From positions 1 through 64,000 of IMG/VR virus record IMGVR_UViG_3300032282_005862: a stretch of DNA of 64,000 nucleotides; one strand, written 5' to 3'. How positions within the stretch are numbered: the first letter of the stretch is position 1; each line of letters opens with the position of its first letter. Position numbers and translations under genes: made by a program. The notes beneath the pieces were generated by a model, which was given only the letters and a program-made list of their open reading frames with translations, was not told the origin of the DNA and ran no database searches. Below, one piece after another: positions 1 through 64,000 of this stretch. This DNA comes from a virus.

Positions 1-108
1 AATAATGGCACAACTAAACTCATAAAGCTCCAATTCATTTACTAATATATTTATAGCCCAAAACGGATAAAAGTGCAAAACTAATATACAACAATGAATT
101 TAAATCTT

Positions 109-393
109 TCATATTTTAGCTCCAATATCTTCTACAAAACGAAGTGCTTCTGATCTTACATACCATTCCCAAGGAGTGCCATTCCTATCAACAACAACAC
201 AATAATGCTCACTATTTGGAACACTACTAATCTTACCATAGAATTGAGTTCCATCTTCAATCTGAAACATAACTTCTTTGCCAGTATTTCGTTCCATAAC
301 AAACATTTTAGCATCTTCATTTACGCTAGTATCAGCAGTTTGAGGATACTTTGCATCATAATCTAATGGGTTAGCTCCAAGTATAGGACTCAT
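109..393 (-). CDS. hypothetical phage protein
   Basis: 94-aa ORF coupled (ATGA overlap) to the MazG-like gene; no recognisable motif. Confidence 0.6.
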   Translation of the reverse strand: MSPILGANPLDYDAKYPQTADTSVNEDAKMFVMERNTGKEVMFQIEDGTQFYGKISSVPNSEHYCVVVDRNGTPWEWYVRSEALRFVEDIGAKI

Positions 394-725
394 CTTTTAT
401 CTCCACTTCCTTTAATCTTACCTCTTTTTAATCTATCTGCAAGTTTAATTAAATTACTTCCTGCAACATCTTCAAGATTAACTCCAAGTTCATCTGCTAA
501 ACTGGCACAATACCAAAGAACATCACCAAGTTCATCAAATATATCTGCTTTAGCTTGTTTTGAGAGTTTTCCATTGTTATCTCTCATTACCTTCTTAACT
601 TTGTTAGCAATCTCGCCAGCTTCGCCAACAAGCCCTAAAGTAGTATAGTATAGCCCATCATTGGCTAAATCTCTTGGATAAAAAGCGGTTCTGCCAGCAT
701 TAGCTTGATAGTTATTAAATGTCAT
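390..725 (-). CDS. mazG: MazG-like nucleoside triphosphate pyrophosphohydrolase
   Basis: LGLVGEAGEIANKVKK...DELGDVLWY...NLIKLADR is the typical single-domain MazG/NTP-PPase motif set. Confidence 0.9.
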   Translation of the reverse strand: MTFNNYQANAGRTAFYPRDLANDGLYYTTLGLVGEAGEIANKVKKVMRDNNGKLSKQAKADIFDELGDVLWYCASLADELGVNLEDVAGSNLIKLADRLKRGKIKGSGDKR

Positions 726-1173
726 TTCTTTTTATTTTTAATCTCGCCCAAGCCTTTAATTAGTGCATAGTTAAAACCAATATTAATATACTGCTCTTTA
801 GTAATATGCTCACGACCAAGACTTTCAAAAGTATTTTCCATTTGATCGCTCATATCTACTTTAGCATCATATACAGATTTCTTTTTAAACTTACCAATTT
901 TAAGATAGTAAGGGTCGTTTTTGGATAGTGTTTTATTTTTCATCTCTTTTTAGATTTTAACTTTTTATTAAGAGAAGTCAATTCAAATTTATTATTTTTT
1001 GATTTTGAGAATATATGCCTAAATCCAATCATAATATACTCTTGTTCTGTGATAACTTTCTTACCCACATTTTTTAATATTTTAAATGCTTTTTCGTCTC
1101 CTTCTAGGTCTGCAACATAAGATGTAAAAGATTTAAGATTGCTGTATGTAATTTGTGGTATTTTATTTTTCAT
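722..1173 (-). CDS. two small paralogous hypothetical proteins (722..943 and 940..1173)
   Basis: Shared motif ITKEQYINIGF / ITEQEYIMIGF; overlapping start/stop codons. Confidence 0.6.
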
Positions 1174-1955
1174 TATTTAATCTTTCAGCTTCCGCATCAT
1201 CCCATTCTATTTCTTCTCTATATTCTTCAACTTCTTCAATAACATCATCTGGTGGCAAATTACCAAAGATAATTTCAACCAATTCATCTACTGACATATC
1301 AAAATAAGTCTGATAGATAAACTCTTTCTCATCCTCGGAACAAGTCTCAAGGTAATCTTTAATAGTTTTAAACTTTTTCTTCATTTTAGGAACACTTCCT
1401 TACCTTTCTCTTGACAACTTCCTTACCTTTCATATCAAATTGCTCTAACTCTCTTTCTTTTCTCCACTCTGCTAATTCTTCTTTTGCTCCGTTAAATTCA
1501 GCCCAATCGTCTAATTCTGCATCTGTCAGATATTCCTCATTTTCTTCTCTTGTAACGCATCCGTGAGCATCGTTTTCTGCTTCGTCTGCATAAGATTCAA
1601 GAATATGCTCGGAGCTTGAGCCGTGTTTGTTACTAATATCATCTGTGATAGTATAGATAGTCACTTTATATCTTACTCCACTTTTAAATTCTGCCAACTT
1701 CTTCTTTTGATCTTTCTTGGTTATAAGTATTGCTTTTTGAATCTGAGCCATCTCTTTTCTGTGAGTATTTACAATCTTCTCAAGATCATTATAATAAGGT
1801 CTATTCTGAAAGATAAGCTCAATCAAATCCATTTTACTCATCTCAACATAATTACGAGTAATAGCTTCTCTTTCGTCTCCCGAAAGACTATTGTAAAACT
1901 TTAGTGCGTTCTTAAACTTCTTTACTTTTTTGCTCATATATTCAATATACTGCAA
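1163..1955 (-). CDS. two paralogous hypothetical proteins (1163..1384 and 1386..1955)
   Basis: Shared SEDEKEFIYQTYFDMSVDELVEIIF / SGDEREAITRNYVEMSKMDLIELIF. Confidence 0.6.
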
Positions 1956-1967
1956 ACTTTAAAATTG

Positions 1968-2192
1968 TCAATAGGTCACGCCAAAAATATTTACTTGAGC
2001 ATTAGGATTTTTACTACCATCTGGACTATCCATTATATTATATTTTGTAGAATAGTTTTGACTATCTTCGCACATAGCATTAGGAATTGTTTGATAGTGT
2101 GCATTTGCACAACCAACAAAGAAAAATGTCATAAGAATCCAAGCTACTACAATAAGTATAAAAGCTATAATTTTAATTGGATTAAATACCAT
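1968..2192 (-). CDS. putative small lipoprotein/membrane protein
   Basis: Hydrophobic N-terminus ending in a lipobox-like FVGC. Confidence 0.5.
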   Translation of the reverse strand: MVFNPIKIIAFILIVVAWILMTFFFVGCANAHYQTIPNAMCEDSQNYSTKYNIMDSPDGSKNPNAQVNIFGVTY

Positions 2193-2340
2193 CTCTTAAA
2201 CCTACGCTTTCTATAATTATTTTATTTTCTTGAGCTTCGATAACTTCTTTTACTGATAGTCTTTCATTTGCCATTGGCGAATGATTTAAAAGAAAAACTA
2301 AAGAAAAGATTTCTATTGGAGTCCACATAAAATTATATGA

Positions 2341-2370
2341 TAGGATAGTGGGGTTGAACCATCTATCCTA
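2341..2370 (-). terminator. stem-loop downstream of ORF 2379..2540
   Basis: TAGGATAG...CTATCCTA inverted repeat. Confidence 0.5.
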
Positions 2371-2378
2371 CCATTACA

Positions 2379-2540
2379 TTACTTGACTGAAACCGAAACT
2401 ACTGAACCACCAGTCTTGTTGGCAAATCGCTTACTAGCGATCTTTGCACCACGGAGCGTTGGGTAGCTCTTAGGAGCAACAACAAGCTGACCAGTCGTAG
2501 CTTTGACTTGCCAAGTATATTGCGTTTGGTTTGTATTCAT
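2379..2540 (-). CDS. 53-aa protein below the ORF-track cutoff (MNTNQTQYTWQVKATTGQLVVAPKSYPTLRGAKIASKRF...), loosely YegP/DUF1508-like
   Basis: Manual translation; TTGACA-17-TAATAT promoter 6 nt upstream of ATG; hairpin downstream. Confidence 0.65.
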   Translation of the reverse strand: MNTNQTQYTWQVKATTGQLVVAPKSYPTLRGAKIASKRFANKTGGSVVSVSVK

Positions 2541-2879
2541 AAGTTAATATTAGTATATATTTGAAATAATGTCAATATATTATTTTTTATTTTTAAACTT
2601 TTCCTCTTGGGGTTGCTCATTAACATCTTCTTTATTATAGATTGCTCTCTTGGGTCTACCCATATTAGTCATTTTCATTTCTTTGCCACGCTTGATATTA
2701 CCCCAAGGATTCATACCAGAGTTTTTAATATTATTTACGATAAATCGTATTTCTTTTAGTTCTTGTTTTGTTAATGCCATAGTTAGTATATACTAACCGA
2801 ATTTAAAATTTAGATCAAGTATTATTTTTTACAACGACAACCAGAACAACCACAACTTAACTTTAGATTTAACAACCAC

Positions 2880-3113
2880 TTAAACGCTTTTTTTAGTTTT
2901 TTTAACACTTTTCTTTTTGACTTTCTTTTTCTTTTTTGGCTTTTCTTCCCAAGCACCAGCAATTCCTTCTGCTTGATCTAATTCTGATGTATATTCTTCA
3001 CCAACAAAAGGTTCTACTTCATAAGAATTTTTATTTAACTTATCTTTGATAGCATAAAAAGCATCTTCGATTTTAAATTTAATATTCCAATAGATTTCGT
3101 TTAGAAAATTCAT
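2880..3113 (-). CDS. hypothetical protein with Lys-rich C-terminal tail
   Basis: Probable start MNFLNEIYW at 3113; ends KPKKKKKVKKKSVKKTKKSV. Confidence 0.55.
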   Translation of the reverse strand: MNFLNEIYWNIKFKIEDAFYAIKDKLNKNSYEVEPFVGEEYTSELDQAEGIAGAWEEKPKKKKKVKKKSVKKTKKSV

Positions 3114-3769
3114 ACACGAACTCCAAAAATTCCACCTAAAATAAAACAAGCTGAAAGAATTAAAATTTCCATAATATTGTTCTATTACCTATTACACCTT
3201 GTTTTTAGGCTTTTCTTTAATATTTTTATTATAGGCTAAAACATCATCTAGATATTTATTTAACATATTCCGAATTGTGCGTTCTTTTTCGGGGTCTTTG
3301 CTATAATAGGATTTTTCTAAAGCCAATAATTGATCTCGCCAATGATTTAAACTAGCTGTATGTTCAGTTAAAAATTCAATTTTATTCTTCTTTAACGGCA
3401 TCTCTAACCTCCATTTTCCATTTTTCAACAAGTTTTTCTGAATCAGTATAATCAGAATTATTGTTGCTCCTTAAGAGATAAAAGATTTTCTCGCTAGAGT
3501 CAATCTTATTTACGACATTTAAATATCCTTCTATAAGATGTTCTTTATCAACAAAATAATGACTTCTCATATATGGTTTTACCATATTTTCTTTACTTAA
3601 AATACTTTGAGTTAATAAATAACCATTCTTTTCATCTTTTTGGCAGAGAATAACACTTTTATATTTATCTGAGGAATAAAGATCAGAAAATTGTTTTGGC
3701 AATCCTAAATTAATAATGCAATTATGATGATAGACACCAAAAAAACTAATGGTATCATCAATAATCATT

Positions 3770-4243
3770 TTAATAAACCGCAACTTTAACTATTTTAGGA
3801 TTATTATTTACAAACCTCATAGCTTCTTTTTCTGTTAAGAAAAAAATATCAATAACTGGATATTTGCCTCCACTAGCTTTTTTACGGATAACATCTGTGC
3901 CAGTATCGTGAGCAACTCTAAATCCAAGATTAGGAATATAAATCTTTGAAAAGAAAGGGATAATGCGAGGGTCTACGGCTACGCTTCTATTAGGTTTAAG
4001 CGTAGCACCAGTAGAGCTTTGTCTTTTTGCACTCCAAGAATCAGTATCGCTACCTTTTGCCCAATAAGCAGTTAAGCGAACCTTGATTTCTTTTTTTGGA
4101 ATTAAATCTTTCACAAAAGATTCAACCATTTGATTCTTAATATTATTAGAAATAATAGGTTTGCGAGATGAAGATGTGATTTCGTTCTTGAATAAAATCC
4201 AAGAAGCACATAACAACACAGCTATTCTACATAGTATTTTCAT
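3770..4243 (-). CDS. 3D (Asp-Asp-Asp) domain protein, lytic transglycosylase-like, with N-terminal signal/TM segment
   Basis: LTAY...SSTG...VAVDPRIIP...AHDTG...IDIF, with the three Asp of the 3D domain. Confidence 0.85.
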   Translation of the reverse strand: MKILCRIAVLLCASWILFKNEITSSSRKPIISNNIKNQMVESFVKDLIPKKEIKVRLTAYWAKGSDTDSWSAKRQSSTGATLKPNRSVAVDPRIIPFFSKIYIPNLGFRVAHDTGTDVIRKKASGGKYPVIDIFFLTEKEAMRFVNNNPKIVKVAVY

Positions 4244-4364
4244 AACTTGTCCTCTTTAAACTGAGATTAATTTAAATTGATTAAAATGTCAAGCTAGATT
4301 AACTTCTTCTAGCGACTAAATATTCCTTATGATTAATAGACTTCATAACAATATAGATTACACT

Positions 4365-4388
4365 CATAGGGCGTTTTAAACCCTATGA
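4365..4388 (-). terminator. stem-loop downstream of ORF 4407..4583
   Basis: TCATAGGG...CCCTATGA inverted repeat. Confidence 0.55.
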
Positions 4389-4406
4389 ATGTATCCTATA
4401 ATAGTA

Positions 4407-4583
4407 TTACTTTGTAAGGAGATCAGATGCTCGGAGCTTGCTAGTCAATTTACGCTTGTCAAAGGAACGCCAATGACGAGTATGTTGATTAACCTTATCA
4501 AGAACCTTTGCCTCACTAATGGTAAATGTGCCGTTAGTGTTGTCTGTCATCTTAACGAAGTATGTTTTAGGTCTGTTTGCCAT
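4407..4583 (-). CDS. 58-aa basic protein below the ORF-track cutoff (MANRPKTYFVKMTDNTNGTFTISEAKVLDK...)
   Basis: Manual translation; TTGACA-17-TATTAT promoter 8 nt upstream; hairpin downstream. Confidence 0.65.
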   Translation of the reverse strand: MANRPKTYFVKMTDNTNGTFTISEAKVLDKVNQHTRHWRSFDKRKLTSKLRASDLLTK

Positions 4584-4605
4584 AATGATTAATAATATAT
4601 ATATT

Positions 4606-5019
4606 TTAACTATTTGTCAAATTAAATTTATCAAATCCACCTTTAATATTACTAAAATAAACATTCTTAAAGTTTAATTGGTAAATCATATCAGAGCATC
4701 CAGAGCAAGGAGCAGAATGATCTAATAGGTTATTTCGATTAATTCTGGTATTAACAAGAGTTAATTTAGAGCAATCTTCTTCGCCAAGTTTAATAACTGC
4801 ATTTAATTCAGCGTGAGTTCCAACAATATCACTAATCTTTTCTTTATTTTTATTTACATAATTATATTTTAAATTCATTGGATGAGTTTTCATAGAGTTC
4901 ATTCCAATACTAATAATACGATTGCGGTCAAGAATAAAAGAGAAGTGACGGCATCTTAAATCTGCATTATGTTTATTAATCAAGGCATAAGTAACCTCAA
5001 TAATTTTATTGAAGTTCAT
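4606..5019 (-). CDS. zinc-dependent nucleoside/nucleotide deaminase (CDA/TadA superfamily)
   Basis: HAE (THAELNAV) and PCxxC (APCSGC) motifs. Confidence 0.85.
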   Translation of the reverse strand: MNFNKIIEVTYALINKHNADLRCRHFSFILDRNRIISIGMNSMKTHPMNLKYNYVNKNKEKISDIVGTHAELNAVIKLGEEDCSKLTLVNTRINRNNLLDHSAPCSGCSDMIYQLNFKNVYFSNIKGGFDKFNLTNS

Positions 5020-5023
5020 TGTA

Positions 5024-5350
5024 TTAATCTTTTTTGTCTAAATCTTGATATTGTTTTTCGACTTCTTCTGATTCTTTGTCGAGTTGTTCTTGAAATTCTT
5101 TTAAATAACCATCAATTTTATCTAAATCTGGAGCTTTTTGACTATAAAAATTACTAATATAATTAGTATTTGTGTTACCAAAAAAAATCCTAGCAATACT
5201 ATAAGCACCAAGTATTTGCAAAAAAGAAAAATTTAAATCAAAAACTGGTGCAAAAAGATAATTCCACATTACATAAATTAATGAGCTATAAATAAAACAA
5301 AATAATAAATAAGAAGTAGCTAAATTAAGCCAATCAATTTTTTTATTCAT
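5024..5350 (-). CDS. hypothetical membrane protein
   Basis: Two hydrophobic segments followed by a charged coiled-coil tail. Confidence 0.55.
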   Translation of the reverse strand: MNKKIDWLNLATSYLLFCFIYSSLIYVMWNYLFAPVFDLNFSFLQILGAYSIARIFFGNTNTNYISNFYSQKAPDLDKIDGYLKEFQEQLDKESEEVEKQYQDLDKKD

Positions 5351-5691
5351 TATGATAAAGTATTTATAAACATTGGAGTAAATTCTCCAACATAAGAACC
5401 TCTAACATTAAACTCAAAATAGTCAATAGCATCACCAATCGCATCTTCTTGATCTTTAAATTGTTCTGCAAGAATATCCAAACATTTCTCAATAGAATAA
5501 ACTGCTATTGGATTTCCTTCTGAATTTTCGCCAACGCCAATAAAAGCGTCATCAAATCCATCTGCAAGAAGAATCTTGTCGGAAAAATCTGAATAACCAG
5601 TTTCAATAAAATCAGTAATCTTTTTGTTGTGTTTGCTTAATTTCATAATTGCTAATGTATATGGTGTCCTCTTAACCTTATTTATACTCAC
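5350..5691 (-). CDS. hypothetical phage protein
   Basis: ADGFDDAFIG...YFEFNVRGSYVGEFTP resembles a motif recalled from other large phages. Confidence 0.6.
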   Translation of the reverse strand: MSINKVKRTPYTLAIMKLSKHNKKITDFIETGYSDFSDKILLADGFDDAFIGVGENSEGNPIAVYSIEKCLDILAEQFKDQEDAIGDAIDYFEFNVRGSYVGEFTPMFINTLS

Positions 5692-5816
5692 ATTTTAACT
5701 TACACGCAAGCATTATTTTTTAAATCTATTTGTAAATGTAATTCCTATATAATAAAAAGGATAAAGAGCATAATAAAGAATTGTGAATAAAAATGTTCCG
5801 ATATTATTAAATATAT

Positions 5817-7353
5817 TCATTTCTTAATATATTTCTTGATTTTCTTTACAAGAGCTTCAACCTTATCAAGTTCTTGGCGTTTAATTCCAGATATATCTTT
5901 ATTATGCTGATCGTGCCAAGAAACTAAAGCTGTAATATCATTCTCTAATTCTTCCAATTCTTTATTAACTCTACCTACTATTGTTTTTTGATTTTCCATA
6001 TTATTTTGGTTCTTGTTCTAGAATATATTTAAATTTAATATAAAATTCATTTAATTTTAAAGCTATACTTGCTGGAATGGTAGAATTATTATTTTCTTCA
6101 TACCAAGAAATAAATTCTTTCATAGTGCGAAGTGCCTTGACTTGTTCTTCCATACAATAGATACTAACTTAGTTTTATTTTTTCTTCAACTTTAATTTTG
6201 AATGATCTGCAAATAGTTTTGGATTATCTTTATAAAGTTCTTCAAGACAATCTTTTGTAAATTCTCTTAAAAATTTCTCATCTTTAATAGCATCAACAAT
6301 TTTTTTAGCCATTAAAGCAAAAGTTTTTTCTTCTTTTTCTAAACCTTTTTCTATTCGTGATTTCTCTACTTTTTTTCTGCCCATAATTCTAATTACACAT
6401 TAGAATTTAAATTCAAACTGCTCTGCCATATATTTAGGATTAGTTTCATATTTCTCAGAGTATAATTGACAAAGTTGAAAATCTGTTAAATTATTTAAAT
6501 ATCCAAGAATCCGATCTACAAGAGTTGTTGTGTGTTCTTTTAAATAGGCTTTCTTTAAATCTGATAGGATTTTTGATCTTGGATTAGTCATTTTCTTTCT
6601 CCAACAAAAATTCTGGTATCATATCTTCTGTTGCGTTCTTATCTTCAAGAACATCAATCCAATTTGTAATATTACCATACTTCACGCCCTGCATTAAATC
6701 TTCGTAAAGACATTCGACTGCGTGTTTGACCATTTCTTCGTTTTCCATATCTACGATATAGTTTAAATCTAAACAAACTCGCCCCATTTTCATTTTGAGT
6801 TTTTATACTCCTTTATAAATTCACTAGCTTCTTCAAGAGCATTTGTGAAGTGCATTGTTCTACAATCGTGAGGACAATCTTCGTCAGCTTGATTTACAAG
6901 TTCCTCTAGAAGTCTAATTGCTTTTTCCATTTCTTTATTTTGCTTCTTTTTCATTTTTTGTCAAACCAAATCCTAACTTTGGCCTTTCATCTTCACTAAA
7001 TAATTCTATAATACGGATATTACTTATTAAGTGCCAATCATTATTAATTTTAATACATTTCTCGGCTGGAGAAATTTCTGTAACTTTACCTTCTTGAATT
7101 GCATACCTATTGATAGGAAAGTTAAGATAAAGAATCTTGCGATCAATTAAATCTTTTAATTTCATTCTTGTGGACTTTCATTTTTCATATCATTAAAATA
7201 AAAATCAATTTTATCCCTCAACTCTATAAGTTTTTCGCCAGCATCAAACTCAATGGATAATTCTTGTAAAGTTTTTTCATCTTCTAAAAGACCACCAACA
7301 AGAGCTAGTGCTAGTTCTATTTCTGCGTCATTAAAATAGTATGATGCTTTCAT
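5817..7353 (-). other. run of small hypothetical ORFs (5817..5999, 6175..6384, 6400..6591, 6584..6793, 6935..7165, 7162..7353)
   Basis: Tightly packed co-oriented 60-80 aa ORFs typical of phage early regions. Confidence 0.55.
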
Positions 7354-7354
7354 A

Positions 7355-8032
7355 TTAAAATTGTTTGAGAACATATCCCCAATAATCGCTATCGGGCTTT
7401 TTTTGAATATCATCCCACATAATGCAACGAGCAATATAAGATGGAACATTTAATCTTTGGCAATTTTCCATCCAATGTTGCTCCATAGCTTTATACTTGG
7501 TAGCACCGACTTTTGACTTTGTGTATTTTAAATCTGCCATACCATAAAAGCGAAGATGGTGAACATCACCACATAAAACTCTAGCAAAAAGTGGGTCAAT
7601 CATCTCAAAACTAAAACTTACTTTAGCGTAACTTAATCCACGAATACGCTCCACAAGATTATCACGAACAGAAACATATCGGTTTCTTTTTGTAGGGCAA
7701 GAAAAATCTTTAGGATTCTGCCAGAAATCTTTTGAGAAATCCCAAATATAATCTGTGCGTTCTTTCTGACAACCAACGCCAGAACGAGTAAGACGCTTTA
7801 GAAGTTCTTTGCGATTGTGCTTCCAATAGACAAAATCACGAATTGCAAGATACCCATTGATATTACCCTTCCAAGTGGTATGAACAGAGCAAAAGGCAAA
7901 TAGCCAACGCCTAAAAATATCCTCATCAGTCTTGGGTCTTAAACTTTCCCAATACTGCTTGTAAGGTTCTACTTTGTGGCGGTGAAGCTCATTAAAGCTG
8001 GCGAAAAACTGATCTGGTTTAGTTGTGTCCAT
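7355..8032 (-). CDS. HhH DNA glycosylase/lyase, OGG2 (8-oxoguanine N-glycosylase)-like
   Basis: FRRWLFAFCS and RDNLVERIRGLSYAKVSF...LCGDVHHLR align by eye to OGG2 (FxELCFCIL; REFLVxNIKGIGYKEASH...IIDRHILR). Confidence 0.65.
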   Translation of the reverse strand: MDTTKPDQFFASFNELHRHKVEPYKQYWESLRPKTDEDIFRRWLFAFCSVHTTWKGNINGYLAIRDFVYWKHNRKELLKRLTRSGVGCQKERTDYIWDFSKDFWQNPKDFSCPTKRNRYVSVRDNLVERIRGLSYAKVSFSFEMIDPLFARVLCGDVHHLRFYGMADLKYTKSKVGATKYKAMEQHWMENCQRLNVPSYIARCIMWDDIQKKPDSDYWGYVLKQF

Positions 8033-8072
8033 AGATCAAATATAATTTAAATTTAATTTAAGTCAAAGAAAA

Positions 8073-11000
8073 TTATTGTATTACCCAAACAATTTCGTCA
8101 AATCCTTTACTACCAGCATCTAATACTTCTTGATGATTACCATAATACCATTCAGAATTTGCGTTATGAATAATTTTTGCTTCTCTCAATAATTGAACAT
8201 AGTCCAACCCATCCTCATATCCTTTCACACATATATGTGTTTCTTGTGGTAATTCTTTAAGACAATTAATTAGTTCTTTTGCCGTCATTTTCCATCCAAT
8301 TTCTTGCGTGATAGGGGCTTACAAAAGTTTTTACTATTTTTGCGTCAATAAATTTTGCGTGAGGATAATTAGGCTTATGTATTTCTTCATAAACAGCCCA
8401 CTTGTCAAGAGGTTTTCCAAACTCATCCTCAAGCTCTTTGATGTATCTAATTACTTTCATATTTTGATAAGAAAGCATCTGCATCTTTTAATTTTTTAAA
8501 AGTTTTAACTTTGATAGTTTTAATTATCGGAGTTTTATAAATAGACCAAGATGAAATATAATTTCCATTTTTATCTTTATCTTGTTCTATGTAAAAATAA
8601 TATTTTATATTGCTCATACAATCACATTAATTTTAGCATTAAGTTTATAAACTCTATCACCTTGCTGTTCATCGGGGTCATTTAAAGTATTACGCTTTTT
8701 ATCGCTGAACCCAAATACTTTGCCATCATCAAGATCAACAATATTATTTGAACCATTCTTAATTTTCATATAAATTGCGTGATTGCCTCGTTGAACAGAT
8801 TCGGGGTCAAAGAAAGAGAAAACATCTCCCTCTTTAAGCGAATTAAATTCTACCATAGCTTCTTTATCTCTTGATGTTATTGTGTATTTCATAAATTAAA
8901 ATGGTCTAAAGTTATACATCCTTTCAGCTATCTTACTTATATTTGATTTATTTGTCAAACTGAAACCATATTTTTTCTTAAATTTTTCTAATAAAATTTT
9001 ATTAATAGTTTCTTTACCAAAATGTCCAATAGTGCTTTCATCGGTTAGTATGTATTCTCCCTTTTTTAAATTAAATAAACTCATTATTTCTTGGACTTGA
9101 TCGGGGTATTTATCTATTACCTCTGTTTCTGCAAACTCAATAATTTCACCATCGTATGAAATTAATTTTCCTTTATTAAAATCGTATCTAGGTTTCATTT
9201 GCTCCATTGAAATTCAAGAATCCAACCTAACCAATTAATTCCACATTCAATATAATATTTATTTTTATAACCGAAAGGTTTAGGAATATATCTAAACTTA
9301 TATGAATTTAAAATATAAAGTCCAATATTTTTAACTCTGATACGATAATATACTTTGCTAATAAATATATCATTAGCTTTTAAATACATTTTAAAACCTT
9401 TCTTCATTTTTTTCTTTTTCTGCTTTTTCATTTTCCTCAAGAATTTTTCTTGTTAATTTATTAATATCAAGTGCCAAATTATATAGTGATTGATCTATAT
9501 TTTGTAAAATACCTTTTATTTGATTTAATGTTCTATCGTTCATAATTTAATCCCATAAGTCTCTAAAATAAAGTCCAAGCAAAAGAAAACCATTTCTTTG
9601 ACGCTCATAGGCTTTATTTAATTTAGAATAATCTGGTTGAATATTGTCTTTCGCTTCAAATTCAACAGAATAATTATCATCTTTTTGTTTTGTTAAAAAC
9701 ATTTTATTATCTTTAATTGGGTCAAACCCTTTTGGATAAACTTCGTAAAGTTCTTCTAAACTAATCTTGGGATTTTCTTCATCAACAATCATTTGAAGTG
9801 CAAAAATAATCTCATCTAAAACATTTTCATATTCTTCTTTAGAAAGAGATATTGATTTATTAATTGTTGTATCAACAAAATCTTTTTCTGTTTCGCTATA
9901 TTCTAAATTTTTTTCATCATATATGTATGAAATAACCTTACCATCTACGATAAGATGATGGCGATTAGAAAGAGTATTAAAGTTTTTACGAAGATGTTTG
10001 ATTCTTGGTAAAATAAATTTTGCGGTGGCTTGAGGAAGATTCCAGCAATCGCTATCAGAATAGCCACGAATTAGTTTTTGAAATGTATTTTTTATTTTAA
10101 ACTTACCATTCAAAAAAATATGAGAGTAATAATTTACTTCGCCAAAAACCCAATTTAAAATAGGATTCTTGTGAAATCTAAAAGACCTCATCAATTCTTC
10201 TAAGGTTTGTCTTTCGTTCATATTTTATTTATAGTTTCCCTTACTGAATCTAATACTTCTTTAATGTCTTGTAAAGAAAATGATTTAACTGCACCATTAA
10301 AACTATAACCTTGATTATCTTTATCAAAAGTAACCATTAGTTTAGTTTCTGCCATAGTATAATTACCACCCCAATTAGTATATTGTGCTTCTTTTCCGTA
10401 AAAATATGCGGTTGCTGTTGGATTCTTACTATTAAGATTATACATACGAATAGTTACTGCATCAGCAGGAAATTTATCCGTAGATGTTTTATTGATAATT
10501 TGTCCAGATGGGACAACACCTTTAACTCTACTATTCTTTTCCCAAAATATTTTATGTTTCATAAACCTTGCTCCTTACATTTTTCTTCATAATCTTTTAC
10601 AAATTTATATTCTTCCCAACGCCCAGCGTTAGCAAGAACATTACTCGTTAAAAGAACTCTATGTTGATCTTCATTTTTACTATTCTTTTCATCCCAAGTC
10701 AAGAGAATAACTCCAAGTCCAAAATCATCATAATCTTGAATCTTCAATTCAACACCTTGTTTTTCTTCTTGATCTAAAACACTTTCCACGGCTCTTGTGC
10801 AAGCCTCATTATACCAATCAGATTTATTAATTTTTTTAGTATCAATGTCTACTTTTGCAAGCCAATTATGTCCAGTTACATAAAAATTCATTCTTCATCC
10901 TCATCTTCAAAATCATAAACTGGTTCATTTTCTTCTGGAGAACGAAACCAAAGATAAGTATGATCGTTTTTTTGTTGAGCTTCGACAAATTCTAGATTGC

Positions 11001-11520
11001 AATTTTGTAATCTTTGTTTTACAATATCTATGAAATGATTTCTAATTTTAATAAACAAACTTTCATCGCCCGCAATCCATTCATAGGATTCGCCAAATTC
11101 CTCTGCAATCATTTTAATTTTAGGATGTAAATTCATTATACATCCTCCAAGTTAATTTTTTCTGGCTCACCTTCTTGACAAAGAAGCTGACCTTTCAAGT
11201 GCATCAAGGTTTCAATAACAGAATCTAAATTATATTCAGAAGTATCGCTAGTATCAAAATCAACACTTTCTTGAATATTTAAAATATCTTCTATTACCAA
11301 ATCAATTTTATCAGTTATTTTCTTGTTCATTTAGCATCATCTCCATTTTTAGATTATCCAATTCTTTCTCTCCAAGATCAAGCAAAAAAGCAGAAGGATG
11401 AATATGTAAATTCATATCAAGGTGCGGGATATAACAATAAAACATTTTGATTTTACTATCATAGTATTTTACCTCTGATATTGTTCCGTATTTTTTGCTT
11501 TTGATTTTAACGCTTTTCAA
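8073..11520 (-). other. run of small hypothetical phage ORFs (incl. 9547..10221, 224 aa)
   Basis: Co-oriented, overlapping start/stop codons; no recognisable catalytic motifs. Confidence 0.55.
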
Positions 11521-12442
11521 GATGCTCCTTATGGTAATCTTGACCCTTTTTAGTTAATGCTCTGCCAGTTGGTCTAATTTCAATTAAACTATTACGAACA
11601 AGATATAGTTCGACATTTTTTTGTAACATATCTTTTGTAAGGTTAGTTTTCGCTGAAAGATTAGTCAATCTAACTTCGCCGTGTTCTTTTAGAATTTTAA
11701 TTACATTAAGCTCAATTTCTGAAAGACCAAGAGGATAGATAGATAATTTGCTTTTAATTTCATCCCACCCTTCTTTAGTTAATTCATTGGATTTTTTACT
11801 GGCTAAATAAGAGGAGATTTGATTTGCCATAGATTGAGCTTGTCTAGCATTACCACGGCAAACACTAGCTACTTCGTTAATAATTAAATCATTAATCTTT
11901 TGATTCTTTGTGGATAGATTTCCAGAAATAATCTTACCTAACTCAACATAAGAGTAATCTTGAAGATCAATTCTGTAAAGACGATCAAGAAGTGCGTGGA
12001 AAATCTTTTGAGCTTCCGTTGTGCAAAAGATAAAAGAATTTCTATTAAATCTAAAAGTATAACTTCCATCCTCAAAACTAAAATCATTTTGATTGGTTGA
12101 ATTAGGATTTAAAATAGTAAGAAGTGCCATTGTGACATCTCTTGGCAATTCACTAGCTTCATCAAAAATCATAGTAATATCCTTATCATAAACATAAGGA
12201 ATCATAATTTGATTGAAAAAACTTTTAACATTCTTGATTGTAGAACAATTAACGATCAAAGTTTTCTCTCTATTCATTAAATTAGCGGTCTTTTGAGCGA
12301 TAAGAGTTTTACCGCATCCTCTTGGAGCAACGAAAAGAAGATGTGGCATAATTTTTGTTTGCTTAAAACCTTCTAAGAGAAAATTTATCTTAGCTTTAGT
12401 TTTTTCTTGTCCAACTATATCTGAAAAATTATCTTGTGCCAT
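11507..12442 (-). CDS. ruvB: RuvB-like AAA+ Holliday junction branch-migration ATPase
   Basis: FSDIVGQ, Walker A APRGCGKT, Walker B IFDE, CRGNAR, C-terminal winged helix VELYLVRNSLIEIRPTGRALT. Confidence 0.85.
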   Translation of the reverse strand: MAQDNFSDIVGQEKTKAKINFLLEGFKQTKIMPHLLFVAPRGCGKTLIAQKTANLMNREKTLIVNCSTIKNVKSFFNQIMIPYVYDKDITMIFDEASELPRDVTMALLTILNPNSTNQNDFSFEDGSYTFRFNRNSFIFCTTEAQKIFHALLDRLYRIDLQDYSYVELGKIISGNLSTKNQKINDLIINEVASVCRGNARQAQSMANQISSYLASKKSNELTKEGWDEIKSKLSIYPLGLSEIELNVIKILKEHGEVRLTNLSAKTNLTKDMLQKNVELYLVRNSLIEIRPTGRALTKKGQDYHKEHLEKR

Positions 12443-13167
12443 ATAAACTTTATATAGTGTTTTTAAATTCTACGCAAGGAATTTTTTCAAACTACTTCAA
12501 AATCAATAGGTTGCTCTAAACTATTATATGTTTTAGTATTGACTTCCTTTTCAATTCCTTTTATATTTAAATTGTCGAGGAATTTCTTTGATACGATAAC
12601 TACCGCATCTTGTTTCAATACTTTATTTAGTTCACTCAATGGAATCATTGAGAAGCAAAACGAACCTTTTTTTCTGCCACGATTAGATTTCATCTTCATT
12701 ATCCTTTCCGCTTTCGACCATAGCATTTAATAAATCAAACTTTAAAGATTCTAATACGCCAAGAACTTGATAAGCTGTCATATCGCTTTCGTGAGCATAT
12801 CTTAATATATCTTTATATAATACTTGTCTCAACTGATTTCCAGCTTGGCAATTAAAATTATCTTCTTCACTCATAATTTTATTTCATTTACAAATGGATT
12901 CATTTGTATATTGTATCTAGTTATTCTAAATCCTAATCCAAGTATAGCAAATGTAAAGATTTTTCCGTATTCGTATGATTCAAATGAAATGTTAGTCATT
13001 AAATTTAATTTAAATCCATACCAATTAGAATCATCTTCCCAAGATGCTGTCAAGCGATCTGTATATTCACAATAGCCGAGAGTAGTGGCGGGTAAGATTA
13101 CTCCTATTGTAGTTTGCTTACCCATCCAAAACTCTCTGCTTTGTGGAATATATATTCCAAATTTCAT

Positions 13168-14088
13168 TTATCCTTTAATAAACCTTCCAGTTAGAGGGTC
13201 ACGCTTATTATGGTAATTCGCTTTAAGTGTGCCATCGTTACCCCAATTAGGAATATCATCTTCCTCATCTTCATCATCATAAATATCATCATCGGGGTCT
13301 ACATCATACATTTCCTCCATAGCTTCCCTAGCTTCTGGTCTATATGGATGAATATAATTCCCATAAGTAATATCATAAAGTTCTTTGTCAAGAGCTTTGC
13401 GATATAGTGCAACAACTTCTAGTTTAGATGCACGAAGTTTCTGACATTCACAATCTGTTGGAACAGATACAACATCAGCAGGGTTAATCTTAACTATTAC
13501 AAGATTACCACCACCATTGAAACTTTTTGCATATTCTTCTGACCCAGCGTGATAACCAGCAGAACAACCAATATCTGCATCATCGCAAACTTGATTCCTT
13601 GCCATCTCACGAACTTGACCGATTGAGAAATCGTGTTTGCCACTATACCAATCAGTAAAATCATTTCTAACGCTCTTGTATGCAAGAAAATCGCCATCTG
13701 GTGTGAGAGGCATTTTCTTATGCTCCAAGAATTTATAGAGTTCATTAACTGCTCTGCGAGAAGGATTTGCCATTAGCTTATCAAGAAACTTGACAAGAGG
13801 CTCATAAGGCAAACCATTCTTAATAAAGTTCAAGATTCTATCTACAACGATATTATGAATTTCTTCGCCAGCATAAGTCACAAGACCATCACGGACTTCA
13901 ATCTTGCCGTGAGAGAATCGTGCAATAGCTTTGCTCTTGTCGAGAATGTCTGGAAGATCGCTAAACCTTCCTTCTCTAATTGCGGTGATAGCGTCATTCC
14001 AAACTGGATTTTCGCTAGTAATAGTCTTAGGCTCATCATTAAGAACGATGGTAAGACTACGATCTGTTAATATATATGGTATCTTCAT
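13168..14088 (-). CDS. rIIB: rIIB-like protein
   Basis: NPS..AVNELYKFL...TPDGDFLAYK...CSAGYH...VKINPADVVSVP; directly downstream of the rIIA-like gene. Confidence 0.85.
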   Translation of the reverse strand: MKIPYILTDRSLTIVLNDEPKTITSENPVWNDAITAIREGRFSDLPDILDKSKAIARFSHGKIEVRDGLVTYAGEEIHNIVVDRILNFIKNGLPYEPLVKFLDKLMANPSRRAVNELYKFLEHKKMPLTPDGDFLAYKSVRNDFTDWYSGKHDFSIGQVREMARNQVCDDADIGCSAGYHAGSEEYAKSFNGGGNLVIVKINPADVVSVPTDCECQKLRASKLEVVALYRKALDKELYDITYGNYIHPYRPEAREAMEEMYDVDPDDDIYDDEDEEDDIPNWGNDGTLKANYHNKRDPLTGRFIKG

Positions 14089-14109
14089 ATTTATAGTTTT
14101 ACTCCTTTT

Positions 14110-16308
14110 TTAGTTTTTGTCAATAAGATTTATGTAATTTACAATCTTTGTCATTTCTTTCTTTTCGTTGTAATGCCACCCATAAGTATGAGGGACAAAT
14201 ACATCTAGAATTTCGTATCTAGTTTGAATATTCTTTAAAAGAACATCCAAATCATAACTTGGATTGACCTTATCGAATTTAATTTCAATTTCAGCCAATT
14301 TTAAAAATTCAAGGACTTCGCCAACTTTTTTAAAGTTCGATTTTGCGTAGAACATAACCGCACTTAAATATTGAGCAAACTCTGAATTTTCATTCTTAAT
14401 CAATTCGTGCAAACCTTTCTTTTGAATTTCTTGCACAAGATCAGCAAAATTATTATCTTGCTTATTGTGTTCATCCCAATGCGTCTTATCTGTGATTTGC
14501 TGTGATAGTTTAGAATACTCCTTGCGGATTCCATCCTCAAGATGTTTCCAGAGATTTGTAAGATTTTTATTTTTATTAATAATCTTTTTCTTGGATTCAA
14601 AAGTTTTAGATTTGATTCCATAAATTTCTGGAAGCTTCTCGCCAGTAAGTTCTTCATACTTCTCAAGAATTTCTTTTAGAGTTCCATTTCTAAATTCGTG
14701 TTCTTTGCCTTGAGCTTGGAAGTTGCTGATCTCTACATAGATAGCAGTATCATTTGCTAAATCCATAGCCATAGTCTCCCAATTATTAGAATTAGTTCCC
14801 CAATTCGTAGCATCTTTACGCTTAAACTTAAAGATTTGAGAGGAATGTTTTGGATTCTTACTAGTTACAACGCTAGTTCCAGAATTAATCTTCTGAATTG
14901 TAATCTTCTCATAATCAGAGAGATTCAAATAATTCTCATTAACAATACCAAGTTCCTTGTTAAAGGAATCTTTCGTTGCTTGATCTACGAATGTAAATAC
15001 ATAAGCACCATCAATCTTGTCTCCTAATTCATTCCAAAGAGTAGCAAGACGATGAGTTACTCCCATAGCTGAACCAGTATCATTGACTAGGATTTTATGT
15101 GTCTTTTCACAAAGAATCCTTTTTGCTTCATTCTCTGAATTTAATTTTGTGCTTCTGCGAGACTTCTGATAAAACTTTGAAGTCAATTTACCATTCTCCA
15201 GCATCTTCGCAATCTTGTCATTGAAATCAATATGATTATCACTAATAGTTTTATTGTTCCAACTTACTTTATTGCTCAAAGCATTACGAACAATATAACC
15301 TAAACTACCATAAGTTCCAAAGACTTCATTATAAAGAGCTTTTACATCGTAAATGTTTGTAGAATCTTTAAATTGTTGAGAGATGCACTCTGCCATCTCT
15401 TTTTTAATCTTACGAAACTTTTCTCTGATAGCTTTCCTAGTCTTTTCAGTATATTCTAGATTCTCACGGCTTGCAGTAATATCTAGCTCACCAAGATTAA
15501 ACTCAACTTCAAATCCTTGGGAACAAATACTTTGCTCATCAGAATCTTCTTTGAATTGCACATCGCTAGTATCAATAGGATAACCAACTCCCATAATAGC
15601 AACAGATTCAGAACCATATTGAGAATTTCTATAATAAGCCCAACCATTACCTTTAAATACTGGTGTGCGATCATAGATTTCAGACAAATCTTCTTTTCTT
15701 GCACCTTTGATAACTGGCTTGTTCTTGAAATACTTAAACAAGTTTTTAGCAGTATATAAGAAGGTTTCAGTATCTTCTTCTTTGATTGGAACAGAAATCA
15801 AAACGCCAGTAGGCTCGGAAGATTTTTCCTCCTTTAGTTTAACGATCTTACCAATTTTAGTTTCATCAATAAAAGCATTATAAGTAGTTTTCTTACCATC
15901 GTGATAAGAAATCAAAACAAAATTATCACCATAGCTAAATGGTGCAAACTTACCAATGCCATAATATCCAATAGCAGAATTACTATTGCGTTTGGTAGAT
16001 TCACCATAATAGCAATAAAGATTCTTAATATCATCAGCAGAAAGACCATTACCAAAATCTCTGATAGTTAAAGTAGGGTCTAGCTTTGTAGGAAGTTTAA
16101 TTTCAATAGGTCGTTTGTTACCAGCTTCGATATTAGCGTCTTGTGCATTACAAGAAATCTCACGCAAAACTGCGAGAGGTTTATTGGAATACAACTGATT
16201 GCGAAGAATGTTAAAGATATAAGGAAGTCCAGATTGTTTGATTCCAAAACTTACAGATTCAAAACTATCAGACTCGACTACATTGATTGGTTTTTCGATT
16301 AATTTCAT
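14110..16308 (-). CDS. rIIA: rIIA-like protein with N-terminal GHKL ATPase
   Basis: LYSNKPLAVLREISCNAQDA, IRDFGNGL, YGESTKRNSN, GYYGIGKFAPF. Confidence 0.85.
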   Translation of the reverse strand: MKLIEKPINVVESDSFESVSFGIKQSGLPYIFNILRNQLYSNKPLAVLREISCNAQDANIEAGNKRPIEIKLPTKLDPTLTIRDFGNGLSADDIKNLYCYYGESTKRNSNSAIGYYGIGKFAPFSYGDNFVLISYHDGKKTTYNAFIDETKIGKIVKLKEEKSSEPTGVLISVPIKEEDTETFLYTAKNLFKYFKNKPVIKGARKEDLSEIYDRTPVFKGNGWAYYRNSQYGSESVAIMGVGYPIDTSDVQFKEDSDEQSICSQGFEVEFNLGELDITASRENLEYTEKTRKAIREKFRKIKKEMAECISQQFKDSTNIYDVKALYNEVFGTYGSLGYIVRNALSNKVSWNNKTISDNHIDFNDKIAKMLENGKLTSKFYQKSRRSTKLNSENEAKRILCEKTHKILVNDTGSAMGVTHRLATLWNELGDKIDGAYVFTFVDQATKDSFNKELGIVNENYLNLSDYEKITIQKINSGTSVVTSKNPKHSSQIFKFKRKDATNWGTNSNNWETMAMDLANDTAIYVEISNFQAQGKEHEFRNGTLKEILEKYEELTGEKLPEIYGIKSKTFESKKKIINKNKNLTNLWKHLEDGIRKEYSKLSQQITDKTHWDEHNKQDNNFADLVQEIQKKGLHELIKNENSEFAQYLSAVMFYAKSNFKKVGEVLEFLKLAEIEIKFDKVNPSYDLDVLLKNIQTRYEILDVFVPHTYGWHYNEKKEMTKIVNYINLIDKN

Positions 16309-16351
16309 ATATTGAATTTAAATTAAATTTAAAATGAAGTCAAATGATATT

Positions 16352-17464
16352 TTATTCGTAGCTATCTCTATCAATAGCAATCACATAACCAAATCTCGGA
16401 ACACCATCTGGCGTGTAATTGAAAAATTTAATAGTAGCTTTCTTGCCAACTAAATCATTTCTTTGCTTATAAAGCTCTTTGAGATAACCAAAATCACCTT
16501 TGATATTACTCTTAAAGTATCTACCTTGTGCATTTGTAAATTCCATATAACCAGCAGTTCCCTTGCGGTTGCCTTCACCTTCTTTAACTCCTTTAATTAC
16601 AAATTCAGCATCCATAAACTCTTTTCTTTTAAGAAGATATTTACTTCGTTTATTTTCATAAGGTTGATTTAGTCTAACCATTTGACCTTCATAACCATTT
16701 TCCATATACATTTCGTATGCTTGCGTTAGTTCTTGTTCATTACTTACTTTTAAAGTAGTTACAACAACGATACTTGTATATTTTCTTTTAGTAAGAGCAT
16801 TGGAAACTAATTCGTATCTCTCATAAAATAAATCACTTTGACTTAATATTCCAATCTTAGGTGCATCATAAACCCAATACTGAATACTATCAGCACTTTC
16901 CTCTAGCTCTGCATCAGTAGGTTTAGTTCTTTTTACAAGAGAACAAATCTTATTAAAATCATTAGCAAACTTATCACAATATAATTCGCCATCAAGAATT
17001 GCATTAGGATAATCTTTAAAGAATAAATCTAGATTCTGGCGAATATGTGGTGCAGAAATAATCTTTTTACCATTTCTGCTGAACATTCCATCTTTCGTTA
17101 CAATACAACGAATACCATCAAGTTTAGGTTGGCTATAAACTGGATAAGCAATTTCGTGATCTTCGTATTTTTGTGCAAGCATTGGCTCAAAGTATTGAAC
17201 CTTATTAATATCTTTGATAGATTCAAAGTAACCAGATTCTAATTTCTTCTTGCGTTTTGCTTCTGCTTCTTTGATTGCTTGTTCTTCTGGAGTAGTAGCG
17301 TTTGCTCTGCCAGCATTTTTAATTTCGCAATCGCTCCAATTATTTGTGATTTTTTCTCCATCGGTTTGACCAGAGATTGTGCGGTATTGACTACCTTTGA
17401 CTTCAATAGTCCACTCTTGGACTTTGCCAGTTTTTGTCTTTTTATAAATTGTAGGTAACTTCAT
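16352..17464 (-). CDS. ATP-dependent DNA ligase
   Basis: QPKLDGIR (motif I), ILDGELY, GYEGQMVR, KRSKYLLKRK, GVPRF. Confidence 0.95.
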   Translation of the reverse strand: MKLPTIYKKTKTGKVQEWTIEVKGSQYRTISGQTDGEKITNNWSDCEIKNAGRANATTPEEQAIKEAEAKRKKKLESGYFESIKDINKVQYFEPMLAQKYEDHEIAYPVYSQPKLDGIRCIVTKDGMFSRNGKKIISAPHIRQNLDLFFKDYPNAILDGELYCDKFANDFNKICSLVKRTKPTDAELEESADSIQYWVYDAPKIGILSQSDLFYERYELVSNALTKRKYTSIVVVTTLKVSNEQELTQAYEMYMENGYEGQMVRLNQPYENKRSKYLLKRKEFMDAEFVIKGVKEGEGNRKGTAGYMEFTNAQGRYFKSNIKGDFGYLKELYKQRNDLVGKKATIKFFNYTPDGVPRFGYVIAIDRDSYE

Positions 17465-17499
17465 AGTCTCAGTTTATACTGGACTAGCCAACTTGTCAA
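17465..17499 (-). promoter_or_regulatory. sigma70-type promoter giving a leaderless ligase mRNA (example of ~15)
   Basis: TTGACA-17 nt-TAAACT-6 nt-ATG. Confidence 0.75.
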
Positions 17500-17684
17500 A
17501 TTTTGTTTTTTTTTGATTTAGAAGGGGTTGTGACTTTTAACAAACTCCAAGTGCCATCTTTGTTGTCGTGCCAATCAATCGTATCACCAATTTTCCATCC
17601 CATTTTTTTCATTAAAGAGTCTGGTAATTCAATATATTGATAACCATTTTCTTCTTTTACTTCAATTTTAATAGGGGTTTTCAT
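17496..17684 (-). CDS. AbrB/MazE/SpoVT-like DNA-binding protein
   Basis: IELPDSLMKKMGWKIGDTIDW swapped-hairpin pattern. Confidence 0.7.
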   Translation of the reverse strand: MKTPIKIEVKEENGYQYIELPDSLMKKMGWKIGDTIDWHDNKDGTWSLLKVTTPSKSKKNKI

Positions 17685-18271
17685 TATTTTGTAGGTATTT
17701 TATTCATTACTGAAATATTTTGTAAATTTAATTCTATTATAGCATTATTTACCGCTTGTCCAGCTTCATCTTCAGTTTCAAAAAAACCTAAATGCTTTTC
17801 AATAGCTTTTTGATTTTTGTATTTCGGATGATTTTTTGGTATAGTAACTCTTGCTCTCCAAATTTTTCCAGTTTTAAGTTTTAATGCTTTTTTATCTAAA
17901 TTTACTCCGATATATTTAGAAGATGTTGCTTTTGCTCTTTTCCTTCTTTTTCTTCTATTTTCTTGCATAGTTAATGGTTTTAAATTATCTATTGTATTAT
18001 TTAATGGGTTAAAATCTTTATGGTCTATTTCTTCTGGCAAATATCTATGCTTATGATAGAATAAAATATTATGCAATAATATTCTAATTATTTTTCCTTT
18101 TCTACTATAATTAATTTGAGGATATTTACATCCACCACTTATTTGAGGAATATATGTATGATTAGTTTTTCTTTTAGTTACTGATTGTTCAGATAAATTA
18201 ATAAATAATTCTTCATCCATTTTATCTGCACTAGGCCAAAGTTCAAGAACAACTCTAAAATTTTTTCTCAT
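17684..18271 (-). CDS. HNH homing endonuclease with AP2-like C-terminal domain
   Basis: IDHKDFNPLNNTIDNL (HNH_3); SSKYIGV...WRARV...HLGFFETEDEA (AP2); likely start MRKNF at 18271. Confidence 0.85.
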   Translation of the reverse strand: MRKNFRVVLELWPSADKMDEELFINLSEQSVTKRKTNHTYIPQISGGCKYPQINYSRKGKIIRILLHNILFYHKHRYLPEEIDHKDFNPLNNTIDNLKPLTMQENRRKRRKRAKATSSKYIGVNLDKKALKLKTGKIWRARVTIPKNHPKYKNQKAIEKHLGFFETEDEAGQAVNNAIIELNLQNISVMNKIPTK

Positions 18272-18915
18272 CTTGGAGATAAAAACCTTATAACTTTTCT
18301 CATACCTTTCCATCGCAACCAATTTAAAAATTTTATAATTTGATTTATTCCAGCATCAAGTTTCCATTCAATAAGATTCATAGTCTTAACATAATATTTA
18401 AAATAAATTCTATAAACTGGACAACGCATTTTTCTTTCGTGTGTCACTAATTCTAGTTGTAATTTAATATCTGCTTCTATTCTATCTTTAGATGAATGAC
18501 GATGAATTGGGGTAACAAGAGACATTTCTACTACTAAACCTTTAACTACAACGCATTTCCAATCTGGAAAAAGATCATTATCAAAAATATGTTTTCCTCT
18601 AATATAGCAACCAAAAATAATTGTTCCAGTAAAATCATCTCTAAATACTTCTTCTTCGCCATCTTTTACCCATTTGTTTTTATTAAAAAATTCACCAAAC
18701 CTAGTGCCATCTTTTACATAATCTGGATTATCTTCCCAATGACCTTCTACTTTTAATTCAAATAGTTTATAATCACGGATAATATAAGTATCCATTGTGT
18801 TTGGTTCTAGGTCTTTTGTTTGAAATTCTTCCTTTTTAAAATCAACATTTAGGGCTTTTAACTCATCATTAAGAGGTAAATCTTGTTCAACCTTAATATA
18901 ATTAAACATTCCCAT
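18268..18915 (-). CDS. hypothetical phage protein
   Basis: MGMFNYI...FQTKDL N-terminus; own promoter-like sequence upstream. Confidence 0.6.
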   Translation of the reverse strand: MGMFNYIKVEQDLPLNDELKALNVDFKKEEFQTKDLEPNTMDTYIIRDYKLFELKVEGHWEDNPDYVKDGTRFGEFFNKNKWVKDGEEEVFRDDFTGTIIFGCYIRGKHIFDNDLFPDWKCVVVKGLVVEMSLVTPIHRHSSKDRIEADIKLQLELVTHERKMRCPVYRIYFKYYVKTMNLIEWKLDAGINQIIKFLNWLRWKGMRKVIRFLSPR

Positions 18916-18932
18916 ATACTATATATTATCTT

Positions 18933-19595
18933 TTATTTAATTTTTGTCAATCTTATCTTGCCTTTTTTATCTATAATAACATAACCACATTCTTTTTCGC
19001 AAAAACTTCCAGTATTTATATATTTATCAGTATCTTCTGGAAGATGAGTATGTCCACAAATTATCCTATTATATCCATTCATATTAATATAATTCAAGGC
19101 ATTTTGTTTAATATCTGAGCTTTTCTCTACAAAATCGTTTGTATGGTGTTTAAATAATTTAAAGAAATCATCCGCAAATGGAGTATAATGCCTAACTAGG
19201 TAATATACTTTAACAATAAAATTGGTAATCCATTTATATTTTGTAAAATAAATATCAAATATATCTCCGTGAACCACTAATATCTTTTGATCTTTTAATT
19301 CTATGATATGTTCGTCTTTGCAATTAAAACCAAGAAGAATACTCATAAATTCTGCTTTAAGAAAACAATGATTGCCAATCAAATAAATTATCTTGCATTT
19401 TTTAGAAAGTTTGCGTAATTTAGATAATACTTTCCAATGGGTTTTATTTAACCTATGTAAATTGTGGTGGTCAAAAAGATCACCAGCAATTATAATTGTT
19501 TTTGCTTTGTTTTCTTTTAATACTTTTAAAACTAAATCTGCTCTGGAATGTTTATCTCCAAGGTGAATATCTGATATTATTAAATATTTATTCAT
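18933..19595 (-). CDS. calcineurin-like metallophosphoesterase (LpxH / UDP-2,3-diacylglucosamine hydrolase-like)
   Basis: ISDIHLG, AGDLFD, IGNH, VHGD, ICGHTH, YINTGS. Confidence 0.8.
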   Translation of the reverse strand: MNKYLIISDIHLGDKHSRADLVLKVLKENKAKTIIIAGDLFDHHNLHRLNKTHWKVLSKLRKLSKKCKIIYLIGNHCFLKAEFMSILLGFNCKDEHIIELKDQKILVVHGDIFDIYFTKYKWITNFIVKVYYLVRHYTPFADDFFKLFKHHTNDFVEKSSDIKQNALNYINMNGYNRIICGHTHLPEDTDKYINTGSFCEKECGYVIIDKKGKIRLTKIK

Positions 19596-19680
19596 TACCA
19601 ATGATGTATTGCGTTAATTATAAGCACGATGTTAGCAATTACACCAAGGATAACAACAAACATTTCATATACTTTATGAG

Positions 19681-20577
19681 TCATAGTTTAGCAAAAGATT
19701 GTTCTTTCATCTTTAATTCAAAATCAATATCTACATTATGTCCGTATGTGTCTGGTAAGCGAGTCGCATAATCAGCGTGTTTCCGTGGATTCTTATGTCC
19801 AACAATACTTTCAGAGTAATGAAACAACGGAATATGATTGCCCCAAGTAATTCGTGCAAGATGAAATGCTTGTTCCTCTGATAGATTATCTGGATGACAT
19901 TTATGATGAAGATAATCAAAGGTAATAGGAATATTAGTTACAGAATGAAAGTGCTTCATAAGTTTTTTTATAGACCAACAAGTATCTTTATCATCATTTT
20001 CAATAACTAATCTAGACTTAACATCGTCTGATAACTTTTCAAAGTTGCTCATAAACTTTTTAACTATATCATTTAGATTGCCCTTAGAATTATGTATGTG
20101 CATATTCATAGGAGAATCATAGTTAAGAGGACAACCGATTTGTGTCATAAACCAACCATAGTGATTTAATTCTTTGATTGTTTTGGTAATTGCATTTTCA
20201 TTATCGCTTGCAAGAACATTAAATTCAGAAGGATGACAAGAAACTCTTGCGTTCCTAGATTGAACTAGATTCTTGATATTATTAAATTGATTTACTATTC
20301 TCTCATAGTCTGGTAAATCTTGTAATGATACATTAGCTTTGTCATAAGTGATAAGAGGAAATAGGTCAGAAGAAATTCTATAAGTATGATTATAGTCAGC
20401 ACAATACTTGATATATTGATATGTAACAATCATATTGTTAAGGATTCTAGAAGATAGAGCAGAAAGAGCTTCTTTTCTATTCATAGATGAGAAACGAGCA
20501 TAAGTCATAGTATTGAACTTGATAGGGTTATCTTGTTCAGCAAGACTTAAAACGATACAGCAAACTCCTTTTCTCAT
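19681..20577 (-). CDS. uvsE: UV damage endonuclease UvsE/UVDE
   Basis: YRISSDLFP, RVSCHPSEF, RLVIENDDK, PITFDYLHH, PLFHYS, RKHADY, ELKMKE. Confidence 0.92.
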   Translation of the reverse strand: MRKGVCCIVLSLAEQDNPIKFNTMTYARFSSMNRKEALSALSSRILNNMIVTYQYIKYCADYNHTYRISSDLFPLITYDKANVSLQDLPDYERIVNQFNNIKNLVQSRNARVSCHPSEFNVLASDNENAITKTIKELNHYGWFMTQIGCPLNYDSPMNMHIHNSKGNLNDIVKKFMSNFEKLSDDVKSRLVIENDDKDTCWSIKKLMKHFHSVTNIPITFDYLHHKCHPDNLSEEQAFHLARITWGNHIPLFHYSESIVGHKNPRKHADYATRLPDTYGHNVDIDFELKMKEQSFAKL

Positions 20578-20622
20578 AGTAAGAGTATATTACTCTTTGT
20601 CAAATCTGTCAATATTTATATA

Positions 20623-20799
20623 TTATTTGTAAATGTATGTTGATGAACCATTATGGTTTTTTAATTCTTTTTTAATCAACGACTTATCTTTTACATCTGA
20701 CCAGTTTATACTATCAAAGTTTTCTTTAAACCTATTAGAGAAACAATTTCTTGGTTTATCACCTTTTCCAGCCCCTTTATTTGGCTGACATTGATTCAT
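20623..20799 (-). CDS. 58-aa small phage protein (GAGKGDKPR...FKENFDSINW)
   Basis: Manual translation; GKGDKPR resembles a motif recalled from other phage small proteins. Confidence 0.55.
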   Translation of the reverse strand: MNQCQPNKGAGKGDKPRNCFSNRFKENFDSINWSDVKDKSLIKKELKNHNGSSTYIYK

Positions 20800-20815
20800 A
20801 TTTGAACATTTTTCG

Positions 20816-20895
20816 TTAGCAAATATAACTATATTTGGAAATATTCTATTAGCAAATATAATATTATATTTGGTTAAATCTTGTTAGCAAATATT
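20816..20895. repeat. three TTAGCAAATAT direct repeats, two extended into palindromes
   Basis: Copies at 20816, 20849, 20884; CAAATATAACTATATTTG and the perfect palindrome CAAATATAATATTATATTTG. Confidence 0.75.
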
Positions 20896-21187
20896 ACTTT
20901 TTGAAATCGCCAAGATCACGATCAAAAGAAAACTTACCAGTCTTTTCTACAAGACCCTCGTAAGTCTCTTCTGTGCATCCAGCCATTTCAGTAAATGGTG
21001 CTATTACTGCAAAAATTCCAAATGCACCAATGGTAGCTGCGGTTGAGATTGGGCGAACAACTACAAGATCTCCAGCAGATAGAAAACCATCTGCTACTGG
21101 AGTTGATTCATTTTGAGTTCCAGAATCGGCTATAGCTAAAGAGCTAAAGAATAGTGCAACTAATGCTAGTGTTTTAATTTTATTCAT
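20894..21187 (-). CDS. small exported/membrane protein
   Basis: Signal peptide, then DLVVVRP...hydrophobic segment...FDRDLGDF, similar to small bacterial membrane proteins. Confidence 0.55.
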   Translation of the reverse strand: MNKIKTLALVALFFSSLAIADSGTQNESTPVADGFLSAGDLVVVRPISTAATIGAFGIFAVIAPFTEMAGCTEETYEGLVEKTGKFSFDRDLGDFKK

Positions 21188-21274
21188 AATAGTATATTAT
21201 ATGGTTATATTTTCATTTTGTCAAATATATTTGGCCTTTTTCTGTTAGTAAATAAAGAGTGTAAATTAATTTAT

Positions 21275-21910
21275 ATGCCTACTCCAATTATATACGAAAT
21301 AATTATAACTGATGCAAATGAACAAGATGTTAATGGCGTATATCGTTATGATTCTTCTTTTTTAGCGAGTCCAAGATACTATAATACAAAAAATAATAAT
21401 AAATGGTTAAGAATAATGAGGCCAGCATATTTAGGTAAATATAGCATTACAAATAATGCTACTGGTGGTGGTGATATCTTTAGTGCATACTATATAACAA
21501 CCATTCCTTATCCATTTTTTACATTACCAAATAATACTATAAACTTTACTTTAGGAAATCTTGGAACTAATCCATTACCTACTGCAAAAGGTTATTGGAG
21601 ATATAAAAATATCATCGGCGGTGGCGGTACTGGAAAATTAATTGGAAAATCTTTCATTAGAAAAGTGATTATTAATAATGCTCAAGATGGTGGCGATGGG
21701 ATATACATAAGAGATAAAGATACTGATATATTTATAGGCCCATTTGATCCTGTATCTAATCTTTATTGGACTATTAACTATTTTCCTAATGAAGGTTTTT
21801 GGTTTTTAGATAGAGATGATTCATATTACCGTTCTAAAGATTTAATCCATTGGGAGACTAATGCCGCATTTTGGGGGGATGGTTCAGCTCAAGTATTTTA
21901 TAAACCATGA
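21275..21910 (+). CDS. hypothetical protein, possibly late/virion; two related beta-rich modules joined by a GGGG linker
   Basis: Start MPTPII lies 10 nt after the GTGTAA motif; IIITDANEQDVNGVY vs VIINNAQDGGDGIY. Confidence 0.55.
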   Translation: MPTPIIYEIIITDANEQDVNGVYRYDSSFLASPRYYNTKNNNKWLRIMRPAYLGKYSITNNATGGGDIFSAYYITTIPYPFFTLPNNTINFTLGNLGTNPLPTAKGYWRYKNIIGGGGTGKLIGKSFIRKVIINNAQDGGDGIYIRDKDTDIFIGPFDPVSNLYWTINYFPNEGFWFLDRDDSYYRSKDLIHWETNAAFWGDGSAQVFYKP

Positions 21911-21912
21911 TT

Positions 21913-21999
21913 CGGAACGAGTAGGATTCGAACCTACGGATGGAGTAAACCATCGGAAATTTAGTAAATTTCTGCTTTAGACCTCTCAGCCATCGTTCC
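21913..21999 (-). tRNA. tRNA-Ser (anticodon ACU), no encoded CCA
   Basis: Acceptor GGAACGA/TCGTTCC, discriminator G, anticodon stem GAAAT/ATTTC with loop TT-ACT-AA, long variable arm GATGG/CCATC, T-arm GTAGG-TTCGAAT-CCTAC. Confidence 0.9.
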
Positions 22000-22476
22000 A
22001 GAATATCTCGCTTTCCTACCTTTGCCTTTATTTTTTCCTTTAAATGTCGGCAATAATGAATCACAATTATTACAAATAACTCTAAAGTTTGTTATGTCGA
22101 TATTTTGTGGATTTCCATCAATGTGATCACATACCAATGGTATTTTTTGATTTTGCCATTCTGTTAAACCACAGATCATGCATTTATTACCATATTTATA
22201 TATTAAATATTGTTTAACTGTTCTTCTTATTACTGCTTCACAAAATTGTTTATATTCTCCAGACTTTATTTGAGATAGTATTCGATTTAAAATTTTATTT
22301 GGAAATTTTTTATTTTTATTCCAAGCGATTGACCCTTTCTTTCTACCAGCTTTTGAGGATCTTATTCTTTTAACTCTATTTTTATTTTTAATACAACATA
22401 GCATATGAGAAACTAGTGAGCCTTTATTTAAAATTAATCTTTTACAAAATTTACAATTATTATTTTTATATTTCAT
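21961..22476 (-). CDS. HNH endonuclease between tRNA-Asn and tRNA-Ser
   Basis: CMICG...LVCDHIDGNPQN...NFRVICNNC; the 3' end overlaps tRNA-Ser. Confidence 0.85.
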   Translation of the reverse strand: MKYKNNNCKFCKRLILNKGSLVSHMLCCIKNKNRVKRIRSSKAGRKKGSIAWNKNKKFPNKILNRILSQIKSGEYKQFCEAVIRRTVKQYLIYKYGNKCMICGLTEWQNQKIPLVCDHIDGNPQNIDITNFRVICNNCDSLLPTFKGKNKGKGRKARYSGTMAERSKAEIY

Positions 22477-22482
22477 AAAATA

Positions 22483-22554
22483 CTGCCTAGCTAGGATTTG
22501 AACCTAGAACCACTTCCTTAACAGGGAAACACTCTACCATTGAGTTACTAGGCA
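22483..22554 (-). tRNA. tRNA-Asn (GUU), no encoded CCA
   Basis: TGCCTAG/CTAGGCA acceptor, D-arm ACTC/GAGT, loop CT-GTT-AA, T-arm CTAGG-TTCAAAT-CCTAG. Confidence 0.92.
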
Positions 22555-22559
22555 AAAAA

Positions 22560-23246
22560 TTAATCATTATTCTCTGCAACTTCATTTACATGATTTTTTA
22601 TTAAATTATATACTCTTATTTCCTCTGGATTAGCTTTTCTTTCAATCTTAGATAGATCATTGAATTTGTATTCTTTTAATTGATGATGCTTTAAATGATA
22701 TACTGGTTTGTTTGACAAAAAATCATTAGTAAATCTTATATATCTAAAAGGTAAATCTTCTCCTTTAATCTTATAAAGAGTTCCTAATACTGGTGGATCT
22801 TTTTGTTCTTCAAAAACTCCATCAATAAAATTTAATATTTTAATCCAGTTCATTTCAATATACCAAAAACTTTCAACATAACTAAACAGGAAACTAACAT
22901 ACCTATAAAACTACTGCAAGTTCTAATAATTTCAAGTTTATGGTTATGATGATCAACCCATATTTCAAATGGATCTCTTAGTTTTCCTTTCGCCAAAAGT
23001 TTCTTTTTTTGTTTTTTACTTAATTTTAGACTTGCAATTTCTTTTAGACTTGCCATTTTTATTACCCTTTTTTGGTTTGATGTATTTCCAAATTTTACCT
23101 TCTTTATCTAAATCTACGCTCCATAGCATAACTTTATTATAAAGTTTAAATCCAAATGAATAACATATAAATGTTCTGCTTATAGTATCTCCTATAACAT
23201 ATAGGATATAAGATAAAAATATCTTCATATTATATATTATATTCAT
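22560..23246 (-). other. three small hypothetical ORFs (22560..22853, 22850..23056, 23016..23246)
   Basis: Co-oriented overlapping ORFs; one has a C-terminal TM helix. Confidence 0.5.
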
Positions 23247-23280
23247 TTTTTAATAAAAAACAAGTGTAAATTTAATACAT

Positions 23281-23633
23281 ATATCATGTGGTACTCTACT
23301 TTCAGCTTATTATCCAGATTATCTTAAAACAATATTGATTCAAACATATTCTGGAAATGACGATGTATTTAAAGCTTGTGCTTGTGGTCTTAAAACTCCA
23401 ACTAATGATGAAGGTTGTCCTATTCTTGATGAGGATGGCAAGGTGGGGCTTTCCCATTTTGTTGCAATTCAGGAGCAGATGGAGTTGGAGATAATACAGA
23501 ATATCCTTTAAAACTTTCATTAAAACAAGCTATGCAGTTATACTGGAAAACCTGGACTTGGTTATTTTCTGGAATAGTTTCTGATACTAGTTCTTGTGGT
23601 GGCTGGACAATTAAATTTCCTTATTTAATATAA
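23281..23633 (+). pseudogene. relic of a Cys-rich protein + nucleotidyltransferase cassette
   Basis: Start mutated to ATA; reads SCGTLL...SGNDDVFKACACGLKTP...GCPILDEDGK; 1-nt frameshift near 23450; then FPFCC...GVGDNTEYPLKLSLKQAMQLYW; ends GWTIKFPYLI, matching the C-terminus of 24476..24916. Confidence 0.85.
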
Positions 23634-23637
23634 ATAA

Positions 23638-23651
23638 GTGTAATATTATAT
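23638..23651 (+). promoter_or_regulatory. GTGTAA promoter-like motif (example of ~15 copies)
   Basis: GTGTAA 8-11 nt before start codons at many genes on both strands. Confidence 0.65.
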
Positions 23652-24476
23652 ATGCCATGCAGTTTAGAATTAAAAAATAATATTCCAAAATATATTCAAG
23701 CTATTCTTGATGAAATTCTTGCTGGAAATGATGATGCATTAAAAGCTTGTGCTTGTAATCTTAAAGTTCCAGTTGGCAATGATGGATGTCCTGTAAAAGA
23801 TGAAGATGGCAAATTTGGTATATTTCCATTTTGTTGTTCTTTGGTAGAAGAAGGGGTAGGCGATAATACTAATTATCCTTTAAAATTAACATTAAAACAA
23901 GCTATGGATTTATATTGGAATACATCAAGTTGGAATTTAGATGCTGTAGCTAATTCAGCGGGTTGTTGTACTTATAATGGAATTTTTTCTGGTGGTGAGA
24001 GATATGAATTTAATGATCTCGAAAGAGAAGCCCCTCCGAAAAAAAATTTAGTATGTTTTAATTATTTTAATTATAAGGCTGGAGCGCAAGTAACGGCTTG
24101 TTGCCCGGTGCCGGGAAATCCAGAACCTGTATGCTCTACATCAAGTTCAGAACCTATTGTTCTTACTCTTTTTGAAAATTTGGATGCAATGAGATATAAA
24201 AAAGAAGGAAACATTTATTATTTTTATCCACATTTAACTATCGCTATTGGAGTTTATGCTATATGCGCAGCTCATACAAAGTCGGCTGCATCAGAATGTC
24301 TTTCAAGTTATCTTGGCGGTCAGGATAATGGTACAGCTACGGTTAATGTAAAAATTTTAGGAAAAGCTGCGGAAGGTCCCTTAAAACTTTATCAAAAATT
24401 ATTTGTGCCCACAAACGCGCCAGGATCATGTGGTTTTAGTGGAAATGTTGGGATTAATAAATTAGAGTTTATTTAA
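23652..24476 (+). CDS. Cys-rich protein, family member A
   Basis: N-terminus MPCSL...PKYIQAILDEILAGNDDALKACACNLKVPV...DGCPVKDEDGK...FPFCC is shared with 35159..35920. Confidence 0.8.
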   Translation: MPCSLELKNNIPKYIQAILDEILAGNDDALKACACNLKVPVGNDGCPVKDEDGKFGIFPFCCSLVEEGVGDNTNYPLKLTLKQAMDLYWNTSSWNLDAVANSAGCCTYNGIFSGGERYEFNDLEREAPPKKNLVCFNYFNYKAGAQVTACCPVPGNPEPVCSTSSSEPIVLTLFENLDAMRYKKEGNIYYFYPHLTIAIGVYAICAAHTKSAASECLSSYLGGQDNGTATVNVKILGKAAEGPLKLYQKLFVPTNAPGSCGFSGNVGINKLEFI

Positions 24477-24916
24477 TGTTTGATCATCAATTTATAATAA
24501 ATACTATTATAGAAAATAATGGCATTATAATCGGTGGATATATAAGAGAATGGTTGGGAAATGGAAAACCTATGGATTTTGGATGGAATGATATAGATAT
24601 ACGATGTGACGAAAATTCTAAAAAAAAAATAAAAAAAGAAATTGACGCTTTATATCCTAATTTAAAATTAGATTTTTCTCCAAGTGAATTCTCTGGATAT
24701 AGAAGTCCATATACTTGTAATCTGATACAATATGATGGTGAATTCAAAACTGTAAAATATATTGGTGAAAAAGATTATGTAAATTTAACAAAAAATAAAG
24801 AATGTATTTTTTTAAAACAAACTGGCGTAGGCAGAAAATTAAATTTTGAAAAAAGATTAATTAATGACGGCTGGAAAATTGAATTTCCTTATTTATTATT
24901 TAAATTTAAATATTGA
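24476..24916 (+). CDS. minimal nucleotidyltransferase, CCA-adding/poly(A) polymerase head-like
   Basis: IIIGGYIREWL...NDIDI (GGxxR...DxD) and YTCNLI (degenerate DFTxN). Confidence 0.7.
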   Translation: MFDHQFIINTIIENNGIIIGGYIREWLGNGKPMDFGWNDIDIRCDENSKKKIKKEIDALYPNLKLDFSPSEFSGYRSPYTCNLIQYDGEFKTVKYIGEKDYVNLTKNKECIFLKQTGVGRKLNFEKRLINDGWKIEFPYLLFKFKY

Positions 24917-24949
24917 TTATCTATTATATATTAAATATAATAAAAATAA

Positions 24950-25021
24950 GCCAGAATAGCACAGCGGTAGTGCAACGGTTTTGTAAACCGTAGGTCATCG
25001 GTTCGAATCCGATTTCTGGCT
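24950..25021 (+). tRNA. tRNA-Thr (UGU), no encoded CCA
   Basis: GCCAGAA/TTCTGGC acceptor, GCAC/GTGC D-stem, ACGGT-TTTGTAA-ACCGT, ATCGG-TTCGAAT-CCGAT. Confidence 0.95.
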
Positions 25022-25254
25022 CTTATTTTCTCTTTTTTGGAATAAAATAAACTATTGCTTCATCACCATATACTTGAAATGATTTTAATTTATAATTTTT
25101 ATTTTGTAGCATTTTATTTAATTCATTAATATATTCACTTTTCATATAAACTATAATTTTATCATTATCTTTAGAATCTATACCATATTCATCTGCAAAT
25201 TCAGAACAAATAGCCAATGCTTCGCTTAGATTACTCACGTAATAGTTTACACTA

Positions 25255-26247
25255 TTAAATTAAAGATTTATTTCCAGAGAAAATTATTTCAATATACTCA
25301 TTTAATATGTGATTTATTTGAGATCTTATAAAAGATTCCATTGCTTGTAATGTGTTAAATTTATAAAGATTATTATTTTGGAATAATTTATAAGTATGTA
25401 TTTTTTCAAGAATATCACATTTATTTATTATTAATTTATTGACTCCAGAAATTTTAATTGCGTCTATCAGTTTATTTAAATTTAGCCAATTAACTATCCT
25501 TTTTCTACCAGTTGTAGAACCAAACTCTTGACCAATTTCTATTAGCATATTTAATTCATCATCTTGCCAAAGTGATTCTGGAAATAATGGATCTACTCCA
25601 CTTTTTGTATCATAAATTTTAGCTACACCAATAATATCTCTAATTTTTTTAGGACTAAAACCTAATGAACAAGCAGAATAAGGCAAAGTTTCACTACTTG
25701 TAACATAAGGATAATCTCCATAATTTAAATCTAACCAAAAACTTTGTGCGCCTTCACATAGAATATTGCCATAGAGTTCGCCATTCCAAATATATTGTTT
25801 ATCTAAATAATTTCCTGCTAATTTGCCTATTCTTAGGGCTTTATCTGCATATGCTGGTGCAATTCCCTGTCCAGTTGTACCTAATTTTGGTTTTAAAAAT
25901 TTAAGATCATATTGAATATGTCTTTCAGTAATAATATGTGCTTTTGGACTTACTTTAATTAAAGAAGTATCAAATCCTTCTCTTTTAAGATAATCTATTT
26001 CATCAAAAAATTTATCAATATTGATAACACAATTTGGACCAATGACGCTAAGTTTATTTTGAAATACTCCACAAGGAATAATATGAGTTTTATATTTTTT
26101 ATCATTAATATAGACTGTATGACCTGCATTTGGTCCACCATTCCAACGACAAATAATATCATAATTTTTGCTAATAGCATTACTTATTTTACCTTTCCCT
26201 TCATCTCCCCAAGCTAATCCAAATATAATATCTACATTATTAACCAT
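25255..26247 (-). CDS. purA: adenylosuccinate synthetase (short form)
   Basis: WGDEGKGK, GGPNAGHT, LGTTGQGIAPAYADK, EGAQ, YPYVTSS, EFGSTTGRKR, NKCD. Confidence 0.95.
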   Translation of the reverse strand: MVNNVDIIFGLAWGDEGKGKISNAISKNYDIICRWNGGPNAGHTVYINDKKYKTHIIPCGVFQNKLSVIGPNCVINIDKFFDEIDYLKREGFDTSLIKVSPKAHIITERHIQYDLKFLKPKLGTTGQGIAPAYADKALRIGKLAGNYLDKQYIWNGELYGNILCEGAQSFWLDLNYGDYPYVTSSETLPYSACSLGFSPKKIRDIIGVAKIYDTKSGVDPLFPESLWQDDELNMLIEIGQEFGSTTGRKRIVNWLNLNKLIDAIKISGVNKLIINKCDILEKIHTYKLFQNNNLYKFNTLQAMESFIRSQINHILNEYIEIIFSGNKSLI

Positions 26248-26285
26248 CAGTACTATAATACCTATATATTAAAATAATGTAAAGA

Positions 26286-26618
26286 TTATTTTTTATTTAT
26301 TAAATGTTGTTGTATAATATCAAAATTACGATCTAATTTTTGTTCTATTCTATCAAAATAATCATCAAAAGATTCTTTTGTAACATAAGTTGTGCTAATT
26401 TTTAAAGCTAAATCTGCTATTTCTTGTTGATGTTTTCTTCCTTCTAATTCCATTTCTTTTCTTAAAGTAATAAAATCACTAAAAGTCTTATCATTAATGT
26501 CTTTAACTAATTTTTCTTGCTTATCAAAAAGGGAGAAAACTCTGGTAAATAACCATCCACCTAAAAAGGATAATGCTCCTAAAATAAGATTAAAAAGTAA
26601 GGTAATATCTAAATTCAC
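26286..26618 (-). CDS. N-terminal TM + coiled-coil protein (possible holin/lysis-type)
   Basis: One N-terminal hydrophobic helix followed by heptad repeats; GTGTAA motif upstream. Confidence 0.5.
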   Translation of the reverse strand: MNLDITLLFNLILGALSFLGGWLFTRVFSLFDKQEKLVKDINDKTFSDFITLRKEMELEGRKHQQEIADLALKISTTYVTKESFDDYFDRIEQKLDRNFDIIQQHLINKK

Positions 26619-26647
26619 ATAGATATTTACACTCTATTTAATAGATA

Positions 26648-27712
26648 TTATAGCTTTAAATCACCAAAATCATCATCAGAAATATCAGTTTTCCTTGCGC
26701 CTACTTTATAACTAGAAATCTCTGTTTCTTGAGGTGCTACCTGCACTTTACTGCTATCTAGATAACTATCCAACCATCCAGATATAGGATTATCTTTTTG
26801 ATTAAAAATCTTCTTATATCCAAGACTTCTTAGCCTAGAATCACATAGCCATTTAGAATAACCATCTAATACTTCTGCATTTAAACCTAGCAGACTACCT
26901 CTACTAAATAAATATTTAGACCATTCACTTTCATTTTTAGCTGCTTGTTCATAAAAAGCGTATATCTTATCTTCACTTTTTTTAACTATACTAGTAAATC
27001 CTTCTTTATCTTCCTCTTTTAAAATTTTAAGTAAATTTTGGCTAACTGCAAAATGTAATGCTTCATCTCTTTGAATAAATTTAATGATTTTAGAATTACC
27101 TTCCATCTTACCTCTATAACCAAAATAAAAAGAACAAGCAAAAGAAACATAAAATACAAGACCTTCCATTACATTAATAGAAAGAATTGCATCAAAAATC
27201 TTTTGTTTAGGATCTTTCTTTTCATCATCACCGAGAATCTTATCAAAATTATTTCTAATCAATTCGGCGCGACTTGTAATCTCTTTATCTTCCATAATAC
27301 TATCAAAGAATTTAGTGGCATCTGGATAAACATTATTTAAAAGATAAGAATAAGAATAACTATGAATACCCTCAAATTGTGCCCAAGTATTCATACAAAT
27401 TTCAAGTTCTGGATTACTTACATAATCTTTAAGAGAATGAATGCTACGAGAAAGCATACTATCTCCTAATGTTTGAAATCTAAGATTACTATCAAATACA
27501 AATCTTTCAGTATCAGTTAAATTTTTATAATCGCTTCTATCCTTACCTAATGCTATTTCGTGAGGCCACCAAAAATTTTCATTTTGTTTCTTGAATAATT
27601 CAAAAAATATAGGATATTTAAATCTATCATATCTTTGGAGATTCAAATCTTCGCCAAGAAATAATGGTTGTTTGGTAGTATCTACATTTTTGAAATTTAA
27701 AACTGTTTTCAT
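26648..27712 (-). CDS. nrdB: ribonucleotide reductase class Ia beta subunit
   Basis: FWWPHEI, FQTLGDS, EGIHSYSY, EGLVFYVSF, RDEALH, VAPQETEISSY. Confidence 0.97.
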   Translation of the reverse strand: MKTVLNFKNVDTTKQPLFLGEDLNLQRYDRFKYPIFFELFKKQNENFWWPHEIALGKDRSDYKNLTDTERFVFDSNLRFQTLGDSMLSRSIHSLKDYVSNPELEICMNTWAQFEGIHSYSYSYLLNNVYPDATKFFDSIMEDKEITSRAELIRNNFDKILGDDEKKDPKQKIFDAILSINVMEGLVFYVSFACSFYFGYRGKMEGNSKIIKFIQRDEALHFAVSQNLLKILKEEDKEGFTSIVKKSEDKIYAFYEQAAKNESEWSKYLFSRGSLLGLNAEVLDGYSKWLCDSRLRSLGYKKIFNQKDNPISGWLDSYLDSSKVQVAPQETEISSYKVGARKTDISDDDFGDLKL

Positions 27713-27715
27713 AGA

Positions 27716-29977
27716 TTATAATTTGCAAGCTCCACTAGAGCAGTCTCTATCTTCTTTTTGATTTAAGGATTGTTCTTTATCTCCATCATCTGTATTATTA
27801 TAATATAAACTAATTAGTCCAAGACTATATGCATATATAATTTCTTTCATGACTTTTGCATCTGGAAGAATATTATTTTCATAATGGCTATAATTATAGT
27901 ATACATTAGTTGATATTGCCATGTCAATATATTTTTGAATTACTGCGTTGATTTTAAGTAATCCAGTATTATCTTTTAGATCATATGCCAATTCATAGTT
28001 CTCATCATATTTTCCAATTCCTGGAACCATAACTGGAAGTTTTCCCATTTTGCTAGTTTTATAAGTAATGAGGCTACGAATAGGCTCGACTCCATTTGTT
28101 GAGCATTGAATTACCGAACTACTCTCACAAGGCATACAAGAAGATAATGTAGAATGCCTTAATCCAAATTCTTTAATGTCTTTTCTTAATTTATCCCAAT
28201 CAAGAGATAACTTTCTTTTAACTATTTCATCTACTTTGTCTTTATATGTATCAATAGGTAAAATACCTTTAGCATATTTAGTCCTATCAAATTTTTCACA
28301 CTTACCTTTTTCTTTAGCTAATTCAACGCTACTCTCTAATAGATAGTATTGAAAATGCTCCATCCATTCATCAACTACAGATAGTGATTTATCTGAACTA
28401 TATTTTAATTCATTCTTTGCTAAGAAAGCCGCAAGATTTGTAATTCCAACTCCAAGGCTTCTTCTTTTTTTAGCAAAATTTTCAGCAGCAATATTAAAAT
28501 AATCTTGAAGCTCAATGATTTCGTCTAGAAATCTTACGATAAGATCGCAAGTCTTTTCAAGATCCTGCCAGTTTTTTATTTCTAGCATATTTACTGCCGA
28601 AAGAATACACATTCCAATTTCACCTTCTTTATCGTGATAATCATTTAATGGAATAGTTGGATGAATAACTTCTGTACAAAGATTACTCATTGTAACTTTA
28701 TCTAACCATGCTCCGTGATTGTTTGCATGATCTACATTTAGAATATAAATTCTACCAGTTTCAACTCTTTCTTTAATAATAAGAGAAAATAATTTACGAG
28801 CAGATATTTTCTTTTTAATCTTTAATTTTTTAGATTCACACTCTTTATATACTTTATCAAAGTCTTTAGTTCCCCATGCTTCGTAAAGTTCTGGAACTTC
28901 GGCATTATTAAATAGAGTAACATCTTCATCTTTTAATACTCTATCATAGAATAATTTACTCATTCCAACTGTATAATCAAGTTTGCGAACTCTATTATCA
29001 TCTGTTCCTGCATTATTTTTTAATACAACAATATCTTCAATTTCATAATGCCACCATTGAATGTTACAAGTTGCACTTCCACCTCGTAGTCCATTTTGTT
29101 GCCAAGCCTTTACGCTACTTTCATAGATTTTTAAAAATGGAATTAAACCAGTATGAACAACTTCTCCATTCTTAATAGGAGAACCAATTGCTCTAATTTT
29201 ACTTACATCAATACCAATTCCACATCTATTAGCAGTAGCCATACTAACAGCGGTAGCACTAGCTGTAATGCTATCTTTTGTATCATCTACTCCAATTAAG
29301 CAACAACTAGCATAATTTCTGCTAGATGTTCTAACTCCTGCCATTACTGGTGTTGGAAGATTAATTTTATGTTTACTAATAGCATCATAAAATTTTCTAA
29401 CATAAGAAAGTCTCGTCTCTGCTGGATATTTTGCAAAAGCATAAGCTGAAATTAAGATATAAGCGAATTGAGGCGTTTCGTAAATTTGACCAGTAGTTCT
29501 ATTCTTAATCAAATATTTATCGCAAAGCTGCTTGATTCCAGCATAAGTAAAAATAAAATCTCTATCGTGATCAATAAATTCTCCAATCTTATTTATTTCA
29601 TCTTCTGAATAGTGATTCAAAATACTTGAGTCATAAACTTTATTTTTAATATTTTGGTTTAAAAACTCTGATAATCTAGGAGCATGTTTACCTTTCCAAA
29701 CATCTTTTCTAAGTTGGTAGTTTAATAATCTTGCTGCGACATATTGATAATTTGGTTTTTCTATGGAAATTAAATTAGCTGCGCTTTCAATTAAGAGGTT
29801 ATGAATTTCTTTTGTATTAATTCCATCATGGATATTAATCTTAGCGTTAATTTCAATATCTGTTAAACTAACTCCACTATAACCATCAATTGCCCAGTTA
29901 ATTACTTTGTTTATTTTTTCTATATTAAACTTTTCTGTAGAACCATTTCTTTTTTTAACATTTGTATTTTTATTCAT
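27716..29977 (-). CDS. nrdA: ribonucleotide reductase class Ia alpha subunit with ATP cone
   Basis: VKKRNG ATP cone, ASCCL, SNLCTE, CILS, SLYY, C-terminal CSSGACKL. Confidence 0.97.
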   Translation of the reverse strand: MNKNTNVKKRNGSTEKFNIEKINKVINWAIDGYSGVSLTDIEINAKINIHDGINTKEIHNLLIESAANLISIEKPNYQYVAARLLNYQLRKDVWKGKHAPRLSEFLNQNIKNKVYDSSILNHYSEDEINKIGEFIDHDRDFIFTYAGIKQLCDKYLIKNRTTGQIYETPQFAYILISAYAFAKYPAETRLSYVRKFYDAISKHKINLPTPVMAGVRTSSRNYASCCLIGVDDTKDSITASATAVSMATANRCGIGIDVSKIRAIGSPIKNGEVVHTGLIPFLKIYESSVKAWQQNGLRGGSATCNIQWWHYEIEDIVVLKNNAGTDDNRVRKLDYTVGMSKLFYDRVLKDEDVTLFNNAEVPELYEAWGTKDFDKVYKECESKKLKIKKKISARKLFSLIIKERVETGRIYILNVDHANNHGAWLDKVTMSNLCTEVIHPTIPLNDYHDKEGEIGMCILSAVNMLEIKNWQDLEKTCDLIVRFLDEIIELQDYFNIAAENFAKKRRSLGVGITNLAAFLAKNELKYSSDKSLSVVDEWMEHFQYYLLESSVELAKEKGKCEKFDRTKYAKGILPIDTYKDKVDEIVKRKLSLDWDKLRKDIKEFGLRHSTLSSCMPCESSSVIQCSTNGVEPIRSLITYKTSKMGKLPVMVPGIGKYDENYELAYDLKDNTGLLKINAVIQKYIDMAISTNVYYNYSHYENNILPDAKVMKEIIYAYSLGLISLYYNNTDDGDKEQSLNQKEDRDCSSGACKL

Positions 29978-30053
29978 AATGTAACTAGCGCAAAAACTAT
30001 ATTACATTATTTTTTAAACTAAAGAAAGAAAATTTTTAAACTTTATTAACAAT

Positions 30054-30407
30054 TCAGTCAGAATGTTTTTTTGGGTGTACTCTGCCTTTTCTTTTTTTGC
30101 TCCAATCTTCGTAATACTTTTTCTTTACTGGATCTTGACCACCATAGATTTTTTTTCTTTTTTCAGAAAGCTCTGCACTTCTATCCCAAAGATCACCAAT
30201 TGAACCTTTTTGATTTTTTGTATATTCTGCAAATTGTTTATCTGTTGCATCCGCTTTTAATGTACCTTGTGTATTAACTTCTGGAACTGTAAAAACTCTT
30301 TTCCATTCTATTCCATCTTTATCAATAAATATATGCTTATCATGCACAGATTGCACAACATCTATTGTTTCTTCAGTTTCTGGATGGATATAAGTATACA
30401 ATGGCAT
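30054..30407 (-). CDS. FmdB-like small protein lacking the zinc-ribbon cysteines
   Basis: MPLYTY N-terminus of FmdB family proteins, without CxxC. Confidence 0.5.
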   Translation of the reverse strand: MPLYTYIHPETEETIDVVQSVHDKHIFIDKDGIEWKRVFTVPEVNTQGTLKADATDKQFAEYTKNQKGSIGDLWDRSAELSEKRKKIYGGQDPVKKKYYEDWSKKRKGRVHPKKHSD

Positions 30408-31493
30408 TTATTTTAAATGAGAGATTATATTTTCAACAAATTTTTCAGATGTAAATTCTTCTTGAAGTTTTAAACCTTCTTTATTAGTATTATTCTCTTT
30501 GACCTTTTCTATAGCTTCTTCACAGGCAGCGATAAATTCATTACCATCAAAATCATAAATATTGCCTTGATTAAAAGATCCACCTTTGGGAAAAAATATT
30601 CCATCATAAGCTTCTATTTTAGAATTAGGTTCTACTAGAATACTATTATTTTTATTTGCCCAAGATTTATAACCATGAGCATTCATTATAATTCCATATT
30701 TACCCATAGCAACAGAATGAAATTCTGGTAAACCCCATCCTTCTGCGCCACTCATGCCAATAATTACATTAGCACTATTTAAGTAATCATTGTAAATTTT
30801 ATTTTGCCCCATGAATGGTAAGAAATTTATATTGAAATAATTTTTACCTTCTAAGACTTGAGATAATAAAGTATTTTGATCCTCTTGTTTCATGAATGGA
30901 TTAAAAATACAGCATTGAAGTGCATATCTTTTATCATTACCAAATTTATTAGCCCAAAGTTTAATTAATTTAAGGTGATGTTTTCTTTTTTCTAGTTTAC
31001 CTACTAGATTAAAAACAATTCTATCATCTGTAAAATATGTTTTTTCTATTCTATTAAAATTATATTTATCAAATGCTAATGGAATATATTCTACATTATT
31101 ACAACCAAGACTATTGAATAGTTCGACTGTTTCTCTTGAAGAAAAAAGAACTTTATTATTATTTTTTACAATATTTAATTCTATTTTTGTTGGTTGATCT
31201 AATTCATAAAAACTAAGTAAAACTTGTTCATTCGAAAAACTTTCAAATGAACCATTCAAATGCCATAATTTAAATAATTTATTCTTTCTATTAAAGGTTT
31301 CAAGAGAAGAATTAATTGATTGTTGTAACCAATTAGCGAATTCTTGAGTTAAATCTGATTGAGTAGATAAATCAATATTACCCATAGGTAAAATACCTAC
31401 ATTAACTTTAGAATTATATAGTTCTCTAAGAATTAATGTAGATACTTGACCAAAACTTACTGAATTTATTGGTAAGTTAAACGCTAAACTCAT
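30408..31493 (-). CDS. GT-B glycosyltransferase (GT4-like)
   Basis: VGKLEKRK and EGWGLPEFHSVAMGK (ExxGL donor-binding motif). Confidence 0.8.
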   Translation of the reverse strand: MSLAFNLPINSVSFGQVSTLILRELYNSKVNVGILPMGNIDLSTQSDLTQEFANWLQQSINSSLETFNRKNKLFKLWHLNGSFESFSNEQVLLSFYELDQPTKIELNIVKNNNKVLFSSRETVELFNSLGCNNVEYIPLAFDKYNFNRIEKTYFTDDRIVFNLVGKLEKRKHHLKLIKLWANKFGNDKRYALQCCIFNPFMKQEDQNTLLSQVLEGKNYFNINFLPFMGQNKIYNDYLNSANVIIGMSGAEGWGLPEFHSVAMGKYGIIMNAHGYKSWANKNNSILVEPNSKIEAYDGIFFPKGGSFNQGNIYDFDGNEFIAACEEAIEKVKENNTNKEGLKLQEEFTSEKFVENIISHLK

Positions 31494-31795
31494 AGGATGT
31501 CATCTTCATCCTCTTGAACAACTGGTTGAGCTTTCCTTGCTGGAGCAGTTTTTGCTACTGGAGCTGAAGCCGTAGTCTTATTTTGACTATCTAGTGGCTT
31601 AGAGACATATAGTCTGTAATCTGGAGCCTTTTCATTTGTCTTTTTACTATTAGCAAAAACTACAACATCAATTCTTTGGCCATCATGGTCATTAATATAA
31701 CCAGATAGAAATGACATTCCTGTTTTACTTTTCTTCTTCCAAAGAGCACCTAGCTCATTTTGATTCTTATTTGTATTTTGATTTGTATTATTCAT
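31490..31795 (-). CDS. DUF736-like protein, probable ssDNA-binding protein
   Basis: GALWKKKSKTG..FLSG...APDYRL and an acidic C-terminal tail EDEDDIL. Confidence 0.65.
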   Translation of the reverse strand: MNNTNQNTNKNQNELGALWKKKSKTGMSFLSGYINDHDGQRIDVVVFANSKKTNEKAPDYRLYVSKPLDSQNKTTASAPVAKTAPARKAQPVVQEDEDDIL

Positions 31796-31816
31796 TTTTA
31801 TATTGTATCTCCTTTA

Positions 31817-32410
31817 TTATATTTTGTCAAAAGAATTTTTACTCTCAACTTTCGTTTTTAATAGTTTGATAGCTTTATTATGAATATTGATAGCAGTTTG
31901 AGTACTAATCTTTAATTTTTTAGCTATCTTATTCCAAGACATTTTTTTATTTGTATTATTTAAATATCTCATTTTGAATATTTTTTCTACTCTTTTATCT
32001 GAGCATGACTCTATGATATTAAAAATATATTCATTAATATTTTTATATTCTTTTTGCGGAGTAATATTTTTTTCTATTAAATAGTTTAATTTATCAGTTT
32101 CAAGTGTCAAATAATGACTATTCTCATTCATGCAATTAAGGCATTGATATCTTACTTGATTGTACAACCAAGTTGAGAATTTAGAATTTTTACAAGGATC
32201 AAAAGACATTGCAGATTTGTATACAATATAATCTTTTTGATCTATTACATCTTGTACGTGAACTCCAGATGTAACCATAGGATTTGAGTATTTTTTATAC
32301 AAAGAATTACAAAGCGCAGAATGTTTATTTATAAGCATTTTTAATGATTCTTCATCATTTTTTTCTTGTATATTTCTTACTAAAGTATTATCGTCTATAT
32401 TTATATTCAT
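31817..32410 (-). CDS. phage sigma-70 family RNA polymerase sigma factor
   Basis: Region 2 FDP..SKFSTWLYNQVR; region 4 HTH MSWNKIAKKLKISTQTAINIHNKAIKLLK. Confidence 0.85.
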   Translation of the reverse strand: MNINIDDNTLVRNIQEKNDEESLKMLINKHSALCNSLYKKYSNPMVTSGVHVQDVIDQKDYIVYKSAMSFDPCKNSKFSTWLYNQVRYQCLNCMNENSHYLTLETDKLNYLIEKNITPQKEYKNINEYIFNIIESCSDKRVEKIFKMRYLNNTNKKMSWNKIAKKLKISTQTAINIHNKAIKLLKTKVESKNSFDKI

Positions 32411-32412
32411 AA

Positions 32413-33000
32413 TTATTTTTTATTCTCCATATATTTTTCATAAATATTTTTTAATTGTTTTTGCATAAGTTCATATAAAAAATTAACATCTTGACATGTT
32501 TCCCAAGAAATCGAGTAATCTGCAACAGCTTTAAGTTTATTATCGTTAGATTTTTCTTCAATATTAGCTGGAGGAATTAAAGATCCATCGTCTAGTTTTC
32601 TAGAAATATGAATAAGAATACCATTGTGTGATTTCAACCAAGAATATTCATCTTCTTTATATTCTATATATCTTACATCAGTAATAATTGGAATAATATT
32701 ATCTTTCTTAAAATTTTTAACTTCTGAATCTACTAATGATGTCCAATATTTACCTTCTGTTTGAACTCTTCTGCATTTACCATATGCAACCATTAATGGT
32801 CTAATTAATTCTTTATCCTTACCTTCACATTTATTTAAATCTATTTTAAATTTTTCTTTTGTAAAATCTCCAAGTTCTTTTTTCAAATTATCAGCTAATG
32901 CAATTCTTTCAGATTTAAGATTTTTTTCTTCTAAATACTTTTTAAGTATTGAATAAAAAGTATCTTTTCCACATCTAGCTACTCCAGTTAATCCTATCAT
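32413..33000 (-). CDS. deoxynucleoside monophosphate kinase
   Basis: IGLTGVARCGKDT, LADNLK, IITDVRY. Confidence 0.85.
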   Translation of the reverse strand: MIGLTGVARCGKDTFYSILKKYLEEKNLKSERIALADNLKKELGDFTKEKFKIDLNKCEGKDKELIRPLMVAYGKCRRVQTEGKYWTSLVDSEVKNFKKDNIIPIITDVRYIEYKEDEYSWLKSHNGILIHISRKLDDGSLIPPANIEEKSNDNKLKAVADYSISWETCQDVNFLYELMQKQLKNIYEKYMENKK

Positions 33001-33488
33001 TTTTCTTCTCCATAAGATATTTCTCCAGTTCCATCATATCTAGGATAATCTTGTCCAGTATGAATTTCTTGAGTATTTACTTGATTTTGTATATTTGATT
33101 TTAAAAATTTTGTATCTACATTTTGATCAATATGTTTAGCTTCAAAAGGTTTAGTGAATATTGTACCATGAGATTGATTTGTAGAGGTTGTATCATTTTT
33201 ATATGTTCTATACATTTTGTTTTGAATTATAATAAACTCTGGAAATGGTTTAGAAAATATCGTACCATGAGATTGATTAGTTCCATTGCCTCCTCCAGTT
33301 TTATAAGTTTCATAAACTTCTATACCTCTAGCAGTTTTAATGTAATTATATTCTTGAAAAGGTTTTGTAAAAATTGTTCCATGAGATTCATTACTATTAC
33401 TACTTGTAGTTTTATATGTTTCATATACTACTCCAGATTGAGCTATAGCAAAATTAGCTATAAATAATAATAAGATTATATATTTCAT
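32997..33488 (-). CDS. secreted protein with three internal repeats
   Basis: Signal peptide; three copies of Y(E/R)TYK...N(E/Q)SHGTIF(T/S)KPF. Confidence 0.75.
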   Translation of the reverse strand: MKYIILLLFIANFAIAQSGVVYETYKTTSSNSNESHGTIFTKPFQEYNYIKTARGIEVYETYKTGGGNGTNQSHGTIFSKPFPEFIIIQNKMYRTYKNDTTSTNQSHGTIFTKPFEAKHIDQNVDTKFLKSNIQNQVNTQEIHTGQDYPRYDGTGEISYGEEK

Positions 33489-33898
33489 ATTTTAATTAAT
33501 TCTATATTATAAAATTTAAATATTTCTTTAGCTGTAGTATCTTTTTCATATTCTTCTGAGTATACCACAGTTTTAACTCCATATGCAACAATATTTGTTG
33601 CACAATTAGAACAGGGTAATAATGTAGAAGCTAATAAATATGGATCGTCTCCTCTTTTAATTAAAGATAATGCATTAATTTCAGCATGAATCATATATTT
33701 TCTTCTATTATCTCTATCATTAAAAAAATCTTGTTTAATATTAAACTTTGGTAAAAGACCATTATACCCAACCGACAATACTCTACCATCTTTATTTAAA
33801 ATACATACTCCAACTTTTTTATATGGATCTTCTGATCTATTTGACCAAATCTGAGCAGTATGAATTGCTGCTTCAATAAATGATATTCTATTATTCAT
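33485..33898 (-). CDS. dCMP deaminase
   Basis: RSEDPYKKVG, SVGYNG, IHAEINAL, PCSNC; likely start MNNRISF. Confidence 0.92.
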   Translation of the reverse strand: MNNRISFIEAAIHTAQIWSNRSEDPYKKVGVCILNKDGRVLSVGYNGLLPKFNIKQDFFNDRDNRRKYMIHAEINALSLIKRGDDPYLLASTLLPCSNCATNIVAYGVKTVVYSEEYEKDTTAKEIFKFYNIELIKI

Positions 33899-34044
33899 TT
33901 TGTAGAAAAATGCCAATATAAAGATATTGTAATACCCATTATAATACATGCAACTGTTTGAAACATAAAGACATATTAAAACTTTTTTATTTTTAAGTCA
34001 ATTATTTTCTTGATTCTTTAAGAAGAATAGTTTAATATAAATAA

Positions 34045-35154
34045 ATGCAAAAACAAGAATTCAAAGAAGCTTTAAGTTACGATGATATTTCGTTACTTCC
34101 AAATTTTTCAAATATTACTTCAAGAAAAGAAGTAAATACAACTACAAAAATTTCAAGAAATTGTAATATCAAAATTCCAATTATTCTCTCTCCAATGGAT
34201 ACAGTATCTTCTGTTAAGTCTTGTATTAAAATGAATAAACTTGGTGCAGCTGGAGTTTTGCATAGATTTATGAGTGTTGATGATCAAAGAGCTAAAGCTA
34301 AAATTATTAAAGATGAAAGTAATTTTTGTGTCACTGCTATTGGTCTAAAAGACGCAGAAGAAAGAATTAGAGCTACTAGTACTTTTACTAATGTTTACTT
34401 TTTAGATACAGCTAATGGTTTAGCTAAGAATGTTGAAGATTTTCTTAGATGGTATAAAACAGTTGGATTTTCTCAAGATGTTATCGTTGGAAATACTTTA
34501 ACGAAAGAAAGCGTATATAGACTTGCTAATCTTAAAGCTGATGGATTTAGACATCTTATTGGTCCAGGGTCAATGTGTTTAACTCAAGTTAAAACTGGAA
34601 TTGGATGTCCAAGTTTAACTGGAAATTATTACGCTTGGAAAGCTGTAAGAAATTGGGAGCTTTCTCAAGTAGATTTATTTAAACAAGATAAACCAAATCC
34701 ATCTCATAGACCAAGTATTCTTGCTGATGGTGGTATTAGATATCCAAAAGATTTAGTTAAAGCTATTGCTAGTGGATGTGATGCTGTTATTTGCGGTAGA
34801 ATTTTTGCTGGATTATCTGATATAGTCGAAGATGAAGATATTGTAGAGATTAATGGTAAAAGATTTGCTAAATATAGAGGAATGGCAAGCCAAGATGTTG
34901 TTGAAGATTATGATTTATATGATGGAACTAAAAAAAATCTTTTTGTAGAAGGAGATAATACTTTAATTCCAATTATTGAAAATAAATCTATAGAAGATAT
35001 TGTATATGATTTTACTAATGGATTAAGAAGTGCTATGAGTTATCTTGGATTCAGAAATTTACAAGATATGAGAGGTGGATTATGGAATAATACTATACAA
35101 GCAGTTAGAAATAGTCCAAATAGTATGTACGAAGGATTTGCTCATGGAAAATAA
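34045..35154 (+). CDS. GMP reductase / IMP dehydrogenase family (no CBS domains), more likely GMP reductase
   Basis: LSYDDISLLP, SPMDTV, IGPGSMCLT (catalytic Cys), ADGGIR, YRGMAS, VEG; flap lacks the IMPDH Arg-Tyr dyad. Confidence 0.85.
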   Translation: MQKQEFKEALSYDDISLLPNFSNITSRKEVNTTTKISRNCNIKIPIILSPMDTVSSVKSCIKMNKLGAAGVLHRFMSVDDQRAKAKIIKDESNFCVTAIGLKDAEERIRATSTFTNVYFLDTANGLAKNVEDFLRWYKTVGFSQDVIVGNTLTKESVYRLANLKADGFRHLIGPGSMCLTQVKTGIGCPSLTGNYYAWKAVRNWELSQVDLFKQDKPNPSHRPSILADGGIRYPKDLVKAIASGCDAVICGRIFAGLSDIVEDEDIVEINGKRFAKYRGMASQDVVEDYDLYDGTKKNLFVEGDNTLIPIIENKSIEDIVYDFTNGLRSAMSYLGFRNLQDMRGGLWNNTIQAVRNSPNSMYEGFAHGK

Positions 35155-35158
35155 ATCA

Positions 35159-35920
35159 CTAATCAACAAATGGATTAGTTAATATTATTTTTCCTGTTGC
35201 AAATCCTCCGTATTCTGCTGAACCATATGTTGCCATATTTATTGTAATTTTAGATTTATCTGATGAACCACTAGTTGATCTAAGATTTCCACAGCATCCA
35301 TTTAAACTTTCATAAGTATAATAAAATGGATATATTAATTTATTATTTTTATCAATCCAGCCTCTTTTACCTTCATATGCAAGCCAAAATCCTGCTGCTA
35401 CTCCAAAATATGGTTTTGGATATAGACCATCAGTTGGATAAGTACATTTTCCTCCATCGCTTCTTGTAGGAGCTTTTGGATTAGTAGTATTATCAGCTTC
35501 TGCTCCTCTTGCTGCTTCACCACAAAATAAATCTTTAAGTTCTAATCCTTTTGTCTGTAAAGTAGTAGAACCGCTTGAACTCCATACACCATTGCAAGAT
35601 TGTGGATTTATATTTCCTGCAGCTCCTTTGGCTTCAAAAATTATTTTAATTGAGCTTCTATTCCAAAAAAATCTCATAGCATCTTTATAAGATAATCCTA
35701 TATTTGCTTCTAAATAAGGACTACTTGGAGCTGAATCAGCTAAACAAAATGGAAAAGCTACATTTTTTTCGTCTTCATCTAGAATAAGACAACCATCTTT
35801 TACTGGCGCTTTGATTTGACAAACACAACCTTTTAATGTTTCATCCCTTCCAGCAAGAGCTTCTTCAATATATCCTTTAAGATATTTTGGAAAATCAGCA
35901 TCTTTTAAACTACATGACAT
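35159..35920 (-). CDS. Cys-rich protein, family member B
   Basis: MSCSL...PKYLKGYIEEALAGRDETLKGCVCQIKAPVKDGCLILDEDEK..FPFC is homologous to 23652..24476; C-terminal halves are dissimilar. Confidence 0.8.
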   Translation of the reverse strand: MSCSLKDADFPKYLKGYIEEALAGRDETLKGCVCQIKAPVKDGCLILDEDEKNVAFPFCLADSAPSSPYLEANIGLSYKDAMRFFWNRSSIKIIFEAKGAAGNINPQSCNGVWSSSGSTTLQTKGLELKDLFCGEAARGAEADNTTNPKAPTRSDGGKCTYPTDGLYPKPYFGVAAGFWLAYEGKRGWIDKNNKLIYPFYYTYESLNGCCGNLRSTSGSSDKSKITINMATYGSAEYGGFATGKIILTNPFVD

Positions 35921-35937
35921 ATGTTTTATATTTACAC

Positions 35938-36411
35938 TTAAAAATCATTTAAAATTTTCCAATTTTTAAATTTTGATTTTCTTATTTTATAATTTGGGCA
36001 ATTTTTAAAACCGATTGCTTCTTTTTTATCAAAACCATATAGTAATGTATTTATATCATAAGAAAAAACATTTGGAACAATTACTATATTTTCTCCAATT
36101 AATCCTAAACAATTAAAAGTAAAATCATTTATATAAAATATTTTACATAAATCAATTCTATAATTTCCATATTTTAAAACATAATGAATTTCTAAATTTT
36201 CAATAGAATCTGGTGGAAATTTTTTTATAAAATTATTATATAATTCATCAAAATTATAACATAAAATATCCACTTCTTTATTCCATTTTTCATTTATTAA
36301 TATATTCCTAATAAATCCTCCAAATATCATACAGTCTTCATTATTTAATAAATAAATTATCTGATCTGAAACTTCTGGGTAAGTTTTTATAATATATTGG
36401 TATATATCCAT
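35938..36411 (-). CDS. minimal nucleotidyltransferase, CCA-adding/poly(A) polymerase head-like
   Basis: IFGGFIRNIL...KEVDI, RIDL, DFTFNCL. Confidence 0.7.
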   Translation of the reverse strand: MDIYQYIIKTYPEVSDQIIYLLNNEDCMIFGGFIRNILINEKWNKEVDILCYNFDELYNNFIKKFPPDSIENLEIHYVLKYGNYRIDLCKIFYINDFTFNCLGLIGENIVIVPNVFSYDINTLLYGFDKKEAIGFKNCPNYKIRKSKFKNWKILNDF

Positions 36412-36488
36412 TATATTATTATAATACGCATAGTTAGAGTATACAAATAAAAATTGATTTTTAATCTATAAATATATACAATATTATA

Positions 36489-36740
36489 ATGAATAAAGAA
36501 AATATTGATAAATTAACATCTATTGAATATGCTAGAGCTACAGAATTTAGTCCAATAGTAAGAATATATCCAAAAGTACCTAGGAATACAGTTTGTTCTT
36601 TTACTGGTAAAAAATTCAAAAATTGTTGTGGTCAATTAAATCAAGATTTTTGTGAGAAAGCTAGAGATGCTCTAAAAGAACATCTTATGAAAATTGCAAA
36701 TGAAAAAGAAAATCAAAACAAAAAAGAAGAAACAAATTAA
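36489..36740 (+). CDS. small protein with degenerate SEC-C motif
   Basis: PRNTVCSFTGKKFKNCCG vs SEC-C GRNDPCPCGSGKKYKxCCG. Confidence 0.6.
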   Translation: MNKENIDKLTSIEYARATEFSPIVRIYPKVPRNTVCSFTGKKFKNCCGQLNQDFCEKARDALKEHLMKIANEKENQNKKEETN

Positions 36741-36875
36741 ATATTACGCTGTTTACAGTAGAAGTGATAATTTTCTTCATGGAGTATTTCCTCCTTCTAA
36801 AGAAGGTTTGATAAAAGCTAAAGCACATGTTCTTAAACTAGATCCTACAAATAAAAATTATAAAATTAAAAAATA

Positions 36876-37862
36876 TTAATGCTTAATATTTGGGTCAGCT
36901 AAGTCTGGATTATGTTGCATTTTTGTACCACGTTTAAAATTTTTATGTAGATTTTCATAAAATACTTTAAAAGTATCTAATGGTTTATCTATAATATTTT
37001 TAATTTTTTGTTCTGTTTTTTGCAATTCTTGATTTTCTACTTTTTTAATAATTGAGTTATAAGCTATAACTAAACATACTGCTAATGGATCAAAAACAAT
37101 AACAATTAATATAATAAATATTCTTACTGCAGTTTCTATTTTTAATCCAAATGCATCAGCTACAAATTTAAATGTACCAATTTCGCCTTTTGTATTATCA
37201 CTCTCTAGTCTCATTATTTCTTGACTATTTTCTAGACTTTGTTTTTCTAAATTTTGAAGATCAGAAGTTACTGTAGATATTTGAGAAAATAAGTTATTGA
37301 TATTAACTTGAGATCCTTCAACTATTTTATTTTTACTTTCTACTAATTTAATATCTGTTACTTTTTCAGTTTTAGCGGAACTGAAAAATCCACCGCCAGT
37401 AGTTTTAGTTGTAGTCACATCTTGTTTAACGGCATTATCTAGAGATGCTTGATATGTTTTTTGTAATTCAATTAAATCTTTTAATTTGCTTTTATTGAAA
37501 TCTATTTGAGAAATATAAAAATTTTGTTGAGATTTTAAACTTTGAATTTTATTTAAGTTTAAAGAATATTGAGAAAAATTACGTTGAAAAGCATCAGAAA
37601 GAAAACCAAAAATACCAAGACTTGTTATGCACATCAGTAATATCGTAGCAGATAGCATATATTTTTTAAGTAAATCATGTATTACTGACCAATATCTATA
37701 AAGATAACTTGCGCTAACTAATTTTGCTATTTCTAAACTTCCAGCCATTATTCCAACGCTCCAAAAACTAGCTGCAAAAAGTAGAGCTATTCCTTTAACT
37801 GAAAAGAATGCTGCACAAGAAGCTAATAAGAAGGCTGATAATCCAAGTATATATTTGAACAT
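36876..37862 (-). CDS. membrane protein, three N-terminal and one C-terminal TM segments around a coiled coil
   Basis: AAFFSVKG...LEIAKLV...ITSLGIFGFLS; IVIVFDPLAV. Confidence 0.7.
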   Translation of the reverse strand: MFKYILGLSAFLLASCAAFFSVKGIALLFAASFWSVGIMAGSLEIAKLVSASYLYRYWSVIHDLLKKYMLSATILLMCITSLGIFGFLSDAFQRNFSQYSLNLNKIQSLKSQQNFYISQIDFNKSKLKDLIELQKTYQASLDNAVKQDVTTTKTTGGGFFSSAKTEKVTDIKLVESKNKIVEGSQVNINNLFSQISTVTSDLQNLEKQSLENSQEIMRLESDNTKGEIGTFKFVADAFGLKIETAVRIFIILIVIVFDPLAVCLVIAYNSIIKKVENQELQKTEQKIKNIIDKPLDTFKVFYENLHKNFKRGTKMQHNPDLADPNIKH

Positions 37863-37904
37863 AATATTTAATCTAAATTACACTTTTAAAATGTAATAAT
37901 ATTA

Positions 37905-38420
37905 GTGATAGTATCTGAAAGAGATATTGATTTCTTTGCTAAAAAATTGGACTTATCTCCAGAAAAAGCATTTTTACTAATCCAAGATCCAGATTGTTTG
38001 CCAGAAATATTAAATAAAATTTCAGAAGAAGATATAGATGGGATTGTTGATATAAGTTTTCCAGTATTTGCAGAAATAACTATTATAAAATATAGTAAAG
38101 ATTTAAAATATTCATTTGAAGAAAAAGAATATGTCTCAGAAGCAGTTGGTTTAAAATTCTATGATTTAATTGGAGAGCCTATTTTAAAAAAATCTATACT
38201 AGAATTCAAACATGACGAAGATACAGCTAAATCACTTTTAGTATTTTTAGGATTTTTTTATAAAAACTTACATAAAGCAAGAAGAGCTTATCCATCAGAA
38301 AATATATATTATAATATAGCAAAAAATGGATTTGAAAATTCAGACAAAATACATATATCAGAACATCTTAAAGACTGGATTAAAATATTAAGAATAATAC
38401 ATAATGAAGTTTGGTTTTAA
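37905..38420 (+). CDS. hypothetical protein
   Basis: 171-aa ORF preceded by an ATGTAA motif variant 8 nt upstream. Confidence 0.6.
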   Translation: MIVSERDIDFFAKKLDLSPEKAFLLIQDPDCLPEILNKISEEDIDGIVDISFPVFAEITIIKYSKDLKYSFEEKEYVSEAVGLKFYDLIGEPILKKSILEFKHDEDTAKSLLVFLGFFYKNLHKARRAYPSENIYYNIAKNGFENSDKIHISEHLKDWIKILRIIHNEVWF

Positions 38421-38750
38421 TACGATATCCTAATTATTTAACTTTTCTTTGATATCCAAAAGGGCTTTACCTCCAGATTTTAAATATCTGAAGTTGGGTA
38501 TTATCAATCCAACTTTTCTTTTGACTCCAAATTTCACCACGATCTCAGTGATGAATGGGCCATCGCACTTACGGATCAGAGGTAGCTTCGATCACTACAT
38601 TCTGCGATGCCTATAGCTACATTTCCTTCTTTAGCCATATTATGTACAAATGAAGGTTTTAATAGTTGTCAGCCCTTAGGACATTGCTATCTCAAGGATT
38701 GATAGTTGATTATTTGACATCAACAAACTGCTCTAATTGGGAACTATGTT
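38421..38750 (-). ncRNA. putative structured non-coding RNA of unknown family (~330 nt)
   Basis: TTGACA-17-TACTAT promoter at 38756-38784; no ATG-initiated minus-strand ORF longer than ~20 aa seen; at least 7 hairpins and long-range complementarity. Confidence 0.6.
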
Positions 38751-39043
38751 AACTTATAGTATATTAAGTTTGAAGTTTTGTCAAATTATTTTTATAATAT
38801 ATTAATGGAAATTATAAAAAATAAAGCCAGATGGTCAGCTTATGCAAATAAATGTGTTAAGCATTATAATATTTCTAATGAGAATATTTATGATGAACCA
38901 GAGCAATATCCATGTATCGCAATACCCCAGTTAATTTCTGATATGAATGGATCAAGAGTTAAATTTAATTTTGTTTATAAAAAAGATTGCCAAAGATTAT
39001 TAAAAGCTTTATAATGTGTAATATCAGTTAGTTCTTTAACATT

Positions 39044-39431
39044 GGGCCAGATTTGGTTTCGATTTTAGGAATTAGAATTGAAATGCAAGTGGAGGTTGAA
39101 TCGAGGACTCCTTAAAAAGTTTCAATTATATTAACTGCCAAAACAGCAAAATATAAAGGTCATATTTCTGCAAGAGTTTCTCTTGTTGAGATGACCGCTT
39201 CTGTAGCCTAAGTTCTACAGCGTGATATCCACGACACATCTACTGGAATATTGCGTAATTAGATGTTTGAGTATAATAAGTTTTTTTATTCTTTTTTTAT
39301 TCAATATCTAAAATAAAATCGCTAAGTATGTTTGTTGTTTATCTATACGAAGTTAAAAATAAAAACAACTAAACTTGTAGTATTTTAATTTGTATTCTCT
39401 AAAAGAAGCGGTTCGACTCCGCACTGGTCCA
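39044..39431 (+). ncRNA. ssrA: tmRNA
   Basis: 5' GGGCCAG pairs with 3' CTGGTCC-A including G3:U70; GGTTTCGA D-loop; GGTTCGACTCC T-loop; TTAACT-GCC resume signal; tag (A)AKTAKYKGHISARVSLVEMTASVA* at 39137..39211. Confidence 0.92.
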
Positions 39432-39498
39432 AGTAAACGAATTGATTCGCCTCCAATTTATATTAGAATATAGTTTCTCATTGATATATAATATAAAA

Positions 39499-40053
39499 AT
39501 GGCAGTATCTAAAATACAATTAAAATGTCTTTATTGTGGAAATATATTTGATAAATTAAAATCGGAATATAATAGAAGAGTTAGTAAAGGTAAAACTAAA
39601 TTTTATTGCAGTTACAAATGCGTTGGTAAGGCTGATGTCGATAAGAATCCAGATAAATTTAAAAAATTTAGAGAAGCTAATGCTATTAGAATAAAAAAAT
39701 ATTGTGGATGTAGACTAGACCAATATAGTCCATTCAAATACCATGCAAATAAAGCTAGATCACGAAGTAAACAAAAAGGATACATAACAGATTTAACTAC
39801 AGAATATTTAAAAGAAATTTGGGATAAACAAAATGGAATTTGTCCATATACAAAAATACAAATGGAACTAAGTAGAACAAGCGGCGATGAAGATATTAAA
39901 AAAACTCCCACAAAAGCAAGCCTAGATAGAATCGATCCGAATATAGGATATATAAAAGGTAATGTTGAATTTGTATGTTATTGTATTAATGTAATGAAAA
40001 ATGATTTTACAAAAGATCAAATGCTTAATTTTATAAATTTAATTAAAAAATAG
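39499..40053 (+). CDS. HNH-like endonuclease downstream of tmRNA
   Basis: CLYC...FYCSYKC zinc finger; QNGICPYT...SLDRIDPNIGYIKGNVEFVCYCIN. Confidence 0.75.
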   Translation: MAVSKIQLKCLYCGNIFDKLKSEYNRRVSKGKTKFYCSYKCVGKADVDKNPDKFKKFREANAIRIKKYCGCRLDQYSPFKYHANKARSRSKQKGYITDLTTEYLKEIWDKQNGICPYTKIQMELSRTSGDEDIKKTPTKASLDRIDPNIGYIKGNVEFVCYCINVMKNDFTKDQMLNFINLIKK

Positions 40054-40068
40054 TGTATATATATTTAT

Positions 40069-41655
40069 ATGGGAGATGTAAATAAATATATAGAAGGAAC
40101 TTTAGAAGCTTATAAAAATGCTACAATTTTATCACAGACATCTCAAAACTGTGAGTGTACATATACCCCAGTAAATATTGCTGGAGAAAAATCATTTCAA
40201 ATTGCAACTTTTACGCTTGATATTGAATATAGTTATAATTTTGGTGGTAGTATGACAGAAAATGCCATACAATGGCAATGGAAAGTTCTCGGCGAGCCTA
40301 AATTAATAAAAAAAGAACATTTAGAACCAACACTTAAAGAATGGTACGACCAACATAAAGATGGATGTGCTAAATCAATGGAAAGTTCATTTAATGATGA
40401 ACTCGAAAAACATTTAATGAATTTATATAAAGATCAAGAAAAAGTAATAAAAACTAAAATTAAACAATATTTTGACTTTTCAAAAAGAATGTTATATAGA
40501 GATCAATACGGAGTAGATGAATTATCTAGAATTATATCTGGGTATAACAGCCTGAGCGGAGGCGGCTTTAATGCTAAAAAAATTACAATTCAAGGAAAAG
40601 TTCAAATAAGACCAAAAATGATTATGTGCTCAAACAAAGCAGATTTTGCTAGCATGACTTATACTTCTGGTAGCAATGGAGCAACAATTAAAAAATGCGC
40701 AAGCGCAACACTTCTTCTTGGAGCAGATGCAATTAATTTTGAATTTACATTAGATAATGTAGCAAATGGAGCAGACATAACTTCTTGGCTTCCTAATGGA
40801 GCTCAGGATTTTGGTAAAGCTTTGGATACTATGGTAAATAATATGGCTACTTTTGAAGCTGATATGGCTAATAGATATATAAAACAAAAAGGATTAATGG
40901 CATATTATCAGTATACTATTGGAAATGCTGAAAGATACCAACGATGGGCAGCTGAAATGGCAGCTAATCAAGCTACAATTACAACTAAGCAAGATAATGG
41001 ATGGTTTAAATATGGATTAACATCATCAGGGCAAGGAATGTTTAATCTTCAAATTATTATTCCATTTAATGAAGGTGGATTATATTGGAATTCAACAGTA
41101 GTTGTTGTAGCATTTAATCCTGGTGTACTTGCAAAATATTATACAGCAATGAAAGAATATCGAGCAAAAGTAAGACAAGCTCAAGAATCTCGAAGAAATG
41201 CATATAATTCATGGGTACAAGCTCAAGCATCAATTCCTCCAGCTACTAGCACAACTCCAGTAAATCTTAATCCCCTCACACCAATTAATACAGTTTTTCC
41301 AGTATCACCAGAAATTTTACATGGACCAGGAAATGGAGGAGGTGGAGGCAGAGATGTTCCTTTAGAATTAGCTCCAGATTTAAATTCATTTGATATATGG
41401 ATTCCTCCATTTATTCCAAATCAATTCAGTAGTAATGGCGGAGGCGGAGATGGAGCTGGAATTGGAGGAGCTGGAGCTGGTGCTGGAGGTGGAGGAGGTG
41501 CAGGAGCTGCTGGTGGAGGCGGTGGAGCAGGTGGAGCTGGAGCAGGTGCAGGCGGATATTCTGGAGGCGGACATGGTGCAGGTAGTGCAGGGGGTGATGG
41601 GGGTGGTGGAGGACCATTTGCTGGATCAGCTACAGATGGTTTTATTCCTGTATAA
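40069..41655 (+). CDS. large protein with Pro/Thr linker and Gly/Ala-rich C-terminus, possibly virion-associated
   Basis: C-terminal GGGGG/GAG low-complexity tract; N-terminus KYIEGTLEA...NCECTYTPV weakly resembles the Cys-rich family. Confidence 0.7.
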   Translation: MGDVNKYIEGTLEAYKNATILSQTSQNCECTYTPVNIAGEKSFQIATFTLDIEYSYNFGGSMTENAIQWQWKVLGEPKLIKKEHLEPTLKEWYDQHKDGCAKSMESSFNDELEKHLMNLYKDQEKVIKTKIKQYFDFSKRMLYRDQYGVDELSRIISGYNSLSGGGFNAKKITIQGKVQIRPKMIMCSNKADFASMTYTSGSNGATIKKCASATLLLGADAINFEFTLDNVANGADITSWLPNGAQDFGKALDTMVNNMATFEADMANRYIKQKGLMAYYQYTIGNAERYQRWAAEMAANQATITTKQDNGWFKYGLTSSGQGMFNLQIIIPFNEGGLYWNSTVVVVAFNPGVLAKYYTAMKEYRAKVRQAQESRRNAYNSWVQAQASIPPATSTTPVNLNPLTPINTVFPVSPEILHGPGNGGGGGRDVPLELAPDLNSFDIWIPPFIPNQFSSNGGGGDGAGIGGAGAGAGGGGGAGAAGGGGGAGGAGAGAGGYSGGGHGAGSAGGDGGGGGPFAGSATDGFIPV

Positions 41656-41708
41656 TTTCAAAATTAAAAAATAATAGATAAAAATTAAAAATTTCACTAA
41701 AATAATTA

Positions 41709-42677
41709 GTGAATATACTTTGGCCAGAGATGCATATATATTTGACGCAAAATATGGCGTCAGCATTTAAAAAAATGGGCCATAGATTAATTATTCCATC
41801 AGATCAATACAAACCAACTCACCATGTTCAATGGCAAAATAAAGAAAATATATGGGCTTGGAATACTTACTGGAATCAAGAAAAAGCAAAAAAAGAAATT
41901 GGTGATAATGTTTTAGTTTTATCAAAACAAGAAATATTAGATTTAAAACCTGAAATCATATTTTTAACTTGCGTTGAATCACAGCCAGAAATTTTAAATG
42001 AATTATATCCACATTTAAAAAATACAAGTAAATTTGTAGCGTATAGTGGAAATGATTATTGGGATGGAGCTTATGATTTTTATACTATTAAAAATTATCT
42101 TTGCGCAGATTTTACTGGATATCTTTTGTCTTTAAAATATGGATTAAATTATTTATATTATAAACCAGAAGTAAATTATGATTTTTTTAAATACCAAGGA
42201 ATAAGTAATGGCAATATTTTTGGATCATATATAAATAATTATAAAATAGGATTTCCTCAAGATTATGAATTTTGTTTTAATTTTATGAATAGTATAAAAG
42301 AAATAAAATTTCAACCATGTGATAAATGTACAAGGCCAGAAATGCTTGAAAATTTAAAAAATAGTATTGGTACAATACATGTAAAACATCTTGAAGGATA
42401 TGGATATTCTGTTATAGAAAGTCTTGCTGCTGGTAGGCCTGTATTTTTAAGTAGAGCTTATTCGCAAAATAAAAGTCTAAAACAATGGTGTTTAGAAAAT
42501 GAAACAGCATTATTTTTTGATACTGAAATGGATCTAAAAATGAAGATATTATATTATATGGAAAGCCAAGAACTTAGACATTACATGCAACAACAATCAG
42601 CAAAAATAGTCAGAGAAATTATAAATAATGAAAAAGAATTTGAAAAATTAAAAAACTTTATAAATAATTTAGTATGA
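41709..42677 (+). CDS. GT-B glycosyltransferase (GT4-like)
   Basis: EGYGYSVIESLAAGRPV. Confidence 0.75.
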   Translation: MNILWPEMHIYLTQNMASAFKKMGHRLIIPSDQYKPTHHVQWQNKENIWAWNTYWNQEKAKKEIGDNVLVLSKQEILDLKPEIIFLTCVESQPEILNELYPHLKNTSKFVAYSGNDYWDGAYDFYTIKNYLCADFTGYLLSLKYGLNYLYYKPEVNYDFFKYQGISNGNIFGSYINNYKIGFPQDYEFCFNFMNSIKEIKFQPCDKCTRPEMLENLKNSIGTIHVKHLEGYGYSVIESLAAGRPVFLSRAYSQNKSLKQWCLENETALFFDTEMDLKMKILYYMESQELRHYMQQQSAKIVREIINNEKEFEKLKNFINNLV

Positions 42678-43453
42678 GAATTCCAAATCAATATATAATA
42701 TTCGCAAATCAATTAGGAATAGATATAGCAGATATAGTTAGACTTGATAAATTTAAGTATATAAGAGAAGATTTTCCATTAAAATGCTTAGAAATATATA
42801 AATCACCATTTTCAAAAATTAGACTTGGCAAAGATAACGATGGTGGTTATATTATTGCTGATTTAAATAAATATGATAGTTTTTTAAGTTGTGGAGTAAA
42901 AGATGATATTTCTTTTGAAGAAGCTTTCATTAACAAATATAATTTAAATTGCACAGCCTTTGACCATTCCATTCAACAATTACCAAGCAATAATTCTAAG
43001 ATAAAATTCATTAAAAAACAAATATCTGATATTAATTCCGAAAATGAAGATAATTTACATAATTATATAAATGATTTTAATAATATTTTCTTGAAAATGG
43101 ATATAGAAGGAGATGAGTATCTTTGGATTAATACAATTAATAAAAATCAACTATTAAAATTCAAGCAAATAGCAATAGAATTTCATGAACCTTATGAAAA
43201 AATAAAATGGCGTATGATAGAAAAAATTAATGAAACTCATTACGCCATTCATTTTCATCATAATAATTGTAGCTCAACATGTAAATTTAATAATTTGACA
43301 ATGCCAGAAAACTTTGAATTAACATTTGTTAGAAAAAATGAATTTGATAATTTACCGCAATTAAATGAAGAAAAATTTCCAACACAACTTGATCAAGCTA
43401 ATGACGTATCTAGACCAATTTATTTTTTCAATAAATATCCTTTTGTAAAATGA
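42674..43453 (+). CDS. FkbM/Methyltransf_22-like SAM methyltransferase
   Basis: RLGKDNDGGY, SCGV.DDISFE, LKMDIEGDE, QIAIEFH. Confidence 0.8.
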   Translation: MRIPNQYIIFANQLGIDIADIVRLDKFKYIREDFPLKCLEIYKSPFSKIRLGKDNDGGYIIADLNKYDSFLSCGVKDDISFEEAFINKYNLNCTAFDHSIQQLPSNNSKIKFIKKQISDINSENEDNLHNYINDFNNIFLKMDIEGDEYLWINTINKNQLLKFKQIAIEFHEPYEKIKWRMIEKINETHYAIHFHHNNCSSTCKFNNLTMPENFELTFVRKNEFDNLPQLNEEKFPTQLDQANDVSRPIYFFNKYPFVK

Positions 43454-44169
43454 AATTATTAATAAATTTGCCTACGCGTGGAAGACCAGAAAGAGCACTT
43501 AAGCTTTTAGATTTGTATATAGAGAATTCTACACATAATGATATTTATTTTATTATAAGTTGTGACGAAGATGATCAACAAATGAACAATCTTCAGACTA
43601 TTGATGAGTTTCAAAAAAGAAAAAATGTAAAGGTTATATTTAATGAAAATAAAATCTTAGTAAATAATAATGGTAATATTGAAAAAAGTAATTTTACAAC
43701 AAAAATAGCAGCAATTAATTCTGGAGTAAAAGATCAAAATTTTGATATATGTCTTTTAGCTAGTGATGATATGTTTCCAGAAATTAAAGGATATGATTCT
43801 ATAATTGTTGAGCATATGCAAAAATATTTTCCAGATACAGATGGAGTTCTTTGGTATAATGATGGATATCAAGCTGACAAATTAAATACTCTATGTATTT
43901 TTGGCAAAAAATATTACGATAGATTCAATTATATATACAATCCATCATATCTTTCTTTATATTGCGACAATGAATTTACAGAAGTATCAAAAATTTTAAA
44001 GAAAGTAATATATATAGATCAAATTATTATTAGACATAATCATTGGTCAATTAATAATAATGAAAAATGTTTTAAAAAAGATAAAATAGATGAAAAAAAT
44101 GATATTTTTGCTGGATACGATCAAATGATATTTGAACAAAGAAAATTTAATAGATTTTATTTAAAATGA
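43450..44169 (+). CDS. GT-A glycosyltransferase (GT2-like)
   Basis: PTRGRP, LASDDM, YCDNEF, IRHNHW. Confidence 0.75.
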   Translation: MKLLINLPTRGRPERALKLLDLYIENSTHNDIYFIISCDEDDQQMNNLQTIDEFQKRKNVKVIFNENKILVNNNGNIEKSNFTTKIAAINSGVKDQNFDICLLASDDMFPEIKGYDSIIVEHMQKYFPDTDGVLWYNDGYQADKLNTLCIFGKKYYDRFNYIYNPSYLSLYCDNEFTEVSKILKKVIYIDQIIIRHNHWSINNNEKCFKKDKIDEKNDIFAGYDQMIFEQRKFNRFYLK

Positions 44170-45005
44170 TAGTTCAAATAACAATGACAAAAAACGAATG
44201 CTTTCTGTTAAAAGAAATGCTTGAAGTATGGAAGAATTATGCAGATGCATTTATATTTTTTGATGATGGATCTACAGATGAAACTTACGATTTTTTAATG
44301 CACAACAAGGAAAAATATAATATTTTAAAAGTTTTAAGAAATGAACAAAAAAACGAAGAACTTTGGATAGAGACAAATAATAGACAATTACTTTATGATG
44401 AAGCATTAAAATATTCTAATAAAATAATTTGTATGGATTCAGATGAATATCTTGATGGAAACATGACAAAAGAACAATTAGAAGATCTTTTAGATAAAAA
44501 TCCAGATACCACATTCAATTTAGATTGGATTCAATACACATCTCAAAATGAAATACGAGTAGATGGACCATGGAAGGTAAACACAAAAGATAGAATTGGA
44601 TCATATTCAACAAGAGCATTTTTTCAATTTGCACAAATGCACTCGACTCATCTACCATATACAGCTAAAAATATTTACATAAAAACTCCAGATCTATTTA
44701 TCGCTCATCTTCAATGGCTAGATAAACAAACGGTAGCTATAAAACAATACTTTTGGAAGGTTACAGACTATTTAAATAGATTAAAATTTAATATACCAAC
44801 GTTACCACCTCAAGCTTATGATGAATCAGTAGCTAATTTTAATTGGGAATATAAAAAGTTCCATTTTCCATTAAAAATAGATTCTGCTATATATAGCAAA
44901 CAATCTATAGAAGATAATTATAAACTAAAATTTATAAAAGAAAATACAATAAAATATAATATACCAAATTTAAATGATTGGGGTTTAAATTTGATTAATT
45001 TATAA
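44166..45005 (+). CDS. GT-A glycosyltransferase (GT2-like)
   Basis: KNE, DDGSTDET, MDSDE (DxD). Confidence 0.8.
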   Translation: MIVQITMTKNECFLLKEMLEVWKNYADAFIFFDDGSTDETYDFLMHNKEKYNILKVLRNEQKNEELWIETNNRQLLYDEALKYSNKIICMDSDEYLDGNMTKEQLEDLLDKNPDTTFNLDWIQYTSQNEIRVDGPWKVNTKDRIGSYSTRAFFQFAQMHSTHLPYTAKNIYIKTPDLFIAHLQWLDKQTVAIKQYFWKVTDYLNRLKFNIPTLPPQAYDESVANFNWEYKKFHFPLKIDSAIYSKQSIEDNYKLKFIKENTIKYNIPNLNDWGLNLINL

Positions 45006-45026
45006 TTTATAATATAATATATAAAT

Positions 45027-46643
45027 ATGAGCATACCAATGTATTACTGCACAGCTATAGATGACAGACATTTACCATTATTATTGAACTTAATTGGAAG
45101 TATTCATAAATTTCATTTTGATCAATTAGAAGAAATTATGGTATACGACTTAGGATTGAGTAAAGAATCTAAAGAAAAATTAGAAAATATTCAAAAATTA
45201 AAGATCTATGAAATAGAAAAACTTAATCCACAAATTCTTGAAGATCTTCAAACTGATGAACATAGATATGTAAAGGGGTTATTCTCTTGGAAACCCGTAG
45301 TTATTAAAGATGCATTAGATAAAGTTCCATATGTCTTATACTTGGACTCTGGAACCACCTTATTAAAACCAATAGATATTTTATTTAAACATATTATCCA
45401 AAATGGATATCTATTATTTGATTGTGGGCATTCAATAAAATGGATGACAACTAAATATATTATAGATAAATTTAATCTTGAATCAGATGAAAATAAATGG
45501 ATTTTAAATGATAATACATTTGGAATAGACGCAGGGTTTCAAGGTATGTCTAGAAGTGTGTACGATAATTATATTATGCCTATGTATGAACTTTGCAAAG
45601 ACATTAAAAACTTTGTAGATGATAAAACTTGCCCCAATGGATGGGGATGCGGAAGACACGATCAAACTCTTTATAGTATTTTAGCGAGAAAATTAAATTT
45701 ACATATAGAAAATCACGACGTAGAAGGATGTAGCCTTAATGTAGATGCTCAAAAAGTCCCATTTGATATAACCCATACTCCACATAAAGTTACAGATAAA
45801 ACTTACATTTTTAGATCAAGATGGACACTACCAAGTCAATTTACAGATCATAACATATCGATGATTAGAATCAAACAAGAGCCAAATAATATTTTATTAG
45901 AAAAAGCTAAAAATGATTTTCAGAAATTTAGTAAAGAATGGGTTAATTCAAAAGATTATAATGCAAAAATATACTCTTATTTCAAAGATCAAATAAATTT
46001 TTATCCATTTTTAAATGACCACAATGAAATTGTAACAAAATATAATTTAGGTTATGGTGAAAAAGCTTTTAGATATCTTTGGTTTTTAGTATTATCTCAA
46101 ATACCAAAAAATGGAAAATTCCTAGAAATAGGAGTGTTTAAAGGATCAATACTTGCTCTGTCTCAAGTCGTCTCTAAACAATTCAATTTAAATATAACTT
46201 CATTTGGAATTACCCCACTTAATAATACTGGAGATAAATACTCAAATTACATAAATGAGGACTATGAAAAAAGTATTTTATTTTTATATCAACAACTAGG
46301 GTTAGATTTATTTAATACAAAAATAATGCATGGACTATCAACAGACGAGAGCGTAAAACATCTTGCAAAAGAACATGGACTATATGATATAGTTTATATT
46401 GATGGCGGACATGATTATGAAACAGTTGTAAATGATATAGAATTAACTAATAAAATCTTGAAAAAAGATGGATTATTAATAATGGATGACGCATCTTCAT
46501 TTTTAGAATTTAACCATAATCACGAAGGATTTACTGGGCATAAAGATGTTGCTCAAGCAATAAAAGATAAGATTGATGTAGGCGATACCTACATTCACCT
46601 TTTTGCTTGTGGACATAATAGAGTATGGAGGAAAATAAAATAA
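45027..46643 (+). CDS. fused GT-A glycosyltransferase-like + class I SAM methyltransferase (Methyltransf_24)
   Basis: N-terminal YDLGL, SWKP, LYLDSG, RHDQT; C-terminal LEIGVFKG, YIDGGHDYE, MDD. Confidence 0.75.
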   Translation: MSIPMYYCTAIDDRHLPLLLNLIGSIHKFHFDQLEEIMVYDLGLSKESKEKLENIQKLKIYEIEKLNPQILEDLQTDEHRYVKGLFSWKPVVIKDALDKVPYVLYLDSGTTLLKPIDILFKHIIQNGYLLFDCGHSIKWMTTKYIIDKFNLESDENKWILNDNTFGIDAGFQGMSRSVYDNYIMPMYELCKDIKNFVDDKTCPNGWGCGRHDQTLYSILARKLNLHIENHDVEGCSLNVDAQKVPFDITHTPHKVTDKTYIFRSRWTLPSQFTDHNISMIRIKQEPNNILLEKAKNDFQKFSKEWVNSKDYNAKIYSYFKDQINFYPFLNDHNEIVTKYNLGYGEKAFRYLWFLVLSQIPKNGKFLEIGVFKGSILALSQVVSKQFNLNITSFGITPLNNTGDKYSNYINEDYEKSILFLYQQLGLDLFNTKIMHGLSTDESVKHLAKEHGLYDIVYIDGGHDYETVVNDIELTNKILKKDGLLIMDDASSFLEFNHNHEGFTGHKDVAQAIKDKIDVGDTYIHLFACGHNRVWRKIK

Positions 46644-46875
46644 TATGACTAATCAAGAATTATTAGAAGCAAGAAAACTTTATATTTCAGAGGTTGATAC
46701 TCCAAATTCTTGGATTGGGACAGGTTTTAGCGCTATATGCGAATTAGGCATTGCAAAAGGTTATTATCCAATAATACATTTTGGAAATGTTTTTTTTAGG
46801 TGAAATTAATTTCTTAAAAGAAAAAAATACGATCTAAATCCAGATATTCCAAGCATGTACAATTGGTAAGAATAA

Positions 46876-47655
46876 ATGAATAAAAAGTTAGCACTCTGTT
46901 TGAGTGGAGAATTTAGATTTTTTGATCATCCACTTATATTAGAAGGTTTTAAAAAATTTCTATTTATATATAATCCAGATATTTTTATATCAACATGGGA
47001 CCACATAGGGGCATCTATGAATCATGGATATATTGAGCCAAATAGCAAGAAAAATACAGATACAGATATGACTCAAAAGATCAAAGAAGCGTATCCATCT
47101 ATAAAATATTTAAAAATAGAAAACTATAATGCATGGTTCGAAGGATTAGATAAAGTATTAAAAGACACTATATATTTTGGGAATTTTGATCCACGAACAG
47201 TAAATTCATATACGCAGTTGTATAAGATATATGATTCTATTAGTTTAAAATCAAAATACGAAAAGGAAAATAACTTTAGATATGATATTGTTATTCGGGC
47301 CAGAGCAGACAATCTTTTCGTAAATCATTTTGATTTATCTATTTTACCAAAATCAATTTATAATATAAATTTTGGTGGAGCTTTCTATTCCAATAGAATT
47401 TATGATATATTATTCTATGGAGATAGTTGTTCTATGGACAAGATATCAGAAGCTTTTGTAAATTTTAAAAATTTAATTGCAAATGAGTTTAATAATGGTT
47501 TATGCAGAAGAGATGCTTGTAGAATACTTTATTTACAATCAATTTTATCAAATTTACAAGTTTTATCTACAAATTCCAGATTATGCGATATATATCGAGG
47601 AACCTCATTTGAAGAATATTACAATAATATTAAACTTTGTGGTGAATTTAAATGA
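46876..47655 (+). CDS. putative glycosyltransferase-like protein
   Basis: LALCLSGEFR, DIFISTW, YDIVIRARAD; located in the glycan cluster. Confidence 0.6.
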   Translation: MNKKLALCLSGEFRFFDHPLILEGFKKFLFIYNPDIFISTWDHIGASMNHGYIEPNSKKNTDTDMTQKIKEAYPSIKYLKIENYNAWFEGLDKVLKDTIYFGNFDPRTVNSYTQLYKIYDSISLKSKYEKENNFRYDIVIRARADNLFVNHFDLSILPKSIYNINFGGAFYSNRIYDILFYGDSCSMDKISEAFVNFKNLIANEFNNGLCRRDACRILYLQSILSNLQVLSTNSRLCDIYRGTSFEEYYNNIKLCGEFK

Positions 47656-47712
47656 ATTAAATTAAAAGAAAATAGTTGACAGATATAAAATATACTTATA
47701 TAATTTGATATA

Positions 47713-49032
47713 ATGGATAAAGAATTATCTGATATTTTAACTAAAATTAGTATCTTTTTAGATAAAAGAAGTAATAAAAAATGGACACCAAAAGAACACT
47801 GGGTTCAATATGCTGGACCATATTTTAATAATGAAGAATATTTATCAGCAATAGAGACTCTTCTTGGAGGATGGCTTGTACTTGGCGAGAAAGGGATATC
47901 CTTCGAGAATCAATTCCCTAAAATTCTAAATAAAGAATATGGGATATTAACTAATAGTGGAAGCAGTTCTAATTTAATTATGATGTCAGCAATGACATCT
48001 AAAAGACTTTATAATTTTCCTAAAGGTACAAAAGTAATAACTCCAATAGCTGGATTTCCAACTACAATTAATCCAATTTTTCAAGTTGGATTTATTCCAG
48101 CTTTTGTTGATATTGATTTAGATACTCTTAATCTTAATTTAGACCAAGTTGAGGAGCAAGCAAAAAATGGTGCTAAAATTATTACATTTGCACATGTTTT
48201 AGGAAACCCGCCAAACATGAGAGCTTTAATGGAAATTGTTAAAAAATATAATTTAATACTATTGGAAGATTGTTGTGATGCTCTTGGATCAACATTTGAC
48301 AATAAACCCCTTGGCAGCTTTGGAGAATTTGCAAGTTGTTCTTTTTATCCTGCCCACCATATAACAATGGGAGAAGGAGGATTTGTGGCATGTAATACTT
48401 ATCAACAAGAAATTGTAGCGAGAAGTTTTAGGGAATGGGGAAGAGGATGTTATTGCGTTGGAAAAAAAGCTAATCTTTTAAAAAACGGAACTTGCAAAAA
48501 TAGATTCGCAAATTGGTTGCCTTCTTTGCCAGATGAAATTTTTGACCATAAATACGTTTATGATGAAATTGGTTATAATTTAAAGCCAATAGAATTACAA
48601 GCTGCGATGGGCTTAGTTCAAATGAAAAAGCTTCCAGAGATAAATACTCTTAGAAAACTTAATCATTCTAGATTGACTCAAATCTTTTATAAGTTTGAAG
48701 AATATTTTATATTACCTAAAACTACCGATTGGGCAGATCCAAGTTGGTTTGCTTTCGCTCTAACAATCAAAGATAATGCTCCATTTAAAAGAAAAGATAT
48801 TGTTCATTTTCTTGAAGATAAAAAAATTCAAACTCGCCCATATTTTGCTGGAAATATTATGTTGCAACCAGCTTACTCTGGAATGATACCACAAGAAGAT
48901 ATTATAAAAAATTATCCAATTGCAAGAAAAGTAACAACTGATACATTCTTTTTAGGAACAAGTCCAGTTATAACAAATCAACAATTAGATTACGTTGAAG
49001 AAGTGGTAAACGAATTTTTTAAAACTATATGA
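47713..49032 (+). CDS. rfbH: CDP-4-keto-6-deoxy-D-glucose 3-dehydrase E1 (DdhC/RfbH), PMP/[2Fe-2S]-dependent
   Basis: NSGSSSNL, HVLGNP, EDCCDALG, SFYPAHHITMGEGG (His replaces the aminotransferase Lys), WGRGCYC, DHKYVY..IGYNLK. Confidence 0.9.
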   Translation: MDKELSDILTKISIFLDKRSNKKWTPKEHWVQYAGPYFNNEEYLSAIETLLGGWLVLGEKGISFENQFPKILNKEYGILTNSGSSSNLIMMSAMTSKRLYNFPKGTKVITPIAGFPTTINPIFQVGFIPAFVDIDLDTLNLNLDQVEEQAKNGAKIITFAHVLGNPPNMRALMEIVKKYNLILLEDCCDALGSTFDNKPLGSFGEFASCSFYPAHHITMGEGGFVACNTYQQEIVARSFREWGRGCYCVGKKANLLKNGTCKNRFANWLPSLPDEIFDHKYVYDEIGYNLKPIELQAAMGLVQMKKLPEINTLRKLNHSRLTQIFYKFEEYFILPKTTDWADPSWFAFALTIKDNAPFKRKDIVHFLEDKKIQTRPYFAGNIMLQPAYSGMIPQEDIIKNYPIARKVTTDTFFLGTSPVITNQQLDYVEEVVNEFFKTI

Positions 49033-49982
49033 AAATTGTATATGTAACAGGTTGTTTAGGTTTTATTGGCTCTTACATCACAAGGCTATGCCTTCAAAAA
49101 GGATGGTATGTAAAAGGCGTAGACAAGATTACTTACGCAGCAAATAAAGATTTGCTAGATGAGTTTAATAAAAATCTAAACTTCTCATTCGTACATTGTG
49201 ATATAAATGACCTTAAATTTTTATATGATTGCGATTATATTATCAATACTGCAGCAGAAACTCATGTTGGAAATTCAATAAGCAATAGTGATGATTTTAT
49301 ACATTCAAATATTGATGGCGTACATAATTTGTTAGAATTAATTAGAAATTACCGACAAGAACATACAAGAGTTCCTACTCTAATCCATTTTAGTACAGAT
49401 GAAGTTTATGGAGATGTTGATCAAGGAGCACATACAGAAAAAGATTTGCTTAAGCCATCTAATCCGTATTCGGCAACAAAAGCAGCAGCAGATATGTTAA
49501 TTTTAGCATGGGCTAGAACTTACAAAACAAATTATATCATTGTAAGACCTACAAATAATTATGGGATTGGTCAATATGTAGAAAAACTTATCCCAAAGAC
49601 ATGTAAATATTTAAATTTAGGTAGAAAAATACCTCTGCATAACTCTGGAGCACCAATTAGAAATTGGCTTCATGCAGAAGACACAGCTAATGCAATTATA
49701 AAAATCATTGAAAATGATGTCAGAAATGAAATATATAATATTGCAGGTGGATTTGAGCAATCAAATCTAGATACAGTAAGAAAAATATTAGAGGTATATT
49801 TAAATACAAAAGATTTTAATTTATTAGATTATGTAGATTTATCTTACTCCAGACAAGGACAAGATGTTCGATATGCGTTAGATGATACTAAATTAAGAAA
49901 TTTAAACTGGATGCCAAATAAAAATTTTAATCAAGAAATAAAAGGTATAGTTAATTACTATAATAATAAATTTATATGGTAA
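49029..49982 (+). CDS. rmlB: dTDP-glucose 4,6-dehydratase
   Basis: VTGCLGFIG, AAETHV, STDEVYG, PYSATKA, NNYG.GQ..EKLIPK, DVRYALD. Confidence 0.88.
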   Translation: MKIVYVTGCLGFIGSYITRLCLQKGWYVKGVDKITYAANKDLLDEFNKNLNFSFVHCDINDLKFLYDCDYIINTAAETHVGNSISNSDDFIHSNIDGVHNLLELIRNYRQEHTRVPTLIHFSTDEVYGDVDQGAHTEKDLLKPSNPYSATKAAADMLILAWARTYKTNYIIVRPTNNYGIGQYVEKLIPKTCKYLNLGRKIPLHNSGAPIRNWLHAEDTANAIIKIIENDVRNEIYNIAGGFEQSNLDTVRKILEVYLNTKDFNLLDYVDLSYSRQGQDVRYALDDTKLRNLNWMPNKNFNQEIKGIVNYYNNKFIW

Positions 49983-50602
49983 AAGAAGATTTAATAAATT
50001 TTGAAAAAGAAATAGCCGACTTATTTAATTCTGGTAAGATAAAATCTCCAGTTCATCTTTATTCTGGAAATGAAGATCTTATGATTGAAATTTTTAAAAA
50101 TATTGATATTGAGAATGATTGGGTATGCTCTGCATGGCGCAACCATTATCAAGGTTTATTAAAAGGAATACCCCAAGAAATATTAAAGCAAAATATTTTA
50201 CAAGGTAAGTCTATGGTGGCTAATTTACCAGAATATAAATTCATATGTAGTTCTATAGTTGGTGGAATTCCTTCAATTGCAGCGGGGATTGCTATGTCAA
50301 TTAAAGTTAAAAATAAAACTAATAAAGTTTGGTGTTGGGTTGGGGATATGTCTTCTGAAACTGGCGCTTTTCATGAAGCTTACAAATATAGTTTAAATCA
50401 TGATCTTCCAATTACATTTATAATTGAGGATAACAAAAAATCGGTATGCTCACCAACCCAAAAGATTTGGAACAGACAAAAGCCATATTATTTAGATAAA
50501 GATTATAGTGGAGGACTATTAATTCAAAAAAATTTAATATATTATCAATATGACAATCAAAAATATCCTCACGCTGGAGCAGGGAAAAGAGTACAATTTT
50601 AA
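49976..50602 (+). CDS. TPP-dependent enzyme, E1 alpha-like subunit
   Basis: SPVHL, WRNHY, SSIVGG, TPP motif GD...EDN. Confidence 0.85.
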   Translation: MVKEDLINFEKEIADLFNSGKIKSPVHLYSGNEDLMIEIFKNIDIENDWVCSAWRNHYQGLLKGIPQEILKQNILQGKSMVANLPEYKFICSSIVGGIPSIAAGIAMSIKVKNKTNKVWCWVGDMSSETGAFHEAYKYSLNHDLPITFIIEDNKKSVCSPTQKIWNRQKPYYLDKDYSGGLLIQKNLIYYQYDNQKYPHAGAGKRVQF

Positions 50603-50606
50603 TATT

Positions 50607-51143
50607 ATGAAATACTTTGAAGAACTTAAAAAAGCAATGACTATGCTATCTGAGCACCCTGACACGCTTTTTATAGGGCAATCTATAGAATATGAGGGAA
50701 CTGGACTTTATGATTCATTAACACATATACCAGCTCATAAAAAAATAGAATTGCCAGTAGCAGAATATCTTCAAGCAGGTCTAGCCAATGGAATGGCAAT
50801 TGAAGGTTTAATCCCAATATCTACTTATCCGAGATGGAACTTTTTATTAATGGGCACAGATCAAATAGTAAATCACGCTGATAAATTTAAAGAAATGTCT
50901 AATGGAAAATGTACCCCAAAATTAATAATTCGAGTCGCAGTTGGTAGCGAAAGACCCGTAGATCCACAATGCCAACATAAGGGGAATTTTTCCGAAGCAT
51001 TTAGATCGATGCTTACTAATACGGAAGTAATTGAATTAAATGAACCAGAAGACATTATTCCAGCTTACGAGAAGGCTTTGAATAGAAAGGATGGACTTAT
51101 AACAATTCTTGTAGAATTCGCTGATTATTCAAAAGAAAAATGA
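50607..51143 (+). CDS. TPP-dependent enzyme, E1 beta-like (pyrimidine-binding) subunit
   Basis: ELPVAE...G.ANGMA, DQIVNH, PQCQH; likely start MKYFEEL. Confidence 0.85.
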   Translation: MKYFEELKKAMTMLSEHPDTLFIGQSIEYEGTGLYDSLTHIPAHKKIELPVAEYLQAGLANGMAIEGLIPISTYPRWNFLLMGTDQIVNHADKFKEMSNGKCTPKLIIRVAVGSERPVDPQCQHKGNFSEAFRSMLTNTEVIELNEPEDIIPAYEKALNRKDGLITILVEFADYSKEK

Positions 51144-51149
51144 TATTTA

Positions 51150-51926
51150 ATGAAAATTTTAATTACTGGTGGAAATGGTTACCTAGCTAAATCAATAGAA
51201 TACGCTTTATCTAAAACTTATACCATCACAAGCATAAGCAGAAAAGATTTCGATTTACAGAATTTAGATTTATTTACAGAATGGTTAAAAGATAAAAATT
51301 TTGATATTATAATTCATACGGCAACAGAAGGTGTGTCAAGATCAAAGCATCAAAATGAAAAAGATCTGGAAGCCAATTTAAAAATGTTTAATAACATTAA
51401 AGCTCATAAGGATAAATTTAAAAAATTAATATTTTTTGGATCTGGCGCAGAATTATATATGCAAGAAACATATTATGGTAAAAGTAAAAAGTTAATAAAT
51501 GAAACCATACAAAAAGAAAACAATTTTTATAATATAAGAATATTTGCTGTTTTTGATGAAAATGAATTAGATACTAGATTTATAAAATCTAATATTTTAA
51601 GATATATTAATAAAAAAGAAATGGTTATTCATGCGAATAAACTAATGGATTTCTTCTATATGCAAGATTTGATATCTTTAGTTAATTATTATATTAATGA
51701 AAAAAATCCCCCCAAAACAATAGATTGTTCTTACAAAGATAAAAAAAATTTATTAGAAATAGCTAATTTTATCAATACTTTAGATCAATACAAAGTACCA
51801 ATTAACTTTCAAAAAAATACTCTAGAACAAGATTATTGTGGCGTAAGTAATTTACCAATTAAACCTATAGGCTTAGAACAAGGAATAAAAAATAGTTTTA
51901 GAGAAATTAAAACGAAAACGCTATAA
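51150..51926 (+). CDS. NAD-dependent epimerase/reductase (extended SDR)
   Basis: ITGGNGYLA, GSGAE, YGKSK (YxxxK). Confidence 0.85.
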   Translation: MKILITGGNGYLAKSIEYALSKTYTITSISRKDFDLQNLDLFTEWLKDKNFDIIIHTATEGVSRSKHQNEKDLEANLKMFNNIKAHKDKFKKLIFFGSGAELYMQETYYGKSKKLINETIQKENNFYNIRIFAVFDENELDTRFIKSNILRYINKKEMVIHANKLMDFFYMQDLISLVNYYINEKNPPKTIDCSYKDKKNLLEIANFINTLDQYKVPINFQKNTLEQDYCGVSNLPIKPIGLEQGIKNSFREIKTKTL

Positions 51927-51932
51927 TTATTA

Positions 51933-53099
51933 ATGAATAAGAATATAAAAGAATCGTATTATGGTAAAAAAATAGATACAGCTAATATTTTAAATATTGA
52001 AGATGCAAGTAAATTAATTAATAATAAAAAAACCGTCGTAATAACTGGGGTAACTGGACAAGACGGAAGCCATATGGTAGATTTTTTACTTAAAAATACA
52101 GATTATCTTATTTTTGGTGGAGTAAGAAGATTAAGCGTTTATAACCACGAAAATATCAAACATATTAAGTCTGATAGGTTTCATTTAATTAATTTCGATT
52201 TAACAGATTCACATGCTATATCTAGAACTATCGAAAAACTTCAACCAGATTATTTTATTAATTTTGCGGCTCAGAGTTTTGTAGCCAGTAGTTGGGATTT
52301 TTCAAGACAAACTTGGGCAACTAATTCAACTGCAGTTCTTGATATTTTAGAAGCCATAAGACTTTACAAGCCTTCTTGTAGACTTTATCAAGCTGGATCT
52401 AGCGAAGAATTTGGTAATATTTTATATGCCCCACAAGATGAAAAGCATCCATTAAGGCCAAGAAGTCCATATGGAGCAAGCAAAGCAGCTTCTAGACAGT
52501 TAGTTAAGGTTTACAGAGATTCATACAATTTATACGCAATTCAAGGATGGCTTTTCAATCACGAAGGAACTCGTAGAGGCGAAGAATTTGTAACAAGAAA
52601 AATTACTAAAAACGTAGCTAGAATTTTTAATTCAATTAAGAATAATAAATTTTTTGAACCATTAGAATTAGGAAATATTGATGCGAAAAGAGATTGGAGT
52701 GATGCCGAAGATTTTGTAGAAGGAGTTTGGATGATGTTAAATCAAGATATTTATAATCCAAATTACAACGGAACACCAAATGAATACATCTTTTCCTCAA
52801 ACGAAACTCATACAATTAGAGAATTTGTAGAAAAAGCTTTTGATTACGTTGGTATTAAAGGTAATTGGGTTTATATTGACCCAGATGCAAGAGCCGAGAA
52901 TGAAATTTTTTGTAGAAAAAAAGATGATGGCGATTACGAATTGCTAGTAAAAATTAATCCAAAATTTTATAGACCAGCAGAAGTCGAATTACTTCTTGGA
53001 GACTCTACAAGAGCAAGAACTGAATTAAATTGGAAACCTAAAATTTCATTTAATAATTTAGTTAAAAAAATGGTTATTAATGATTTAAATAATCTTTAA
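51933..53099 (+). CDS. gmd: GDP-mannose 4,6-dehydratase
   Basis: ITGVTGQDGS, AAQSFV, PRSPYGASK, FNHE..RRGEEFVTRKI, LGNIDAKRDW, RPAEVELLLGD. Confidence 0.93.
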   Translation: MNKNIKESYYGKKIDTANILNIEDASKLINNKKTVVITGVTGQDGSHMVDFLLKNTDYLIFGGVRRLSVYNHENIKHIKSDRFHLINFDLTDSHAISRTIEKLQPDYFINFAAQSFVASSWDFSRQTWATNSTAVLDILEAIRLYKPSCRLYQAGSSEEFGNILYAPQDEKHPLRPRSPYGASKAASRQLVKVYRDSYNLYAIQGWLFNHEGTRRGEEFVTRKITKNVARIFNSIKNNKFFEPLELGNIDAKRDWSDAEDFVEGVWMMLNQDIYNPNYNGTPNEYIFSSNETHTIREFVEKAFDYVGIKGNWVYIDPDARAENEIFCRKKDDGDYELLVKINPKFYRPAEVELLLGDSTRARTELNWKPKISFNNLVKKMVINDLNNL

Positions 53100-53106
53100 A
53101 TTAAAC

Positions 53107-54951
53107 ATGAAAATCTTGATTCCGATGGCTGGTCTTGGTAAAAGATTTCAAGAATTTGGCTATTCAGACCCTAAGCCATTAATAAAAATATTTGGAGATG
53201 AAATGATCCAAAATGTTATTAGCAATTTAGATATTTCTTCTGATGATGAATTAATTATTATTTATAATAAAATTTTAGAAAAATTTAATTTTGAATCACT
53301 TCTAAATTTTAAAAACAGTATCAATATCAAATTTTTAAAATTAGAAAACGACACTAAAGGGGCAACCGAAACAGTATTTAAATATTTAGAAAAAATAAAT
53401 TCAAATGAGCCAATATTAATAATTGATTGTGATACGATTTATTATGAAAATATTATTTCTAAATGCAAAAACACAAAAGAAAATAAAATTTTTTACAGCA
53501 TAAATAAAGATAAAGATCCAATATATTCATATATTAAAATTAATAATCAAGGTCTCGTGGAAGAGATAAAAGAAAAGTGCAAAATTTCCGATAATGCAAA
53601 TGTAGGTGCTTATTTTTTTAAAAGCATAAATGAATTTAAAGAATACGCATTAAAGCTAATAAATAATTCGAATGAACAAAATGAGTTGTATATTTCAAAA
53701 GTATACGATTTAATGTTAAAAGATAACATATCAATTCAGTCAGAACAAATTAAAGATTTTTATTGCGTAGGAACACCATTACAATTACAAAAATATTGCG
53801 CAGCACATAAAAATAATAAAAAAAGATTTGTGTTTGATTTAGATAATACTCTTGTTTCTTATCCAGAAATCAAAGGAGATTATTCAACAGTGAAGCCTAT
53901 CGAGAAAAATATAAAATTTTTAAATTTTTTAAAAAGCTTGGGTAATTATATTATAATTTATTCTGCTAGACGCATGAAAACTTTTAATGGTAATGTTAAA
54001 CTTGTTGAACATGATATAAGAGAAATAACAGAAAAAACATTAAAAAAATTTAACGTTGAATATGACGAGCTGATTCTCGGAAAACCTTACGCAAATTTTT
54101 ATATTGATGATTTAGCAATATATAGCTATGATGATTTAGAGAAAAAAACTGGATTTTATAACACTTCAATAGAGCCAAGAGATTTTCATAAAATAGAGGT
54201 TTATGATAATTTAGTAGTCAAATACGGTAATCTTCAAGGAGAATGTTATTGGTATAAAAATATACCAAAAGAAATTCATAAATATATACCTAAAATACAT
54301 AAACTATCTGACTCTGTAATAGAAATGGAGAAAGTTAATGGAATAGCTTTATCCTTTTTAAATGTAAACGGAACTTTATCTAAAAAAGAACTTAATCAAC
54401 TTTTTTCAATATTAAATACTATACATCAATATAAATACGTAGAAAATATAGATATAAAAACTTTTTATTTAAATAAATTAAAACAAAGATATGAAAATAA
54501 AATATATAAAAATTTACAAAACTCATATGATTTTTACAGTTTTTTCGTAAATTATTTTGAAAATTTAAATTTAAATAATTTATCATTAATTCATGGGGAT
54601 CCTGTTTTTTCAAATATATTATATACAGTAAATAATGATATAATATTTATAGATCCAAGAGGCTTAGTGGAGCAAACAAAATGTATTTATGGAGACATAT
54701 TTTATGATTATGCAAAAATTTATCAATCAATTTGTGGATATGATTATATCCTATTAAACAAAGAACTCAATCTGGAAAGTATACAAATAAATAAAAATAT
54801 TTTTAAGGAATATTTCTTACAAAAATTTTCTGAAAAAGAATTTGAATATGTTAAAATTTTAAAAGATTATTTAATATATACTTTACTGCCCTTACATTCA
54901 GATGAAGTTAAAATTATTAAATATTATAATTTAATAGAACTTAATAATTGA
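53107..54951 (+). CDS. three-domain protein: NTP transferase + HAD phosphatase + APH/choline kinase-like
   Basis: IPMAGLGKRF..PKPL; FDLDNTL...GKP...YIDD; HGDPVFSN...FIDPRG. Confidence 0.8.
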   Translation: MKILIPMAGLGKRFQEFGYSDPKPLIKIFGDEMIQNVISNLDISSDDELIIIYNKILEKFNFESLLNFKNSINIKFLKLENDTKGATETVFKYLEKINSNEPILIIDCDTIYYENIISKCKNTKENKIFYSINKDKDPIYSYIKINNQGLVEEIKEKCKISDNANVGAYFFKSINEFKEYALKLINNSNEQNELYISKVYDLMLKDNISIQSEQIKDFYCVGTPLQLQKYCAAHKNNKKRFVFDLDNTLVSYPEIKGDYSTVKPIEKNIKFLNFLKSLGNYIIIYSARRMKTFNGNVKLVEHDIREITEKTLKKFNVEYDELILGKPYANFYIDDLAIYSYDDLEKKTGFYNTSIEPRDFHKIEVYDNLVVKYGNLQGECYWYKNIPKEIHKYIPKIHKLSDSVIEMEKVNGIALSFLNVNGTLSKKELNQLFSILNTIHQYKYVENIDIKTFYLNKLKQRYENKIYKNLQNSYDFYSFFVNYFENLNLNNLSLIHGDPVFSNILYTVNNDIIFIDPRGLVEQTKCIYGDIFYDYAKIYQSICGYDYILLNKELNLESIQINKNIFKEYFLQKFSEKEFEYVKILKDYLIYTLLPLHSDEVKIIKYYNLIELNN

Positions 54952-54982
54952 CTCAAATCTATATTTATGATACATTTTAAAA

Positions 54983-55315
54983 ATGAAAAGCCATAAGCTT
55001 TGTCAGTTCATAGCGAAAAAACATATAAAAGATAAGATAAATTGGCCAAGAGAGATTAAAATTGCTCAAATATTAACTAAAAGATTCAAGGAATTCGAAT
55101 TTTGGGATAACTTAAGAGATTTTAAGCTTCCATCTTTGGCATGGTTTCTTAAAAGCGAAGGCAAAGCTTTCCTATTATCAGAATATGAGAAATTTAAATT
55201 AAATTTAAATATAGAAGTAATAAAACTGGAAGATAATAAAGTTCAAGATGATAAAAAGATTTGCAAAAAGCCTAAAAGTTTGATAGAATTTATAAGATAT
55301 GGCAAAAAAATCTAA
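54983..55315 (+). CDS. hypothetical protein, first gene of the replication module
   Basis: 110-aa ORF after a TTGACT-17-TACATT promoter; overlaps the recA start. Confidence 0.6.
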   Translation: MKSHKLCQFIAKKHIKDKINWPREIKIAQILTKRFKEFEFWDNLRDFKLPSLAWFLKSEGKAFLLSEYEKFKLNLNIEVIKLEDNKVQDDKKICKKPKSLIEFIRYGKKI

Positions 55316-56441
55316 AGAAGAAATTATTGAACCATCTGGTCCAAGTGCATCAGATAGACTATTATCCTTTTTAAAGGAAAATAAAGAAGATCATTACAAT
55401 TTTGAAGATGAGGTATACTATAAAGTATCAACTGGTAGTTTAAACCTGGATATCGCTACAAGCGGTGGTTTATGCCCAGGTTTGCATAGATTTATTGGTA
55501 TGAATGAAGGTGGTAAAACTTCAGAAGCACTCGAAGTAACAAAAAACTTTCTTAAAACTGTAGATAATTCTAGAGCTTTGCTCTTTAAAGCAGAAGGAAG
55601 ATTAAGCAAAGAAATTAAAGATCGCTCTGGTATCAAGTTCGTAACTGACGCTAAAGAATGGGTTGATGGAACTTGCTTCGTATTTGAATGTAATATTTTT
55701 GAAACAGTTTCTGAATTGATGAAAGACCTCATTCAATCAAATGATGAAAATAAAAGATATATCTTTATTCTTGATTCAGTTGATGGTTTGATGACAAAAG
55801 GTGATTCTCAAAAGAGCATGACAGAAGCAACAAAGGTTGCTGGTGGAGCAGTCATATCTTCAATGTTGATGAAGAAGATTTCTCTTGCGCTTTCTAAACG
55901 TGGACATATGGCAATCTTTATTAGTCAAGTTCGATCTGATATTAAACTTGATCCTTATGCAGCAAATAAGGATATTCGTCAAACTACTGCAACTGGTGGA
56001 AATGCACTATTGCATTTTGCTAATTGGATTCTTGAATTTGAACCAAAGTTTAATAAAGACCTTATCCTTGAAAAACCAAATGACAAATATGATCCAATTA
56101 AGAATAAAATTATTGGACATAATGTTAAGATTGTTATTAAAAAATCCACAAATGAATCTACAAACTCCAAGATTCAGTACCCAATCAAATATGGTCGTAA
56201 AGATGGTTCTTCTGTTTGGAGAGAATACGAAATTATTGATCAAATCCTAGCTTGGGAATTTGCAACTGCAAAAGGAGCATGGGTTACTTTTTCTGATGAA
56301 ATTATTGAAGAACTTAAAAAAGTAAATCTAGAGCTTAAGAAGCAACATCAAGGAGTAGATAATCTGAGGTCTTATCTCGAAGAAAATAAACCAATTGTAG
56401 ACTATTTCTATAACAAATTCATTAATACTCTTGCGTCATGA
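55299..56441 (+). CDS. recA: RecA/UvsX recombinase
   Basis: STGSLNLDIA..GG, Walker A GMNEGGKT, ILDSV, FISQVR, TGGNAL, KGAW. Confidence 0.92.
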   Translation: MAKKSKEEIIEPSGPSASDRLLSFLKENKEDHYNFEDEVYYKVSTGSLNLDIATSGGLCPGLHRFIGMNEGGKTSEALEVTKNFLKTVDNSRALLFKAEGRLSKEIKDRSGIKFVTDAKEWVDGTCFVFECNIFETVSELMKDLIQSNDENKRYIFILDSVDGLMTKGDSQKSMTEATKVAGGAVISSMLMKKISLALSKRGHMAIFISQVRSDIKLDPYAANKDIRQTTATGGNALLHFANWILEFEPKFNKDLILEKPNDKYDPIKNKIIGHNVKIVIKKSTNESTNSKIQYPIKYGRKDGSSVWREYEIIDQILAWEFATAKGAWVTFSDEIIEELKKVNLELKKQHQGVDNLRSYLEENKPIVDYFYNKFINTLAS

Positions 56442-56857
56442 GATTATTAAATATTAACGGCAAGCTCGTTAATAAAAATGTAAGAAATTACGAAATAGAT
56501 TGGGATGGAAAATGTAGAAGTAAATTGCAATTTAAATTCAAGCAATTCTTCTACCCTTACTGGAAAAATCACATTGTATATGAAGAGTTTCCAGTTTATG
56601 GAAGTATGCTTAAAGTAGATTTATTAAATGCGACTAAAAAGATAGCAGTTGAGATACAAGGTAATCAACACGAGAGCTTTAATAAGTTCTTTCATGATAA
56701 TTCTAGATTAAAATATCTCCAAAGCATAAAAAGAGATGTTAAAAAAGAAAAATGGTTAGAAATGAATGGATTTAAGTTTTTAGAACTCTACGAAAATGAC
56801 TTAAAAAATTTATCACCACAATATATAGAAGAAAAATGCGGAATATTAATTATTTAA
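56438..56857 (+). CDS. PD-(D/E)xK / DUF559-like endonuclease
   Basis: EEFPV...VD...AVEIQGNQH...RDVKK. Confidence 0.75.
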   Translation: MRLLNINGKLVNKNVRNYEIDWDGKCRSKLQFKFKQFFYPYWKNHIVYEEFPVYGSMLKVDLLNATKKIAVEIQGNQHESFNKFFHDNSRLKYLQSIKRDVKKEKWLEMNGFKFLELYENDLKNLSPQYIEEKCGILII

Positions 56858-56872
56858 GTGTAAAATTTTCTG

Positions 56873-57148
56873 GTGACAAATAAGAAAAAATTCAATTTTC
56901 CAGACTCTCTTTTAAAGCAAATTGATGAATGCAGTTTTGGCGGATATATTCTTTTTAATTTTTCCAGCAAAGGTGAACCGCAAGTATATACAAAATTTGA
57001 TAATCAAATAAATGCCATGGCACTTTTATATTATATTAATACATGGAGTCAAAGTATTGACCAGTTGAATTTAGAAGCAACAACAGATCAAATTGCAAGA
57101 AAAAATCAAGAAGACGATGATTTTGATGATTCAGAAGATAAAGATTAA
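56873..57148 (+). CDS. hypothetical protein with acidic tail
   Basis: 91-aa ORF 9 nt after the GTGTAA motif. Confidence 0.6.
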   Translation: MTNKKKFNFPDSLLKQIDECSFGGYILFNFSSKGEPQVYTKFDNQINAMALLYYINTWSQSIDQLNLEATTDQIARKNQEDDDFDDSEDKD

Positions 57149-57189
57149 AACTTGACTTTTAATTTCTAATTTGGTATGATATATAAAGG

Positions 57190-58674
57190 ATGATTTACTC
57201 CTTACAAGTAGAAAGACACGTATTAAGTGGTTTATTAAAGCATCAAGATCTTTTTGCGGATGTTGATGTATTTTTAACTGAAAATGATTTTTATAATGAT
57301 GTTCATTCATCAATATATACTGTATTTAAAAATATTAAGCATAAAGGTGAAAATGTAGATAAAGTCTTATTAGCTGAAAAGATTAAGAATCTTGGAATTA
57401 CATTCAAAGACGAAATTAATATATTTGATTATATTGATAATTTAAGCTTCTCACAGATTACAGAAGAAGCCACAATGAACGCTTGTAAAGAGTTAATTAA
57501 ATTAAGAGTCCGTAGAGAAATATCTCAAACAGCAGATAAATTAAAAGAATATGTAAATAAAAACTCCGAAGATTCAATGGATGAGATCATTGGTAAAATT
57601 GATCAAATTTATAATAAAAAGATATCATCATATTCAGAAAATGATGTGCCAATTAATATTTTTGAAGGAGTTGAAGATCTTGTTGAAGAAATTGGAAATA
57701 GCCCTAAAGAAGATACTGGTTTGATAACTCCATATTCTGAATTTAATAGAATGTATGGTGGTTTAAAGAATGGTAATATTTATGCAATTGCAAGTAGACC
57801 AGGTCAAGGAAAATCAACTTGGTTAAATGATATCTGTTTTAAAACTTCAATTAATCCTAAAAATAAAACTAAAACTCTTATTCTTGATACTGAAATGCAA
57901 ACAGTAGATATTCAATTAAGAATGGTTGCGTCTTTAAGTGGAGTTCCAGTTTGGTATCTTGAAACTGGTAATTGGCGTAAAAATGAAGAAATGACAAAAA
58001 AAGTAAGAGAAGCTTGGGATAAAGTTAAAAAATATGAATACTTTCATTATCATGTAGGCAATAAAAATATTGATCAAGTATGCTCTATTATTCGTAGATG
58101 GTATCTTTCTAAAGTTGGCAGAGGAAATCAAGCTATGATCGCTTATGATTATATTAAATTAACTGGAGAAAAAGTAGGTCAAAATTGGGCAGAACATCAA
58201 GCAATTGGAGATAAGATTGATAAACTTAAAAGAATCTCAGAAGAAATTCATTGTCCAATTATTACTGCTATGCAATTAAATCGAACTGGTGAAAGTTTTA
58301 ATAGAAAAGGTTCAGAAGTTGTGGATGATAGCTCTGTAATTTCTCTTTCGGATAGATTACAATGGTTTGCGTCATTCGTAGCAATCTTTAGAAGAAAAAC
58401 TTTAGATGAGATTACTCTTGATGGCCAAACATTTGGAACGCATAAATTGATTCCAACTAAAACTAGATTCCAAGGAAAAGATGCAGCTGGTCATCAAGAT
58501 TTAGTTAGAAGACTAGATTGTACTGGTAAAGAAATATGGTCACAAAATTATTTAAATTATAATGTTCAAAACTTTAATATTGAAGAAAGAGGATCACTCG
58601 CAGATGTAGCAGAGCGTCAAAGAGAACAATACGAACTTAATGATGCAAATGCAAATGACGGAGAATTATTATGA
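57190..58674 (+). CDS. dnaB: DnaB-like replicative helicase
   Basis: N-terminal domain DFY..H..IY; Walker A SRPGQGKS, DTEM, YDYIKL, QLNR. Confidence 0.93.
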   Translation: MIYSLQVERHVLSGLLKHQDLFADVDVFLTENDFYNDVHSSIYTVFKNIKHKGENVDKVLLAEKIKNLGITFKDEINIFDYIDNLSFSQITEEATMNACKELIKLRVRREISQTADKLKEYVNKNSEDSMDEIIGKIDQIYNKKISSYSENDVPINIFEGVEDLVEEIGNSPKEDTGLITPYSEFNRMYGGLKNGNIYAIASRPGQGKSTWLNDICFKTSINPKNKTKTLILDTEMQTVDIQLRMVASLSGVPVWYLETGNWRKNEEMTKKVREAWDKVKKYEYFHYHVGNKNIDQVCSIIRRWYLSKVGRGNQAMIAYDYIKLTGEKVGQNWAEHQAIGDKIDKLKRISEEIHCPIITAMQLNRTGESFNRKGSEVVDDSSVISLSDRLQWFASFVAIFRRKTLDEITLDGQTFGTHKLIPTKTRFQGKDAAGHQDLVRRLDCTGKEIWSQNYLNYNVQNFNIEERGSLADVAERQREQYELNDANANDGELL

Positions 58675-59327
58675 ATGTAGATTTAATATCAATTACAAAA
58701 CCAGAAATTAAAGGAATTAAAAATCCAGAAGATTTAGTAGCATTTTGTGCTAGAGTTAGTAATCCATCTAATCAAATGAATGTAGAAACTGCTCCCAAAT
58801 TATTAAAATTCTTAATAAAGCATAAACATTGGAGTCCATTTGAACTTGTTGATATGTGCGTTGAGATAAAAACTAGTAGAGGAATTGCAGCTCAAATTCT
58901 TAGACATAGATCATTTAGCTTCCAAGAGTTTAGTCAAAGATATAGTATTGCAAACGAATTTGAAGATGTTGAGCTTCGTTTGCAAGGAGATAAAAATAGG
59001 CAAGTGGGAGAGATTCTTATGCCCACAAATACGGATGCATACGATAAAATTAATGAACTTCTAGTAGAATCTTTATCTCTTTCACAACATTGTTATGATA
59101 CAATGATTGAAAACGGAGTAGCAAAAGAAGTAGCAAGAATGATATTACCCTTGAGTACTCAAACCACAATGTATATGAAAGGATCTTTAAGAAGTTGGAT
59201 TCATTATATTGAATTGAGAACCGAACAAAATACCCAAAAAGAACATAGAATGATTGCTGAAAAATGTAAAAAAATCTTTATTAAAGAATTTCCTATAATA
59301 AGCGAGGCATTAGAATGGATCAAGTAA
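58671..59327 (+). CDS. thyX: flavin-dependent thymidylate synthase
   Basis: HWSPFE; signature RHRSFSFQEFSQRY. Confidence 0.96.
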   Translation: MNVDLISITKPEIKGIKNPEDLVAFCARVSNPSNQMNVETAPKLLKFLIKHKHWSPFELVDMCVEIKTSRGIAAQILRHRSFSFQEFSQRYSIANEFEDVELRLQGDKNRQVGEILMPTNTDAYDKINELLVESLSLSQHCYDTMIENGVAKEVARMILPLSTQTTMYMKGSLRSWIHYIELRTEQNTQKEHRMIAEKCKKIFIKEFPIISEALEWIK

Positions 59328-60220
59328 ATGTTTATCAAATTTTAACTGATTTAGGATATAAGTTAAAAGATTTTGGAAAAGAGTATAGAGCTAAACCCCT
59401 TTATAGAGATAGCGATAATGACACTGTGTTAAAAATTTACAAAGATACTGGTCATTGGTTTGATTTTAAAGAAAATATTAGTGGCGATTTTAGTTCATTA
59501 GTGGGAATGACATTAAAACTAGAAGATCCGAATAAAGCTAAAGAATGGTTAAAAGATAAAAATTTTGCATTTCATCAACCTAAAGAAATTTCCAAACCAC
59601 TTCTTAAATCAACAAAAAAGTTTGATTTGGATCTTTTATCTAATTTAGAAAACGATAATTCATATTGGAATAAAAGAGGCATTAATAATGAGACTCTTGA
59701 TCAATTTAAAGGTGGAGTAGGAAAAGCTGGAAAAATGAAAAACAGATACGTTTTCCCTATATTTGATATTAAAAATAATATTATAGGATTTTCTGGTAGA
59801 GATATTACAAATCTTTCTAAAATTAAGTGGAAGCATCTTGGAGAAAAAAGTGATTTTCTTTATCCATTATTTTTAAATTCAGAAGCTATACAATCTCAGA
59901 AAGAGATTATTCTTGTAGAAAGTATTGGCGATATGTTAAGTTTGTATCAAGCTGGAATTAAAAATATTTTAGTAACATTTGGAACAAGTTTAAGTTTAGC
60001 AATTTTAAATTATTGTTTAAAGATTGATATGAAGAAAATTTATATTAGCCTAAATAATGATTCAGATAAAAACAACGCAGGTAATATTGGTGCAGAAAAA
60101 ACCTATTCAAGACTTAAAAGATATTTTGATGATAAACAATTAAAAATAGCCCTACCAAGTAAAAAAGATTTTGGAGAAATGAATAAAGAAGAAATATTAA
60201 CATGGAAAAACAATCTCTAA
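59315..60220 (+). CDS. dnaG: DNA primase (DnaG-like TOPRIM)
   Basis: RYVFPI...GFSGR, LVESIGD, NNDSD, KDFGEM. Confidence 0.85.
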   Translation: MDQVNVYQILTDLGYKLKDFGKEYRAKPLYRDSDNDTVLKIYKDTGHWFDFKENISGDFSSLVGMTLKLEDPNKAKEWLKDKNFAFHQPKEISKPLLKSTKKFDLDLLSNLENDNSYWNKRGINNETLDQFKGGVGKAGKMKNRYVFPIFDIKNNIIGFSGRDITNLSKIKWKHLGEKSDFLYPLFLNSEAIQSQKEIILVESIGDMLSLYQAGIKNILVTFGTSLSLAILNYCLKIDMKKIYISLNNDSDKNNAGNIGAEKTYSRLKRYFDDKQLKIALPSKKDFGEMNKEEILTWKNNL

Positions 60221-60261
60221 AATAGTGGAGCAAAAAGGGTAAAAGTAGTGTAATAATTTTT

Positions 60262-61026
60262 ATGGGATATATTTATAAAATAACAAATTTAATCAATAAT
60301 AAAATATATATTGGTAAAACTACTGCAGAAAACCCTACTAGAAGGTGGACAGAACACAAAAGCAAAGCCAACAAAAGCCCAAGAACACCAATAGAATTTG
60401 CTATTAAAAAATATGGATACCAAAATTTTAAATTTGAAATAATCTTAAAATCTAATAATAAAAATCTTCCAAAATTAGAAACAAAAAATATATTAAAATA
60501 TAATACTTTATCACCAAATGGATATAATTTGGAAATATATCAACCCAATAGAATTTTAACTAAAATTTCTATAGAAAAAATGAGTAAAAGCAATCAAGGC
60601 AAACTAAAGAGTAAAAATAAAACATCTAAATATGTTGGAGTTTATAAAGATAAAAACTCTATACATACGGAATTAAGACATAGAAATATCAAATATAAAA
60701 AAGCATTTTCTTCAGAGATCAAAGCATCTATAGCATATGATAAAATGGTTTTATTTCTATATGGGAATGAAGCAATTATAAATCATAAAAATAAAAAAAA
60801 TAAATGGTCAAAACAAAATTTAAAAAATTTTTATAATTTCTTTATTAAAAAAACTTCTAAAGAAGAATCTAATTTATACTATGATCCAAAAAGAAAAAAA
60901 TGGCAAGCTAGATTAAGATATAATAGTAAAACATTTCACCTAGGAAGATTTAAATCAAAAAAAGAAGCGATTAAAGCCAAAATAAAAAAAATGAAAGAAT
61001 TAAAAATTTATGACCCAGCAAAATAA
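60262..61026 (+). CDS. GIY-YIG homing endonuclease with AP2-like domains
   Basis: GYIYKITN..NNKIYIG..RW..H, PNGYN; TSKYVGV, KWQARL..HLGRF. Confidence 0.88.
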   Translation: MGYIYKITNLINNKIYIGKTTAENPTRRWTEHKSKANKSPRTPIEFAIKKYGYQNFKFEIILKSNNKNLPKLETKNILKYNTLSPNGYNLEIYQPNRILTKISIEKMSKSNQGKLKSKNKTSKYVGVYKDKNSIHTELRHRNIKYKKAFSSEIKASIAYDKMVLFLYGNEAIINHKNKKNKWSKQNLKNFYNFFIKKTSKEESNLYYDPKRKKWQARLRYNSKTFHLGRFKSKKEAIKAKIKKMKELKIYDPAK

Positions 61027-61972
61027 AACTTTATCTGCTTCAAGAATAAAAACTCTTGAAACGTGTTCATGGACATATTGGTTAAATTATCATTTAAAAA
61101 TTCCACAAAGATCTAATGATGGAAGTGATCGTGGTACGATTTGTCATACTATTTTTGAATTACTATTAAATAAAAGACATCTTAAAAACTATAAAAGAAT
61201 TATAAAGAAAAATTCTATAGATGGCGATCAAGGGGTATCTAGGTTAGTTAAGAAGTTATCAATAAAAGTTAAACTCGATGAAAGTAATTATAAATTATTA
61301 AATGATATGATATTAGTTGGGCTTAAAAATGATTTCTTTGGCGAAGGTGGCGAAATAGTTAAACCAGAATATTCTTTTGATATTGTAAATGAAGAGCCTA
61401 AATACCATATTAAGGGTTTTATAGATAAACCCATTAAAATTAAAAAAGAAATGCATATAATTGACTATAAAAGCTCTAAATATAAGTTTAGGGGTGATGA
61501 CCTTGAAGCTAATATTCAAGCAATGATGTATAGCCTTGCAAGTAAGAAATTATGGCCTAAATTGAAGCCTATTGTTAAATTCTTATTTTTAAGATTTCCA
61601 AAACAGCCAATTCAAGAATTATCATTTGATGATAATCAAATTAAAGGATTTGAGCATTATTTAGAGCATATTAATGATTATATCAATAAGTTTAATGAAG
61701 AATCTGCAAGATCTAATTTTGCAGTAGATAATCAAAAAAATAAATGGATGTGTCAAGTTGGAGGATGGAAATGTCCATATAAAGACCCATATACATATTA
61801 TGTTAAAGTTAACAATGAAGGTGAAGTTGTAGAAACTAGTCTAGAAAATAATTTTAAAAATATGAAAGGATTTAAAATAGAAACTCGAAAATATGAAGGA
61901 TGTCCAAAATTTCAAACTAGTTTAGCTAAAGATGATTTTCTTGATAAATCAAAAGATGAATTTTTAGATTGA
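61010..61972 (+). CDS. Cas4/RecB-like PD-(D/E)xK exonuclease
   Basis: LSASRI...C, GTICH, GFID...IIDYKS, QAMMY, C-terminal Cys cluster. Confidence 0.85.
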   Translation: MTQQNKTLSASRIKTLETCSWTYWLNYHLKIPQRSNDGSDRGTICHTIFELLLNKRHLKNYKRIIKKNSIDGDQGVSRLVKKLSIKVKLDESNYKLLNDMILVGLKNDFFGEGGEIVKPEYSFDIVNEEPKYHIKGFIDKPIKIKKEMHIIDYKSSKYKFRGDDLEANIQAMMYSLASKKLWPKLKPIVKFLFLRFPKQPIQELSFDDNQIKGFEHYLEHINDYINKFNEESARSNFAVDNQKNKWMCQVGGWKCPYKDPYTYYVKVNNEGEVVETSLENNFKNMKGFKIETRKYEGCPKFQTSLAKDDFLDKSKDEFLD

Positions 61973-62004
61973 TTACTATTAAAAAGTCTGCTATATTCAG
62001 TAAA

Positions 62005-62751
62005 ATGATACCATTATTTAAATCGCATTATTCTTTAGGAAGATCTATTTTAACCCTTGAGGATAAAAGTGAGGCAGATGATTATCCAGATTCAATTATT
62101 CAAATAGCAAAAGAAAATAAACTTAAAGAGTTATTTCTTGTAGAAGATAATATGTCGTCTTTTCTAGAAGCATATACGAACACAAAAAACAATAATATTA
62201 AGTTAAATTATGGATTAAGAGTTACAGCCACGGAGTCGATTAATGATAAAACAGATGAATCTCGCCAGAAAAATTCAAAAATAGTTATATTCTTTAGGAA
62301 TAAACAAGGACATGAGCTTTTAACTAAATTATTTAGTATAGCAGCAAAAACTGGTTTTTATTATGAACCAAGGCTGGATTATGAAACTATCAAACAAAAC
62401 TGGACAGATGACTTATTACTTTGTATTCCATTTTATGATTCTTTTATATTCAATAATACTTTAAAAAACTTTATATGTATTCCACAATTTGATTTTACAA
62501 AACCTATAGTTTTTATTGAAGATAATGACTTACCATTTGATTTTATTGTTAAAAATAAAATTGAAAAATATGCCCAAGAAAATAATTTAGAACTTTACAA
62601 GACTAAAAGTATTTATTATAATAAAAGAAAAGATTTTAAAACATATCTTACATTCCGTTGTATAAATAATAGAAGTATTTTAAATAAACCAGAATTAGAG
62701 CATATGTCTACTAATGAATTTTCTTTTGAAAGCTATTTGGGAGCAAAATAA
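62005..62751 (+). CDS. stand-alone PHP domain of DNA polymerase III alpha
   Basis: KSHYSLGRSI, VEDNMSSF, YG, FYYEPRLD; likely start MIPLFK after a promoter. Confidence 0.8.
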   Translation: MIPLFKSHYSLGRSILTLEDKSEADDYPDSIIQIAKENKLKELFLVEDNMSSFLEAYTNTKNNNIKLNYGLRVTATESINDKTDESRQKNSKIVIFFRNKQGHELLTKLFSIAAKTGFYYEPRLDYETIKQNWTDDLLLCIPFYDSFIFNNTLKNFICIPQFDFTKPIVFIEDNDLPFDFIVKNKIEKYAQENNLELYKTKSIYYNKRKDFKTYLTFRCINNRSILNKPELEHMSTNEFSFESYLGAK

Positions 62752-63389
62752 TGGATGAGCATTTATTAAGATATAACAAGAAAAAGACTTTGGTATTTAT
62801 TGATTGTGAGACATTTAATCTTTGCCTTAACTTCTGCCACAATATTCCTTGGCAAATTGCTATGATTAAAGTTCAAGGTGATAAAAAAGTTGATGAAAAG
62901 AATTATTACCTTAAATGGCAAACAGATTTAAAGATTAGCCAAGACGCAGCAAGAATTACAAGATATGATCATAAAAAAGTTCAAAAAGAAGGACATGATC
63001 CAAAAGAAATATTTCCAACTATAAAAGATTGGTTAGATCATGCAGATTATATCGTAGGTCATAACACTCTTGGATTTGATATTTATTTAATTAAAGAGTA
63101 TTATAAGTATATGGGATGTAATTGGCACCATCTTATTAATAAATTTATTGATACCAATACTATAGCTAGAGGTATTAAATATGGAATACCATATAATCCA
63201 AAAGAAAGTTTAATTGAATATCAATACAAGATTTTTCATACAAGAAAAAAAGGAGTCAAGAGTTCTTTAACAGTTTTAGGTAAAGAAAATGGCATTGAAC
63301 ATGATTATGATAAATTACATGACGCAATAAATGATCTTGACTTAAATTTAAAAGTATGGAATAAATTGAAATGGCAGGTAGAAATTTAA
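62751..63389 (+). CDS. DEDDh 3'-5' exonuclease (DnaQ-like)
   Basis: FIDCET, GHNTLGFD, LHDAIND. Confidence 0.88.
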   Translation: MDEHLLRYNKKKTLVFIDCETFNLCLNFCHNIPWQIAMIKVQGDKKVDEKNYYLKWQTDLKISQDAARITRYDHKKVQKEGHDPKEIFPTIKDWLDHADYIVGHNTLGFDIYLIKEYYKYMGCNWHHLINKFIDTNTIARGIKYGIPYNPKESLIEYQYKIFHTRKKGVKSSLTVLGKENGIEHDYDKLHDAINDLDLNLKVWNKLKWQVEI

Positions 63390-63390
63390 T

Positions 63391-63612
63391 ATGGCATCAT
63401 TAGACAATATTTACGATATGCTTCAAAATCTAGACGATTCTGGTATAGAATATTTACTTATAACTATTCAAAAAGGCAAGAAAACTGGAAAAGCAGATGT
63501 TTTCTTTTCATTAAAAGATAAGGCTTCTATGAAAATTCTTTCAACAGGATTAAATGAATTTAATAAAGAAATTGATAAGATAAATCAAAAGGATGAAGAT
63601 GACGAAGAATAA
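63391..63612 (+). CDS. small acidic hypothetical protein
   Basis: 73-aa ORF between the exonuclease and dnaE. Confidence 0.6.
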   Translation: MASLDNIYDMLQNLDDSGIEYLLITIQKGKKTGKADVFFSLKDKASMKILSTGLNEFNKEIDKINQKDEDDEE

Positions 63613-64000
63613 TACTTTAGAAGATAAAGCATTTTCATCAAAATTTCAAGATGTTGATCTTGGATTACATGGTGTTAGATTGCCAGAATTTACTATTGAT
63701 AGTCAATCTAAAAGGCATTTAAATCTTAGCGAAGATGTTTCAAATTATGACTTCCTAAGAGGTTTAGCTTTAAATGGATTTAAAGATCTAAATATAGATA
63801 AAAGTAATTCTGAGTATAAAAGATATGTTGATCGCGCAAAGTATGAACTTGAAACACTAAAAGAACTTGGGTTTATTGATTATATTTTATTGGTATGGGA
63901 TGTTATTAATTTTTGCAAAACCCATGATATTCCAGTTGGTTTAGGCAGAGGTTCTGCTGCTGGATCATTAATTTTGTATCTTATTGGAGTAACTAGAATT
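63593..64000 (+). CDS. dnaE: DNA polymerase III alpha catalytic part lacking PHP; truncated by the window end
   Basis: Manual translation: RLPEF...YVDRAKYELETLKELGFIDYILLVWD...GLGRGSAAGSLILYLIGVTRI. Confidence 0.93.
   Translation, partial: MKMTKNNTLEDKAFSSKFQDVDLGLHGVRLPEFTIDSQSKRHLNLSEDVSNYDFLRGLALNGFKDLNIDKSNSEYKRYVDRAKYELETLKELGFIDYILLVWDVINFCKTHDIPVGLGRGSAAGSLILYLIGVTRI

What the first reader, a model, noticed from the sequence alone, without database searches (positions are those of the whole stretch)
23281..36411. Repeated two-gene cassette: Cys-rich protein with variable C-terminus paired with a minimal CCA/poly(A)-polymerase-like nucleotidyltransferase
Seen in the sequence: 23652..24476 and 35159..35920 share a ~90-aa N-terminus (xCSL...PKY...LAG.D..LK.C.C..K.PV..DGC...DED.K...FPFC...L..K.AM..[YF]W) and then diverge into different Cys-rich tails. 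Each abuts a 146-157-aa gene with the class II NTase head motifs (GGxIR...[D/E]xD, xTxN, terminal WKI). A third, relic copy lies at 23281..23633. Every Cys-rich gene starts 8-11 nt after GTGTAA. Established knowledge: CCA-adding enzymes need neck and body domains beyond this head, and these proteins lack them. Inference: a polymorphic module in which a dedicated NTase modifies, chaperones or neutralises its partner, which may be a virion or effector protein. An alternative is that the NTases repair RNA 3' ends, since all three tRNAs and the tmRNA here lack encoded CCA. I do not recognise this pairing from any described system.
Basis: partly seen in the sequence, partly recalled or inferred. 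Interest (0 to 1): 0.85.

Follow-up and report, generated by a model that had tools for sequence, protein, structure and literature searches.

The report
Head-only phage nucleotidyltransferase with dedicated partner
An uncultured freshwater phage carries two copies (plus a wreck of a third) of a two-gene unit in which a very small nucleotide-adding enzyme is always encoded beside a fast-evolving partner protein of unknown fold that is predicted to clamp onto it, a pairing that recurs in unrelated phages and has not been described.

Summary
The two Cys-rich genes (23652-24476 +; 35159-35920 -) are paralogues. The two small genes (24476-24916 +; 35938-36411 -) are diverged relatives. 23281-23633 is an internally deleted third cassette.

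The small protein models confidently as the head domain of class II CCA-adding enzymes and keeps GG...DxD. It fails the sequence tests for that family and lacks the neck and body domains.

The partner models confidently, with a helical Cys-bearing N-part and an all-beta tail, and has no fold match.

Fifteen of 16 distinct small-enzyme genes in related and distant viral contigs sit directly beside a partner gene, nearly always partner first with overlapping stop and start. In the window's second pair the order is reversed. Enzyme type follows tail class. The complex model supports binding through the tail.

The partner belongs to a multi-copy family of 2-7 genes per phage fragment, and more than half of its members have no enzyme. 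GTGTAA is a general gene-start signal of this phage, not a cassette mark.

Best reading: a two-subunit nucleotidyltransferase, probably used in host conflict. The target is unknown.

This scan has noted short Gad2-like phage enzymes on other DNA before, but not this partner.

The parts
23264..23269 (+). GTGTAA start-proximal motif of the relic copy
23281..23633 (+). Relic cassette. It keeps partner-family codons ~1-105 with ATA instead of ATG and a frameshift near 23445-23465, fused to the last ~10 codons of an NTase gene (23601-23631)
23638..23643 (+). GTGTAA motif 8 nt before the partner-A start
23652..24476 (+). Partner A (274 aa). It has an N-terminal Cys module (C3, C33, C35, C46), a core FPFC...AMxLYW segment, and a beta tail from 94 to 274 (tail class A)
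24476..24916 (+). NT-A (146 aa), a head-only class-II-like nucleotidyltransferase. Its start overlaps the partner's stop (TAATG)
35938..36411 (-). NT-B (157 aa), a type-2 head-only nucleotidyltransferase, here upstream of its partner
35932..35937 (-). GTGTAA motif 11 nt before the partner-B start, immediately after the NT-B stop codon
35159..35920 (-). Partner B (253 aa), tail class B. This class is the one linked to type-2 enzymes in L007 and L012

Best explanation
The unit encodes a two-subunit nucleotidyltransferase. The small subunit (146-157 aa) is only the catalytic head of a class II (CCA-adding/poly(A)-polymerase-like, Gad2-like) enzyme. It keeps the metal-binding GG...DxD core but has no neck, body or tail domain to choose a nucleotide or hold a substrate.

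The larger subunit is made from the same message in nearly all loci, because its stop overlaps the enzyme's start. It docks its beta-rich tail against the enzyme beside the catalytic face. It thereby supplies substrate recognition and/or control of activity.

The tail evolves about twice as fast as the enzyme. The partner family is multi-copy, scattered as self-contained inserts and prone to decay. I therefore infer that the complex acts in phage-host conflict, for example counter-defence or host take-over by nucleotidylylation of a host RNA, protein or small molecule.

Shown or computed: the fold, the conserved catalytic motifs, the conserved adjacency, the co-inheritance and the predicted interface. 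Inferred: catalytic activity, the partner's role as specificity or regulatory subunit, and the conflict role. Unknown: the target.
For: Fold of the enzyme:
- The NT-A model has pLDDT 88 and pTM 0.81.
- The top Foldseek PDB hits are all class II CCA-adding enzymes and the stand-alone head 2la3 (prob 0.96, E 1.6e-2, TMq ~0.52).
- VIA gives Z 7.4-7.6 (rmsd 4.2-4.5, 130-135 aligned) for 3wfo/3h37/2la3/4wby, against Z 3.5 for the first unrelated row.
- G20 and D41 are invariant across 32 diverse family members. D/E39 and a D-F-x-x-N remnant of motif B are kept in most.

Adjacency and co-inheritance:
- Adjacency holds in the large-phage clade.
- It also holds in a distant clade whose partners lack the Cys module. 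All 10 loci (5 distinct) have a partner ending in overlap with the enzyme start.
- Partner homology across the clades: hhalign 98.5%, E 1.5e-15, 191 columns.
- Tail class A always goes with type-1 enzyme and class B with type-2. Other tail classes have none.
- Tail identity against enzyme identity gives r 0.83 (Mantel p 2e-4), and r 0.95 within type A. Paralogous pairs in one genome sort alike.

Predicted complex: the model supports binding.
- ipSAE 0.65 (runs 0.69, 0.45, 0.65), best of 3 controls 0.01.
- That mark was reached by 58 of 80 solved complexes and 2 of 110 mismatched pairs. The counts hold only roughly because my own alignments were used.
- The runs share at least 84% of contacts, and the partner pLDDT is at least 81.
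- The interface is tail residues 105-251 against enzyme residues 38-39, 46-53, 64-76, 114-124 and 140-142.

Conflict signature:
- 2-7 partner genes per partial genome, and a decayed copy here.
- Inserts lie in opposite orientation between conserved replication genes.

Lead to Gad2: the nearest language-model neighbours are viral Gad2/PolyA_pol-head clusters (score 0.93, 154 shared features). Gad2 is a phage NTase-domain protein that defeats Gabija and is toxic when expressed alone (bioRxiv 10.1101/2023.05.01.538930).
Against: - No activity, target or expression datum exists.
- Sequence-level kinship to class II heads is not demonstrable (Pfam below threshold; hhalign 17%), so the fold call rests on a predicted model with middling Z.
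- More than half of the partner-family genes have no enzyme, so the family's basic job does not need one. One enzyme gene (L005 7103-7591) has no adjacent partner.
- Co-inheritance of adjacent genes is expected from linkage alone.
- The centre of the predicted interface is an enzyme loop (114-124), not the active site, so the model does not tell a specificity subunit from a substrate or an inhibitor.
- The Gad2 link is an unaligned similarity score only. PF26128 is absent from the local Pfam copy.
Confidence: 0.42

Rival explanations
1. The partner is the enzyme's substrate. The NTase covalently nucleotidylylates its cognate partner (for example on a Tyr, Ser or Thr of the tail) to activate, inactivate or mature it, as MntA does to HepT in type VII toxin-antitoxin pairs.
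For: There is tight 1:1 coupling and tail-class specificity. The predicted interface touches residues next to the catalytic Asp positions (38-39, 64-68). The partner family works without an enzyme in other copies, so the enzyme could be an accessory acting on particular tails.
Against: No nucleophile is conserved only in enzyme-linked tails. The invariant Y192-P193 is also present in several enzyme-less copies and is not among the confident interface residues. The partner is not a HEPN protein, because its tail is all-beta.
Confidence: 0.2
2. It is a toxin-antitoxin or effector-immunity pair. One protein is harmful and the other neutralises it by binding. The arrangement (conserved head, variable tail, small cognate gene, tandem arrays, truncated relics) mirrors polymorphic toxin loci.
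For: The order is upstream partner then small gene, with overlapping stop and start. There are tandem arrays and a relic. Gad2-family NTases are reported as toxic on expression. The predicted binding is strong.
Against: The tails are homologous beta domains, not unrelated toxin domains. The small protein keeps its catalytic residues, which is unusual for a pure immunity protein. Many enzyme-less partner copies and a 270-aa 'antitoxin' are atypical. PADLOC gives no match.
Confidence: 0.15
3. The small protein is an assembly chaperone for a structural (virion or fibre-like) protein whose variable tail binds a receptor. Its NTase fold would be a relic without catalysis.
For: A conserved head with a variable tail followed by a small cognate gene resembles tail-fibre plus chaperone pairs. 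In the distant clade the pair ends an operon of large unknown proteins.
Against: GG and DxD are invariant or nearly so over deep divergence. In the large phage the genes lie among replication and nucleotide-metabolism genes. There is no PHROG or structural match to fibre or baseplate proteins.
Confidence: 0.08
4. The small enzymes are independent tRNA/tmRNA 3'-end (CCA) repair enzymes, and the adjacency to the partner is incidental.
For: The head fold is that of CCA-adding enzymes. The phage's tRNAs and tmRNA lack an encoded CCA. Full-length tRNA nucleotidyltransferases are common in large phages (411 records).
Against: There is no neck, so no EDxxR template. Motif B RRD is missing and there is no body or tail for tRNA binding. 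Pfam PF01743 is not reached. Adjacency is conserved in 15 of 16 cases, including phage contigs with no tRNA nearby. tRNA-Thr also follows an enzyme-less partner copy in L011.
Confidence: 0.05

Closest known systems
Short Gad2-like phage nucleotidyltransferases (Gad2, Gabija anti-defence 2; Pfam PF26128 overlapping PF01743)
   Same: They are phage-borne and have a PolyA_pol/CCA-head-like catalytic domain without tRNA-binding domains. Their targets are unknown and they lie in accessory regions. They are the nearest language-model neighbours of NT-A.
   Different: Founding Gad2 is about 400 aa and acts as a single protein. Here the enzyme is 146-157 aa and is coupled to a dedicated partner gene. 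No alignment-based link to Gad2 could be made, because the model is not in the local library.
Class II CCA-adding enzymes / poly(A) polymerases (PF01743), and the stand-alone head 2la3
   Same: They share the predicted fold of the head domain, motif A GG..R...DxD, and a D-F-x-x-N remnant after the flexible-loop region.
   Different: The window proteins have no neck (EDxxR), body or tail, and no RRD. They fall below the Pfam threshold. The profile-profile match is limited to about 21 columns of motif A.
Two-polypeptide nucleotidyltransferases: MNT-HEPN (HI0073/HI0074, MntA-HepT) and TRAMP (Trf4 with the zinc-knuckle protein Air2)
   Same: A minimal pol-beta-type catalytic subunit depends on, or acts on, a separately encoded partner. 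In TRAMP the partner is Cys-rich and supplies substrate binding (from established knowledge).
   Different: The partner here is neither HEPN nor a zinc-knuckle array. It is a novel-looking protein with helical and beta parts. The enzyme resembles class II heads (Z 7.5) far more than MNTs (Z 3.0-3.3).
Polymorphic toxin / immunity cassettes (CDI, Rhs)
   Same: They share a conserved N-part, a fast-varying C-part, a small cognate downstream gene, tandem arrays and truncated orphan copies.
   Different: The variable parts here are one homologous domain. The small gene looks like an active enzyme. The context is a lytic-type phage genome.

Membership tests
Class II CCA-adding enzyme / poly(A) polymerase (PF01743) | Motif A: G[GS]xxR ... 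DxD metal-binding signature | tested here: met
   GGYIRE...DIDI in NT-A and GGFIRN...EVDI in NT-B. G20 and D41 are invariant in 32 family members.
Class II CCA-adding enzyme / poly(A) polymerase (PF01743) | Motif B DxxRRD (ribose recognition; PMC2910056) | tested here: not met
   Only D-F-x-x-N remains in most members, and RR is absent. NT-A reads RSPYTCN, against RRD[LF]TIN in phage CCA enzymes.
Class II CCA-adding enzyme / poly(A) polymerase (PF01743) | Neck domain with motif D EDxxR nucleotide template, plus body and tail for tRNA | tested here: not met
   The proteins end after about 146-157 aa, and the model contains only the head.
Class II CCA-adding enzyme / poly(A) polymerase (PF01743) | Pfam PF01743 score above the gathering cut-off | tested here: not met
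   NT-A and NT-B give no hit at E<=1. One of 24 members hits at E 0.08. There is no match in the whole 98.6-kb record, while the controls respond. hhalign against six phage CCA heads gives 17% over 21 columns.
Class II CCA-adding enzyme / poly(A) polymerase (PF01743) | Head-domain fold | tested here: met
   Foldseek prob 0.96 and TMq about 0.52. VIA Z 7.4-7.6 against 3.5 for unrelated rows. This rests on a predicted model.
Gad2 (PF26128) | Match to the family profile | not testable with these tools
   PF26128 is not in the local Pfam library. The only evidence is an Atlas feature score of 0.93 with 154 shared features, which is a lead.
Gad2 (PF26128) | Inhibition of Gabija defence | not testable with these tools
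   This is an experimental property.
MNT-HEPN toxin-antitoxin | Partner is an all-alpha HEPN protein with an Rx4-6H motif | tested here: not met
   The partner tail is all-beta, and Pfam and PADLOC give no HEPN hit.
MNT-HEPN toxin-antitoxin | Enzyme is a minimal MNT-type NTase | tested here: inconclusive
   MNT structures align at Z 3.0-3.3 only, well below class II heads.
MenT/AbiEii NTase toxins | Bi-lobed DUF1814-type fold | tested here: inconclusive
   MenT4 gives Z 2.8 and TglT gives Z 3.0. Pfam gives no hit.

The most novel reading that the evidence does not exclude
This is a previously unrecognised class of modular phage enzyme. A head-only nucleotidyltransferase is programmed by interchangeable, rapidly diversifying partner proteins of a new fold, each tail class steering the enzyme (or acting alone) against a different host target or defence system. 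The multi-copy partner family would then be a phage 'adaptor repertoire' comparable in logic to polymorphic effector systems.
Probability: 0.22. Interest if true: 0.8.

Novelty: new variant of a known kind. Interest (0 to 1): 0.62.

Why it matters
Head-only Gad2-like nucleotidyltransferases are widespread in phages, but their targets and their means of recognising substrates are unknown. This module offers a natural handle on that question. The enzyme comes with a dedicated, co-inherited partner that is predicted to bind it, so the two can be co-expressed and purified, used for pull-downs of the target, and assayed. The partner family itself has a confident model with no structural match, is multi-copy and evolves fast. 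It would be a new protein family of phage-host conflict in abundant uncultured freshwater phages.

Tried and rejected
- GenBank phages gave no DNA or protein match for the region, for either protein, for a distant NT, or for the 655-aa neighbour. The one exception is P0070 against a jumbo-phage tRNA NTase at E 0.3.
- Pfam, PHROGs, NCBIfam and PADLOC gave nothing for either protein.
- PDB sequence profiles gave nothing meaningful.
- Partner fold searches gave no clear match in Foldseek PDB or BFVD. The VIA best was Z 5.0, to beta-barrel or LolA-like half-barrels, which is within background.
- The Atlas gave no usable hit for the partner.
- hhalign of the NT family against phage CCA heads was weak.
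- The metagenome scan with NT+DUF6171 fusions returned only stand-alone DUF6171 proteins, with no NT or partner nearby. Scans with P0074 and P0075 were unproductive. A5 was too diverse to scan with.
- No RNA holder is listed among public runs. The DNA holders are lake or freshwater metagenomes, mostly at small shares.
- Sigma-70 promoter and terminator scans were at chance level. A hand-read promoter before NT-B did not meet the scan's criteria and was dropped.
- A T4-type capsid-targeting or cleavage signal (LxE) in the N-terminus is not consistent across copies.
- tRNA-Thr next to NT-A is a neighbour of that locus, not of the enzyme, because it also follows an enzyme-less copy.
- Alternative genetic codes did not open L036 1-10000.


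Full report
**Setting.** The window is the first 64 kb of a 98.6-kb IMG/VR viral record judged 64% complete, with about 28% G+C. It encodes an RIIA-like protein, ATP-dependent DNA ligase, clamp loader, UvsX-like recombinase and DnaB-like helicase. It also encodes ribonucleotide reductase, three tRNAs and a tmRNA. No isolate in GenBank is close: the helicase is about 25% identical to its best hits, and the region has no DNA match. Public runs that hold the stretch are lake or freshwater metagenomes. It is a large uncultured freshwater phage.

**The observation.**
- The two Cys-rich proteins are paralogues, with BLASTP E 9e-18 over residues 1-135.
- The two small proteins are weakly similar pairwise (E 5e-4) but fall in one family by profile.
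- The relic is real. It carries partner-family codons 2-110 in two frames, with ATA where the others have ATG. Its last 31 nt match the 3' end of NT-A at 28 of 31 positions. It is therefore a third cassette that lost its tail and most of its enzyme gene by an internal deletion.
- Partner A's stop and NT-A's start overlap (TAATG).

Three corrections apply.
1. In pair B the enzyme gene is upstream of the partner gene, with a 17-nt gap that holds GTGTAA. At the same locus in L012 and L007 (beside the 369-aa gene) the order is partner then enzyme, with overlap.
2. The tails are divergent versions of one domain, not unrelated sequences.
3. GTGTAA is a general signal. Ten of its 16 occurrences in the window (11 counting the relic) lie 8-15 nt before an ORF start. 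Eight of those are unrelated genes. Most other hexamers of the same letters tested do so in about 5-25% of cases. The motif is conserved before partner-family genes in all related phages.

**The small protein.** With a 24-sequence alignment the AlphaFold2 model has pLDDT 88 and pTM 0.81.
- Foldseek's best PDB hits are all class II CCA-adding enzymes, plus the stand-alone head domain 2la3 (prob up to 0.97, E 1.6e-2, TMq about 0.52).
- The Foldseek-independent search gives Z 7.4-7.6 for the same set, with 130-135 residues aligned at rmsd 4.2-4.5. The first unrelated row scores Z 3.5.
- The family keeps G[GS]xxR...[DE]xD, with G20 and D41 invariant in 32 diverse members. Most members keep a D-F-x-x-N stretch where class II enzymes have RRD-F-T-x-N.
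- At the sequence level the family does not qualify as PF01743. There is no Pfam hit, and hhalign against six phage CCA-enzyme heads gives 17% over 21 columns.
- It lacks motif B RRD and the whole neck, including the EDxxR template described in PMC2910056.
- The family is rare: 36 clusters at 50% identity among 1.84 billion representatives.
- A few members are tandem double domains or carry a C-terminal DUF6171 Cys-rich domain.
- The protein-language-model atlas places NT-A nearest to viral clusters annotated Gad2 and PolyA_pol head (score 0.93, 154 shared features). This is a lead only, because the Gad2 Pfam model is not in the local library.
- Gad2 is a 400-aa phage protein with a predicted nucleotidyltransferase domain that defeats the Gabija defence system by an unknown mechanism. 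The SPbetaL7 copy is toxic when expressed (bioRxiv 10.1101/2023.05.01.538930).
- Earlier follow-ups in this scan described short Gad2-like enzymes in other phages, some with an SSB-tip-like tail. None had a partner of this kind.

**The partner.** With 36 sequences the model is confident (pLDDT 91.7, pTM 0.88).
- Residues 1-92 form helices and Cys-bearing loops. Residues 94-274 form a long antiparallel beta structure.
- No library gave a clear fold match.
- Invariant positions across tail classes A and B include C3, C33, C35, C46, F58-P59-F60-C61, A84-M85, W89, C106, C135 and Y192-P193.
- Homologues in a distant group of viral contigs lack the first ~50 residues, and with them C3/C33/C35/C46. 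They keep FPFC, AMxLYW, the (L/R)VC Cys and Y-x-P. The profile-profile comparison gives 98.5%, E 1.5e-15, over 191 columns.
- The old core is therefore FPFC-to-tail. The four-Cys N-module is an addition in the large phages. I infer it is a zinc site, but this is untested.

**The pairing.**
- In five related partial genomes there are 2-7 partner-family genes and 1-2 enzyme genes each.
- Tail clustering gives class A (32 sequences). In every locus available, class A is followed by a type-1 enzyme.
- Class B (window partner B, L007, L012) is linked to type-2 enzymes.
- Several further classes have no enzyme.
- In the distant clade all 10 loci (5 distinct sequences) have the partner ending in overlap with the enzyme start.
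- Of 16 distinct enzyme genes, 15 have a partner gene directly beside them. The exception is L005 7103-7591.
- Identity between tails tracks identity between their enzymes (r 0.83, Mantel p 2e-4; within class A r 0.95). Two cassettes in one genome (L006) sort with different orthologues in both genes. This shows inheritance as a unit. It is expected of linked genes and does not by itself prove co-evolution.
- Tails diverge about twice as fast as the enzymes.

**The predicted complex.** The model supports binding.
- ipSAE is 0.65 (runs 0.69, 0.45, 0.65), against 0.01 for the best of three controls.
- That mark was reached by 58 of 80 solved complexes and 2 of 110 mismatched pairs. The counts hold only roughly here, because my own alignments were used.
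- The runs agree in at least 84% of contacts, and the partner pLDDT is at least 81.
- No like complex is known to me, so recall from solved structures is unlikely.
- The interface uses the tail (105-251), not the shared N-part. This agrees with enzyme type following tail class.
- On the enzyme it centres on loop 114-124 (the conserved G119-R120 of type 1) and reaches residues next to the acidic triad (38-39, 64-68).

**Interpretation.** A head-only enzyme with an intact metal site but no means to select a nucleotide or hold a substrate, made together with a protein that binds next to its catalytic face, is most simply a two-subunit nucleotidyltransferase.
- The partner may be the specificity or regulatory subunit. 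This is my preferred reading, at 0.42.
- The partner may be the substrate (0.2).
- The pair may be a neutralising toxin-antitoxin-like pair (0.15).
- A chaperone role (0.08) fits poorly with conserved catalytic residues.
- Stand-alone CCA repair (0.05) fits poorly with the missing motifs and the conserved pairing.

A role in phage-host conflict is inferred from four things: fast tail evolution, multi-copy scatter as reverse-oriented inserts between core genes, the decay of one copy, and the Gad2 lead. That many partner-family genes lack an enzyme is the main caution, because the family has a function of its own.

**Novelty.** Head-only phage nucleotidyltransferases and split nucleotidyltransferases are known kinds. 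The dedicated partner family, its apparently unmatched fold and the conserved pairing are new as far as my searches reach. I class this as a new variant of a known kind.

Noticed in passing
window 4363, 5705, 6398, 21259, 25252, 26632, 37883, 39016, 56858, 60248: GTGTAA sits 8-15 nt before the start codons of at least eight unrelated genes and 22 nt before the tmRNA gene. It looks like a phage-specific promoter or translation-start signal, possibly for near-leaderless messages.
   Followed up: partly
L024 1604-2326 (same contig as L012): A 240-aa ORF with 28 cysteines (it begins MSKEQAYCCLNC...) lies next to the type-B cassette locus in a related phage. It is absent from the window.
   Followed up: no
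L007 2355-2742; L005 2631-2720, 3202-3275, 5293-5365; L011 3379-3465, 5663-5735: Related phages keep the tmRNA with an almost identical 24-residue tag. They also keep tRNA-Ser(ACT), tRNA-Asn and tRNA-Thr at the same places.
   Followed up: no
P0071, P0074, P0079; L038-L064: DUF6171 is an abundant stand-alone 70-120-aa Cys-rich protein in aquatic viral and metagenome contigs. In rare cases it is fused to the C-terminus of this NTase family. P0070 and P0075 are tandem double-NTase proteins.
   Followed up: partly
L036 1-10000 (G005): Ten kilobases of a distant viral contig have almost no long ORF under code 11, code 4 or TAG=Q.
   Followed up: partly
L005 7103-7591: A third NTase type (162 aa, with an internal insert) stands alone between the 110-aa gene and the ribonucleotide reductase beta gene of a related phage, with no partner beside it.
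   Followed up: partly
window 24913-24941: TTGATT-17-TATAAT lies directly before tRNA-Thr (24950). It is a plausible tRNA promoter between NT-A and the tRNA.
   Followed up: no

What the first reader, a model, noticed from the sequence alone, without database searches (positions are those of the whole stretch)
38421..38784. Unexplained ~330-nt structured RNA with its own promoter, close to tmRNA
A near-consensus TTGACA-17-TACTAT promoter on the minus strand drives a region with no meaningful ORF, in an otherwise gene-packed genome. The region is visibly richer in G+C than its flanks. Transcript helices include ATAGTT/AACTAT, GTTGAT/ATCAAC, CTATC/GATAG, CCTTC/GAAGG, CATCGCA/TGCGATG enclosing GTAG/CTAC, TTCATCAC/GTGGTGAA (with G-U pairs, supporting this strand), AAGTTGG/CCAACTT and CAGAT/ATCTG. 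There is also a possible loop GTCA/TGAC pseudoknot, a long-range AAGGGCT/AGCCCTT pairing, and self-complementary GATC in two loops. It lacks RNase P and group I intron core motifs. Inference: a novel phage ncRNA such as a ribozyme, scaffold or protein decoy.
Basis: partly seen in the sequence, partly recalled or inferred. Interest (0 to 1): 0.75.

Follow-up and report, generated by a model that had tools for sequence, protein, structure and literature searches.

The report
New knotted RNA gene, lake phages
The gene-free gap beside this uncultured lake phage's tmRNA is a separately transcribed gene for a 311-base, triple-pseudoknotted non-coding RNA. It matches no catalogued RNA family and is kept more constant than its neighbours. 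It displays two unpaired purine-rich tracts that always change together, but its job is still unknown.

Summary
The feature is real. A conserved sigma-70-type promoter (TTGACA-17-TAnTAT) drives a ~311-nt RNA on the minus strand (38749 to 38439). No frame stays open across its relatives.

Homologues occur in more than 55 uncultured viral contigs, in three lineages down to about 60% identity. None was found in 53 bacterial or archaeal candidate loci. On 46 distinct sequences, a 78-pair model (12 helix segments and three pseudoknots) is 95.5% paired, against 31-45% for slid controls. 33 pairs show compensatory changes. G-U exceeds A-C by 313 to 36, which fixes the strand.

Rfam 15 gives nothing, even at E<10, for any of the three lineages.

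Contigs from four lake metatranscriptome studies cover this gene and the tmRNA, a hint of expression.

Two invariant unpaired tracts (GGAGUY-AAAAGAAAAGU and GGAUAUY-AAAGAAAAGUUA) vary in perfect parallel at two positions. My best guess, at about 35%, is a rigid scaffold that presents twin sites to an RNA-binding factor early in infection. Ribozyme, RNA cage, antisense and antitoxin-like readings remain open.

This scan had already found the same RNA family on other phage DNA, with the same verdict.

The parts
38756..38784 (-). Promoter: TTGACA, 17 nt, TACTAT
   Evidence: The -35 is invariant and the -10 is TAnTAT in 25 homologues.
38439..38749 (-). Conserved RNA core, 311 nt, from ACAUAG to AAAGAAAAGUUA. 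The ends are inferred from where conservation starts and stops.
   Evidence: Alignments A1-A3. RNA-library contigs cover 38431-38730.
38730..38744 (-). P1 hairpin GUUC/GAGC. Its loop L1 (CCAAUUA) is the 5' strand of PK3.
   Evidence: helix 1: 100% paired, 2 pairs with double changes.
38705..38724 (-). P2 hairpin GUUGAU/AUCAAC
   Evidence: helices 3-4. The hairpin is kept with a different sequence in lineages B and C.
38661..38691 (-). P3: GAUAG-CAA-UGUC [loop] GACA-A-CUAUU. The loop carries AAGGGCU, the 5' strand of PK1 (38677-38671).
   Evidence: helices 5-7. At pair 79/96, C-G in 23 sequences is replaced by U-A in 22.
38625..38656 (-). P4 hairpin CCUUC/GAAGG with a conserved terminal loop (UGURCAU..AUGGCU)
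   Evidence: helix 8: 3 pairs with double changes.
38615..38620 (-). 5' strand of PK2, GUAGCU, in the P4/P5 junction
   Evidence: It pairs with AGCUAC at 38587-38582. Other lineages have GUAGGU/ACCUAC, GUGGAU/AUCCAC and GUGGCU/AGCCAC.
38558..38611 (-). P5 three-part arm (GGC-AUCGCA / AUG / GAUCG). Its end loop holds the 3' strand of PK2.
   Evidence: helices 10-12: 97.8-98.8% paired, 6 pairs with double changes.
38533..38555 (-). P6 hairpin UUCAUCAC/GUGGUGAA
   Evidence: helix 13: 7 of 8 pairs with double changes.
38511..38528 (-). Twin tract T1: GGAGUC-AAAAGAAAAGUU. It is unpaired in the model and invariant except at two positions that change in step with T2.
38494..38512 (-). P7 hairpin UUGG/CCAA, the weakest helix. 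On the + strand its complement plus the complement of T1 reads as an intrinsic terminator for the convergent 171-codon gene.
   Evidence: helix 14 (85.6% paired, one-sided changes only). (terminator-like site at 38490-38516, + strand).
38471..38493 (-). P8 hairpin CUUCAGAU/AUCUGGAG. It buries a GGAGG.
   Evidence: helices 15-16. Compensated variants are CUCUA/UAGAG and CUUCAUA/UAUGAAG.
38456..38466 (-). One continuous 11-nt strand that pairs first with the P3 loop (PK1, AGCCCUU) and then with the P1 loop (PK3, UUGG)
   Evidence: helix 7 (3 pairs with double changes) and helix 2 (98.9% paired; A-U, U-A and U-G in the three lineages)..
38439..38457 (-). Twin tract T2: GGAUAUC-AAAGAAAAGUUA. Conservation ends with it. 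It contains the self-complementary GAUAUY.

Best explanation
Shown: this is a real, separately transcribed gene for a ~311-nt non-coding RNA of a new family. Host-type RNA polymerase would read it from a consensus promoter. The RNA folds into eight hairpin arms locked by three long-range pseudoknots:
- PK1: the P3 loop with a strand near the 3' end.
- PK2: the P4/P5 junction with the P5 end loop.
- PK3: the P1 loop with the next four bases of the same 3' strand as PK1.

Inferred, at about one chance in three: the knotted body is a rigid scaffold whose purpose is to present two nearly identical single-stranded purine-rich tracts, about 71 nt apart. These are T1 (GGAGUY-AAAAGAAAAGU) and T2 (GGAUAUY-AAAGAAAAGUUA). 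They would bind two copies, or a dimer or hexamer, of one single-strand RNA-binding factor of the host or the phage. That would titrate or redirect the factor early in infection, much as CsrB or 6S RNA act as decoys.

Each tract contains three A-R-N triplets. Two tracts would therefore fill the six sites on the distal face of one Hfq-type hexamer. This is an example of a fitting partner, not a finding.

The confidence given (0.35) is for the inferred mechanism. That the RNA gene and its fold are real I put at about 0.95.
For: Existence and fold:
- The promoter is conserved.
- 46 distinct homologues fall in three lineages of 85-99%, about 62% and about 60% identity.
- 78 modelled pairs are 95.5% paired, against 30.7-45.5% when slid by 1-3 columns. 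33 pairs have changes on both sides, and 0 of 500 shuffles reach the observed covariation score.
- G-U exceeds A-C by 313 to 36 cells.
- No frame is conserved.
- The RNA is 91-96% identical where the tmRNA is 81-94% and the flanking genes 78-88%.
- RNA-library contigs of four studies lie on the gene.

For a display or decoy role:
- T1 and T2 have no conserved internal partner beyond the four PK3 bases of T2.
- They are the longest invariant stretches in an RNA whose helices vary freely.
- The base before GGA and the pyrimidine after it change in perfect parallel in the two tracts: U,C/U,C 35; A,C/A,C 5; G,U/G,U 4; U,U/U,U 2. Two sites read by one partner would behave this way.
- A consensus host-type promoter fits early, strong expression.
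Against: - No partner has been identified.
- The phage genomes checked encode no Hfq, CsrA, S1-domain or RegB protein, and the host is unknown.
- The parallel change at the base before GGA has another explanation: both tracts keep complementarity to the P1 loop. This could mean a conformational switch or a folding placeholder rather than an outside partner.
- Very high conservation of junction bases is also typical of ribozymes.
- Expression evidence comes only from assembled contigs of relatives. They give no strand, no ends and no infected culture, and one 1197-nt contig runs on past the 3' end.
Confidence: 0.35

Rival explanations
1. A ribozyme, or the catalytic RNA subunit of an RNP. The pseudoknotted core would build an active site. 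The twin tracts would be substrate-like or processing sites, with cleavage at T2 making the mature 3' end.
For: - Three pseudoknots and many invariant junction bases (GCAA, UNAAAA, AAUGU, UAAGUGC, GGUAAAG) occur in an RNA whose stems vary.
- No intrinsic terminator follows T2, and conservation stops exactly there.
- Both tracts end in AG-UU, which resembles the RNase E preference known from the literature (my own knowledge, not tested).
Against: - No match to any ribozyme family in Rfam.
- No evidence of cleaved products. The assembled contigs cannot show ends.
Confidence: 0.15
2. An RNA that assembles with copies of itself into a dimer or a closed multimer, as ROOL, GOLLD and OLE RNAs do.
For: - T2 always contains the self-complementary GAUAUY (46 of 46), and the P4 loop carries UGURCA in 41 of 46.
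- ROOL and GOLLD are phage-associated and form homo-oligomers (PMC12286853, abstract seen).
Against: - Self-complementary hexamers with G-U allowed are common by chance, about 5% of hexamers.
- T1 is not self-complementary.
- At 311 nt the RNA is about half the size of ROOL and shares no sequence or fold with it.
Confidence: 0.1
3. A trans-acting antisense regulator. The purine-rich tracts would pair with pyrimidine-rich sites (about AACUUUUCUUU) in host or phage RNA.
For: The tracts are long, invariant and unpaired. Parallel change at two positions could track a variable target.
Against: - T1 and T2 differ by internal offsets, so one target cannot pair fully with both.
- No complementary site stands out in the 64-kb window: 2 weak matches with 3 mismatches.
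- The adjacent tmRNA's GACUCC does not covary with T1.
Confidence: 0.1
4. An antitoxin-like decoy against a host abortive-infection endoribonuclease that cuts A-rich sites (type III toxin-antitoxin logic). This would be one pseudoknotted unit bounded by two identical A-rich processing sites.
For: - The layout is A-rich tract, 55-nt structured body, identical A-rich tract.
- Type III antitoxin repeats have conserved A-rich boundaries and pseudoknots, and some viral loci seem to hold a single unit (PMC12283969).
Against: - No tandem repeat.
- The body is tied into a 311-nt fold.
- No toxin gene is nearby and the neighbours give no PADLOC hit.
- No Rfam hit of any kind; I assume, without having checked, that the library includes a ToxI model.
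Confidence: 0.08
5. A replication-origin or primer RNA that forms an R-loop at the point where the two gene blocks diverge.
For: In this genome and in two lineage-C genomes the gene sits at, or within about 1 kb of, the main strand switch, beside the minimum of cumulative GC skew. Polypurine tracts resist RNase H in other systems (my own knowledge).
Against: - In the one complete genome (171.9 kb) the gene lies about 9 kb from the switch and the skew minimum.
- An R-loop in cis does not need invariant or co-varying tracts, nor three pseudoknots.
Confidence: 0.04
6. A very diverged member of a known family (RNase P RNA, group I intron, 6S, SRP RNA), or a small protein gene or mRNA leader.
For: - The long-range pairing PK1 superficially recalls helix P4 of RNase P.
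- In lineage C the RNA lies 136 nt upstream of nrdA on the same strand.
Against: - No Rfam match at E<10 in three lineages, and RF00010 gives nothing in the genome.
- The 5' strand of PK1 sits in a closed hairpin loop, unlike P4.
- No frame is conserved.
- In lineages A and B the downstream gene is convergent, so the RNA cannot be a leader.
Confidence: 0.03

Closest known systems
ROOL (RF03087) and GOLLD (RF01998) RNAs
   Same: These are large, ornate, multi-pseudoknotted non-coding RNAs of unknown job. They are carried by phages or prophages, often near tRNA or tmRNA genes, and have their own promoters. GOLLD was also first seen in lake metagenomes.
   Different: - No sequence or covariance-model similarity.
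- About half the size or less.
- A different helix plan.
- Twin co-varying single-stranded tracts are not a described feature of either.
- Oligomer formation is untested here.
Protein-titrating decoy RNAs (CsrB/RsmZ, 6S RNA)
   Same: These are stand-alone, promoter-driven RNAs that present repeated or mimicking sites to a protein. The tracts here carry GGA and A-rich triplets.
   Different: - There are only two sites, set on a rigid knotted body rather than on many hairpin loops.
- No family match.
- No partner is known.
- The phage encodes no CsrA or Hfq.
Type III antitoxin RNAs (ToxI and relatives)
   Same: A pseudoknot-containing unit is bounded by identical A-rich tracts.
   Different: - No tandem array.
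- The unit is twice as long and embedded in a larger fold.
- No toxin gene is adjacent.
Bacterial RNase P RNA
   Same: Similar size, and a long-range pairing that ties a 5' element to the 3' end. The phage carries tRNA and tmRNA genes, whose transcripts are RNase P substrates.
   Different: - No covariance-model match to any RNase P family.
- No terminal helix joining the 5' and 3' ends.
- The long-range strand lies in a hairpin loop.
- The conserved P4 flanking sequences are absent.
phi29 packaging RNA (pRNA)
   Same: A phage-encoded structured RNA from an early promoter. A four-base loop pairing of the CCAA/UUGG kind covaries among relatives.
   Different: - In phi29 that pairing is between molecules and builds a ring on the portal; here it is modelled within one molecule.
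- Different size and fold.
- The comparison rests on my own knowledge, not on a test.

Membership tests
Any Rfam 15 family | Covariance-model score at or above the family's gathering score | tested here: not met
   The window at gathering score gives only the tmRNA and 3 tRNAs. At E<10 the region gives three chance-level hits of 14-15 bits. The same holds for lineage C and lineage B.
Bacterial RNase P RNA (RF00010/RF00011) | Model match. Helix P4 with conserved flanking sequences. Helix P1 joining the two ends. | tested here: not met
   RF00010 finds nothing in the 98.6-kb record, while the controls ring. No hit at E<10. The curated structure has no end-joining helix, and the long-range strand lies in a hairpin loop.
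Group I intron (RF00028) | Model match, the P3-P7 pseudoknot core, and insertion in a host gene | tested here: not met
   No hit at E<10. The RNA has its own promoter and lies between genes.
ROOL / GOLLD | Model match and a size of about 580 or 800 nt | tested here: not met
   No hit at E<10. The conserved core is 309-321 nt.
ROOL / GOLLD | Homo-oligomeric assembly | not testable with these tools
   The only lead is that self-complementary GAUAUY and UGURCA are present.
Type III antitoxin RNA | Tandem array of repeats of roughly 34-45 nt (length from my own knowledge) | tested here: not met
   Tandem Repeats Finder finds none. The two tracts are 69-75 nt apart.
Type III antitoxin RNA | Endoribonuclease toxin gene directly downstream | tested here: not met
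   Downstream is a convergent 171-codon gene (lineages A and B) or nrdA (lineage C). No neighbour gives a PADLOC hit.
DRT2-type template RNA (rolling-circle reverse transcription) | A reverse transcriptase gene, and matching tracts at both template ends enclosing a unit of a multiple of 3 nt with an open frame | tested here: not met
   No RVT_1 in the record. The spacing is 69-75 nt and mostly 71.
Small protein gene | A reading frame kept open among relatives | tested here: not met
   The frame is broken by stops in L042 and in lineages B and C. Indels are not multiples of 3.
New family proposed here | Promoter; helices P1-P8; PK1-PK3; twin tracts T1 and T2 | tested here: met
   All are present in the window and in 45 other distinct sequences.

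The most novel reading that the evidence does not exclude
This is a new class of phage RNA machine. A triple-pseudoknotted core would use its two co-evolving single-stranded purine tracts to capture or act on a central host factor (for example the ribosome, Hfq or RNase E) or a defence nuclease. That would make it either a new ribozyme or the first knotted 'twin-site' decoy RNA, and it would give large lake phages an RNA-only tool for host takeover.
Probability: 0.4. Interest if true: 0.85.

Novelty: categorically new. Interest (0 to 1): 0.7.

Why it matters
Large, highly structured RNAs with several pseudoknots are rare. Almost every class whose function has been solved turned out to be a ribozyme, a riboswitch or the core of an RNP. 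This one is compact (311 nt) and backed by unusually clean covariation. It is confined, as far as seen, to one clade of abundant uncultured lake phages of about 130-170 kb, and it is kept more constant than the tmRNA next to it.

The twin tracts that change in step give a concrete handle that most orphan RNAs lack. They can be mutated, used as bait, and matched against candidate partners. Solving its role would show what an RNA-only early function does for a large phage of streamlined freshwater bacteria.

Tried and rejected
- Known families: Rfam at the gathering score and at E<10, in three lineages, and RNase P in the whole record. Nothing found.
- Cultured phages: blastn with 11-base words against 50,697 phage records gave only chance matches.
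- Bacterial and archaeal genomes: a loose twin-tract pattern found 53 loci, and none matches the family profile.
- A looser viral scan gave about 100 chance loci plus two more lineage-B members.
- Coding potential: rejected.
- DRT2-like rolling-circle template: no reverse transcriptase, and the spacing is not a multiple of 3.
- RegB or translation-start mimic: no RegB. The UUG after T1 is UAG in lineage B.
- Pairing of T1 with the tmRNA's GACUCC: no covariation.
- A pair between the bulged purine of P8 and the tract pyrimidine: contradicted by L030.
- Targets in the window that are complementary to the tracts: none convincing.
- Phage-encoded Hfq, CsrA or S1 proteins: none.
- The neighbouring 171-codon gene: no Pfam, PHROG or PADLOC family. 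Its all-helical model (pLDDT 71) has no fold match in the PDB.
- The 78-codon ORF between the RNA and the tmRNA is kept in lineages A and B but is absent near the RNA in lineage C, so it is not an obligate neighbour.
- A fixed position at the strand switch: true in three genomes and false in the complete one.
- 'T4-like' label: no Gp23 match, but the control genomes gave none either, so this is inconclusive.
- Parts of the stretch without RNA-library cover are not evidence of silence, because the flanks of relatives are too diverged to align.

Full report
**Setting.** The window is the first 64 kb of a 98.6-kb IMG/VR virus record, estimated 64% complete, with about 25% G+C. It carries three tRNA genes, a one-piece tmRNA gene at 39044-39432 (+) and ribonucleotide reductase genes. 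The large reductase subunit is at most 54% identical to those of cultured Pelagibacter and Synechococcus phages. A relative that holds the same RNA is a complete 171.9-kb genome. DNA and RNA runs that hold the stretch are labelled lake or freshwater.

**The observation.** On the minus strand a TTGACA-17-TACTAT promoter (38784-38756) precedes a stretch with no ORF over 36 codons on that strand. Its G+C is 0.36-0.40 against 0.23-0.26 around it. The single-sequence fold is only modestly better than shuffles (z = -2.4), so I turned to relatives.

**Relatives.**
- Two flanking proteins fetched 48 viral loci, and 40 of them hold the region.
- Four loci had a diverged copy cut by the locus edge, which I recovered from the full records.
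- A two-tract DNA pattern found 55 viral contigs.
- A looser pattern added two more.
- In all there are 46 distinct full-length sequences in three lineages: A (85-99% identical to the window), C (about 62%) and B (about 60%).
- None of 53 bacterial or archaeal loci that match a loose pattern fits the family profile.
- Cultured phages have nothing similar.
- Rfam 15 gives no match at E<10 for any lineage.

**Gene limits and strand.**
- The -35 hexamer is invariant and the -10 is always TAnTAT at 17-nt spacing.
- Conservation begins at ACAUAG, 7 nt after the -10, and ends at AAAGAAAAGUUA. The core is therefore window 38749-38439, or 311 nt (309-321 nt in relatives).
- In the modelled pairs G-U outnumbers A-C by 313 to 36, so the minus strand is the RNA strand.
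- The only frame on that strand is broken in other lineages.
- The RNA is 91-96% identical where the tmRNA is 81-94% and the flanking genes 78-88%.

**Structure.** I curated helices by hand from the three lineages and counted them on a MAFFT alignment that was not fitted to the structure.
- The model has 78 pairs, which the counting tool splits into 16 runs. They are 95.5% paired, against 30.7-45.5% when the 3' partners are slid by 1-3 columns.
- 33 pairs have changes on both sides. 0 of 500 shuffles reach the observed pairing, double changes or covariation score.
- The arms are P1, P2, P3 (two segments), P4, P5 (three parts), P6, P7 (weak) and P8.
- PK1 joins the P3 loop (AAGGGCU) to AGCCCUU near the 3' end. 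The other lineages have CAGGCU/AGCCUG, GAAGGCU/AGCCUUC, AUAGGCU/AGCCUAU and GAAGACU/AGUCUUC.
- PK2 joins GUAGCU in the P4/P5 junction to AGCUAC in the P5 end loop. Other lineages have GUAGGU/ACCUAC, GUGGAU/AUCCAC and GUGGCU/AGCCAC.
- PK3 joins CCAA in the P1 loop to the UUGG that directly follows the PK1 strand. It is CCUA/UAGG in lineage C and UCUA/UGGG in lineage B.
- One 11-nt strand therefore splints the P3 and P1 loops.

**The twin tracts.** T1 (38528-38511) and T2 (38457-38439) are the longest invariant stretches. T1 has no conserved internal partner. In T2 only the first two bases (the GG of the PK3 strand UUGG) are paired.
- Ungapped, they share GGA and an identical 11-mer.
- The base before GGA and the pyrimidine before the A-run vary in perfect parallel in all 46 sequences: U,C/U,C 35; A,C/A,C 5; G,U/G,U 4; U,U/U,U 2. 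The pyrimidine changed on at least two separate branches.
- The first of these positions is complementary to the P1 loop in both tracts. T2 keeps all four pairs at 98-100%, while the outer pair of T1 drops to 89%.
- I found no partner for the pyrimidine.

**Expression.** Assembled contigs of four lake or freshwater metatranscriptome runs from four studies, 85-99% identical, lie on 38431-38730 and on the tmRNA. Summed depth is 2.5-13 on the RNA gene and up to about 700 on the tmRNA. Three short contigs of 168-220 nt from three studies stop at 38730. These are relatives and contigs, so they show neither strand nor ends nor level. One 1197-nt contig continues past the 3' end. I count this as a hint only.

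**Context.**
- In lineages A and B the gene is convergent with a 171-codon gene and divergent from a small ORF plus the tmRNA.
- In lineage C it lies 136 nt upstream of nrdA, and the tmRNA is 16 kb away.
- It sits at or next to the main strand switch and the GC-skew minimum in three genomes, but 9 kb from it in the complete genome.
- On the plus strand, the complement of P7 followed by the complement of T1 reads as an intrinsic terminator for the 171-codon gene. This cannot explain T1, because lineage C keeps T1 without that gene beside it.

**Mechanism.** The existence, strand, limits and fold of the RNA are shown. Its function is inferred.
- I favour, at about 35%, a rigid scaffold that presents twin sites to one RNA-binding factor early in infection. 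The reasons are that the tracts are exposed, invariant and co-varying, and that the promoter is a consensus host type.
- Against this, no partner is known, and the phage encodes no Hfq, CsrA, S1 or RegB protein. Part of the parallel change can also be explained from within the RNA.
- The rivals are a ribozyme, a self-assembling RNA, an antisense regulator, an antitoxin-like decoy and an origin RNA. They are scored in their own sections.

**Earlier work in this scan.** The same family had been found on other phage DNA and followed up at least six times, with the same conclusion. I had seen the parallel change of the tract pyrimidine before reading those notes (note written). The word 'triple' in one note prompted the search that gave PK3. 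I re-tested each claim here.

**Verdict.** This is a real new family of phage non-coding RNA with an exceptionally well-supported knotted fold and a testable functional handle. Its function is unknown.

Noticed in passing
window 39044-39432 (+): The phage tmRNA is one-piece and has a long 24-codon tag ending in -SVA. Its own promoter is close to consensus: TTGCCA-17-TATAAT at 38987-39015. It is far more abundant than the new RNA in lake RNA-library contigs (depth up to about 700).
   Followed up: partly
window 38490-38525 (+): On the + strand, the complement of hairpin P7 followed by the complement of tract T1 (UUUUCUUUUG) reads as an intrinsic terminator for the convergent 171-codon gene. That gene's transcript would therefore overlap about 100 nt of the RNA gene in antisense.
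   Followed up: partly
window 37862-39442; G001 about 51 kb; G003 about 45 kb; G006 about 71 kb versus 80 kb: The RNA gene sits at or next to the main switch of gene orientation and the minimum of cumulative GC skew in three genomes. In the one complete 171.9-kb genome it lies 9 kb from that switch.
   Followed up: yes
L049:1365-1816 (-); L165:17421-19673 (-): In lineage C the RNA gene lies 136 nt upstream of the ribonucleotide reductase large-subunit gene, on the same strand. The block of genes found between them in the window is missing.
   Followed up: partly
window 38805-39014 (+): A small ORF of about 69 codons (MEIIKNK...) lies between the RNA promoter and the tmRNA. It is conserved at 40-97% in 77 loci of lineages A and B. 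It has no known family and is absent near the RNA in lineage C.
   Followed up: partly
window 39442-40053 (+): The 203-codon gene just after the tmRNA matches phage HNH / endonuclease VII families. It also matches, more weakly, the T4 Srd anti-sigma family (PHROGs).
   Followed up: no
G005 (record of L018), 83 kb: A related record has the 171-codon gene and a tmRNA but no copy of the RNA in the 83 kb held (54% complete). Some relatives may therefore lack it.
   Followed up: no
G000, G003, G006: There is no match to the T4 major capsid family Gp23, although the reductase is closest to those of T4-like marine phages. The control genomes gave no match either, so the phage type stays open.
   Followed up: partly
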